The notes under the pieces: model-generated | Told to the model about the DNA's origin: nothing | Database searches by the model: none | The model's input: only the letters and a program-made list of their open reading frames with translations | Shown: positions 1 to 64,000 of the stretch, one piece after another | Layout of the letters: every line of letters starts with the position of its first letter | Numbering within the stretch: position 1 is the first letter of the stretch | Program-made: the position numbers and the translations under genes | Origin: Octopus vulgaris | Taxonomy: Eukaryota | Length of the DNA: 64,000 bases | Direction of reading: 5' to 3' | NCBI GenBank assembly: GCA_951406725.2 | Contig: OX597822.1 | Location: 15,376,001-15,440,000, forward strand

Positions 1-77
1 ATATATATATATATATTGCATCTAACTTAAGTACCATATTCATTTGAATCTAAATTTTGCTGAACTTATATATATAA

Positions 78-151
<74 letters not shown>

Positions 152-582
152 CACCTATTTGCGTGTGTTTGTGTGTGTATGTATGCATGTATGTGTATCT
201 AACCCAGTACAACATGTTGTATGGCCGGATCGTGGGTGAGTAAACTAGCAACTCCATCAACCTCGCTTGCTGACGAGGGTGGTTGTTGGAAACCCTTCAG
301 GACAAGAAATAAGACCTGTCAAAGGGCGGAACAGCTCATGAGCAGTCAACGGGCATCCAACAATATGTGTGTATGTGTATATATGGGTTCGTATCAAGGC
401 GTGCGGTTGGCCCTTGTCCACGTTCAGAGAGTGGGATTAGATTTGTTCAAGTAACAAAAAAAAACATCATGCATCACTCGTAAAAATTAAGATCTATCAT
501 AAAAATGTCTGCTCCTATATTTTGTATGTGTAGGACATTCGATCAGGTGATGGCAATACACGAACATGAGGTTGCAGCAATC

Positions 583-586
<4 letters not shown>

Positions 587-615
<29 letters not shown>

Positions 616-720
616 TGTATGTATGTATGTATGTATGTATGTATGTATGTATGTATGTATGTATGTACGTATGTATGTATGTATGTATGTATGTATGTAT
701 GTACGTATGTATGTATGTAT
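587..720. repeat. (TATG)n microsatellite; representative of dozens of (TA)n, (TG)n, (TATG)n and (TAGA)n tracts in the window
   Basis: Direct reading; these tracts produce the [12 protein letters not shown] pseudo-ORFs in the track. Confidence 0.95.
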
Positions 721-902
721 AGAGTAACACTCAGGCAATAATTATTTTCCCTAATGAGTTTGTATGTGTTTGTATAGATGTGTGTGATTGTAGTAATTAT
801 TTGTAACACAACAGCATAATCATAACTAACGATTCAAAACACGATGCTGCTCCAACATGACCGTATGGTTGAAAGAAATAAAAGAATAAATGAGTAAAAG
901 AA

Positions 903-934
<32 letters not shown>

Positions 935-1493
935 CTGTGCGTGTGTGTGTGTGTGGGGGGGGTGTATCTATGTATACTAGCTTGCCCCGTGCCGTCAAAG
1001 ATGACGGCTAATTGTAGTAATTTAAATATAAATAACGTACAAAACCAACTTTTTACTTTAATAAATCTTTGCACCCTTAGTGGTTAGCCATACTGAGATG
1101 GCAAATATACCTCACTTTGCCGTGCAGTTACTGTTTATACCTCATTCAGAGATTTATTATTGCTTGCATACACTTTTTCAAGATCAGTGACGAAAAGTTA
1201 CTGGAAAAAGGATATAAATATTTGCATTGGGAACTCCTTTCATCGAAAACCGGTGTTTTGACTCGTCTAGGGACCCCTCTTTCATCTGCGTATTGAGAAG
1301 TTAGCTGCCTATTTTGTTGAGTGAGTTCGTTTTTTGTTCGTCGTTGTTTGTGTTTGCTCGTGAATTGAACAGTTGTCCGTTGTGTGACAGTAATTTTCGC
1401 CCTACGGGGCTCAAAATTCTGTGTATAAACATTGTTATTACCTTCGGGGTAATTTTTTTTTTTTTTTTTAAATTGGTTCTCATAATTTGAGAA

Positions 1494-2747
1494 GTGGAGT
1501 TCGACTTGGCGTCGAGGATCGACTTTCCCGTGATGGGAAAAGGCGAACAGAAGGATATCGAGGTTAGAAAACAGTCTTTTTCGGCCGCAGTGGGCGGAAC
1601 CGTAACGGAAGTGGAATTCAAAATAGAACAGTTGTTCGAATACCGGAACTTGGTCAAAAAGAAGGCAACGAAATAAAACTGGTACCGCCGCAAGCGATAT
1701 TACAGGAAATAAAGGCCAAGACAGTGGTGTACAAGGTTTACAGTAACAAAGAGAAAAAAATAATAGACGTGAAGAACGAAATAGTAGAGAAGTGCTTGTC
1801 CCCGGTGAGGAGCAAAATTCGCTACGTCGGTCGACGTGTCCGCAGCGCTACCGTTGAAGCACATTTCGACTCGGCTGATGTGGCAAGAGAGATTTCATCG
1901 ATGACCGTAAAAAGTGAGGACATCATGTTACTACCTACCTATATGGGCAAAAGAACTACGAAACTATATGTGGAAGACATACCAAGAGGATATGATATAA
2001 TGTGGGTAGCAGCGGCGGTTCTGCACGACGTAGAGCAGAAAGTCTCAATTCTGCAGATGAAAAGGAAAGAGGAGGTAAACTGGAAGGGACAAGCGCTCGA
2101 ACTCCTCGTTCAAGCAGAAAATAATGTGCTAGAAAACTTACCCGATAGGGTATTTATTGAGGAGGGAATTACAATGAGAGTGTCAGTGGAGGGGCGCAGA
2201 CGTAGGTGTTTCAAATGTGGCGAAAAGGGTCACGTCCGCTCGAACTGCATAAAAAAAGAGAAAAACAGCGAAGCCCCTCCTCAAAGTGCTTCAATCACAG
2301 AAAAAGAAAAGGCGGAAAAAGACCCGAAGACTGCGATAAGGAAGGGAATCGAAACGGAAGATAAAAATGAACAAATGGAATTTACACAGGTGACACACAA
2401 AAGAAAAAAGAGAAAATACCCTGGACTCCCCTCCCCAAACAAAGAAAAAATCAGCAAACACCGCAGAGATACATACAAAACAAATTCCCCAGCCCTACCC
2501 CCACGGCACAATATTCATTGGAACACAGTTCGCCAAGCCCCTCCCCATAAAACAAGATTGGAAAAAATTGATTAAAAAAATGAAAATGATTGTAGCATTC
2601 GACGAGAGGAACGATAGAGTGTTTATGTATTTAAAATTTTCAAAGCTGAAATTATTCAGTAAGTCTGCAGAAACTAAGTCGACCACACGTTTTGCGAAAA
2701 TAAAGGAAGACAAGTGGAAGGAAAAAACACTCCAAGAACATTTTTAA
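1494..2747 (+). pseudogene. LINE ORF1 (gag-like, CCHC zinc knuckle), disrupted
   Basis: CFKCGEKGHVRSNC knuckle in ORF 1724..2575; flanking pieces separated by stop/frameshift; ends approximate. Confidence 0.8.
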
Positions 2748-2955
2748 AATAACCTTATCAGAGACGTAACTAACGAAATACCGGAGGGCAAACTTACTAT
2801 AACCTCGGCAACCACACCTACCCAGAGCCCGATGGCAACGCCGGTTAAGAGCCCTGCAGCTACGACCACAAGGGAGGAAGAAGGGGAAGCATGCAGATTT
2901 AAACTGTCATGCTCCCTGTCCCAACCGTAAGTTTTTTTTCTCTCTCTCTCCGACA

Positions 2956-5900
2956 ATGGCAAAGCTGGGTTGTGTGAATGTGCGTGGAATGGGGTCGAAA
3001 TGGAAATAAATTTGTTTCCTGAAAGACCTCACGACACACGGAGTGGACGTAGCTATTGTAACCGAGTCCAAGATGAACGGGGCCCAAGCGTTCTCGCCTC
3101 TTCTAAATGGTTTCGAGAAATTTATTTCTCCTAGCCGAGGAGGAGGAATGGGCGTGGCAGTCCTTATCAGGAAGAGCTTGGATTTGCAGGTAAGTACTGT
3201 CTTTCTGGACACAGAAGGCAGGCTGGTCGTTCTGGATGTGACCCACGTAAGTAAACAGTCCTTCAGGTTGGTAGCTGTCTACGCTCCGAATGAGTGTAGG
3301 CAGTCGGGTTTTCTTTCGGAATCTGGAGCACTTTTTAGTGACGTCGAAAACGGTAGTCTTAGTAGGGGACTTTAACACTGTCCTCGAAGCGCGGGTCGAC
3401 AGTGTTGGCTCAACCAATAGGAAGGGGAACCCTAGGATCAAGGGTCTACTAGAGAGCTTTAATCTAGTAGACCGTTATCGACTGGATGAGCCGAGCGTTC
3501 CACAGTGGACGTGGAGTAACAACGACGGCTCACGCAGATCGTGTATAGATAAGATATTCGTTAGGAAAAGAGATAAGGATACGTTTAGTTGTCCACAGTT
3601 TCACATTGTGCCTTACACGGATTACAAATTTGTGACTTGTAGGGTGCAATTAGATAAGTGCCATAGACAGGGACCCGGGTACTGGAAGCTGAACAAGTTT
3701 ATTTTGAATTGTGAAGACTTCCGTACCCGGATTAAGGTGTTAGTACAGAGGGCATTATGTGGCACCATCATTAACAATAGATGGTGGGACACCCTCAAAA
3801 GAGCCATTCGTTCAGAGTCCATTAGATTTAGCAATCAGCTAAGGTTACATAGGTCTAGGATAGAGGACGATTTAGTTAAGAATCTAAACGAGGCAATGGA
3901 ATCTGGCTCTGCATCCGGAGTGATGGCGGCAAGGACGGTATTGTACCGTCACCTTAACTCCAAACACGAAGCTTGCAGAGTTAGAGCTAAGCTACGCGCA
4001 GGGAAACGAGAAGGTATTAACGTTGCCGGATGGGCCCGTCGAGTGGAGAGTCAGAGAGGTAACAACGCTTCAATCAAGTCTTTAACTGACGAACAGGGAC
4101 ACAAGATCTATGGACAGGAGGAGATGCAAAAGTTTCTTCACCAGCATTTCGCCCGCGCGTTCGGGGGGGGGGTCACTGGAGCGGGGGAGGGCCTTAAAGG
4201 ACTTCCTAGCCGGCGGACCGCGGCTTTCGGGGCGTGAGGTGGAGTGCTGTGAAGGAGCGATCACTCCAGCGGGGAGAAGTCGCCGGGGTTGGATGGTCTG
4301 CCTTACGAGTTTTATCAAAGTATGCCGGACTTGTTCGGGGGAATACTGGCAGGCGTCTACGCGAACTGGCAGCAGAACGGGAGAATTCCCAGTTGTGTAA
4401 TCCGGGGAGTGGTGACGCTAATCCAGAAAGACCCGAGCAAGGGGGATAACATTAGTAATTACAGGCCCATAACTCTACTTAATGTAGAGTTAAAGATTTT
4501 GGCCAAGGTGTTGGCAAAAAGGTTGACGACTGTCGTGGAGAAACTTGTAGGGAAAGCACAGACATGTGCAATTCCAGGCAGGTTGATCCAGGACAATCTT
4601 CAACTTATACGCTACACCTTAGATATGGTGGGTAAATTAACCGGCAAGGGCGGGGTAATGGTCCATTTAGACCAAAGTAAAGCGTTCGATAGGGTAGACC
4701 ATAAGTACCTGACGACGGTCCTCGAAGCGGCTGGACTGGGCCCTGAATTTCGCGGGTGGATCTCCGCTATGTATAGCGGCATCACGTCCACCGTCCAGAT
4801 AAACGGTTACCTAACAGAACCGTTTTCGATCGAATGTTCAGTTCGTCCAGGGTGCCCCTTGTCACCACTTTTGTACGTGTTGGCTCTCGAGCCATTGCTG
4901 CGAAAGTTGGAGAGGCTGGGAAGTAACCCGGATGAGATCGGAGGCGGGAGGACGGTTTCTGCTTATGAGGATGACGTCACTCTCATCGTGTCCAATGAGG
5001 CTCAGCTAATTTTTGTAGAAGATGCTATCAGAGAATACGAGGCGGTGGCAGGAGCAAAAGTTAACAAGGACAAGTCGATTGGCTTACCCCTTGGCACCTG
5101 GAGGAGCAAGTCGATATCGTCCAGTGCCGTGGGACACTGGACAGATGGTCCTGTTAAGTTGCTAGGAGTTTGGTTTGGGCCAGACTCCCAAACGGAGAGG
5201 AATTGGAGTGAGGCGACGGACAAGGTGGAGGCCATAGTACGGACCTGGTCCGGAAGGTTTCTGTCCTTGAAAGGAAGGGCGGAGGTGGTACAGATGTTCA
5301 TTGCATCTGTAATCACTTACCGCCTGACCGTTGTCCCTTGTCCCGATTCATGGCTTAGCAAGTTGGAGCGAATCCTTTTCCGCTTTTTGTGGAAGGGAGG
5401 AAAGCCACTTGTGAGGCGCTCCGTTTGCTGCTAGGAACCGTTAAAGGGTGGGTTAGGAATGCCTTGGTTGATGATGCACAGACATGCGTTGCGGTTGAAG
5501 CATCTCTGGCACCACCTGGAGGGTGATAAGGTGTGGAGTCTGCTGGCAGGGGAATTTTTCCCGAGACCGGCTTCCTTAGTGAATTTTAAACCCGGTTGCA
5601 TCAAAAGACGGAATCTGACTTTATGGCAAAAGGAGTGCCGACAGTCACTCACGCTGATCCACAAGGCGGGCAAGGCCGGCTGCGGAAATACCACCTCGGT
5701 ATTTTATAGCAGGCTGGTAGAGGCAAAGAACGACGACGTCCTAGGTGGGGCTCTGAGGTTCGACGAAGACCAGCTTACCAACCTGTTTAAAAAGACTTTC
5801 AGGACGGGGTATTTGGATAATTTCCAAAGATCCCTGGCCTGGCAGTGTTATAGGAATGCTTTACCTGTTCGCGAGAAGTTATCGAGGCACGGAATTTCAG

Positions 5901-6334
5901 TGCCACCGACATGTCCAAGATGCGGGTTGGACGATGAAACCGTCCAGCACGCTTTTGTACACAGTCGGCAGTTGTCAGACTTGATAAGTTACGCAGAACA
6001 CGTGTTATCGCATCTGGGACGAGTACAGCTGCCGGCTGAGTCTATGATTAAGATGATACCGCCAACTGGACTCTCGAAGGAAGGTGAGGCATGTTTTCAC
6101 TGCACGGTTGCAGTAGTAAAATAATGCATGTGGCGTACAAGAATAGAAGGAGTCGCAATAGGATCCTTTGACTCAGGCCCCGGCTTGCTCACTTACTTCA
6201 GATATCATCTGAAGAGCAAAATGGGGCTGGAAAAGAAGACCTTACCACGAGGTGTGTATGAAAAAAGATGGAAGGAAGTGGCGAAAAAGGTGGGTGTCAG
6301 AAACCAGTTTAACAATGGATGGAGAAGAGGATAG
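2956..6334 (+). pseudogene. LINE ORF2: APE endonuclease + reverse transcriptase + C-terminal zinc finger, multiply disrupted
   Basis: APE motifs NVRG, YAPN, VGDFN, IDKIF; GPGYWKLN linker; RT motifs YRPITLLN, LDQSKAFDRVDH, PGCPLSPLLY, AYEDDVT; CPRCGLDDETVQH; stops at ~3008, 5432, 6122 and frameshifts at ~3310 and ~4200-4280. Confidence 0.93.
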
Positions 6335-6575
6335 GAAAGCTGCGGGGCCTTACAGGTTGCCGGGGTTTAAAATATATCGGTAAGATTTCAATCTAACGTA
6401 ATGTTATATTAGTCAATGCAAAGTACAATTTAAATACAGTTTTTTGTATAATGAATAATCCATATATTTTGGAAATTTTTAAAACGAACCACTTAACTGT
6501 TTTTTGTATGTATGTCCTGTATTGTTCATCAATGTAATGATTTTATAATCGTAATAAAGAATTAATCGAAAACCG

Positions 6576-6634
6576 GTGATTGTCGTACGCTGATGACGGG
6601 TCAACACCCAGAAACTGCTGTCCGTGCGTATCAC
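6576..6634 (+). ncRNA. Type I hammerhead ribozyme motif
   Basis: GTGAT-tgt-CGTACG [CTGATGA] c GGGT-caac-ACCC a [GAAA] C-tgct-G [TC] CGTGCG-t-ATCAC; bulged stem I, 4-bp stem II, minimal stem III; predicted cleavage after C6622. Confidence 0.85.
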
Positions 6635-7726
6635 TTAAGTTGACGAGGGAAGGATGACCTCCCTTTGCAAATACCGATAGGGCACAGAAAGTGTGCCTTT
6701 AGCCAGCTGGAGGAGATGTTCTCCTGGGGCTACAAGCTACAGTAACACCCACCCTTAGTGGTTAGCCATACTGAAATGGCAAATATATCTCACATTGTCG
6801 TGCAGTTACTGTTTATACCTCGTTCAGAGATTTATTATCTTTTATTACCATTTTTTCTTCTGAAAGTTCTATCCGCAAGTAACCTCCATTCACTGCTTGT
6901 TTCCTTCAGAAGAATGTTTAAGCTTTCCTTCCTTCTTGTTCGACTTAAGGCCACATAAAGTTGACTGTGACTAAACACGGGAGCTGAAAAGAAAATACCA
7001 ACTTTTTGGAAGTGATGTTTCCTTTCAATTGTGCTCTCCATTACTGAAACCGACCTAAACTCATACGACTTCAAGCCACACAAAAGTAGCCTGTGACTAA
7101 TAGCTGATGTAAAAACTCCCGATTCAAAATTTATTACAGAAATTTTTCAATACAAATAAATTAGGTACATGTATGAACTGTTAAATTTGTATTTATAATA
7201 TACTTTTCAACTGCAGTCGTATTATATTCTTGATACACTCAGGCAATAATTATTTTCTCTAATGAGTTTGTATATGTTTGTCTAGAGGTGTGTCTGACTG
7301 TAATAATTATTTTTATCAAAACAAATAGAATATCTTTGCAATGTGTCAATGTCATCTAGTCGTTGTCGCTTGAGATGTCATATCGATCATCGTTTGTTAC
7401 TGAAATAACAATAGCTCACACATACAGTCTTCCCTTCTACACACACACATGCACACAAATACTCACACAGTGTTCAAATGCCGTTTGATTTTTTTCAACC
7501 CCTTCCTTTGTCATTCATACGTTGTGACGGAGAAAAGCACAACATATAGTAGAATATACACGACGATCTCTTTGCCACTTCCTCTCTCCCATTGCTATTA
7601 CATTCTCTCACTCCCTCTCAGTCATGGCTATTACTCTCACTACTTCTCCTTCACTGAATTACTATTGTCTCTCCCCTCCCTTCACTTACACTACACTTTG
7701 TCCTACTCCGTATTTTTGGACAATTG

Positions 7727-7763
<37 letters not shown>

Positions 7764-7845
7764 CACATAAATGTATGAAATCGTTACACTCATTATTATA
7801 TTAGGAGATATATGTATATAATATATATGTATGTGTATATATATA

Positions 7846-7882
<37 letters not shown>

Positions 7883-8409
7883 CGAGCAAACCAACGCACG
7901 GTGCTGAGTTGTCAAACATTTAAACCTAATTTTCTCAAAACAACTTGTCCGATCGTCCCATAGGCCTCTCCTTTGAGAAACACTGATTTCACCTAAATTT
8001 GAGACACCAACAAAAGAAAAAAATAAAGACATTTTTCTATTTCAAAGAATAACGATTTTATTCACACAAATATGAAACCGAAGAGTTTAAAGTACCAGTA
8101 ATTATAAGGCTGTTGAGTTGGAGAACACAAACATGGTTTAAAAAGTAAGCTTGTCACATAAGAAACGTGCCTTTAATCAGTATAAAAACAACAAAAAAGG
8201 GAAGGTGCAGTTATATACAGGTTGACGGAAGAAAAGCAGGACAAAAACTGCTTTATCGATCGCATTCTCACCTGGAATCGATTTTTGTAATTTTTTCAAG
8301 ACTTATACACGCCCTGATACCGTCGGTATCTATATATTAAATCGGATGGAGGATGCTCGAGATCCTAGAAGACACACACAGACAGACAGAACGGATTTTA
8401 TATAATGGA
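7883..8409 (-). mobile_element. Probable short non-autonomous Helitron
   Basis: Minus-strand start TCCATTATATAAAATCCGTTCTGTCTGTCTGTG resembles the 5' ends at 23563 and 33801; 3' end is an atypical CTCG|T with a weak hairpin. Confidence 0.4.
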
Positions 8410-8412
8410 TAA

Positions 8413-8470
<58 letters not shown>

Positions 8471-9339
8471 CATACACATGTATGTATTTATGTATGCATA
8501 TAGGTATGTATATATATATATATATACATATGTATGTATATAGGTATGTATATATACACACACATATATATATGTATGTATTTAAGTATGCATATAGGCA
8601 TGTATGTATATATATGTATCACAGAAAACGCACATATTTATTTGAAAAAACAACTCTATGAAATCATAGTTCTTAAATTTAACGAGTAAAGGAGAGTGGA
8701 TATATTGGTGTAATGGTCAATACACTTATCCCGAATATAATAATATTTATAAGCTTTTAAATATTATTATTATTATTATTGTAATGTTATCAGTCCGAAT
8801 ATGCTTGATGCACGTTGCAACAGGGGAACAAGCTACACAGATGTTCTCCAGACGATGTGGACGAGGAGCATACACAAGGAAGGAAATCTCGCAGCAGAGG
8901 TCACAGATGTGTGACGAAAGATTTCCGGACAATGGACATGAGTTAAAATAAAGAGCAGTAATAAACGACTGAGGAACGAATATATAGTGCGTGTGCTTAT
9001 TTGGGGAAAAACTTATCATCGCGAAGTAAAACACAATATATATATGTATGTATGTATTCCTGAGCGTTATACTAATACATCTGTTTGTTTTGTACACCAC
9101 CTTTTTTCGTGAACTCTCCGTATATATATATATATATATATATACATAGTATCATTTTGCAGTGTTTCACCAAGGAAAGATACTAAATATGACTAAGGTG
9201 TTAGAATCACCTCCATTGCTAGAAATAAGAGCTAAAATGCTCAAATGTTGCAGTCAACAAGCATAAAGTTAAATATGTACACTAGCAGGGACCTTAATCG
9301 TCCGAAAAATTCCGATTGATAATTCTCAATACTGACATA

Positions 9340-9498
9340 CGTGGTCTGAGCAATGAGTATCTGGACTGTTGCCATAGTAACGAAGCTAAAGTAGGCAAAA
9401 TGGAGCCGCTTGGCATTGATTAACCTTGAACTCTGCTTGGCACATTTCTGCTGTTTAAAATAGGGCTTGGAATGAAGATGTGCAGCGTGTGATCGTCC
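9340..9498 (+). mobile_element. Mariner 5'-end fragment (same family as 48184-48470)
   Basis: TA|CGTGGTCTGAGCAATGAGTATCTGGACTGTTGCCATAGTAACGAAGCTAAAG aligns with 48184 onward. Confidence 0.6.
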
Positions 9499-9534
9499 TA
9501 GTGTGTCCCGAAGGAAAATATGTAGCGTGTGCCC

Positions 9535-9700
9535 CGGCACGCTTTACAACCGGTGTTGGTCTGTTTACAGCCGTAAAATAGCTGTTTGGAAAGTCCAACC
9601 GATAGAATAAAAGAAAGCAAGTACTGGGGTCCATTTATTCGATTAAACGTTTTCAAAAGCGGTGCCTAAGCATGGACGCAGTCTGAAACGAATACAAAAT
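9535..9700 (+). mobile_element. SINE 3' half, decayed
   Basis: Aligns by eye with 19930-20110 (ACAACCGGTGTTGGTCTGTTTAC ... GCGGTGCCTAAGCATGGACGCAGTC). Confidence 0.6.
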
Positions 9701-10384
9701 GATCAAAGATTGACCTATGTTCGAAAGACTTAATATTTTAGATGAAATCTATCAAATACTGAATTATTATAATTTTTTCTACTACAACACGGCACGTAAC
9801 ATTATTCATTTATTCATTTGTTTGTTTATTTATTATAAGTTTTGTTTTATTATTAACGACATTGATGAAGCAACCTGTAACGATGCTTTTAATCACTCGG
9901 ACTAATTATCGTCCGTTTTTCAACATTTCTAAATGAAACGTTTTTATTTTAATTGAAATTCACGAATTGTATTCTGCAATAATCAAAATAATCGATTATA
10001 TTTAAATTAGTATGACTGGTTTCAGACAACGCTTAAACTAATTGCAACTATATGTCGTTACACTTATAAGAAATTAATCGCTGGTTTGTGGAATGAATAA
10101 TTAAAATGCATTTCCCTAAGAATTATAATTTATCAGTTGAAATATTTGATTTTTCTATTACTTATTTAATCGAAATTTTGTGCATTTTAATTACATCTAA
10201 ACTAACAAACACCTGTAGATTCGTAATGCCCTACAAAACATTTCCTTTTGTTCTACGTCGACAATTTCTTCTAATCTTTGCAAAAGGATACACCGCTGCT
10301 TCGACAGAGCACAGAAAAAATGTAACGTGCGTGTATATATGGGTGTGTTTGTGTGTGTTGCCTTCACGTTTCCATCAACGACAA

Positions 10385-10510
10385 CCACTCACAAGTGTTT
10401 GGTCCGCCCGAGGCTATAGTAAAAGACGGTCGGCCGAAATGGCAGGCAGCGGGACTGAACCCGGAACCATGTGGCTGGAAAAGAAACTTATTACTATACA
10501 GCCACACCTA
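10385..10510 (-). mobile_element. SINE head fragment, decayed
   Basis: Reverse complement of the head at 19441-19570 (GGGACTGAACCCGGAACCATGTGG). Confidence 0.6.
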
Positions 10511-12098
10511 TTCATTAAATATAATTTGATTGCATATTATTCTTTTAATTAAGGCGCACACAGTTTTAGGCTAATTTAATACTCGATATGGAATGTTTCT
10601 CTAAAAATAACATACACACTGTTAGTTTTCTGCTTTGTCGAAATTTCTATAAATTGTTTTATTATAATAAATCCTTTATAGTTAGTTCTATATGTTTTAG
10701 TTTATAGTTTTCTATACATAGTTTTCCGTTAAGGACTTTGTAGAATGTAAAATTAGTGACGAATCTATGTAATCGCATTTATTCGTTTTACATATATTAT
10801 AATTCGATGTATCTAGTTAGATTTCTATAATATTTCCGAATATATATTTGCAGAAATATCGAGGATATATATATATAAAGATTTATTCTATAATATAGTG
10901 GGATTTAACGAGGATTGTCATCTTAATCTGGCAGCTATTTATATAGCTGCTGAAGAAGATACTTACCGATGATATGCAGCCACTAAATTGGATAGGAATC
11001 CATTATTGCATGGTGTTAAGGCATATCGTTTTGTCAGTGTAATACTGTAAATGCGGAGAGAATAATATTGATTATTCATTCCCTAAGTCGATATATTTCA
11101 TAGTAGATTATTATAAACTCGAAAAAGACTGATTTAAAAGTTCTAATACAGGTTTCAAAATATATATATTAATAGGATTTACTTTTAGAAGAAGTTAATC
11201 AAATGAATACAACGCGTTAAGAAATTGCTTCCAAATATAACATGCATATAGGATTTCATGGGTATATTAAATTATTATTATTATTATTATTATTAACGCA
11301 GTCAAACAGGCATGTTAACTTTGCATATTAAGATTATCTAAAATATACAATCTTACAAGTCGCTTGGCAATGTTATATAAGTTTGGCTATAAAGTATACA
11401 CTTTTAAACACAGTGTTTGCTCGTTACCATAGAGGATATATATATTCTGCAGTATAGATTTCAAAACCTTGTATGATTTATGTTAAAGAGTATTGTGGAA
11501 ATAACTGTGATGGATGTAGCAATAAAATAGAAATAAATGATTTCATTTAAAAATGGCGAACTTGTTGAGTAGCGTGCTATACAGAGAGATGAATTATAGA
11601 TAAATTCTCTCGATACTCTGGATTCTTTAATTAGATTCTTTAATTAAATCTATCATAATGTTTTAGTAATTATAAGATACGGCTAATCATATTCTATCGC
11701 TACGAATGTTCTGTAATCCGAATTTATTTTATTTTCAGACGGATGCAGGGGTCATTGATAATGCTTCTATCAAAGAAGAATTTTAGCATTTAACAAAATA
11801 TTTTAATTCGATATTAATTTGGAACAGACGACATCGACATATTAGATTTTATATTTAGAATAATATTTGAGGTGTCTAGTTAAATTATACAGATGATTAG
11901 ACAAATGTCTCAATATGCGGTGTAACCAGCATTTAGAAGGAGATAATGGACATACGCTTTATATTTAACACAGGCGTATAAAATTATTCAATGGAATTTC
12001 ACTGTTTTTTTTAACATTATTCCAATAGCGTATGCTTCAAAAAATAAAAGATGACAAATGCATACATACATACATACATACATACATACATACATACA

Positions 12099-12132
<34 letters not shown>

Positions 12133-13379
12133 CAGTGTATGGAAATACGACAACTGGCACGGAGGCATACGTTTGACTCCATGTTAAATATAAAGAATAT
12201 ATTGACACCAAAATAAGAAGTAACTGGATGGACAACGAATAGCCGAATAGATTTCAGGATTTTGATTTTATAAGGAAAAATTACATTTTTCTTCACAACT
12301 ATCTAAACACTTTTCAGTGGATAATGAAATTTTCTTTGGACAAATTTGAAATATTTTAACAGCATTAGAAGCAATGCCATGGTATATTTCAACGAGAAAA
12401 TGATTCTTTAAACAACACTTTCACTTGATATCGAATGGCTCCAAAATAGCTATTTAAACATACACTAATGCATTATATGCACATGTAAACGCATATATAT
12501 GTATATATGTATGTGTATACATACATATACATACACGTGTACATATGTGTGTGTGTGTGCTTGTGTGTCTATGTATATAGTGTTTGAAGTGGTGTACAGA
12601 TATTGTATACTGAGAAAAAGGAGGCAGTCAGAATCTTGGGGAATTCTATATTTCGTTGTTCATTTATAAGAATCGGATGTTTTTTGTTTTGTTTTGTTTC
12701 TTGCAAAGAAAAGCGAAAAGGGGGAAGACAAATGCAGAGAGAGGTTTCAGGACAATCAAAAAAGAAGAAAAGAACAATAAGAGATGGGCAAAGGATAGAT
12801 AGATAGAGAGAGAGTGAGAGGGAAAGATAGATAGGAGAGAGAGATAAATAGATAGATAGATAGATAGATAGATAGAGAGAAAGATAGATAGAAGGGGAGG
12901 GATATAAGTAGATAGATAGATATACTTTCATTTTGATGTGGTCAAACAATTGAAATTTCATTACAAAATATTTTTCATTTCTTTTCTTTCTTTTGTCTTG
13001 TATTTGTCTTTCCCCCCACTCTTTCCTCGCTCATTATATACATATCAAACATATGTGTAAATAAACACATTTTGTCACAAGGTCTGGTCACCATTCAAGA
13101 TGTCAATTTTAGGAAGTAGGATAAGAAAGATAAGAAAAAAGGATGGGGTGAGCTCATCACTGAGAAAAAAAAAGTTTTAAGTCCTAAGAAAATGTGTATT
13201 CCTTTACACTTCTAATCTAAAGAGAAACGGATGCACGATGTCATTTCGGGAACAATATTACACATTTACAATTGATATTCGCAGAATAATTTTTAGCACT
13301 CGCACATACACCCACTAAAACACACACACTCATCTGTGTTTCTGTGTACACAAACACTCACGCGCGCACACTTGTATAT

Positions 13380-13476
<97 letters not shown>

Positions 13477-13785
13477 TGCATAAAGTTAGCTGTGTTAGTG
13501 GATCAAATTACCGTCTTAGGGATAGAAGTATCCATTATATTATCAGTACATTACCAAAGTTTAACCATCGGCATACATATGCAAGCATGTTATGCTCATA
13601 AAGTGTAGGTAAAAGGAAAGATAAAGATGAGGTTATCAAGAATCAAAATTTTAAGAAAACAGAAAATGGAGAAATACTGATGAACAACAAATGACTTGCA
13701 TCAATTATTATTTATTAATTAATAACTAAAAAAATGATGTAATTCAAATCTTCATCAATGTTTCTCCATTTTCTCTTTTCTTTTG

Positions 13786-13822
<37 letters not shown>

Positions 13823-13953
13823 GGGTTTTGAGAGGTAATGGTGTCAATAAGACCCAAAGGTGCTAGACTATCGTTAATCTCCAGGTTCGGTGATTATGCG
13901 AATGAGGAGTCCAACGTAGGTCATATACCAGCATGTGTATATATTAAAAAAAA

Positions 13954-14056
13954 TAACAGAATGAGATAAAAATCCAACGCTGTGAAAGATTTCAGACCTA
14001 CCATTTATAAATGTTTTGATATCTTTCACAGCCTTGGATTTTTATCTCATTCTGTT
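13954..14056. repeat. Inverted repeat, ~36-bp arms and ~30-nt spacer
   Basis: AACAGAATGAGATAAAAATCCAACGCTGTGAAAGAT versus ATCTTTCACAGCCTTGGATTTTTATCTCATTCTGTT, 1 mismatch. Confidence 0.85.
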
Positions 14057-14126
14057 TATATACATACATACATACATACATACATACATACATACATACA
14101 TACATACATACATACATACACACACG

Positions 14127-14235
<109 letters not shown>

Positions 14236-15541
14236 TTTATTTAAAAGCACCAGAAATTCAACAAAACCTGTTATTCGGAGTTTCACGTTCCCGTTCGTTG
14301 GACAATTTTGTTAAAATAGAACCGATATGACATTTCTATCAAGACTAGTATAAACGTTACACCTTTAAAAATGAACTTGTTTGATTGCTCCTTTCAAATA
14401 ACGGACATATGCGAGCGATAAACAAAAATGAGTTCAATATAAAATATAAAATTATAAAAGTCGAGGAAAAAACCTTAAATCGAATCTTTGGTTAAAATAC
14501 ATATTGTCATTAATAAGAAAAATATAATTAATACATACAAATTGAAATTAAAATATTAAAATATATTAAAATATTTCAAAGCAGTACATACTCATACTAA
14601 ACTATTAACATACATATATACATCAACATACACAGATAGATGTGCGCAGACCATATACATATACAGACATATAATGCGAAACGAAAATATATACACAAAT
14701 GCATGTACACATATGTATACGCAATCTAGCTCGCATGCAAAAATCACTTGTATCCATATAGACTATAAGCAAAATTCATGGATGGGGAAGGGGCTCTCTT
14801 ATTTGCAACAGAAAGCTAAAGACGTAAGTAAAGGAGGGGGAGGGGGACGTAAAGTTTCAGGGCTCTATACAAGTAACGAATAGGGAGAGAATAAACGAAA
14901 GAAAGGAAGAGGGAGAAAAAAGAAAAAGAGAAAAGGAAAACAGAAAAGGAAAGAAGAAAAAATAATATTCTGACTATACGCGACGAATGTTTGCATACAA
15001 ATTATGTAAGCAGGAAATACACATATATGGACACATATATAGAGACAAGTACACAAACACACAAGTCCAAGTGGATACATGCATACACATACATTCATGT
15101 ATGTATGTGCTTAAGTACAAACATACGCTCACTTACACATACACATAGACGTATGCTTACAAATACATATTCATGCCAATACACATATTCACATAAAAAT
15201 GTCTAGGATCTGACTACATTATTTTTTTTAATTGCTGAGTGCATAATAATAAAAATTTAGACGAAAGACATGCAAAATATAACACCCTATATTGGTTTAT
15301 CTATAAATTAAATTACCAAAGTGAGCCTATACAATATAATAAAATGAAATAAACTAAGTCGAAGGTTTTTGCTAGGGAATATGTCGAAATATAAACAAAA
15401 TATAAACAAAATATATGTACAAGACTTTGCTATGCGGAATGAAACCTGCATAGCGCGAAACAAATCCATCGATGTGATTAAAGACTAGTCCAAGAATCAA
15501 AAATTCAAAAAGACAAAATATACGCTATCCATAAGGGATAT

Positions 15542-15862
15542 TTACGTTCGACATTTTGAATTCGGTTGCGTGCCTGCATGTTCGCTTCTTTGATTCAAAG
15601 AAATATTGTCTTTGAATAAAATGAAATATTTCTCTAACAAACAGAGATTGCATTTAAAATTTTTCTTGTGTACCCCGTGCCTATATGGTGCCGCTCTATC
15701 TAGAATGCTCCATGACACATTGAAAGGTCGGGCTTCTTTTTCTTTTAGTTCCCAGACATATTTTGCCAGACTGGTCTTCTTCCTATTTTCTGGGTATCGA
15801 AATGAATTTTTGTGCGAATAAAATCGCGTTTTAAAAGAATTTTCCGAAGGCCCTGTATAAGT

Positions 15863-15868
<6 letters not shown>
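15542..15868 (-). mobile_element. Penelope-like element fragment (GIY-YIG C-terminal part)
   Basis: YTGPSENSFKTRFYSHKNSF...TSLAKYVWELK...WSILDRAAPY...KCNLCLLEKYFI...LNQRSE; truncated at a (TA)n tract. Confidence 0.8.
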
Positions 15869-15922
<54 letters not shown>

Positions 15923-16006
15923 TGTAAAGGAATAATTGAGATTCGGTTGAATTAGGGACTCAAGTTTAAGCACGTTAGTGCGTATTATCCGTACAACTGA
16001 AAGTAT

Positions 16007-16060
<54 letters not shown>

Positions 16061-16877
16061 CACACATTCTTTCTATAAGATTTGTTTTATTCTACATTTT
16101 CAAGAATATCTTATATACTGAATAACTTTTAATTTAAGAAAATCTTTCTTCACACATATCCACACACATACACACACACACACACACATACACACAGACA
16201 TACACTGAAATGTATATGTTACATGTGTTTGTGTGTGTGTGTGTGCTGGTTGACCTACATACAGGCAAACGTAGGTAGTACCTTCATAGAAATTAATAAG
16301 TTTACATTGTGAAATATTTGCAAGCTATTTCATTATTTGTATACCCACACAGTTATTAATGCGGATTCAAACTATAGGCTTACTGTGGCAGAGCTGCAGT
16401 TTCCGTGTTATATTTTATAGGGAGACGCAGAGTGAAGTGCGCTGAAGCATAGGATAATTGCAACGATAAGGAACTCATCTACTTAAAGGTTTAAAAGTTT
16501 GTGGCACAAGGAATGTGAAATTTCTGTTAATTTAGATTGAACAGTCGTCCTGCAGGTGTTTTCTTTCCTTTCAAATGCCTTTTGAGTGGCATGGTTTCTT
16601 AGAAGCAGGAAACTAGGTTAAGAGTTCAGAAAAACAAGGTTTAGACACACATAACTTAATATACGCTCCGAACTATATTAACACATAACACGTAAAAATT
16701 ATACATTTACATACATACCTGTATGTATGTGTATATATATATATATATATATATACTTAAAAGACACAGCGGCACAAGAGAAATTGAATGCTATTTCATA
16801 AAAGTATAAAAGTATAACACTGTAAGTGCAATATGCTCTTAAATGTATGTATATATATATATACATATATATAAACA

Positions 16878-16922
<45 letters not shown>

Positions 16923-17081
16923 TACATACATATATGTACATATGTGTGTGTGTGTTATTCAATATATATATATATAAACACACGCTATAAAGATGATTAT
17001 TTTTCTCTTTTACAAACAAAAATCTTATAGGATTCAATCCAGAGGCACTACATCAAACACACACACACACACACGCAAATT

Positions 17082-17134
<53 letters not shown>

Positions 17135-18189
17135 GTTTATACAAAATATTCACACATACACATGCACATTCATATATATGTATGTATATATATATATAGA
17201 TATATATATGTGTGTGTGTGTATATATCCTCATATGTATTACATGTTCAATATATTTGCACCACATAATAAAACATTATACAGGCTTAAAACCATATTTA
17301 ATGTATCATTTAGTTTACAATAGATTGAAGAACACCAATATATTCTCCGGGAAAACATTTTCCGTTTTATGTTCCTCTGTTGATAATACACTTGCTCTTC
17401 TACTCAAACTATCTGGATTAACGCGTGTTCCATGTCACTGAAGACGCTAGATATATTCCACACATATTTATACGCCTAAATGTTACATGCTCTGTTGCTC
17501 TTCCGAGTAAATGAACCATTTTGTTTTCATATGTTCTTACATGTATTTTGCCATTGTATAAAAAAGTAGTGACATAATGTTCTCTAGAACACAAGAAATT
17601 TTGAATAACTCCTCTTTTATGATCGATTCTATATAAGTTCCCCTATATTACGTCTACTACTAAGGCGAAAATCAATGTTATTAAATTGTCTTCATTTGAG
17701 GATAGGCTTCTGTGAATATACGCTTTGATATTACGATGGATATGTTAAACAATAAACTATACGAGGAAGGTTCAAGAAAAAAGGCTGTAAAGAATTTGGT
17801 AAAGTGATTCCGTTACAAGTGTTTACAGGATGTCTCAAAAAATTTATGTCAACTTTCTGGCTATTTATATCACTTTATCAGTATTAATACAGAACTATGT
17901 ATAGACAGGGTTATTCAAAAAGAATGAACCGATTTCATTCCGCTATAATTTAAAAAACAATAGGAATAGAAAATTCCAGCAAAGTCACAAGTATTTACTC
18001 ACAATCAACTTTTATTTCCTGTCCTATAAGTGTTCAATGTGGCCACCACCTGCAGCACGGGCAACATCAGTGCGATGAGAGAATATATTTATATATATAT
18101 ATATTAGAGGCAGCTCGGAACCGCTAAATTACGAGAATAGACACAGACACACCGGCACACACACATATAAACATGTACAACAATGATAT

Positions 18190-18332
18190 TTTCAGTTTCA
18201 TTTACCAAAGCCATTAAAAGTCATTGGTGACCTCGAGGGTGTAGCAGAAGACATTTGTCCACGATGCTACGCAATGGGACTGAAGCATGTGATTGAGATG
18301 CAAACGTCTTACCGCACCGCCATTCCTGCGTC
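18190..18332 (-). mobile_element. SINE head fragment, decayed
   Basis: Reverse complement similarity to 19441-19600. Confidence 0.55.
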
Positions 18333-19394
18333 TGTATATGTCCATTAATTTTGTTAGATGTATTTGCTAATATGAAAGAAATAGTACTATCACCACTTCT
18401 AATATGTCTAACTCTTCAATCATCAATGACGTGACTTTTTGTAGCGCGTACTCTCGCCACTCGCCACTGTCTTTCGCATTATGTTGTTTCGTACTTCTTC
18501 AAGTTCAAAGGATTAATGAGTCGTCTGGTACAATCCTCCTTACTTTGTAAAGTATAGGAATAGCGGAGACTTGTGCAAAAATGTTAGAAAAATTGCATTT
18601 AACTTTCATTTTGTGCACCATAAAGTGTCCATAGATTTCTCGTATAGCTAAATCGGTTGTTTTGGTATCAAATTATTCTCAACGGTGTTTGTATTACGAA
18701 TGAAATTGTTCCAAATTACAATTTAAATAATGTCACGAATTCAATTTTAGGAAAATACTGCAGACACTATCACACTAGTCACAGTGTAGTCACTAATGAC
18801 TTCAACACATCACTTCAAGCACTCGTTAGATAACACTTACATTCATATTTTATTAAACCCAAAACGACAGAGAAGGCAATTACCACGTTATTCTATGCAC
18901 ACACATACATTTTACTTAGCATTCTCATCCGCCTACACCATCGCTTTCTTATCACCTATATAACATCTTCTGTTGAATTATTCGCTGATATTTATGTTCA
19001 CAGCTATGTTACATTTACGTGTAATAAAACCCTCATAGATTTCTTTTCATGTAATGGTATTGTTGTAATATTTACTGTTCATGTAATTATATAGACGACT
19101 ATTTTCAATTGTTATTAATGTGAAATTTTCCACTAGCTTTATATTAAGCTACAGTAACACATACTTGAACAATCAGAAATGTTTCCAGTTAATCTATAAT
19201 CGATATCAAAACCTCTGACATTCGTATTTTAGCTTAGATGAATAATTATTGATTTAATAGGGCCAATCAATAGTTCGCAATATTTACTGAAAAGTTTTTG
19301 AAAAAATTGATTTGAGGAAACCTACTCCAACTCATTTCGATTAGCCTATTCTCTTCTTATATATTGATGTGTGTGTGTATGTGTGTGTACATAT

Positions 19395-19440
<46 letters not shown>

Positions 19441-19602
19441 GGTGGAGGAGTGGCTGTGTGGTAAGTAGCTTGCTTACTAACCACATGGTTCGGGGTTCAG
19501 TCTCACTGCGTGGCATCTTGGGCTAGTGTCTTCTACTATAGCCCCGGGCCGACCAATGCCTTGTGAGTGGATTTGGTAGGCGGAAACTGAATGAAGCCAG
19601 TC

Positions 19603-19679
<77 letters not shown>

Positions 19680-19817
19680 TTAGAGACAAAACCACTATTA
19701 TGCAAATCAAACAAAGAAAGACTTAATCCAATACATAAAAAAATTTATATAAATTAAATATAATTAAGATATCCACTACGATCGTTTCTTGTCACTTCTA
19801 TGGACATTCATCATATT

Positions 19818-19900
<83 letters not shown>

Positions 19901-20130
19901 TGTGTGTGTATGTTTGTGCGTCTGTGTTTGTCACCCCAACATCGCTTGACAACCGATGCTGGTGTGTTTACGTCCCCGTAATCTAGCGGTTCAGCAAAAG
20001 AGACCGATGAAATAAGTACTAGGCTTACAAGGAATAAGTCCTGGGGTCCATTTGCTCGGTTAAAAGCGGTGCTCCAGCATGGCCACAGTCAAATGACTGA
20101 AACAAGTAAAAGAGAGTAAAGAGTAAGAGT
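19441..20130 (+). mobile_element. tRNA-headed SINE with internal (TA)n/(TG)n tract
   Basis: A-box-like TGGCTGTGTGG and B-box-like GGTTCAGTCTC; tail GCGGTGCTCCAGCATGGCCACAGTC...TGAAACAAGTAAAAGAG; several related copies in the window. Confidence 0.8.
19773..19813 (-). ncRNA. Hammerhead motif, 5'-truncated, in a ~145-bp insert inside the SINE's (TA)n tract
   Basis: Minus: TGATGA a TGTC-catagaagt-GACA a GAAAC-GATC-GTA GTGG; palindromic stem III ACGATCGT; C3 and the 5' strand of stem I are missing. Confidence 0.65.
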
Positions 20131-20178
20131 ATATATATATATAAATATGATGATGTACATATAAGTATGCATACATAC

Positions 20179-20228
<50 letters not shown>

Positions 20229-20825
20229 ACATACACACATGAGGATATACGCATATTCCTTTATATGCATAAGCATATTAAATTACAACCGTCAATCATA
20301 CGTGGCCTTGGTATTAGCGTTCACTAAATGTTTTAGGGTCACATATGGTCGCGAACGGTCTCAGACCCTCTCGCAGTCCTCGAAATTTTGAGTCGGTATA
20401 TTAACATGCAATAGGCGGCGAGAGATAGGGATTCACCACTTAGTGTTATTCTCTTTGTCTTGAAAATATAAAAAAGGAAAGCGACCGCGTCGCTCTGTTA
20501 TGTATGCATATAAAGCTCAGTGACCTGAAAGAAGTCTCGCAATATATTGAATCCAGTGCCCTGGTGACTGAAGTATTCGACTGCTCTACTCACACACAGA
20601 TACACGTACAGGAGTCTAAAGTATATAAAGATAGAATATAAATTATTAGCTGATGTGCAATAAATCTGTACAAATAGAATGAATTCAGATTATGCAATAA
20701 AAGTAGCTTCAGTGTGTAGAATTATCAATTACCCACTTAAGTCTGTTATCAAAGCCTCAGAAGCGACTATTTTTCATCCGAAAAATTCCCCTCAAAGACG
20801 TTTAGTGTTAAAAAACATAAACAGT

Positions 20826-21535
20826 ACAAGATGCGATGGGTAAATTGTCGCATTTATATATATTTAATTTCGAACATTCACATTGTTACCGATTTTATTG
20901 AATACACAGTATAGTAGGGTCAGTTGGGCACCGTCTGTGAGAAAAACAGCACCATTATGCAATTCACTCTGCCAGAAATTTGGAAACTATATGCTGTATC
21001 GCTTGATATTCGTGCTGGAAGCTCCAATTCGAAGAGATGGTTAACACACAGACCAACCGTTGTCTTGCCGTGTCCCCAAATCATGTACCGAGAGTGATAA
21101 ATATCAAACATCCAGTCAACATCATGGTGTTTGGAGTGACTACCAGTGATGGCGACGTTATGCCTCTATCCATCTTCCCACACGGCCTCAGACTAAATAC
21201 GGAGGCATCCATCAAGTAGAGGAGGTACTGCTGCCCTATGTCATGAGGGTGGCTGCTGGAAGTCCCTATGTCTGACAACAGGACTCTGCACCATGATACA
21301 CAAGCAGGAGAACCCAATCATGGCTGTCTGACGATTTCTCCGACCACATCACCCCTAACATCTGGCCACATAACTCCCCAGACTGCAACCTCTTTGATTA
21401 TTATATGTGGGGTGCAGTTGAGCGGGAGACCAGAAAAAAAAGTCCTTGAAACGCCAAAGATGAACTGAAGTCAAGGATTATGGCAGCATTCACCAACTTA
21501 AAAAAGGAGACCCTCCAGAAGAGTTTCAGGAGATT
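20826..21535 (+). mobile_element. Decayed Tc1/mariner-superfamily transposon (maT/DD37D-like)
   Basis: Fragments KHPVNIMVFGVTTSDGDVMP, QQDSAP, WPHNSPDCNLFDYYMWGAVE across frames. Confidence 0.7.
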
Positions 21536-21729
21536 CTGTAATCTTCACTGTTTATGGAATTATATATGAAATGACACTCTTAAATACATCCACGCTCAAA
21601 TAACAGGAAACCCTTAAGTACGATAAATAAAAGAAATCGTGTAAAACCCAGCATCCTAAGAAAACCACTAAACTGACGACCTGAGACGATATGAATCTCT
21701 TAGAATCTTATAAAATCCCTTATAGAATC

Positions 21730-22820
21730 TCTTAGAAATCGTCAATATTACAAGAAATATCAAATGAAGTCGTAATTCTCAGTATTTGGTCTCCTGTCTC
21801 CGAAATAATCCCCCTCCTCAAAAAATGCATGACGGCTACTTGATCTAGTAATCCCAAGAGTCGGTATACATTTCCAAATACATTTGAGCAAAAATGCAAC
21901 ATCTGGAAGTGTAGATAATCTGAATCTGTGCATAAAATTTGCAATTGATCTCAATATTTGGTGCGTTAATGATGTTAAAAAAATATGCAAATTTCTAACC
22001 AAATTCCCTGCACTCATATATATTCAAGACCTATTATATAAAATGACTACATTGTACTGAGTATAAAATACTTGTATTCAAAACAACAAATATATAGTGG
22101 TATGTGGGCAAAGTAGACAGAGACAACTTGTCTTGAATCTGTTTTGTATTTTTTCCCTTTCTCCTAAGCTAACACAATAGTACAAGCATTATACAAATCT
22201 TGATTCAATGAAAGCTATTTGTAATCTCCAGTGAAAAAGCCTACATATTATGAATGTCAGGTCCCTTAATATTATGCCACAATATCAAACCAAAATTCTA
22301 CGTTTCTACAAATGATGGCGTCGTATTAGTTTAAAGTTAGGATTTTTTAAAAAATTCAGAAAATTTTGGTGTGGTGGAAGTCGACGGTCCTCGGTCAATG
22401 ATTAAGGCCAACGATCTCAATTAATAGCTTAACAATTATGAATCTGAATATATGGGTGGTGTCAAAGATACGCTGGGGACAGTGTGAGTTAATTGCTGTT
22501 AAAGTTTTGTATTAATAAAGGCCTTTACTTATGGCTTAGAGGAATTCTTTGAAATGGCATATGCATGGAAATATTTGCTTAAGCATCGGCCGGGGATCGT
22601 GCAAACAAGTACTGTAGGGCCTTATGCCGTATAAATAGATTTGCAGCTATGTGGAATATAACTGGTAAACCATGAAGACATTTGAATGTCGCCTATAAAA
22701 TATGTGCTGCGTTGTTTTAAAATGTGTGTAAAAAGGTGTGTAAAAATGTCCTGATAGACATTTACTGAGGTATCAGTGCTTGTTTTGCAATGCCTTCAAG
22801 AGAGCGTCGCTCATCGAAAA
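21730..22820 (+). mobile_element. Possible highly decayed piggyBac-like transposase remnant
   Basis: Colinear short motifs KLFVISSEKAYI (~22212), YMGGV (~22449) and a Cys-rich end; many stops. Confidence 0.35.
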
Positions 22821-23132
22821 TAATATCTGTGCATTTACAAGCGTAGGATTTATAAACCGTTGAAAAAAGGCACAGTCCTGGAACATTCTGTTCTGTTACG
22901 ACTATTTCAGTTTCACTCAAATGGCATTAATCGCCACAAAGCCATAAAGACGTTTGCAAAAGATGAAATATGCCAACCGCTGGAACTGAATCCGTTACTT
23001 GTGAGAGTGAAACGAAATATGGACTCCACGTTCCTGTCTGGCTATAATGAATTTACGGTTCTATCAATTTCATTAGTGTCTTAATAACAACGCATTAGAT
23101 CCCAAGAAAATTGAAGGCTCTTTTAGTCATCA

Positions 23133-23563
23133 CTAGCAGCATAGCCCGGCGTTGCCCGGGTATGTAAGAGACCCTAGTAGGCAACGACTAATCCCAATCT
23201 AGTCCTTTCCCTCTAGGGAACGAAGGCGCATGTGTGGGTTGCAATGTCTTCTCTTCACTCGAATACTTCTGTGTATACGATGTTTCTAGCTGTCCCTTTG
23301 GGCGATAAAAAGGTCGAGTTGTGTCCCCTAGACAGAAAATGTGTTGCATATAAAAAGCTTAGATTCTCGACCCCATGTCGAATTTATCGATTTTTTCAGA
23401 ACTGGGGGAACTTTTCAAAATTTTCACTGCGTTAGTTTTGAATTATGACATTGGGCTATGTGTGTGTCAAGTTTCATCAGAATCGGTTGAAAGCCGTGGT
23501 CAGGGTGAGGGTACAACCTGACAGACACACAGACAGACAAACTGCCGTTTATATAGAGAGAGA
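23133..23563 (-). mobile_element. Complete short non-autonomous Helitron (~430 bp)
   Basis: Minus 5' A|TCTCTCTCTATATAAACGGCAGTTTGTCTGTCTG; 3' hairpin CCCGGGCAACGCCGGG then CTAG|T; inserted between A and T. Confidence 0.85.
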
Positions 23564-23874
23564 TTAACACAGAAGCTAAACTTACTTTGCTGGGAGAATG
23601 CAAAATATTTCAACAAGAAAAAGAAAATATTCTTATTAACAAAATAATCGTGAACCGACAACTAATTCAGTCACGAGGCTCAATAAATCTGCTTTAGTTT
23701 TAATACTTGTTTCTAAATTGAAAAAAAAAACCCCATAAAATAAGATTTTATTACACAAAATAGATGAAGCGACAGCAGAACATTTAAAATGAAAGAGTAG
23801 TAATACTACTAGCATCAATGAAAAGTTGCTATTTATCTATCCATCCAACCATTCATCTATCTATCTATCTATCA

Positions 23875-23956
<82 letters not shown>

Positions 23957-24599
23957 ACAAACACATAGATATATAAATACACACACACATATATATATAA
24001 ATAGAGGAGATAAATAGACAGATAAAAAGATACACATATAAATATATATGTGTATATAAGCATATATGTATATATATAGAGAGAAAGAGGGAGAGAGATT
24101 GTGCATGTGAGAGAGGGAGAGAGAGAGAGGTGGGGAAATAGATAGGAAGATAAACAGATTAGAGAATGCTAGCGAGAATATATATATAGCGATAATAATT
24201 GAAAAGAATATTACAGTCCATAGAAAGTTTGGAAATAGAGGTTTGTGACATTCCGCCAAAGTGTAACCTTTCTTAATAGCTATTCGTTTACATGGAATAA
24301 TCAATAGCAACACAGGACTAATCCCGGTTCCATTTTCATAGGATGTTTGGCAGTTATATAGAAATACGGAAATAACTGCTCATGAACCGACGCAGGCTGC
24401 ACACCAACTTGCTGTATGTTCTTCTTGTCAATCTACTTCGTAACTAGAAGCAAAGCATGTAACCTACTCATCGTTTCTCCTAACTTCTTATTTCTATATG
24501 GACACATATTCGCAGACAGTGACACATTGCGTAACATACACACATAAGCATTTGTAGGTATACACCAGCATAAATGTGTGTGTGTATGTGTGTGCGTGC

Positions 24600-24977
<378 letters not shown>

Positions 24978-25089
24978 TATTTATCTGTCTGCATATAGGT
25001 ATGTGAAAGAATGTGTCCATGCAGATATAGGGGTTATGAGTAAAAGGAGACTTCACCCTTACACATGTGTAAAGATCCTCACCGCTCAT

Positions 25090-25357
25090 TAATGAATGAC
25101 TATGAATTGTACCTTGAAATTTTATCCCCACCATAAGTCCGGGAGAGGGTGTTTTTACGGAAGACCAACAGTGTTCCATACGTACCACACTCCCCTCTCC
25201 ACGCCACCGATGCCTTTACATCTTGGCACCGGTGAAGTGCACCCGAGTAATCTGGGACAACGTGAAATAAAGTGTCTTGCTCAAGAACAAGGTACACAGC
25301 CCGGTCCGGGATTCGAACTCATGATTGTGAGCCTGACGCTCTAACCACTGCACCTTC
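25090..25357 (-). mobile_element. SINE, family of 53965-54296
   Basis: Shared CAACGTGAAATAAAGTGTCTTGCTCAAGAA and B-box-like GAGTTCGAATCCC on the minus strand. Confidence 0.65.
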
Positions 25358-25381
25358 ACTTATACATATATGTAAGCGGAG

Positions 25382-25475
<94 letters not shown>

Positions 25476-25561
25476 AAGGGTGAAAAGGAACACACGAGTT
25501 GATATATATGAAAAAACAAGTCAAAATAGAAAATGCTAAAGTAATTTTATAAAGAACATTT

Positions 25562-25599
25562 CAGTACCGGTTTCGGTCATATTGAGACCTTTTCAACTG
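25562..25599 (-). ncRNA. Minimal type I hammerhead, U3:A8 core variant (3' pLTR)
   Basis: Minus: CAG [TTGAAAA] GGTC-tcaatat-GACC [GAAA] CCGG [TA] CTG; palindromic ACCGGT stem III. Confidence 0.75.
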
Positions 25600-25740
25600 T
25601 AACGATTAAATAATTAAATTTATAAAAATTAAAAGAAAAGTTTTTTGTATAGTGTTCAAATATAAGTGGCATTCTGCCTTTCTCTGTCTCCCTTGTTTGC
25701 ACTTGTGTGTTCGATGCCGTTGTGAATTCTTGGTAGGGTA

Positions 25741-25998
25741 GAAGAAGAAGAAGAAGAAGAAGAAGAAGAAGAAGAAGAAGAAGAAGAAGAAGAAGAAGAA
25801 GAAGAAGAAGAAGAAGAAGAAGAAGAAGAAGAAGATGACGATGTTGATGATGATGATGATGATGAAGAAGAAGAAGAAGAAGAAGAAGGAGAAGGAGAAG
25901 AAGAAGATGATGATGATGGTGATGATGATGACGACGATGATGATGATAATGATGATGAAGAAGAAGAAGAAGAAGAAGAAGAAGAAGAAGAAGAAGAA
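25741..25998. repeat. (GAA)n/(GAT)n compound triplet repeat in the PLE 3' region; inverted copy at 28990-29170
   Basis: Direct reading; same interruption pattern in both copies. Confidence 0.95.
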
Positions 25999-26159
25999 AA
26001 AAGAGAAGGGAGAATATGAATGGGTGAAAGTAGTGAGGTGTTGTATGACTTGAAGTTGGCACGTTATGGATTATAGCTGTGATTGGGGCTGATTTGTAAT
26101 GGATTCTTTGGAATGTAATATTTGTGTGTGTATTTCTTTTATTCTAAAGTTGAGGTATA

Positions 26160-28970
26160 TTAATCGTTTGTCGTAGACCCGTTAAGAAGTGGCCTGTATT
26201 TTGTAATAAAGAGAGTTTCTTTACTTATTCGTTGTCTCGAGGTTGTATCGTCCCTAAATTGGTAGAGGGGGAAAATCCTGAAGCCTGGTGTTTTGTTGGC
26301 GCAAGTATCTATATGTTGGCTGAAAGCTATTTTTCTGTTTTGGGGAGTTTTTATCTGGGATCTGTGCAGGGCCATTCTTTTACCCAAACTATTTTTTGTT
26401 TGGCCTATGTACTGCTCTTGACACCCGGAGCAGGTTAGTGAGTATATTACGTTCTCCGAAGCACATGTGAAGTTGCTTTTCACTGTAAACCGTTGTCCCT
26501 GCTTGAAGGAGAACTCTGATCCCTCAATTAGATAATCGCATATCCCGCAATTGGGTCTTCCACATTTTTTTACTGTCGGCTTCTGTGTTGAAGAGTGTAT
26601 TCGGGCTTGTGTTAGGAGACTTTTCATAGATTTAGGCTGTCTCTTGCTTTTTGTGATCGTGTGTGTTTGGGGGATTGTGTTCATTCTGTGGTCGTTTTTT
26701 AGGAGGGGTATGTTGTGGAGGATGGTGCCGAAGGCTTCATTATTGAGAGGGTTGTGTGTGGAAATGTATGGTAAGGCTTTTGGTCGTAAGTTTTTCTTTG
26801 ATTTGGGATGTCTCAGTTCCTTGATGTTAAGTTGAAGGGCACGTTGAATGCACATGTCAATAAGTGAAGGTGTGTAGTTCCTGGTGATAAGGGTATCTTT
26901 TAGTTCTTGTAGTCGTGTGTCTCTGGTGTTTGCATTAGAAACTATAGTGCATATCCTTTTTGCTAGATTGAAGGGGATATTCATCCTGGTGTGTCTGGGG
27001 TGGCATGAATTGAATGGAAGATATTGCTTAGAATCTGTAGGCTTATAATATATGTCTGTTTCTATTACATTATTAGCTTTCTTAATGAGGATATCGAGGA
27101 AGGGAGTTGTTGCTGGCTATATTCCCTCGTGAATTGGATGTTTACGTCCAGTCCGTTTAAAATTTCTTGGAATTCTATGAGTTTTTCTATATTTTTATGC
27201 CAAAGAATGAAACAGTCATCTAGATATCTCTTCCAGTTGTTTTCTATGTTGATGGAGAAAGGGCTGCCATATCTTTCTAGAACCTTACGATACAGACTGA
27301 TCTCTAGATATCCTATGACTAGGTTGGCAAAGGAGGGGCCATTCATGTACCCATCGCAGTCCCCGATTTTTGTCGGTAGAAGTTGTCTTTGAAGGCGAAG
27401 AAGTTATTTTCCAGGATGAATTTAACCCCTTCTATCACGAATTCTTTTTTGATGCGATGTGGTAGTTCGTTGGCGTGATTCTCTAGCCAGAATTGGATTG
27501 CCTCTAGTCCTAGGTTGTGGGGGATATTGGAGTAGAGGTTGACTACATCGAAGGATACCAGTATGGTGTTTTTGTTTATAGTATTCGGTAGGTGATTGAG
27601 CATATCCAAGTCGTCCCTTATATAGCTTTTGACATGTTTGAGGAGTGGTTTTAACAGGGTTTCTAAAAAGTTACTGGGGCGGTGGGTTTCGCATGCGGGA
27701 CCTGCTATTATGGGTCTCAATTTGAGGTCATTAGGATTAGGGACTTTAATTATTTTGTCTGTAGCTATCTTGCATGCGTTGCTTATTTTCTCACTTTTGT
27801 GTATCTTAGGTATACCGTAGAATTGGCTGGTTTTACTTGTGACATTGGTCATATAATCATATTCTTTGTCGGTGAGCCCTTCTTTGTATGGGTTTAACAC
27901 GGATTTTAGTTCCCTCATTATTTTTTGTTGACTGTAGTTTTGTGCCTTTTCATAGTATGTTGTGTCTTCCAGCATAGATAGTACCAAAGTTATCTAAAAT
28001 GTCGTATCCATTAAGACAACAGCACTTCCTTTATCGGCCTCTTTGATTGTTATTGTTTTATCTTGTTTTAATTTGTTCAACTCAGCCCATTCTTTTTTGC
28101 TGAAGTTTGGTTTGTGTTTTTGTTTGTGCATATGTTGATATGGGTAATTTGATATGTGGTCACAGAAATCATCAAGTGTTTTGTTCTTACCTTTAGAGGG
28201 GGTGTAGTTACTCCTATTTCTGACTAACGATTCGTCCTCGTTGTATTTGTCGTATAGCTCCTCAGTAAGTCTTAATTTTCTGCAGAATTCTGCGATGTCT
28301 TCTTTCATTTCATTGTAGTTGGGGTGTTGTGGGGTCGGTGTAAACTTGAGTCCTTTGGCAAGTATGTTTATTTGGTTTGCTGTTAGTTCCTTGTGAGTTA
28401 GATTGATAATTTTTATCACTTTTGGTTCCTCCTGCTTGTTTCGTGCTATCTTGTGTCTCTGTGTTTGCGTATTGGGTCTAAAAAATGAATGCGGTGGTTG
28501 GGACGGTAGTTATTATATAGTTGTTCTTTGTTGATGTGGGGTCTCCTGTTGTGATTTATGGTGTGTGTTCTTGGAACAGTATTGAGAAGAGCGTCCCGAT
28601 ATCCCATAATCGGGTGTGGTGTTCTAGGAGGCCTTCGTTGGTAATCATTGCGAGTTGTGTGGGTTTGTTGTGCATGGTTGTTTAACCGGTTGTTGGAACG
28701 AAGATTTCGTTGGTAACTCTTTTGGGTGGGGATAAGGTTGCAGTGTCTATCCTGTGGGTATTGATTTATCCTTTCTCTGCTTGAAGTGGGGGTATTCCTG
28801 ATATTGTATCGCTGGCTGCTTACAGAGTTAGGGTTAGGTCCTGTATTCTTTTTTTGATAGTAGTGAAGGTTCCGATTTTTAGACAGGTGGGTATCGGTGT
28901 TTGCGTGTTGTTTTGGTTTTCTTATTTTCTGGAAAGGGTTGTAGGAGGCGTGCTCTGCTTGAAAGACGGC
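26160..28970 (-). pseudogene. PLE polyprotein: reverse transcriptase + GIY-YIG endonuclease, frameshifted and 5'-truncated
   Basis: LAKGLKFTPTP, FYGIPKIHK, LRPIIAG, LVSFDVVNLYSNIP, YRQKSGTAMG, RYLDDCF, CGRPNCGIC linker, VIYSLTCSGCQEQYIGQT. Confidence 0.93.
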
Positions 28971-29521
28971 TTCATATTCTCCCTTCTCTTTTTTCTTCTT
29001 CTTCTTCTTCTTCTTCTTCTTCTTCTTCTTCTTCTTCTTCATCATCATCATTATCATCATCATTGTCGTCATCATCATCACCATCATCATCATCTTCTCC
29101 TTCTCCTTCTTCTTCTTCTTCTTCTTCTTCTTCTTCTTCATCATCATCAACATCGTCATCTTCTTCTTCTCCACCTTCTACCTCTTAACTTTATCACTAA
29201 TGCTTTTTAGTATAACACCTACGCAAATTCCATAAACAAACCTTTCAGTAGAAATATTCTCCTGAATTGAACTGCAACTGCTAGCCGCCACTGACCATTC
29301 AAAATACGACCATCAAGGCACTCCCAAATTTTTCCACCCCCTCTCCTCATCAACCTTCTTCTTCTTCTACCCTACCAAGAATTCACAGCGGCCTCGAACA
29401 CACAAGTGCAAACAAGTGAGACAGAGAAAGGCAGAATGCCACTTATATTTGAACACTATACAAATATTCCTTTAAAAAAACTTTTCTTTTAATTTTTATA
29501 AATTTAATTATTTAATCGTTA

Positions 29522-29559
29522 CAGTTGAAAAGGCCTCAATATGACCGAAACCGGTACTG
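29522..29559 (+). ncRNA. Minimal type I hammerhead, U3:A8 core variant (inverted pLTR)
   Basis: CAG TTGAAAA GGCC-tcaatat-GACC GAAA CCGG TA CTG; one stem II mismatch. Confidence 0.7.
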
Positions 29560-29607
29560 AAATGTTCTTTATAAAATTACTTTAGCATCTTCTATTTTGA
29601 CTTGTTT

Positions 29608-29658
<51 letters not shown>

Positions 29659-29665
29659 TATATAC

Positions 29666-29777
<112 letters not shown>

Positions 29778-29960
29778 TAGCAGAGATACCCGGCGTTGCT
29801 CGGTTACATTCAATTGAAGAATTAGACTTTTCTGTTATATATATATGGATACACACACACACACACACACAAATATATATATATTAATATAAATACATGA
29901 AAGTACATGAAGTTTGTTTTAAAAAAATGGGATCATGTATATACCTCCTGGCTTTTGAGA

Positions 29961-32420
29961 TTATAACGCCTCGTTGTAAACAATGTTCCTTGTTTTTCCT
30001 TGTGGAGCATATAGAAAATGGTTTCTTTTGGTTCCTACTCTTGAGCAGCCCACATACAGTTGCCTATGCGAGAAGCAGGGCTCTTCCAAGAGAAGACAAG
30101 CTACAGAGAGGGTTTGACCCTGAGATTTGTTAACGGACATAGCAAAGCTGACACGAAGGGGGAATTGCAGTCTTCTGAATGTAAATATCATTTCTGCTCC
30201 TGATGGAGTAAGAGGAAATCTTGGAATAAAGACGTCATCACCTTTTCCACATCCAGAAAGAATGATCGCCTCGATAACGTGTGACATCATTTTCTTTATC
30301 ACCATTCGTGTTCCATTATAAAGTCTTGGTGGTTCCAGATTGCGGAGCAGCATTAAAGGAGTTCCAACTTTAAGTGCTAATATGTGTGGAGGTAGTCCAG
30401 GAGGCTCCAGTGAATTGAGAAATTCAGGAGGATAGTTCACAACTTCATTTATATCTGGAATTGTACCAACAGACTTGTAAGTGTGTATAGTGCCGGGAAG
30501 AGAATGCATTAGCTGTTGATTAATTTTGTTAACAGCGACGTGTTTTGGAGCTAATATTGCTCTTTCACACAGCCAATTGTGATTTTGGTAGTTTTGTGTG
30601 AAGTTGGGAAAGACTTTGTTTTTGAGGTCATCTACATAATTAACAACAGAGGAAAATGACCACACTTCCATTTGTCCTGCAGCATCGAGAGGCACCTTGC
30701 CTTCACCAAGTGTTAAAATGTCCTGTGCAAACTTTGTGGACATTTTGTCGCCGTGTAGCTGAACTCTCATGTTAGGGGTGAGACTGAGGATTGTAACATG
30801 ATGCCACAGGGTAGAGGACTTTAGGCATGCTTGGACTTCATCTGCTCTAGTGCTTTTCGGAATAACAGGAAGAGTTTGCCTGAAATCACCTGACAATAGA
30901 AGCGTTACACCTCCCAATGGAGCCTGACAGTCTCGGATGTCTTTCGGGGCTCTATCTAATGCTTCCAAAGCTCTCTTGTGAGCCATAGTGCACTCATCCC
31001 AGACAGTTAGATGACACATTTTAAGTACTTGTCCCTGATCTCAGCTTTTGTTGATGTTGCATGAAGGCATTTCGGATGCTGCTAAATTGAGAGGGAGTTT
31101 AAAATCGAGTGTGCTGTCCTGCCACCAGGTAACAAAGTAGCTGCAATGCCAGAGGAGGCTACAGCTACTGCAATGTCCTGATGCTGCCTAACTTCTGCAA
31201 GGAGAAGCTTTGTAATAAATGTTTTTCCTGTCTCTCCAGGAGCATCGAGGAAGAAGATTCGTCCCTCGCAATGGCGTACACTGTTAAGAATAGTTCTGTA
31301 GGCCTGCAGCTGGTCCGGAAGTAATTTAGGCTCATTTTCAACAATGCACTTTGAAAGCGCTTGAGTGTCGTAGGTTGTTTCACGAATGACAGCAGTGGGA
31401 AGGCTATTTGACCCTGACATGAATGCTTGTGGCAGGCCATACGTCGACAATTCATTTCCACCCAGTTTAGCAATTCTGTCTTCAATGTCAATGAGTGTTT
31501 TGTTATAGATTTCATTGCTGATACCCTCCATGTCAGGATAGAGCAGTTGAGCTTGGCGCTGAAAGTCTTCAGCCAGGTTGTCTCTATATTTGAGCCATAG
31601 AGTGGCCGGATCACACAGTTCGCATGCCTGTAGTAATACTACAAATCGTGCCCTGAGACTTTTAGGTGATTGTGATAAAGCAGCCTCTCCTAAAGTCGAA
31701 TCCCATTGTGCACCATTTTCTAACAGACCTTGTCGATAGCAGGCTTCTCTGTATGTTGTGCAGACATGTCCATGAACGGTCCCTCTGACCTCATGCAGTA
31801 GTAGACGAAGGTAAAAGCACTCTTGTTGAGTGGGATGCACTGTGTATACTCGTGCAAGGCAAGTGTGAAACTTAATACCAGGGTATCCATGAACATTTTG
31901 ACCTGCTTTCTGTGGGGCTCATTTTTTCCATTCCAAGTCTGTGGATACAGCAAGGTTTGAGCGAATGGATCCACTTGACAGAGATTGAAGAATGCAGTGA
32001 GTGTGCTATCCCTTGGTTCCTCAGTCAACAGAGAAGCATTAGCATCGGTGAAGTACACTCTTTGACCATTTTCCAGGTGCACTGCAAGCTGTTGAATGGC
32101 GGGGTGTCGTTGGTGAATTGAAAAGCCTCGTTGCTACTTATGTACCGTCCCACCTGATAATGCGTCACCTAATCCTGGCAGTATTCTTGTTGAAGTCCAA
32201 ACATTGCATCGTCAGAACCCTTGTTTACATATTTGCAAACGTACTTGATGGATTTAACGGAGTTGCAAAACTCAACGTTGATGTGGGCATTGAAAGTCTT
32301 TGACAGGAGTGGGCAGTATGGAATAATCCATCTATTATCGATAGCGTGCTGTCCGATAGTTGCTGTGAAACCTCCGTCTTCTGGTTTTCTGCGTCTGTAT
32401 GATGGATACCCATCAGCACC
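29961..32420 (-). pseudogene. Helitron RepHel protein, C-terminal half (PIF1-like helicase), frameshifted
   Basis: DGYPSYRRR, AHINVEFCNSVKSIKYVCKYVNKG, FFLDAPGETGKTF, WDECTM, GDFRQTLPV, RLYNGTR, QFPLRVSFAMSVNKSQGQTL, QLYVGCSRV, TRNIVYNEAL*. Confidence 0.93.
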
Positions 32421-32639
32421 TGTCTGAGTTTCTTGTAGGAACCTCAGTGGAGAAGATATGATATTTGCTGTGGGGTCGCCCTAGGCAAAAAGTTAAAAAT
32501 CTTTTTGCTTGAGATTCCGGTTCGAATGTAAGGCAGGTTTGAAATTTTTCCCAATAGCTATTAGTTGTAGTGGTAGAGTGTTTATGCCGAATATGTACGT
32601 ATGCATGTATATATGTATGTATGCCTGGATATATGTACA

Positions 32640-32772
32640 AAATCCACTGAGAAGGCTTTTGTTGGTCTCAGGCTTCAGCAGAAGACATATGCCAAGTCAC
32701 CACACAGTGGGACTGAACCCAGGACCATGTGTTTGGAACGTAGTTTGTTACCACACAGCCACACTTGCCCCT
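32640..32772 (-). mobile_element. SINE head inserted in the Helitron
   Basis: Reverse complement of the 19441 head (GGGACTGAACCCAGGACCATGTG...ACCACACAGCCAC). Confidence 0.7.
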
Positions 32773-32777
32773 ATGTA

Positions 32778-32814
<37 letters not shown>

Positions 32815-33371
32815 ATGTGTGTAGGGGTAGATATATGATGTATGTATATATGTGTATATATATGTGTACATATTACATGTACATCTACACATAAAATACA
32901 AAATACAAAGTTGTATCTTGATATCGCTAGTGATAACAATACTCAAAATATATAACAGACTGGAATTGTAGGCCCGTCTCTTGCAATTTTGATCAATTGG
33001 ATCTTGTCCTCCCTCTTGTATGGAAGTGTATGGCTGCAGCGAAATTCATTTTTGAACTTTCTTCTATCGAAGGCATTTAAAAAAAAATGCATCCGTAAAG
33101 ACGGTGAAAATATTGTCAATTTCCCCAAACAGGGACACGATTCAATTTTTAAACGATAACCAAAGCCCCTTCTCCGAAAGGGGGAGGGTAACGGTTTACA
33201 ATTATTTAACAAATGCAACACAACAACGTTTCCCTGACGAGCAACCAACAAACGTGATTACAATAGTCAAACAGTAATAATAATAACAACAAACCGTTTT
33301 AATTTATCCCCATTTATGTGAACCCACTTATTCAAGTTCAAGTCATTGATGCAATTTTATACGAATTGCTA

Positions 33372-33404
<33 letters not shown>

Positions 33405-33801
33405 ATAAGGGTTAAAAATTGAATATTAATTTGATTAATATGAATTGAAAACCAGTGGTGTAGCATATAAGACCATAGCGGATCTTCTTCTAGCAAAATG
33501 GTTGACCACTGTTAATGGTTCATCCCTGTTATATAATACTTTCACTTTAATGGTTCCAGTATTAAAGAGACACTTTTAACACGTAATACTGAAATGATGA
33601 AGATATGATATTGCTGTGGGGTCGCCCTAGGGAAAAAGGTAAAATTTTTTTGCCGATGACACTCCCCGGACCTTAAGTAAGGCATGTGTAAAATTTGAAT
33701 GAAATTGGTTGTGTAGTTCTCAAGTTTTAGGGAAACACACAGACAGACAGACAGACAGTTAGACAGACAGACACACATTCTCAGTTTTATATATAGAGAG
33801 A

Positions 33802-33896
33802 TATACATATATATAAATATATATATACATACATATATATAAATATATACACATACATATATATACATACATATACATACATATATATATACATAC

Positions 33897-33935
<39 letters not shown>

Positions 33936-34107
33936 CATATACATACATATACATACATATACATACATACAAATACATACATACATATATGTATACATAT
34001 ATATATACATATATACATATATATACATATATATACGTACATATATATACATATATATACATACATATATATATACATGCATATATATACGTACATATAT
34101 ATATATC

Positions 34108-34157
<50 letters not shown>

Positions 34158-34345
34158 CACATACATATATGTACATATATATATATATACATATATACAT
34201 ATATATACATATATATACGTACATATTTATACATACATACATATATATATACATATATATACACATATACTTACATATATATACATATACATATATACAC
34301 ACACATATACATATATATATATATATATATACATATATATATACA
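33802..34345. repeat. ~540-bp compound (TA)/(TACA)/(TACATA) microsatellite
   Basis: Direct reading; almost uninterrupted purine-pyrimidine alternation. Confidence 0.95.
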
Positions 34346-34407
34346 TAAGTATATATATGTATTTATACATATAGCTATATATATACGTATTATGTACGTG
34401 TGGAAAC

Positions 34408-34461
<54 letters not shown>

Positions 34462-34978
34462 CTGTGTGTGTGTATAAGTATCTGAATGAATACACATTTA
34501 CACACATACACACACACACACACACACACATAGATACGAACCTGATAGTTACAATACTGATATACATAAATGTCATATACATGTACGCGCGAACACGCAT
34601 AACACACACACACACACACAAACATGCTCGATCTCACCAGTAGACGCAAGATTAGAAGTGTAGGTTTATGGATATACATGAGTTTGTGCCGAGAAGAAAG
34701 TTTAACTTTTCATGTTGAACATTCGACTGACTGAAGTAAATCTCATTACGCTGAATTATTTGTTTACTTAAGTTTCATAGCAATACCGAAGCCAATATAA
34801 GCGAAGAAATATATCTTGCCGCTTTATTCTCTTTTTCATTTTAGCGATTGCTTATCACAGAAACATCGCCTGTCACGATGTAAACGGACATATAGCAAGA
34901 ATCATCGACGAGATTGCTTCTCAGAAGTATATTGACCAGGACATAATCAGAGATCAAGTTAAGACTTGTTTATACCTA

Positions 34979-35031
<53 letters not shown>

Positions 35032-35562
35032 GTGCGTGTGTGTGCGTGTGTGTGTGTCCGTATTTATAATGTGTGCATATATATATATATATACATATAT
35101 GCACACGTTATAAATACGGACTCACCGATCAAGCTATGCATGTATATGTACACATATATATATATAAATTTACACATGCGTGTGTGTGTCAACGCGCGTG
35201 TATATATATATATATATATATAAAACGTGTATGTTTATGTGTGTGTGTATAGAATGCACGAAATGTTTGTGGATAGTAGAAGAAATTGAGTGACTGCAAG
35301 TTCTGCGTTCTTCCTCATATACTTACTTTTCTAAAACTCTCCATCAATCAATCTACCTACTTATCCACCCATCTCTCTATCTATCTTCTGTTTTTCTTTT
35401 TCTGCTTCTTGCCACATACGCACTCACGTTTACCGATTGAATCATCATTGCGATGTATGCGCTTATAAATGTATGTCGACGAGTGCACATCTGTATATTT
35501 TGCAATATATATATATATATATATATATACATACAGAGAGAGAGAGAGAGAGATACAGATAC

Positions 35563-35596
<34 letters not shown>

Positions 35597-35755
35597 ATAT
35601 ATATATATATATATACATATATGCATATATATGTCTATATATATATATATATATACATACATATATAAACACACATATATATACATATATATACATATAT
35701 GCATATATGTCTATATATATATATGTGTGTGTGTGTGTGTGAGTGTGTATATACG

Positions 35756-35786
<31 letters not shown>

Positions 35787-36768
35787 TTGTGTGTGTCTGT
35801 ATGTATATATATAAATATGTATGTGAGTGTGTGTTTACATATATATATATTGTATATATATTTTATACATGTATCTGCTTGTATGAGAATGTTTCGTTAT
35901 ATTTAGAAGTACATTGAAATATATATGCATACACAGATTCAGTTCGGGTCAATATCGATGTAGCTGACCTTTGCTTCGTGTCAGCTACACCGAGGATATT
36001 TGAACAAAGGTGTTTGTGTCATTTTGAATGGCATCATCCGTTATTTGTGCGGTGTTCAACAATTTCCTTGCATCCTCTCTCTCTGTGCAAAGTATGTTAT
36101 TCTGTTCAAAGTAATTAACTGTTGATATGCGTTGTAGGCTGACATCTGTGTCATCAAAGTTATAGTCACTGCGTTGGAACAATAAATGCTTGCTTTCAGC
36201 TTTTTCCATCGGATATCCAATAATTTGCAAACTTTTCCTCTAAAAACGTTGTTGATGTATGCACAGTGAACTCAATCGCCGACATGATTTTCTGATATAT
36301 TTATTAGCACCCATAGAAATAACACGAGTTTGGAGAAATATTTTACGTATCGGTTGCCGAGTGAAAAACATAAATGATATTATACTCATTGATTTTCATG
36401 CAATACAAGAATAGTAAATTGAGGAAAATTAAGTTGAGGGAAGAAAACCGCGAACGGAAGTTGCCCCTTAATGTATTACATACGTTATGAAAGTATGTAC
36501 TTAAGTAAATGTTATATATGATACAGGAGTTGCCGCGTGGTAAAAAGTTGGCTTGGCGACCACATGGTTCTGGGTTCAGTCTCACTGCACTCCACCTTGT
36601 TCGAGTGCCGTTATATATATATATATATATATTCACCTGAATATATATATATATATATATATATTCAGGTGAATACGGTACTTAAGTTGAGGCACCAGAT
36701 TTTAGTATGGTATTATCCACACAATTTCAAAGTAAAGGTGATTAAAATCAAAATAATCAACAGCGGTA

Positions 36769-36857
36769 ATGCAGTACGATCATTTTATGCAACTCCATTT
36801 AACTGAACAATGCAATCATTGCATCAATTTAAAATGCAGAGCAATCTTCAGCTGCAC
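36769..36857 (-). ncRNA. Decayed type I hammerhead with long stem II
   Basis: Minus: GTGCAG [CTGAAGA] ~59 nt AAAAT-GATC-GTA CTGCAT; stem I intact; GAAAC reads AAAAT (compare GAAACGATCGTA at 19773). Confidence 0.55.
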
Positions 36858-39800
36858 AAAGACATAGAATTGAATTAAATTTAAACTGATGGAAACATTA
36901 GATACCTAAAATTTCCAAGAAGTTTCGAAGTTACTGAATTTTTCAAGAAGATATACATCGTTACAGACTCTGCCTGTCACTGATTTTTCGTTTTTATGTG
37001 ATCAGTTTTAATTTATAGACTGGTTTATCAAATCCCTTGTATATCTAAGGCGGAGAGAACAGAGAGCAGTATCTGCTAGGTGTCGCGCTGAGGGAGTAGA
37101 CACATATCATATGACTATACCAAAATATTATAGTCATATAAATAGTATAGTCATAAAAATCAAGATTTATTAGAGGCAATATCATAAGGTTTGGTAAAGG
37201 AAAATTTAAAACAAGATGTTAGCTGATAATTAAGGGGGTTGCCCACATGCAGACCATTGAAAATGAAACAGGGGAAATCATGTAGTACTACAGTTAAACA
37301 TTTTATACAATGTTGCTATATTGTATACAGTAAAAGTTTAGGGTTTTTCAAAGGATTTTAAAGAAGAATATCTTAACGAAAGGATAGAAATTCATGAATA
37401 CTTTTGAGTGTAGACCAAACTTTTACCACAATAGAGCGGGGAAAAGAAATTATCCAGAAATATTTTAATACTTATACATATTGTAGACTTAAATACTAAC
37501 TCATCAGATGGTATCTGCAAATATTGATTAATTGGTATATACTGGTATTAATAAAGAAGTATTGAGGTAAAGGAACATGCTAATTATATATTAATAAAAT
37601 GATAATCAAAGCAGGTTTTTTCATAAGTAGTGTATATACAAGTATAGTTTTATATAAGCTAAGTATGAACATATAGACTTCGTAATTTAGATTAATTTTA
37701 TGAATAAATAAAGACTAATTATAAAATAATAACGAAATAAAATAAAATAAGTAGGGCAGAACACCATAGAAAAGGAAAAAAAATGGCTTAATTATTAATA
37801 CCATGGTAAAGTGTATGTAGCTTATTAATACCAATAGGGAAGATTTTTAGAAAAAGTATAATAATTCAAAACATATTAGACTAAAAATTATATATTTACT
37901 TATTTAGCTCATATCAATAAAAGACTGATGTCTGGTATCAGCTAAGGGAATATTTAAGTTATGGAACATTCATATTTTACACTAATGTTTTTTTTTAAAC
38001 TAAAGGTTATATTATAAATTTAAGAAGTTATTATTGTTACACCCATCATGGTATTTATAGTTTCTTAGTGGTACTTGTTTAGAACGGTTATTTATATCAA
38101 GTCCCTTATAAATACTAAGATCAGGAGGGTACTATTTTGCGCAGTTAAAACCACGGAACTGAGTATCAAAATCATCATCTTTATGCTTCAAACATCATCT
38201 TTGTGCTTCAAACATTCTGTAAAACTTCTACAAAATATTTCAAATGAGAATTATGTGTGTAGTTATTTGTAAGTGTGCCTGTTATAGTACACGCTTTTGC
38301 CGATGATTTTATTCCACTAGTTAATATTTTATCTACTGAGTGCCAAGGCCAATTCGATGTTAAACGATAACATCTAAAGATAATTTGTGTTATCTTATTA
38401 CTTTAGCAGTATCGCATTGGTAATACAAAAGGTTTTATAATATGAATATACACTATTGATAAATCTATTAACACTCTATAAATACATAAAACTGTATACT
38501 TCTAATGGATCACATGATGATAAATTAATTTATACAACTTCATGTTTGTTGGGTTATGCTGTCCTCTCAGGCTTACAATATAGTGTCAAATTCTGTAAGA
38601 ATTATCTCTAAGAGTGAGTAAATACATTAACCCACGGAAGACATTAACTTAATGATTTATGCATTAAGCATTCGTATGTGCTAGAGATTTAATCCATTTC
38701 CAGAGACATTCGTTGGAAGACTTGACCTCAGAATAACGAACATCCTTCAATTTTGTGGCACCTCCTTACGGTGATGTAATGTGTTAGAGTTGCACGTTGC
38801 AACTGTTTATAGCTTGGTTGTCTGGGCCGTTTGATTGTTGCAGGCCTTGCTAAATGGCATTATGTATAATTAGTGATAAAAGACAAATTGTCACTTTGTC
38901 GTAGACAGAACATGAAAATAGGATTACTTCGTACCTCTATAGATTTATGATATTTCACTTTCGCTGTCATTATGAATCAATGTTTTCTAAATAAATAAAC
39001 ACAGGATAAGGATTAGTCAAAATGTTCCCAACCATACTTTGTCTACAAAAGCGACCATTTACGTTCTAAGTTCAAATCTCAACGAAGTCAACTTTATCTT
39101 TCCCCCCTCCGTGGTTCATGAAATGTAATAATAGGTGTTGGTGTAGATGGTATCAATAAACCCTTCTCTGAACTTTAAGGCGTTCTGCCTAAGAAGCAAT
39201 ATGTTATTGATGAATGAAAGGATAATCAACTTATATTACATTCTCTCTCATAAAATAATTGTTCAAATATTTCAAAGATATTCTAGCAGTGTCAAGAATT
39301 TCCAGGACTTTTACCGTTAAACAAATATATAAATACCTATCTCCTATATCTATAACTATTAGAATTTGTTTATTTATTGTAATTTATGATATTTCATACT
39401 ATTAGCAAAAAGGCGAATGGTCAAATACCTTTCAGACAGATCGCCGTTTTATATGAGTCATCCTGTATCTTCTGCGGTGCTTGGCAAACATGCCATATCG
39501 AAATATATATGGAACCTTACTTGGACATAGATTATATTTTGTAATCTTATAAGCGATAAAAGCTCATATATGATACATTTTGAGCCTTGTAATTAACACA
39601 ACACTGTACGTAATAAAGACTCTAAATATAAGATCATCACACAACCTTCTGGCGAGAATAATTTGTACAAAGTTGTATTTCATGAAATATTGTGCCTTGT
39701 ATTGTCCCCTCTCTCTCTTTCTCTCTCTCGTTCTTCTCCCCACTTTTCTGTATTGGCTTTTGTGCGTTTAGATAACATGTTCCCTGATATATTTTCACTC

Positions 39801-40581
39801 CGAAATATATTTGGTTTTTGTGCTGAAGCAGCGATACGCTAGTGTCAATATATTCTGAGAACTATAGTTTTTCCAGATGAACTAAATATTGTTTCTTATA
39901 GAAATTAACAGCATAAATTAGATAAACATATCTATACGATTCTCGGAAAGTTAGTGATTATCTCTGTTATGCGGTATTAATTTGATGTGAGGTAAACAAT
40001 ATCTCTCCGGGGAGATAGCTTATCAAAGATATTCTTCACAGAGCATTCGAGAAGTAATCTCCTCAACCTAGTGGACGGTAAAAGGCATAATGAAGTGTCA
40101 TTCTCATATGCAGAATGAAGCATCTTTAGCTACTAGTTATAAGATCAACCGTTGAGCAGATTTGCGTTGCCAACTTATCGCATAATTATAAATTACGATT
40201 AAATCTGATTGCTGATACGCATGATTATATACGCTTGTTTAATAGGAAAGCAAGCAAATATCTCGTTGAATCATTTACATCATTGTTATCATTTACATCA
40301 TTCTTGTCAATCTAAGTCTGCAGCTGATACGTCTACAAAGTCGCTGTCAATGCACATACGCGTTTGCAAACAACAAAAGTTCAAATAAGATTGGTATTTT
40401 CAATTTTAAGATATCACACGCAAACACACACACACACACACATATACAAACACACACACACGTTACGCTCGATAATCTGTCTAATGTACTTATGGCTGTT
40501 ATAATTTCTATATTCGCCTTGATTGATCGTTAGCCACTAAATCTTTTTTTCTATTTTCTCTCTCTGCTTATTTCTGCGTTC

Positions 40582-40617
40582 TTTTCTGTTGAAGAGCGTA
40601 GGCTCAAAACATAAAAC
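40582..40617 (+). ncRNA. Decayed minimal hammerhead-like motif in a short repeat (~40470-40720; related fragment at 9057-9120)
   Basis: TTTT CTGTTGA a GAGC-gtag-GCTC AAAAC AT AAAA; two core deviations. Confidence 0.4.
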
Positions 40618-40884
40618 ACATTCTCACTTCCCGAGCGTTAAACTAATACATCTGTTTGTTGTTTACACACCCGTCTTCGTCTTTTATTTTGTTGGTTCTT
40701 TTTAGTAAATTCGAACTATAATTACTATGTCCTTGATTATTTACGATTTCTATGCCAAACAATATTTTGTCAATCAATACTTTCCTGATAGATCATTGTT
40801 CAATATAACTCACTTGTATACTGTGATTAGATTCGACATCGAATTGACAAATCAACACTCTCTACGTAACATCCTGCGTGTAGA

Positions 40885-41100
40885 GGCCGCGAGCTGGCAG
40901 AACCGTTAGCACACCGGGCGAAATGCTTGGCAGTATTTCGTCTGGCTTCAAGTTCTGAGTTCGAATTTCACCACGACTCACTTTACATTTCATCCTTTCG
41001 GTGTCTATAAAACAAGTTCTCGTTGTGCACTGGGGTCGATGTAATCGACTTAACCCATCCCCAGAAATTGTTGGCCTTGTGCCAAAATTTGAAACCAATA
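40885..41100 (+). mobile_element. tRNA-headed SINE (second family)
   Basis: GAGCTGGCAGAACCGTTAG head, B-box-like GAGTTCGAATTTC; decayed relative at ~39060-39200. Confidence 0.65.
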
Positions 41101-42528
41101 CCATGCGTTTATAAAAGGGAATTAAAATGAATCCCTTCCTTTACTCGGTTTCTAACCTTTGTGTATCTTTCCGAAATCAATATTAAACAAGTCTGCATTA
41201 ACATATTGCTGAATCTTAAAGGTTTCCTGTAATACCTTCCTCAAAATAGCAGTAATTTCTTCCGCAGGTACTTTTATCTAGATTGAGGTAGTATCTGGAA
41301 ATTTAATTTCCGTTTGGCATTGTATTTTCATCGGAAGTAAAAGTTTATTTTTCAAGAAGACATTAAATGTAGCATTTTCTGTATTACGAGACCAAATAAT
41401 AGGAATGTTGCACATAATGGATCTCTTACTGTATGTGCATCTTTGCTCTGAGAAATACGATATTCCTATGGCTTCGTCAGAAGCTAACATTCGTATGTTT
41501 ACTCATAACTGATCGTGGTTATCTTGACTTTTACATAGACATTAGGGATGCAAAGAAGAAAATGTAGTACAAACATAGTATTACGAAAACAAATTCTCCC
41601 TGTAATAAATGTTACACAGTCACAATTCCAGCGACTGGTTTATTAGGATGTTATAAAATGGCTGTCAAAAGTGTAAACTTATCAAGACAAGTAGATTTAG
41701 GCTCCCGTCGAACTATAAATTTCTTATTCTGGAACTCTGATATTAGCCTAATTCAAACGGTGTGTCCTGTCTTAAAAGACAACCACCTCTGAATTCGTTG
41801 GTGAATTCAAATCAGCTACATTTCACACAGTGAGTAACGCATTAAACGTCATTAGCCATAGTGTCAGACTTCTTTTCATCCAACCTTTATACACTTCTGT
41901 AATTTTCAAAAGAGGATATTACGAAGTATTTAATGATAATGGTAATGCCAGTGATAAAAGAATCATCACTAAGATGTTTATGGAGAATTTGATAGCGCGG
42001 ATGATTTCCCAAATATTGTCATTAAGTACTTTATGCTATTAGAAACTCAGTGATGAATAGCAGAAATAATGCTTTTGTGGTCAGTGGACAATTTAATAAA
42101 TTCAGAATTCATCAGGTATTAAATCGTGTAGAATGTAGAGATTTACAAGATAACACAAAATTGAATTTCTTGTTGGAAAATATATTAATTACGTAAGAAT
42201 AAGTATTGAACGTACAATAATAGCCATGTCTATGTTCTAGTTTCCTTCCAACATAGTTTACAAATATAATCATTGACAAAAAAAAAAAAGGTCGTAGATA
42301 TTCCTAGGTGGTTAGTTAAGAAAAATTATTTGTGTGACTTTATGTCCTGCGTTTTAATCGGACTAATGACAAATTGATAATTGATGACAGCACTTATCAG
42401 ATACAGATAAAGCAAATAATAGCTTCCTCGGAAGGAAATACTCCATTTATGTTGGAGGCCAATACTAATAAAATGTAAGGAATATTTAAACATATGAACT
42501 AATTTCACTATATGTATGTATATGTAAA

Positions 42529-42597
<69 letters not shown>

Positions 42598-42696
42598 GTG
42601 TGTGTGTGTTTGTGTGTGTTTGTGTGTGTGTATGTGTGTGAGAGTAGATATATACATATAAATACATATATGTATGTATAAAATATTCTATAATTA

Positions 42697-43388
42697 TATA
42701 TTTATAATTATAAGAAGAGTTTGGCTTTACGCCTCACCACGCAACTGCTAGAAATAGAAGCTAAGGCTTCTATTACCACTTTGAAATCTCAGAGAAATAA
42801 AGTACTATATTGCAGGTAAACAAAAGAAAAATAATGAATATACAAGGTTGGTCAACTCCGTACCCGATTCGGATTTCAAGTTTAAAGTAAAATTAAAATG
42901 TTTCGCTTACTGTTATCAACGGAGGTACACCATGACATACATTTCCGAGTGATTCAAAATATGCATCCAACCGGCGTCAATAGATGACCAATATTGATCC
43001 ACCCTCACAAAAATATCCCACCAAGTATAATTCACATCCCTCTACTGTACCCACGTATTATGTGCAATGATCTTGACTGCAGTAAATGCAGTTTCGAACA
43101 AGGAGTAAATTTATTTAAATATTAATTTAAATATAGGGTAAAATCAATAATAATTTAACCAGCTGGTCAGTGCGGAAATAATACCTTAATAGGTAAATTT
43201 TATAAAGGTGATGATAGAAGCCTTAGCTTTTATTTCTAGCAGTTGCGTGGTGTGGCATAAAGCCAAATCCTTCTTATAATTATAATTATATAATCATAAA
43301 ATATTTTGTAAAATGTTTCTATTATTTCCGCACTGACCACCTGGTAAAATTATTATTTATTTTACCCTATATTAGAATTAATATGTAA

Positions 43389-43390
<2 letters not shown>
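42697..43390. repeat. Two interleaved inverted repeats (A...B A' B') between (TA)n tracts
   Basis: A ~42700-42782 versus A' ~43204-43290; B ~43110-43183 versus B' ~43320-43390. Confidence 0.8.
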
Positions 43391-43422
<32 letters not shown>

Positions 43423-43425
<3 letters not shown>

Positions 43426-43684
43426 GTAAACAATTAACCGTATCCCTTATAATTGTGATTTATTCATAATAGTGATTTATTCATAATATATATATATATA
43501 TATAAATGATACTGTTCCAAAGTGGCAGTATTAACAAAATAAGTACTTCGTCTGTTCATCATGTGAACGATTAAGGCCCGAGTATTGCGTGAAGGCGCCA
43601 TGCGTGTTAAAAAGGTTGTATGAGAGGTTTTCATCGCATGGAACTAATAGTAGCTCATAGAAGAATATTTTGTGATTATTAGAT

Positions 43685-43748
<64 letters not shown>

Positions 43749-44065
43749 GGCTGGCCAGATCGGAGCAATCTCAAGATTAATCAGCCGAAATTGCGAAGAT
43801 GATCCGGTTCTTGATTGAAGATTGAGGGCTTCGAATATCCCGTCCGTGTTTTTTGTATCGTCTTCTAAATGTTTGACGTTCTTGTCCCAGTTTGTATTTT
43901 TTTACATTTACATATATATATAAGCGTCGACGTACCCTTTTTGGTCTTATACGTAAGTATATATTCTTTAACACATGGTACGACTCTACGAATGTATATA
44001 TATATATATTAATATGTATGAATGTATATATATATATATATACATATATACATTAATATGTATAA

Positions 44066-44137
<72 letters not shown>

Positions 44138-44873
44138 GTATATTGAAACAAAGAAAGTGGATAAAAATAGAATTTATGAATAATTTTTGTATGATGTAAA
44201 GTTGCTGGAATTTTTAAAAACAAAATAAAATAATTTATAAGTTCTAAAGATCAAAAAATGGTCAAAAAATCTACGTATATATGTTTCAGCTCTAGCCACT
44301 TGTTGATATGCAATTCTAAGTATTTCGTTTTATGCTGAGAAATGTACCATTTATTACTATGTGGGACAGAATACAGGATATTCTGTAAGCATCCTTCAAC
44401 GAAAAATGTTCATATAAGTTCTATAAGCTCATAATAACCCTGAAGAAGTTATGCCCCATAAAGTTAAAAAATTATACCTTTCTTGGCATGTAACCAAATG
44501 CTTGAATGCATATCAACTAGGATCTACAACGGAAACATATATGTAGGTTTTTCACATTTTCTGATCTATACCACTTATAGTTTATTTGTATTGTTGTTTT
44601 AAAATATTTCAACATCCTTATATCATACAAATAAATTATACATACATCCATTTTTCTCCATTTTCTTTCTTTAAGCATTAATATGTATTGCAGAGACCTT
44701 CGCATTATATGATAGTAATTAACTAGTGGAATCTCTTGTCTTTTGGTTCATATAATTCCTAATGTGGATCTAAGACTGCCTATATATAATTAAAAAAAGA
44801 ATGTAATAATACATTACGAAGGATAGATCGTAAACAATTAACCGTATCCCTTATAATTGTGATTTATTCATAA
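43423..44873 (+). repeat. Exact 47-bp direct repeat pair (43423-43469 and 44827-44873)
   Basis: ATCGTAAACAATTAACCGTATCCCTTATAATTGTGATTTATTCATAA at both sites. Confidence 0.9.
44436..44549 (+). ncRNA. Type I hammerhead with intact core and ~85-nt stem II region
   Basis: AACC [CTGAAGA] a GTT...AAC g [GAAA] C-ATATAT-G [TA] GGTT; palindromic ACATATATGT stem III; stem I AACC/GGTT. Confidence 0.7.
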
Positions 44874-45084
44874 GAGTAAACACTCTTCAATTCTTCATCA
44901 TTATAAACACACATACACACACATGTATATATAAATTGTTCTTTTATTCAGTTATGTTTACTCTATACTTTTGTAGGGTACGAATTCGTTACACTTAAAA
45001 AACAATGTTATTGGCAGTGACGTCGAAGATTCGACCACACGCACACACACACACACACACATATATATTTACACATTGATACTT

Positions 45085-45770
45085 TGATAGGTTTCAGCCG
45101 GTAGTGGCCCACGCCATGTATAACTTAATAGCACCACCTGGCGATGTCATTCAAATCAGGAATCGGGTAACATGACTAACTCGAGTAAAGAGGGGGACAT
45201 ATCCACGTGCAGGAGTTTTATCTCAGATTTCTTGAAAAAAATTCTCCAAAGACTGCAATGAACTTTCTGTGTCATTTCTGCTTGAATGTGTTTTGGTGTA
45301 ATGTTAAAGAGAGCCGGGACAATTGAGCTGAAATAATTGTGTCGTATTTTTGTTATGAGATGCGAGTGTCATTTACGTTGTGGTGGATAACAAGGGACCC
45401 AAGTCTTGGGAGTATCTTAGAGGTGATGCCAATATTATTTGGGCAATGTTGATGGAATATTTTCCACATCAAGCAGATAATGTAGCGCTCAGTGTGACGT
45501 TGAAGGGAATAAAACTTGAAGTTCTCTTGTCGACCCCAATAGTCAAGGCCTATCATGCCAGCTATATTTTTAGTAAATGACCTTTGATGTACTTCAAATT
45601 TCATGACGCTTTGTTTCATGTGGGTATACCACTATAGACAACAGTATTTAAAGTGGGGTCGGGAAAATGTGCAGAAGAGAAGGATAATGGTGTAGATGTC
45701 TCTCAAATAAAAAGTTCTGGGAATCCAGGAACACATTCTGCCATATGAACTTTGCCGTTTATACGAGCGG
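45085..45770 (-). mobile_element. CR1-type LINE 3' remnant
   Basis: QRSFTKNIAGMIGLDYWGR...YSLQRHTERYIICLMWKIF aligns with the 58880-59515 ORF pieces; tail GGTGGTGC...CATGGC...GGCTGAAAC. Confidence 0.7.
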
Positions 45771-45829
45771 CCTAGCATAAGTTGCTGTCCACAATTACTC
45801 TCTCACACGCGCACACACATATATATATA

Positions 45830-45867
<38 letters not shown>

Positions 45868-45869
45868 TA

Positions 45870-45910
<41 letters not shown>

Positions 45911-46917
45911 GTATGTATATATATATATGCACATGTATATATATATATACACATGTATGTATATATATATATGCACATGTATATATATATATACACATGT
46001 ATGTATATATATATTTCTCCCGTCATTAGACTACGTATCATGGTTCGGCTTCGGCTTCCCGAACAGCCACATGTATACACATTACTTCAACAATTATTTG
46101 CACTTTACAATGAATCTACAAATACTTCTGTAAGATTTCACATACATCAGAAAAATATATAATGAACATGCAAACAAAGAGTGCTTAACAACGAAAACAA
46201 ATATTTCCTTAAGTTTCCTCCTCTGGATAACGTCCAAAATACAATCATACGTTATAAAGAATGCCAAATAATAGTTGTCAAAATTTCTAGCTATATTTAT
46301 GTTCACCTTATCGAGTATACATCTACAAAAATGAATATGATTTATTAAAAATGCTATCATTTTCGTCTATTATATCTAAGCATGAGACTACAACTACAAA
46401 TATGTGCAGTAGGTTAAAATTAATCAAAAAATACAATTACTGAAAAGAAAAGTAATATTTGAAAAGTGAAATAGTAATAATATTTCTTTAAGAAATAATA
46501 GATGCTTGAAGTCAAAGTCATAAATTTCAAGTTTTACAATTATATAAAAAAAAACTTCAAACAAAAATATATTCCATAGTGGTGAATTTATCCAAAGAAA
46601 ATACAATGTACTAAATTATAGAACAAATACACAAAACACACGCGAAAAAATAACCATACATGACAAGACAATAGATCAGCTGGTATGATACATCATTCAT
46701 CTGAAGATCATTGTCATATGTTTCTCAATAACATCATTTATTTCTATGTTTATATTTTTACATTGAAATACATACATGCCCATATAGTTAAAGATAAATC
46801 GCTATTCTTACGTACATATCTACACACATACATGTGTAACTAAAGAGACAGACAGATATAGAATGATTTACTTAGTTCCTTGCTTATACAAACACATGTA
46901 TATGTATATATATATAT

Positions 46918-46959
<42 letters not shown>

Positions 46960-46960
<1 letters not shown>

Positions 46961-47212
46961 TGGCGACCACAACTGTTAACCATTCTAGAAACAACCTCAC
47001 AGGTTTTTGAGGTGTGGAAGTGGACATATTCTAAAAGCATTTGGACATATCTCTGTCTGAAATCTCGGTTTAATCCTCGTCTCGAGAGAAGGCGCAAAGA
47101 AGAGCAGCCGCGGCCTACTGGGGTCGTCACCAAAAACAGTACAGAAATAGATCCAAATACACTTAATGTCGCTGCTCCAGCTTGGCCCCAGCATTTGGCT
47201 GAATCTAAATAA
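46960..47212 (+). mobile_element. CR1-type LINE extreme 3' remnant
   Basis: Broken frame RPQL..IL / VEVDIF*KHLDISLSEI...QRRAAA matches RGPQLFNI / VDVGFFKTKLDRFLSRV...QMRAAA of the 58820 element; tail GCTCCAGCTTGGCCCCAGC...GGCTGAA. Confidence 0.65.
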
Positions 47213-47214
47213 GA

Positions 47215-47525
47215 CAAAGAAAGACTTTATCCCAGCTTTAATCATCAGTTACAATTGTTTCTATACCAACTCTGCTATCAACTTCAATTCACAAAGAATT
47301 TCCCATTGAAAATCTACGTAATATTTGCGGTTTGAAATATTAAAATGTCGCTTCGTATTACATGCGATAGAGCCACGATCTTCCATTCTGCGCACAATGT
47401 AAGAGCGCACCTTTGATATATGAGCGTTCATTTCTGATTTCTGTGTGACCTTGCGTTGAAAGCAGTGCTCGTACAGAAACAGCTGTAACTGATTATTACA
47501 AATATGTTCAAGTCGGTCTTTATCC
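47215..47525. repeat. Old palindromic element with an outward-facing hammerhead 3' half in each arm
   Basis: ATCAGTTACAATTGTTTCTATAC (47244-47266) versus GTACAGAAACAGCTGTAACTGAT (47471-47493); GAAAC-AATT-GTA and GAAAC-AGCT-GTA; related to 52556-52924. Confidence 0.55.
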
Positions 47526-47721
47526 TCTTATTTGGATTATATTTTTTTGTGTTCGCTAAATCCACACAACAGCTTTATATTTGCGAAACATGCATCTTCT
47601 GCACCTGAAGAATTATTTCGATATTAATCCATAATCCGACAGATTAGATAACCTAAAGCTTGGGTTATATGCTGCACTGAATATATCCTACCGTTATAAT
47701 CATTGTATATATATATATATG

Positions 47722-47752
<31 letters not shown>

Positions 47753-47831
47753 TTGTATGAGTGTATATTTTTGTATATATGTATGTATAAGTGTCTGTGT
47801 ATATATATATATATATATATATGTCTGTATG

Positions 47832-47878
<47 letters not shown>

Positions 47879-48183
47879 ATGTGTGTAAATGTGCATCTAT
47901 ATATATAAATGTATTATATATATATTTATATATATATAATTATATACATACACATTCATGTATTCGTTTTGCATTTGCATTCGTCAGTGCTCTACAAACA
48001 TGCTCAATTAGAATATAGAGGCCCGGTTAATAACGTATATGTAAAAATATTATTAACACATAGAACCGACATGACACTTAGAGTGATTACAGAGATCACT
48101 CACATAGTAATATACAAACCGAGCCTCAACAGAAAGCATGAATACTTATGGTAACATTCAAGAAAAAAACAGATACAAACGTA

Positions 48184-48954
48184 CGTGTTCTGATCAAGAA
48201 GTATCCGGACTGTTGTCATAGTAACGAAGCTAAAGCTCGGAAAGTAAAGCTGCTTGACACAGGTTGACCGCGAACTCTTTGTGGATGTGCTCTTTTGTGG
48301 GTGTGCATCTTCTAGCTCACCTTCACTGTTCACAACAGTGCTTAGAAGGAAGGTGTGTAGTGTGTGATTGTCGCATTGACGATGACAGGAAAAGATGAGC
48401 AGAAAATCTGCATAAAATTTTCCAAAATTTTGGTGATACCTGCTCAGAGGCCTAAACAACATTTTCAAAACGCTTTCACCATTTTGAACACAATCAAGAC
48501 AGCAGTGATAATGGACTGAAGAAAACCTTCCTTAATCTGCACATCCTCTGATAATTCGTGGATTTCCCCTCACAGCTGCACGTACATCTGCGATGTTTTT
48601 CTCAGTTCTGCTGGTTACGTGTCTCCCAGAAAGTTCGTCAATATCGGCATTTTTTCGGCCATCTTGGCACCGTCTGAACCACTTGTACACTTGTGTCCAC
48701 TCATACACTCCTCCCCATACACTTCCTGCAACTTTGCGGAGGTCTCTAAGCAGATATCGCCATTACAACTTTCTGTTATGGCCAAAGCGACGTTCTTTCC
48801 AAGCACGACTATAAACAGCAGAAGCGAACTAGAACTTTAAACTTAGTGTGCATGCACTTAGTGTTCAAGGTCAATATTCGCCAGGCGGCTTTACTCTGCG
48901 TGCTTTAGCGTCGTTTCTATGGCATCAAACCGGATACTTATTGATCAGACCTCG
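48184..48954. mobile_element. Mariner-derived composite: two different 5' ends joined in convergent orientation
   Basis: TA|CGTGTTCTGATCAAGAAGTATCCGG and CCGGATACTTATTGATCAGACCTCG|TA; plus half encodes EQKICIKF-like N-terminus, minus half encodes TSAKLQEVYGEECMS HTH region. Confidence 0.7.
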
Positions 48955-49363
48955 TATAATACATAAAACTACAAAGAGTCGCGCACGACACACACACACA
49001 CACATTGAAGACAGAATGAAAAGGACAAATAAAGAAGTAAATACACGAATTAAAATAAAATAACTAAATAAAAACACATGAACAAAGACTTCGACACGCG
49101 CACACACACGATACCGACGTAGATGCATTGGCAAATAAGGATACACAGCACAGAATGCCAGAATGTGACAAAATAGAAGAGCATGAGACAGGTGCGATGG
49201 GGAGTCGGTGGAGAGGGAAGTAAATGTGTGACGAAAGATTTCAGACATAAGACACCAAAATAAGAATAAGAATAAAACTAAAGTGAAGACAAAGTATAGA
49301 GTGCGTGTGGTTAATTGTCAAAACAAATGTGTCCAAACCGGAATATAACACGATGTATATATA

Positions 49364-50530
49364 CTAGCTGAAGGTGACCCGCTCTACGCGCGGGTAAGAG
49401 TGTGGTTGTTACTTTCTGTTGCTTCCTTTCAGCACGTAAAAAGCACTATCCGAACGTGGCCGAATACAGCGCCGCCTTGACTGGCTTCTGTGCCGGTGGC
49501 ATGTAAAAAGCACCAACTGATCGTGGCCGCTGCCAGCCCCCCTGGCACCTGTGCCGGTGGCACGAAAAACCCACCCACTACGCTCACAGAGTGGTTGGAG
49601 TTATGAAGAGCATCCACCTGTAGAAACACTGCCAAATCAGACTGGAGCCTGGTGCATCCTCCTGGCTTCCCAGACCCCGGTCAAACTGTCCAAGCCAAGC
49701 TAGCACGGAAAACGGACGTTAAACGACGATGATGATGATCATGATCATGATCATGATGATTCTCCCTCTTTGTTTCTCTTTCCTTTCTCTCTCATTTTCC
49801 CCACTCTCTTACTCTTCCTTCCTCTCGGACTCTCCCTCGCTTTCTCTTACTCTCTATTTTTATCTATCTAATTCTCTCCTATTTATAAACAACAAAAAGA
49901 TCTTGAGTAAGTTGAGAAAGAAAATATTTAGAAAGATCAATCATAAATATCTGACAGTGACAACGGAAAGATCTGCTTCAAGGCAGACAGCAAAACACTA
50001 ACATTTAAAAGGGACAGTCGAACTTGCGAGCTGAATAAAAATAATAGAATATTGGAAACCAAAGTTTGAAGGGATAGAATCTGAGGATAGTAGAAACACC
50101 ATGGCTGGCATTTCTTAACGACGGACAGCAACGTTTTGACAGTTTAACGGCTGGCGTAAAATTTTGAACTTGATGTAAAAGAAAATCCCTAAACACCAAG
50201 TTTTGAAGTGATTCTTTCTCACGACAGTAGACTCACCATAGCAAGCATTCAAAACTTCTTCATCATGGACGGCAACACATTGACGATTAAAAGGCTGGCG
50301 CAAATTTTTTAGCTTGATGTAACAGAGAATTGCTAAACACCTGCTCCTTTAAATTTTAATCCCCTTCCAGCCCCATTTAGACCCTTTTCACATTTTGGTT
50401 AATATAACCCGATTTCATTTGGGTCTACTGGGGCCAAATTTTATAAGATGAGGAATTTTGTCCTAGAGGTCACGCCTTTCATTTGAGGGAAGAAAATAGT
50501 TGTCATGCAAACTTGCGAGCACTTTCAACA
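49364..50530 (-). mobile_element. Non-autonomous Helitron remnant interrupted by a SINE; right boundary uncertain
   Basis: CTAG|T at 49364-49367 with hairpin ACCCGC...GCGGGT. Confidence 0.5.
49430..49760 (+). mobile_element. SINE 3' portion with internal tandem units and (GAT)n tail
   Basis: Three TAAAAAGCAC-type units; ends AAACGGACGTTAAACGACGATGATGATG. Confidence 0.65.
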
Positions 50531-50573
50531 TAGGTCTGCATATATTCAGCTCAACCGACCACATAATGCATAC

Positions 50574-50614
<41 letters not shown>

Positions 50615-50624
50615 ATATATGTGT

Positions 50625-50663
<39 letters not shown>

Positions 50664-51484
50664 GGAGTCTCTCTCATACGTGAACGTTGACGCTGAATTC
50701 GACTGGTAAGCAGGTAACCGTGTCTTTGTTGAAATAGTTGTGAGCTGCTGGAGTTATTTCTCTGACGGGTAATAGGAATTTCCATATCCTCCGAGGAAAT
50801 TAACTGTTGACCTAGACAATTAGAATTAATTTTAATAAAAGCATCAATTTAAGAAAAAATAATAAAGTAGTAAAAAATGAAAATTTATCATGAAAAATTT
50901 GCAGGGTTCTAAATAAATGTTAAAATGTAATAGATACGAAAAACCTACGTTATCGCCAGCACACGAACGCTGGTTGGTGTGTTCTGTTTGTATTTGCTCC
51001 GTCGGCGCGTTGACAGACAGACAATAGAACGCGATGGCGGTGGCGATGGTAATTCTCTCTATGAATGCAGACAGTTACATAAAAGAAGGCCGTTTGAGGA
51101 AATGAAAGTAATGGGAATGTATGAAATAGAGTGAGTGAAAAAGTGCTGGGAAGAGAGGAAATAGCGAGAGTGAGTTGAGGGAGACAGATTCATTAAAGAA
51201 CCGGAGTGGACTTGTCAAAGTGGGTTTTTTAGCCCTAGCAACGACACCTTTTAAGATAGGGATTTCTAAGGTAGCCCACTGGCATCGTCACCTCATTTTT
51301 GACATGTCCCTGTAAATGTTGGAGTCAATCGGACGAGATGTAGTGGCCTTGAAAGCGATCCAAGCGATAAAAACGCATTTCAGTTGTATATATATATATA
51401 TATATGAATAAATATGTATGTCTGTATATATATGTATGTATATAAATATATGTACATATAGATGTATGTATATATGTATATATA

Positions 51485-51521
<37 letters not shown>

Positions 51522-51589
51522 TAAATCCAACGTGAGTACGTGGTTACATGTGAAGTATTAGCAGACGCTCAGGTAAGGAAAGAAAGATG

Positions 51590-51624
51590 GTTTAATGTTT
51601 CGAGCAATACTCTCCGTCAGAAAC
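51590..51624 (-). ncRNA. Minimal hammerhead-like motif in a ~175-bp element (51520-51696) between (TA)n tracts
   Basis: Minus: GTTT CTGACGG a GAG-tattg-CTC GAAAC ATT AAAC; A9 reads G; downstream GAGCGT..CTAATAC shared with the 40630 and 9060 repeats. Confidence 0.5.
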
Positions 51625-52497
51625 AAGGGAATGTCCAATAGAAAGGGAAGACGGAGGAAGAAGATCGCCTACGATTCAAATATGGTCACATTTTGAATAT
51701 ATATATATATATATATATACGCACATAGTTCATATCTGCCAGTAAATATAAATTTGACTCTCCCTCAGAATTGCACTAAGTAAAAATAGAGTTGTATGAC
51801 ACGTACTAATACATAGTCATGCGCACGCACAAACTCACACACAAACAAACATGTATACATACATGCAAACATACATAAATATATGGAGGTTTAAATATAT
51901 AATATAATATGGACCTATGCAGCGAGTAAGAAGATTACTCTCTAAATACGATGGTTAAAATCCTGGAATATTGGTAATCTGCAAAGAATTATTAATTCTG
52001 TTGCTGCCAAGATTTCAGACCAACAAATAAAATATTCGTTGATAATGCAAATTTAAAGAATTGTATTCAAAAATATTCCCAAGGGAATCTTCTGTACAAA
52101 TAACTAATGCTGAATTGCAGGCAATTTTCCTAGATTGCTGAGCCGAAAATAATTTTTAATTAAGTGAAATTATTCTCGAATGAGAAAAAATAATTAGCGT
52201 TATCCGAATTCCACTGAATTCTATGTGGAGATCTTTACAGTAGAGTATGATGCCCTTATTCGTAGTCCTTGTAATACATGTATTTCGGGACACGTCCACC
52301 ATTTAGATTCATTTCAACCTTGACGTTGTCAAGCCAATGTCAATGAAAATTCATATAGCAACATAAAACGAACAGGACTGAAAACATGGAGTACATTCAA
52401 AGATTAACCCAAAAAGATTTCGAGAATTCCAAATCTGACATTTTTTCTTGAAGAACATATAGATGAATACAAGGTAAATTTATTGTACTTCTGACGC

Positions 52498-52543
<46 letters not shown>

Positions 52544-52555
52544 CCAAATATTAAA

Positions 52556-52924
52556 AAGACAAAGAAATTATTTAAAACATCTTTGATTCGTTACAATCGT
52601 TTCTGTACCAACTCTGCTTGCAACGCCTGTTTACCCAACAATTCGAAATGAAGATTTATGCAATGTTTCTGATTTTAGTCACGAGAATGATACTTCAAAG
52701 GTTCGATATTTCATTGGGCGTCTTCCATAAGCCAAAACGAAAAGATAACAATGTCTGGTACATGCGCAATGCAAGACTGATAAAATACCACTCTGACGTC
52801 TAAAACCGCAAATATTGCATAAATTTTCATTTCGAAGTTTTGCTTAAACTGGCGTTGGAAGCAGAGATGTAAAGTAACAATTGTATCGAATCATTAAAGA
52901 TATCTTAAATAATTTCATTGTCTT
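52556..52924. repeat. Diverged palindromic element (~125-bp arms), each arm with a decayed long-stem-II hammerhead
   Basis: Right arm: CTGATAA (52777) ATAC-CACTCTG...CAGAG-ATGTA..GTAAC-AATT-GTA; left arm minus: CAGAGTTGGTACA GAAAC-GATT-GTA. Confidence 0.65.
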
Positions 52925-53108
52925 ATTATTGTCATCATAATTTACTCTTCGCTAAACCCACACAACGGTTTGACCGTTGTGAAACCACGATTTTCTACAA
53001 TTGAAGAATTTCGGCGTTGGCCCGGTACTGATATTGAGAATAGCCCAGAATTTGGGTGGAATGCTTCTTAAGAAATATCCCACCTTCATACTATACAAGC
53101 ATCTATGA

Positions 53109-53146
<38 letters not shown>

Positions 53147-53182
53147 ATACCAAGTAATTAAGGGTTTAGCAACGATTTGCCT

Positions 53183-53708
53183 CATCACACACCGAATTTA
53201 GAAATAGCAGTCTCCTCAGGGACATACAGCACCTCGAAAGAGTCCAGAGGCTGGCTACCCGCATGGTTCATGGTCTCAAAAATTTGTCCTACGAAGAAAA
53301 GCTGAGGACGCTCGACCTTTATTCTCTTGAAAAACGCCGCCGCCGTGGTGATCTCATTCTCGCCCACAACATCATAAGCGGGAAGTGTAACCTCTCGAAA
53401 GAGCTGTTCTTCACTCCTGCTCCGGAGCGTCGGCTGCGGGGTCATTCCGAAAAGCTCTACCTGCGACGATTTCATCTCAATCGAAGGAGAGGAGCTTTCT
53501 CCGTCCGGGTTGCGGATCCGTGGAACAAGCTGCCAGACGAGATGGTGAAGATGCCGACGACCGCTTTGTTCAAAGCCTCCCTGGACCTCAAGTGGCCTGA
53601 ACTCTTTACATGAACACCACCCTGTACTTAACTCCATGTCCCCCTACATGGCCTTGCTATTTGCTTTTGAGCCAAATTAACTAGCTAACTAACTAACTAA
53701 CTAACTAA
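53183..53708 (+). mobile_element. 5'-truncated CR1-clade LINE with (CTAA)n tail
   Basis: LERVQRLATRMVHGLKNLSYEEKLRTLDLYSLEKRRRRGDLI...LRGHSEKL...FSVRVADPWNKLP; short 3' UTR then CTAACTAACTAA. Confidence 0.88.
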
Positions 53709-53964
53709 GTTATAGCTATTCTTTCTACTAAAAGGGAGATCTCAGTAAAACCACAGCACTTGAAAGGCATATATATATATAAAATCTAGATAAAGTTAAA
53801 TTAATCTCTTCAGGCTTTTCTAGACTAAACTTTTGGTATTTAGTTTTCTAGGCTGATATTATTATTATTATGGCTAATACTATGGATGTCTTGTGCGCTT
53901 TACACTTTTGAGAAGTGACAAAACATATACCATAAATTTAGTTCTCTCATTTCTAACAGAGGAG

Positions 53965-54296
53965 GAGACCCCTTCGGTCATGAATGACCATGGGACTGCC
54001 CCTAGAAAGTTACCCTCCGAGGCACAAGTCAGGGCAAGATTGTTTGTGGAAGGCTAGCAGTCACCCATGCATACCAGACTCCCCTCTTCACACCACTGAT
54101 GTTATCCAAGGGAAAAGCAAAGGGGCCGATACAGCTTGGCACCAGTGATGTCGCAACTCATTTCTACAGCTGTGTTATCTGGAGCAACGTGAAATAAAGT
54201 GTCTTGCTCAAGAAGACAACATACAGCTCGGTCCAGGAATCGAACTCACAACCTCATGATCATAAGTTCTACACTCTAACCACTGAGCCATGCGCG
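53965..54296 (-). mobile_element. Full-length tRNA-headed SINE (third family)
   Basis: Minus head GCGCATGGCTCAGTGGTTAGAGTG (A box) and GAGTTCGATTCC (B box). Confidence 0.8.
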
Positions 54297-55864
54297 AATC
54301 AATATCCTTAGATTTTCAGGATTTGTGTCATCAGGACAAAGATAACGAGAGCGTAGGTCAAAATGATTTTTCAACATGTTCTCTCATCCTCTGTCTGTGT
54401 GTCTGTCTTGCGGTTTACCTGTTTTTCTATCTCACACACCCTATCTATCTATCGATCGATCGATTTGTCTATCTCTTTGACCGTCTGTCACTTTGTCTAT
54501 TTCTTTTTATGCCTTTCTGCACTTTCGTTTGAAATCTTACCTACAGCTTCATTGTTTTTCAGTCTTTAGTGGTCATGGAAATTTACTGCCAGTGCACAAT
54601 GGTTCAGTTGAGAATATTTCAGAAGCTAAAACGGGATGTCACACGGTATTTGCTCCGGACAATTTCTTTGGTCTATTGCTCAATCCAACGATAGCACTTG
54701 CGTGGTTTAGCGAAGTTCCCATTGCTGGAAGAGTTTTGGTCATTGCCGATGTCTTACTCCTCTTCTTTCTGAAGTCTCTGTGGCCATTGATATATAAGGT
54801 AACGAACACTGTTCACTGCCAAAGTATTCAATATTGATGCATTTTACGAAAATATCAACAAATACTTTGATGTAAGGTTAGACGGCTGTAATAATCGTGA
54901 AATCGTTTATGAGTTTTTATCGAATACTATATATAATGTCTCTGAAATTACATTTAATATTAAATTTACACAGCCTAGAATATTCTGATTATAAGAGGTA
55001 ACATTTTGAAATGGCTTTCGAAGTCTAGTTCGTGGTTATCCTGTTTAAACGTAAAGAATAATACTTAGCGTCTGTTAGAATACGACCGTACGTGAGGAGT
55101 TTCGGTGACATATTTCTCCTCTTGTTCAGCGCACGACTGCATCCCAACATAACATAACATAACATAATATAATATAATGTTATATAAGCCATAATACATG
55201 TTTATAAACAGTGCCAAGTATATGAAATAAGGACTCCAAAAACCGTTCTACTTTTATAAAGAGAAGATAGATTTTATTCACAGTGTACAAAGTGATTTGT
55301 TATTATTAGCGTAGTGCTGTGTCATGAATCCATGCTTATAATATTTGTGTCTGTGTGTTCGTGTGTGCGACAGAAGTACAGAAATAAGGTGTATCCAAAT
55401 ACAACAGAGCATGAGAGAAGTCGCAACATTTTGAGTTAAAATGAAGTTATTTTATCAGTTCATGTAGTACACGATAATGAGTTCTATACAAGATTTGAGT
55501 CTCAGAGCTGAGATTAGTTGAGTCACTTGTTGTGCATATTTTTCTCTTGATATAGATATTCTTTCAGATATATATACTGCAACTGTTTTTCCGTGGTGAG
55601 ATTTTCACACTAACAGCATGGGTTGAATCTGTATTTATCTTGTGTACAAGTTGAAATATTCGTAGATGGAGACGATGTTGGTGATGACGTTATGTCTGTC
55701 GCTGGTTTTCAATGGCGTCTTCATATTATGGTTGGCTTGGCTGTCGTCTGCCTTTCGAACTGGAACATGGTTGAGTAAGCTCTGTGTGGTCTTCGAACAA
55801 GACCTTAAAATATCTTAAGCCGAAAGACAGTGAATCGTGATATGATCAGCCTACTTAAAGAGTT

Positions 55865-55972
55865 AAGATGGCTCAAATGAAAAGCCCCATCCGAAAGCCG
55901 CGATTGGTCAGTTTACACACTGGCGCGAAATAAGTAGAGAGACAGACCGCGCTTAGATGCTGACCAATCAGA
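55865..55972. promoter_or_regulatory. Candidate RNA polymerase II promoter cluster (YY1-, NF-Y-, E2F-like sites)
   Basis: AAGATGGC 55865-55872; GATTGGTCAG 55902-55911; TGGCGCGAAA 55921-55930; CTGACCAATCAG 55960-55971; locally CpG-richer, not a recognised repeat. Confidence 0.4.
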
Positions 55973-56651
55973 ATAGTGGGCACAACAAGGTTAAACTAGC
56001 CAAAGATGTTTGTAATCTCAAATGAGATCATTCCTAATGTTTTTTCTGAAACAGTGAAGATAGCAATATTGCTACACGTCTATAAGAAATAAAACTCGTG
56101 GAGACGTTACATGGAAAAATAGAACATATATATCGCTTTAAAAAATCAGTTACTCTTCATTCCTCGCTAAAGCGAAGCCTGATTTTATCGTTTTTCTATT
56201 TCATTTGATTATTGAACCGTTGTGTTTTTGAAATAATTATTATTGTTGATATTATTTTTGTTTGATGTAATATTTTTATTTATTTATAATTTCTTGATAG
56301 TATTTTTTTACGTCCGATGTTTAATTGTTATAAAAGATTTTACGTTTTACATATCATTTAATTTGAGAATTTATAATGGTTAAACTTTATTTCTTATTAC
56401 AATTAGATAATATTTTCATTAAATAGTACTTTTTTAAAAATAAACTAGTTTTTATTTTAATATAATGTTTATGTTTAACTTTTTATCGTGCGATATATTA
56501 AATCTATAGATTTTATACATGGATATTAATATAACGAGTTTATATAATGGATTAGAGTGTATTTGTAGTTTTTCAAAGTTTTGATTGTATTTTCATGAAT
56601 GAAATTGATTGAGTTGATTAATTAGACGCTTACCGTTTTAAAATCTAGATA

Positions 56652-57752
56652 CGAGGGGCGTTCAATAAGTAATGCCTCTGACCCACTTGCAGTTGTTTGA
56701 TCTAGCTGAAAATTAACATGTGCAATTATTTATATCTCTATAGATGAAGTGGCAAATTACAGCTCTGAACTAATTGTGGTTTCTGATATACAGGTGTTTG
56801 AACTGAGTCAAGTGTGAAATGGAGCATGTTGAGTGTCGAGCAGTGATCCGGTGATCCGGCTGCCATTTTGGAAGATCGACGCATAACTATTCGCCAAATA
56901 GCCCATGAGGTCAAGTTTAGTACCGGGTCTGTGGAAACTATCATTCATGACCATTTGCATATGCAAAAGGTGTCTGCCAGATGGATTCCCAGGTTGCTCA
57001 CACCTTTCCAGAAGCAAGAACGCGTCGAGTGCTCGAGGATGAATTTGGAGATGTGCCAAGAAGATGAGTCAAAATTTTTCAAAAGACTGATTACACAGGA
57101 TGAAACCTGGGTCCATCACTATGATCCAGAGACCAAAGCCCAGTCAATGCAGTGGAAGCACCGTGACTCACCTCCTCCAAGGAAGGCAAGGGTGCAGCCC
57201 TCCGCTGGCAAGGTCATGCTCACAGTCGTCTGGGACCAGAACGGAGTAGTGATGACAGATTTCCTGGCAAAGGGTACCACAATTACAGGAGCCTATTATG
57301 CTTCACTTTTGAGGAAATTAAGAGAAGCTATCAAAATCAAGAGGCGGGGCAAGATCAGCAAAGGCATCCTCCTCCTGCAGGACAACGCTCCGGTCTACAA
57401 CTCGTGTGTTGCCAGAGCAGAAGCACAGGCGTGCGGCTATGAACTCCTCCCCCGTACCCCTACTCTCCTGACCTTGCACCCTCTGATTTTCACCTCTTCC
57501 CAGCCATGAAGTTGTTTTTGAAAGGAAAGCGTTTCCCAGATGATGCAGCCTTGATTTCTGAAGTCACGTCGTGGTTGGAGGACCAAGTTGGGGTCTTCTA
57601 CAAAAACGGTCTCCAGAGTTGCATCAAACGATGGAAGAAATGTGTAACTCTGAGTGGTTCCTATGTAGAAAAAGACTAATAACTGTGCCAAGTTTCGTTG
57701 CTCTACTGCTATGGGAAGTGGGTCAGGGGCATTACTTATTGAACGCCCCTCG
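56652..57752 (+). mobile_element. Mariner DNA transposon with internal deletion
   Basis: 37-bp TIRs CGAGGGGCGTTCAATAAGTAATGCC(T/C)CTGACCCACTT with 1 mismatch; TA duplication at 56650-56651 and 57753-57754. Confidence 0.95.
56819..57679 (+). pseudogene. Mariner transposase (DDD), N-terminal HTH deleted, frameshift near 57455
   Basis: MEHVECRAVIR then jump; WIPRLL, ITQDETWVHHYDPE, LLQDNAP, PYSPDLAPSDFHLF in the shifted frame. Confidence 0.9.
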
Positions 57753-57995
57753 TAGATTAATCAGAATCGTTGAACATAGTAATTTAGTTTGCTTATTAAT
57801 ATTAGTTAGTTCTTGCTATTATTTTGACATTAATCGCTTTTATTATTGTTAATAATATTGACAGGTTTGGTAGACGACTGGTGATTGTGATTGTACATCT
57901 TCATAGTATATTGTTCTTTGGTTTGAATATTTTAGCACCTTTCTTGATATTGGGGTTGATAGGTTTCTTACTTTCCATTAACATATTATTCTCGC

Positions 57996-58049
<54 letters not shown>

Positions 58050-58367
58050 TTATTTATAATATATTATACTAGTTATTGATATATAGGTGGATTATGTATT
58101 TGTAATACTAAATTGAAGTTAATTAGGTATTATATTATTTGATATTTAGTCTATTTTGTTATAGTTTGTTATATTAAATCTAAAGATACTACAATGTATA
58201 TTTATTATATGGTTAGCTTATGTAAGGAATTTGTCTAAATTTGACACATTTCTTATTTTGATTACAATTTAATGACTTGTAATAGATATGTGTATTTTAT
58301 TTAATTTTAAAGTATTTAATTATTGAAGTATTATTTTATTTTTCAGTTATGTATACTTAGAATTTTC

Positions 58368-58421
<54 letters not shown>

Positions 58422-58460
58422 TAAAGTATATTTATTAATTAATTGCTCTATTATATTTTT

Positions 58461-58533
58461 AACCTGATGAGCGACTATATTTATATGCAAGTGATAATCA
58501 TTTCTTAAATATAGCAGCGAAACACGTGTCATT
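58461..58533 (+). ncRNA. Type I hammerhead with intact core in an AT-rich element between (TA)n tracts (~58410-58685)
   Basis: AAC [CTGATGA] GC-ga-CTATATTTA...TAAATATAG-ca-GC [GAAA] C-ACGT-G [TC] ATT; palindromic ACACGTGT stem III; first stem I pair mismatched. Confidence 0.75.
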
Positions 58534-58819
58534 TTTCTACCTATTATATACATTATATTATTTTTGTAATTTACTTTTTAATTGTTATTTTAATTTTAAC
58601 TTTTCTATTATGTGTAATTTTCTAGATGGTGTAATTTAATTATTCAATATTGAATTGATAAAAGGTGTTTTTTCAAATATTCTATATATGTATATATATA
58701 TGTATATATATACATGTATATATATACATGTATATATGTATATATATATATATGTATATATATACATGTATATATGTGTATGTGTATATATATATATATG
58801 TATAAATCATTAAATCCTT

Positions 58820-60240
58820 TAAAATGTTTCACCCAGAGGGCTGCGGCCATGCTGGGGCACCACCGCTGAATGAGCTACACTAATATGTGAATCCACCTCT
58901 GATACGTGGCACTTGATCAGCAAGGGAGTTCGATGCCGCTGCCCGCATTTGTGTCTCCTGTCGTGAGGTAGGTTCATCTGGGACCCTCGACAAGAAGCGA
59001 TCCAGTTTAGTTTTAAAGAAACCCACATCCACACCATGCAAGTCTCTTATGTTAAAGAGCTGTGGTCCTCTGAAACCCAAGCTGTTACAGTATCTGGTCC
59101 TGTATTTTGATGGTGATGTTGGAATCTTTGGCACCATGCAGTGGCGCCCCGTTCTGCGGTTAGAGTAACTTTGAATGCCAAAGTTTGGGACAAGATCCTC
59201 CAGGATTTTCCAGACGTATATCACCACATATCTCTCCCGCCTTCACTCTAGGGAGAAGAGTTCTAATAAGTTCAGTCTTTCCCAATAGATCTGTTGCATT
59301 GAGACGATCTTCTTTGTGTAGCTTCTTTGAATTGCTTCGGGTTCTGCTGTTAGTTTTACATTGTGTGGTGACCATAGTTGGGAGCAGTAGTCCAAGCGGC
59401 TGAGGACAAAAGTTTTCCACAGGACCATCAGTGTCTCCTTCTCTCTTGTTCTGAAAGTTCGGAGAATCCACCCAGCTAGCCGTCTGCATTTTGTCACCAA
59501 ATTAGTAATATGCACTTGGAAGGGCCACTATGAACAGCAGTGGCCCCAAGACAGTGACCTGTGGAACACCGCTTGTTATTTGTGTTTCCTTGGAGGTGGC
59601 TCCAATGGTCACAACTGCCTACCTTCTATCTTTTAGGAAGTTGTGCAGTTTTCCGCCTATGCCGAGACCACGCAGTTTGTGATAAATCATACCGTGGTCG
59701 ACTTTATCAAAGGCTTTTGCAAAGTCGAGATATATCACATCAACATTTGAGCCAGTTAGTAGCTGTTTTAACACCCAGTCATAGTGTTGCAGGAACTGTG
59801 TTAGGCAGCTTCTACCTGGTTGAAATCCATGCTGGTTGTCAGTCAGCAAGTCATTTTCTTCAAGGATCATGATTAGTTTCTTGCGGACTATTTGTTCCAT
59901 GAATTTGCTGATGTGTGAGGTCAGAGAGATAGGCCTATAATTTTTAGCGTCTGCTCTGCTACCTCCCTTATGGATAGGGCATATTACCCCCTCTTTCAAT
60001 TTGACTGGGAGCTTACCACTTGCAAGAAAGCTCTGAAAAAGAAACTGTAGCGGTTTTACAAGGGGTCGTTTTCACGATTTGAGAAGGATCGCTGGAAATC
60101 CATCAGGTCCAGCAGCTTAGTTTGTGTCAATCTCATCAATGGCTAGTGTAATATCATCATCTTCAATGCTGATGTACTCAATTTTCGCCTCTTTGGCCGC
60201 AGGTAAAGTGGCAAAGAATTCTTCTGGGTTGTTTACTGAG
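58820..60240 (-). mobile_element. CR1-type LINE, 5'-truncated and internally deleted
   Basis: YRPISLTSHISKFME, QHGF, YLDFAKAFDKVDH, SGVPQVTVLGPLLFI, SRLDYCSQLWSP; 3' tail GGTGGTGCCCCAGCATGGCCGCAG...TGAAAC. Confidence 0.88.
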
Positions 60241-60250
60241 TTATTATATA

Positions 60251-60305
<55 letters not shown>

Positions 60306-60391
60306 AAGGGTGGAAAGGAAGACACGAGTTGATATATATAAAAAACAAGTCAAAAATAGAAAATGCTAAGATAATTTTATAGTGAATATTT

Positions 60392-60429
60392 CAGTACCGG
60401 TTTCGGGCATTTTGAGACCTTTTCAACTG
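60392..60429 (-). ncRNA. U3:A8 variant hammerhead, left arm
   Basis: Minus: CAG TTGAAAA GGTC-tcaaaat-GCCC GAAA CCGG TA CTG. Confidence 0.7.
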
Positions 60430-60668
60430 TAACGATTAAATAATTAAATTTAGGAAAATTAGAAGAAAAGTTTTTTTAAAAGAATATTTCTGTAGTAGTG
60501 TTCAGATATAAGTAGCATTCTGCCTTTCTCTGACTCCCTTGTTTGCACAAGTGCAAACAAGGGAGTCAGAGAAAGGCAGAATGCTACTTATATCTGAACA
60601 CTACTACAGAAATATTCTTTAAAAAAACTTTTCTTCTAATTTTCCTAAATTTAATTATTTAATCGTTA

Positions 60669-60706
60669 CAGTTGAAAAGGTCTCAAAATGCCCGAAACCG
60701 GTACTG
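60669..60706 (+). ncRNA. U3:A8 variant hammerhead, right arm
   Basis: CAG TTGAAAA GGTC-tcaaaat-GCCC GAAA CCGG TA CTG. Confidence 0.7.
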
Positions 60707-60755
60707 AAATATTCACTATAAAATTATCTTAGCATTTTCTATTTTTGACTTGTTT

Positions 60756-60798
<43 letters not shown>

Positions 60799-60809
60799 TG
60801 TGTGTGTTT

Positions 60810-60997
60810 GAACCCAGAAGATACACGGTTACGACCACAAAGATTTTGGCCAAATATAAGCCCTACACCAACGGCAGCGGAAAGTGCGGTCTATGCGACA
60901 TGGACAGATGGCTTATCTGGAAAAGCAGCGTCGACCCTACTACATGTCTAAACTCAAGGACAGAACTTTTCGGATCATGCCCATATGTGACAAAATT

Positions 60998-60998
<1 letters not shown>
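60810..60998 (+). mobile_element. PLE endonuclease C-terminal fragment (inverted copy of ~62330-62515)
   Basis: KILAKYKPYTNGSGKCGLCDMDRWLIWK...CLNSRTELFGSCPY. Confidence 0.75.
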
Positions 60999-61048
<50 letters not shown>

Positions 61049-61054
61049 TTGAGT

Positions 61055-61252
61055 GTCTGTGTTTGTCCCCCTAGCATTGCTTGACAACCGATGCTGGTGT
61101 GTTTACGTCCCCGTCACTTAGCGGTTCGGCAAAAGAGACCGATTGAATAAGTACTGGGCTTACAAAGAATAAGTCCTGGGCTCGACTAAAGGCGGTGCTC
61201 CAGCATGGCCGCAGTCAAATGACTGAAGCAAGTGAAAGAGTAAAAGAGTAAA

Positions 61253-61255
<3 letters not shown>
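61055..61255 (+). mobile_element. SINE 3' half (family of 19441)
   Basis: Near-identical to 19920-20130. Confidence 0.8.
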
Positions 61256-61305
<50 letters not shown>

Positions 61306-61345
61306 GTGTATATGTATATATGTATATATATATGAATATATATGC

Positions 61346-61376
<31 letters not shown>

Positions 61377-61398
61377 TGTATATATATATGTATGTATA

Positions 61399-61440
<42 letters not shown>

Positions 61441-61443
<3 letters not shown>

Positions 61444-62608
61444 GTAAAATAATATGTGACACTTATTCAATAGCCAAAATAAAACTCTGAGTTTCAAATG
61501 CCGAGGTGGAAATCCACAACACCATCTCTTCAGTTATCTGGCCATCTGTAAAACTCTATGAAAAAAGGCCATTATACAATGGGAAATTACTGTGTTATAA
61601 TTCCGCTACTTATATAAAAGCGCTGATCCAATGACCGCTAATTAAAATAAGGTTAAAAGTTCATAGTAAACACGTAAGCATACCTACTCATACGCACACA
61701 CATGCGCACGTATACGCCACTTTACTCGCATTTTTCGCCAAATGTATACGCATATATATACAAACTCATACACACACGTGCGCACCGTAAAAGTTCATAC
61801 ATACGTCTATATACGCAGAAGCACAAGAAAAAAATGGTTAAAGGTAATAATACAGAAAAAAAGCAACAAAGCAGAAAAAAACATAAGGAAGGATACAAAG
61901 CGTAAAACTACGTTCATATACAAACATGCCCTTATGCACGCACACAAACACTCGCCCATATATGTACATACCCGCACATGTTTATATACGCATACACACA
62001 CACGCATACAGAAAAAAATAGATTATACATACGCCCCAAAATAACGAAAAAATTGTAAAAATACTGAGTAAAACCGTCTATGTATATGTATTCTTATGCC
62101 CGCGCATACGCACACATCTGCATACGTACACATCCGTCCACTCATACATATTCACACACGCGTACAAATGAATCAATATACACGTCTATATAGGCACAAG
62201 AAAAAATGCAAGATGGAAGAGTACAGAAACAATTATTATGTGTAAAAATATAAAAATATATGAAAAAATAAAAGGTATAATGAGATAAAAAAAACTTCTT
62301 TGGACATAATATAGAAAGCAAGCAAAAATTTTGGTACATGTGGGCATGATCCGAAAAGTTCTGTCCTTGAGTTTAGACATGTAGTAGGGTCTAAGCTGCT
62401 TTTTCAGATAAGCCATCTTTCCATGTCGCATAGACCGCACTTTCCGCTGCCGTTGGTGTAGGGCTTATATTTGGCCAAAATCTTTATGGTCGTAACCATG
62501 TATTTTCTGGGTTCGATCCTTCCACACAGCGTCTGCCAAATCACATCATTCAACCCAGAAATAGGCCGAACAATCGAGTAAAGTCTCGATGTTGTCCAAG
62601 CTCGTTTT
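61441..62608 (-). mobile_element. PLE 3' remnant: endonuclease C-terminus, long 3' region, hammerhead-bearing end at (TA)n
   Basis: KILAKYKPYTNGSGKCGLCDMERWLI*...LNSRTELFGSCPH at 62330-62500; hammerhead on the same strand at 61473-61543; plus-strand partial copy at 63368-63491. Confidence 0.65.
61473..61543 (-). ncRNA. Type I hammerhead with branched stem II
   Basis: Minus: GCCAGATAA [CTGAAGA] GATG...GTGGA-tt-TCCAC...CATTT [GAAA] CTC-A-GAG [TT] TTATTTTGGC; stem I GCCAGATAA/TTATTTTGGC. Confidence 0.7.
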
Positions 62609-62647
62609 ACACACACACAAAGACACACAGACACACACACACACAAA

Positions 62648-62921
62648 CATATATATATATACATGAGAAATTACGATAACTACAAGATTTTCTCATTTAT
62701 CATTATATATATGAAGTCTATCATGTGTGTTCGTACAGATGTAGGGTTGCAGCTGCTAAGTTTAGAGCTTTACGCTAATGATCTTCATCTATTCTGCTTC
62801 CACATCTGCACTTGGGACATCAATTGCTGATTTCCAAACGTCCACTCTGGGGAAGTCTACGTAACAACAAATGATAACATCTTGTAGTTATTGTAATTTC
62901 TCATGTATATATATATATATG
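62648..62921. repeat. Inverted repeat element (~50-bp arms ending in TA repeats) with a possible decayed hammerhead
   Basis: TACATGAGAAATTACGATAACTACAAGAT versus ATCTTGTAGTTATTGTAATTTCTCATGTA; inside TTACG CTAATGA TCTTC...GAAGT..CGTAA (62770-62864) lacking GAAA. Confidence 0.7.
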
Positions 62922-63315
62922 CGAAAAAGCCCGCCATTTTCATAGATATGTAAGGATAAACATTCGTACATGCTACGACGAATTCTACGGTTGGCTATCG
63001 AGTTTGTAATGTTATGTTTTTTCTTATATTTCTTGAGTTTGTTGCATTAAATGCGAAATCACATGTGATATGTAACTGAATTCTTTTTTAAAATGATGTG
63101 TTTTGAAGTTTTGCATTCGGTAAAATTTTGTTTATTTTTAGTAGTTTTGACCGCATTGGTCCCTCTTAGCGTGTTGGTATCTACGAATAGTAGTACCCTC
63201 AATATAATATAAATGAATATTTTCAAAGAGGAAGAATTTACGGATTTTTTCTCTTACGAGGTTTTTCACGCTGACTACTGATAATTTCTTTTAAAGATTT
63301 TATCCTCAATTGTTA

Positions 63316-63352
<37 letters not shown>

Positions 63353-64000
63353 TGTGTGTGTGTATACAACGAGCTTGGGCTAAATCGAGACTTTACTCGA
63401 TTTTTCGGCCTGTTTCTGGGATGAATGATCCGATTTGGCAGACGCTGTGTGGAAGGATCGAACCCAGAAAATACACGGTTACGACCACAAAGAGCATTCA
63501 TAGTGATCTAAATATATGGCAAATATACGTGCCACCATGGCTTACATGTGCAATATCTGATATAGTAATGTTTACCTTCCGTAAACGCTTGTAAGCATTG
63601 GTATATTACGACACCGATATATGTAGTCAACGTGGTACCTATTGGTTTGGACAAGAAGAAATTTAACGTTATTCCCGTAAGAATATTTGAGTTTAATTTA
63701 TTTGTAAGTACAAGATATGTGAGTTACTGAATGTTGCTTTATCAAAACAGACATCACTTCTAGAAGTTTATATACAAAGAATCATCAATTTACGTCAATG
63801 CGAAAATATAACACCACTTCAAAGACTATTACACCTTATAAAATGGAGGTATAATTGTTTTGAAATTAGGTAAATAAGCAAATGAATATATTCTAATATT
63901 TATACAGGTAATGTTGTCGTGGTTCTATTGCTTGCAACAAGAAATAGTAATAACAATTGATGTCATAAGTAACTGTTATAGACTATCCACAAAAGAAACA

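Follow-up and report, generated by a model that had tools for sequence, protein, structure and literature searches.

The closest described relatives of the element reported here are the metazoan non-LTR retrozymes, non-coding units of ~350 nt with a G+C content of 41-44% and a type I hammerhead ribozyme (PMC7229834), which like our unit occur as monomers, partial tandems and arrays, and for which a Penelope-type mobilisation has been proposed (PMC7229834; bioRxiv 10.64898/2026.07.22.740005). A 2026 preprint treats them as non-autonomous derivatives of Penelope-like elements (PLEs) (bioRxiv 10.64898/2026.07.22.740005). Purified PLE protein starts reverse transcription at two adjacent internal sites and extends on both nicked strands (PMC11167929). 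Other mobile elements can in turn serve as targets of LINEs of the Tx1 clade: Tx1L resides in the piggyBac element Tx1D, Tx1-Mar in Mariner, and families from crocodilians in LTR as well as Harbinger elements (PMC4494074). The main text of PMC7229834 mentions neither octopus nor cephalopods. Here we describe, from a 64,000-nt stretch of Octopus vulgaris DNA (the window) and the 2.8-Gb genome (227 contigs) that contains it, what we read, with a probability of roughly 0.8, as a dispersed high-copy 355-nt hammerhead retroelement, likely non-autonomous and of Penelope type, which at this locus was later split by a target-specific LINE. The features of the locus, in window coordinates, are the following.

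1072..1255 (+), 5′ part of the hammerhead unit (u1-184), with a variable, 5′-truncated end at 1072
1219..1255 (+), upstream arm of a predicted long helix I extension, pairing with 6635-6673 and holding the LINE target
1242..1255 (+), left copy of the 14-nt target-site duplication
1256..6564 (+), LINE of family 1, L1-group (Tx1-type), full-length, decayed
1568..2575 (+), ORF1 remnant with a CCHC zinc knuckle (PF00098, 20.7 bits against a cut-off of 20.8)
2956..6124 (+), ORF2 remnant in several frames, with AP endonuclease (PF03372), RT (PF00078) and zf-RVT (PF13966)
4253..5434 (+), RT domain of ORF2 (PF00078)
5435..6124 (+), zf-RVT domain of ORF2 (PF13966)
6565..6578 (+), right copy of the target-site duplication
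6576..6634 (+), type I hammerhead motif with core at 6590-6596, predicted cleavage after 6622 and a 2-bp helix III
6579..6749 (+), 3′ part of the unit (u185-355)
6750..6838 (+), terminal redundancy (u1-89)

Rejoining 1072-1255 to 6579-6749 reproduced both the unit of 355 nt and the repeat of its start (6750-6838 against 1072-1160, 89 nt with 5 mismatches) that a preliminary description of this DNA had reported. In unit numbering, u1 corresponds to window position 1072, u184 to 1255, u185 to 6579 and u355 to 6749; u228, directly after which cleavage is predicted, lies at 6622, and u89 of the next turn at 6838. This last position is the “long” 3′ end of the unit family, the “short” end being near 6794-6796; the 44 nt that separate the two correspond to a tail of Penelope type. 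The five hairpins named in that description are all visible in the sequence, and the unit was correctly called non-coding, as it contains no ORF and hence no RT plus GIY-YIG frame of the kind that an autonomous PLE carries. The 14-nt duplication around the LINE is perfect (1242-1255 = 6565-6578). Frameshifts and one stop disrupt the reading frame of ORF2, and the LINE has no poly(A) tail, with an AATAAA at 6553-6558 shortly before its end. An 87-nt direct repeat (78-93%) is located at 727-813 and 7235-7323, ~260 nt ahead of the element and ~400 nt beyond it, and shows no sign of membership in the hammerhead-unit family.

A motif scan of the whole window for type I hammerheads gave two matches, the 6576-6634 motif and a second, weaker one near 61533 (-). 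With Rfam, the whole window yielded nothing at gathering score, and 6400-7000 contained no match to a hammerhead family at E<=5. Folded by itself, the motif of 69-80 nt did no better than shuffles (z of 0.24 and -0.05), so that the prediction of a type I hammerhead, which we share with the preliminary description, rests on the motif match and on the family. A named structure of 40 pairs was compared across 12 uninterrupted natural copies: 92% of cells were paired, and two-sided changes were present in 8/40 pairs (0/500 shuffles; shuffled sets gave 3.5 and slid controls 0-3), counts that do not amount to a probability because the 12 copies are kin. Among 80 distinct motifs collected, the core CUGAUGA was found in 48, and positions 3 and 8 were occupied by C-G (58), U-G (14) or U-A (8). 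The helix III insert was palindromic in 66/80 motifs, with several different palindromes, and non-palindromic in the 1072-6838 copy. Hammerheads with a short helix III are known to act as double hammerheads, and the palindromic inserts suggest such an action here. Dimer action of the hammerhead has been demonstrated for axolotl retrozymes (PMC7229834). The earlier remark that a single hammerhead could not excise a monomer applies to the 1072-6838 copy, which has one. Folding as a circle, also proposed at that stage, gave stable predicted structures for six natural cleavage-to-cleavage monomers (z -1.8 to -6.4), in which the long helix I extension joins both monomer ends; one of the six belongs to family B, a 375-nt hammerhead unit (L181, L182) ~60% alike to family A and with the same end-joining fold. 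Family B also exists as a tandem.

We then considered the unit as a repeat family. An exact 21-mer of its 3′ end matched the genome 1,683 times (control 0), and BLAST-type searches with the unit gave thousands of first-look candidates. For the analysis of copy ends, the first 100 of the 1,683 matches to the 3′-end motif, chosen against query bias, were converted into 93 segments (some matches were common to one segment, and four in a 119-nt tandem gave none), five of which were dropped because of LINE junctions or ends beyond u125. In the remaining 88 segments, 46 of the 3′ ends were short (u38-50), 33 long (u85-99) and 9 elsewhere, that is, 79/88 copies end at two sites ~44 nt apart. The 5′ ends, on the other hand, were smoothly spread, and 19/88 segments were longer than one unit. 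A set of 180 loci contained 44 adjacent inverted pairs, 24 of which joined a short to a long end while none was short+short or long+long; the other 20 involved LINE junctions or other ends. Flanks were mostly AT-rich or microsatellite. At the window copy, a 10-nt inverted match between the left flank and the 3′ end was taken as chance because no long+long inverted pair was seen. The two fixed 3′ ends, the tail and the short+long inversions make likely the Penelope-like machinery that had been put forward for this element, the mobilising enzyme being deduced from insertion signatures.

The unit is best filed as a non-LTR retrozyme and is likely a non-autonomous Penelope-type one. It is small (355 nt) and non-coding with a type I hammerhead, which covaries within the family, and tandems with at least two hammerheads occur in the family (L265, L006, L028, L056, L314); these traits, together with the 1,683 exact 21-mers, bear out the retrozyme-type family proposed at the outset. 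Two adjacent 3′ ends, 5′ truncation, an inverted 5′ copy and AT-rich targets are the traits of non-autonomous PLEs. The ends and the inverted pairs also agree with the two internal start points and the two-strand extension of the purified PLE protein (PMC11167929). With 150 of 6,136 candidates scored, no autonomous PLE with the terminal sequence of the unit was matched in 42 loci around GIY-YIG matches or in 331 other loci. The window itself holds a decayed PLE at 26178-28485 (-), with 58-67% protein identity to an intact 781-aa family of the same genome and without sequence match to the hammerhead unit. Many GIY-YIG PLE copies (L199, L204, L223-L230) carry the uninterrupted 781-aa frame, which suggests that this Penelope family was recently active. 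Shorter derivatives of the unit were also observed: ~16 tandem copies of a 50-nt hammerhead piece (u172-222) at L028:2174-2974, a minisatellite derived from the unit, and four matches to the 3′-end motif at 119-nt spacing (L277-L280).

The preliminary description had regarded the LINE as an accidental interruption, a view that the genomic copies contradict, since the LINE proved to be a site-specific resident of hammerhead elements. The 3′ ends of family 1 lay at the hammerhead-unit target in 30/30 retrieved loci, followed by 27 family-A hammerheads, 2 family-B hammerheads and 1 sister LINE stacked on the site; family B units are thus also targeted. A unit preceded the 5′ end in 29/30 loci and another LINE copy in 1/30. 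At the LINE target the hosts were 60-100% alike (~73-100% within family A). Genome wide, the LINE 3′-end pattern had 46 matches, with the target next in 39; the 7 off-target matches comprised 4 without LINE and 3 in 71-84% diverged LINE families. Paired target duplications were identical in 12/17 cases and differed by 1-2 letters in 5, and host-specific target variants were present on both sides of the LINE. The family 1 LINE is target-specific, with its site just upstream of hammerheads. The target, ATCG-N4-CYGG, is within one arm of the predicted helix I extension, a position in which RNA structure is likely to maintain both its conservation and its availability. Once the LINE is inserted, the hammerhead lies 57 nt past the LINE end and is parted from its upstream pairing arm. 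At several loci (L132/L097, L135/L111, L142, L373) the 5′ duplication copy has letters of the commonest type at positions that differ in the host subfamily, which would fit a LINE RNA that carries along part of the target as a leader.

The architecture of the LINE is of Tx1 type, with a CCHC knuckle in ORF1 and AP endonuclease, RT and C-terminal zinc finger in ORF2. Protein searches with a 53%-identical full-length relative gave an E value of 3e-70 for human L1 ORF2p and ~4e-25 for R2, and no named Tx1 reference was among the matches of the LINE protein searches; by its architecture, the LINE is a putative member of the Tx1 clade. Its flanks exceed the share by which site specificity has been defined for Tx1 elements, namely more than 20% of flanks in one target (PMC4494074).

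A sister family (family 2), whose ORF2 protein is 82% identical to that of family 1, provided a second view of the same target. Among 30 of its 3′ ends, 21 were at the hammerhead target (20 in units and 1 in a family-1 LINE on target), 5 at the start of U2 genes and 4 in other sequence. The U2 genes that follow are complete from model position 1 (Rfam, 164-185 bits). The U2-resident copies fall into two clusters (C3, C23) and hence do not represent five independent events. In four full-length ones, the LINE is separated from the duplicated U2 start by one and the same 14-nt word, a relic that is one letter off the target of a hammerhead subfamily that hosts their closest relatives. In a midpoint-rooted tree of 29/30 family-2 copies, the U2 copies were placed inside a clade (95/86) of hammerhead-resident copies, with near-zero branches in 4/5. 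The relic word and the nested position point to a likely recent change of target from hammerhead to U2 in a young branch of family 2. Other observations were made at these loci: L356 and L357 contain a U2 gene array with a 1.75-kb period in which most repeats hold a 62-nt piece of the hammerhead unit in inverted orientation, and a third LINE family has its 5′ end directly after family-2 3′ ends (L237, L263, L264, L360-L364), beginning in L263 just past the hammerhead cleavage triplet.

These data raise a broader proposal, which we hold to be tentative and on balance rather unlikely, that the ATCG of the target is a transcript start in the retrozyme as it is in U2, and that the LINEs target start sites and use the host promoter together with a 3′ cut by the hammerhead, the U2 branch being a target switch with a relic leader. 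The 14-nt relic starts exactly at the A of the target, transcription starts at the U2 target, and 38 host junctions have an AT-rich, TATA-like box ~30 nt upstream of the target; the three suggest an aim at start sites and transcription from a host promoter, and the downstream hammerhead could possibly act as 3′ cutter of the LINE RNA. The relic represents, however, one ancestral event, which weighs against the idea, and the TATA-like box has a competing explanation, as its bases also form an arm of the RNA stem. A predicted pile-up of host 5′ ends at the LINE target, a putative start site, was rejected: the unbiased sample (n = 88) showed 2 against 3.5 expected, and the pile-up in an earlier 180-locus set was a query-edge artefact.

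Which RNA served as template was approached through the predicted cleavage site. An early hint that copy ends pile up at this site disappeared, since 42/88 segments extend past it and 0/42 stop within -10 to +5, against 3.9 expected. A cleaved linear monomer would yield at most 216 nt of cDNA, which, given the 42 segments passing the site, points to a circle or an uncut multimer. The preliminary description had explained the 1.25 turns of the window copy by a reverse transcriptase running past one full turn of a circle. The lack of a stop at the cleavage site is compatible with a circle; an uncleaved multimer, however, would give identical DNA, and the copies are not freely permuted. The search for tandem and permuted copies proposed at that stage did reveal tandems, among them an array of 10 units (L265), while free permutation was contradicted by the 79/88 copies that end at the two 3′ sites. 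The 1.25 turns of the window copy are one draw from a smooth length distribution in which the 3′ end is at two sites and the 5′ end varies. Comparison of the two turns within 39 long segments (some loci perhaps counted twice) gave 7.1% difference, and rare variants were common to both turns of one copy at 13 of 3,679 sites, against 0.11% between loci, values that could not separate circle from multimer. Contigs of four presumed-RNA sequencing runs cover the unit and the LINE and are silent on strand, ends and circles; one of them joins across an empty LINE target.

We lean slightly towards a circle as the probable template. The alternative, to which we give somewhat less weight, keeps the same element and enzyme and takes as template a linear, uncleaved multi-unit transcript of tandem or partial-tandem loci, with no circle involved. 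Tandem sources do exist, namely L265 (~10.2 units) and the family-B tandem; 1/88 segments alone passes a second cleavage site; the drop-off rate climbs beyond ~270 nt upstream of u1 (small numbers), and a steeper drop-off at length would suit finite linear templates; and for the Anolis PLE the unprocessed RNA predominates as substrate in vitro (PMC11167929). Such a template, however, leaves the covariation of the hammerhead and of the end-joining stem across subfamilies without reason; selection on cleavage is best understood if cut monomers return to the cycle. The L265 array, moreover, is young and locally grown, hence not the source of older copies. This array (G000:C4:13620700-13624400) consists of near-identical units, with 9 complete units between 10 targets; variation is confined to u15-58, the old terminal redundancy, and a few single sites, and its two haplotypes match the left and right ends, so that its likely mode of growth was unequal exchange, starting from a 1.2-turn copy and taking place between that copy's terminal repeats. 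L265 shows how a copy of ~1.2 turns can seed a multi-ribozyme locus.

Two further alternatives concern the nature of the element, and both fare much worse. Taken by itself, the 1072-6838 copy resembles repeat-body-repeat, and PLE remnants are abundant in the genome, so an LTR/TRIM-like unit with 89-nt terminal repeats, or debris left by an autonomous Penelope element in the form of solo pseudo-LTRs, might be envisaged; we consider this improbable. Fixed ends on both sides, which the preliminary description had named as a finding against its own reading, were not seen: only the 5′ ends vary while the 3′ ends occupy two sites, and the redundancy ranges from none to ~270 nt. No short target duplication surrounds the window copy (the longest word common to both flanks is 5 nt), the units are joined head to tail without an ORF, and across 331 loci neither the position nor the strand of the PLE protein matches with respect to the unit is constant. 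It is still harder to maintain that LINE and unit travel as one composite, the fixed site being a single old insertion that was amplified, although most family-1 copies are full length, with 1.5 kb or more from the 3′ end present in 24/30. Six copies 5′-truncated within 1.5 kb are also on target, and truncated copies carry their own duplications. In the 25/30 loci compared (5 short ones were left out), LINE copies diverged by 3.0% and their hosts by 16%, without correlation (Mantel r 0.03, p 0.38); LINEs in hosts that differ by up to 34% differ from one another by 1.4-4.7%. The site serves two LINE families as well as stacked insertions, and a host family just 60% alike is also targeted. The truncated on-target copies, the absence of a distance correlation and the host-specific duplications exclude hitchhiking.

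Returning to a non-autonomous Penelope-type retrozyme later split by a target-specific LINE, its history might be reconstructed as follows. RNA from multi-unit loci would cleave itself into monomers, probably as a double hammerhead, whose ends would be held by the long helix I extension and then ligated. In trans, an RT/GIY-YIG protein of Penelope type would begin reverse transcription at an internal site, u45 or u89, using one nicked strand or both, and would drop off at random, here after 444 nt or 1.25 units. Later, a LINE endonuclease likely cut ATCG-N4-YYGG in the conserved stem, giving rise to the 5.3-kb insert and its 14-nt duplication, and in the sister LINE family the same motif preference likely permitted the recent move to U2 gene starts.

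Compared with known systems, the host is a new retrozyme family with unusually clear mechanistic signatures. Retrozyme papers show circles experimentally, whereas the octopus unit is known here from DNA alone; conversely, those papers link retrozymes to PLEs through co-occurrence and pLTR trees, and we do so through insertion anatomy, evidence of a kind we did not find in the accessible text of PMC7229834 and bioRxiv 10.64898/2026.07.22.740005. With PLEs the unit shares 5′ truncation, partial tandems, an adjacent inverted 5′-truncated copy and a tail at one end (PMC8557442), as well as AT-rich or microsatellite targets and a hammerhead in the terminal repeat (PMC8557442; PMC11167929). It differs from them in having no ORF and a tail of ~44 nt instead of 30-40 nt, and does not match in sequence any of the autonomous PLE families sampled from the octopus genome. 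Like Tx1-clade LINEs, family 1 combines AP endonuclease and RT with a fixed site inside a different mobile element, and shows duplications of ~14-17 nt and stacked insertions (PMC4494074). Its target is nonetheless a hammerhead retroelement, and no PLE, retrozyme or ribozyme is among the targets given in the accessible text of PMC4494074 (supplements and Repbase aside); nor did we find in the literature (Repbase and most subscription papers aside) a report of Tx1 LINEs targeting PLEs or ribozymes. Keno and Utopia, like the U2 branch, insert in U2 genes and form tandem insertions (PMC4640811). Downstream of them U2 begins at nucleotide 39, whereas the family-2 branch is followed by complete U2 from nucleotide 1 and is nested among hammerhead-targeting copies, which sets it apart from Keno. 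The targeting by these LINEs and the U2 switch are a new variation on Tx1-type specificity.

Which enzyme and RNA form spread animal retrozymes thereby becomes testable in one genome, with the Penelope insertion signature present in hundreds of copies and the RT start sites mapped, where the literature has so far relied on co-occurrence and trees. How target-specific LINEs change targets can be tested as well, as sister families (82% in ORF2) use one site in a mobile ribozyme, and the young U2 branch with its direction-giving relic offers a natural series for studies of endonuclease specificity.
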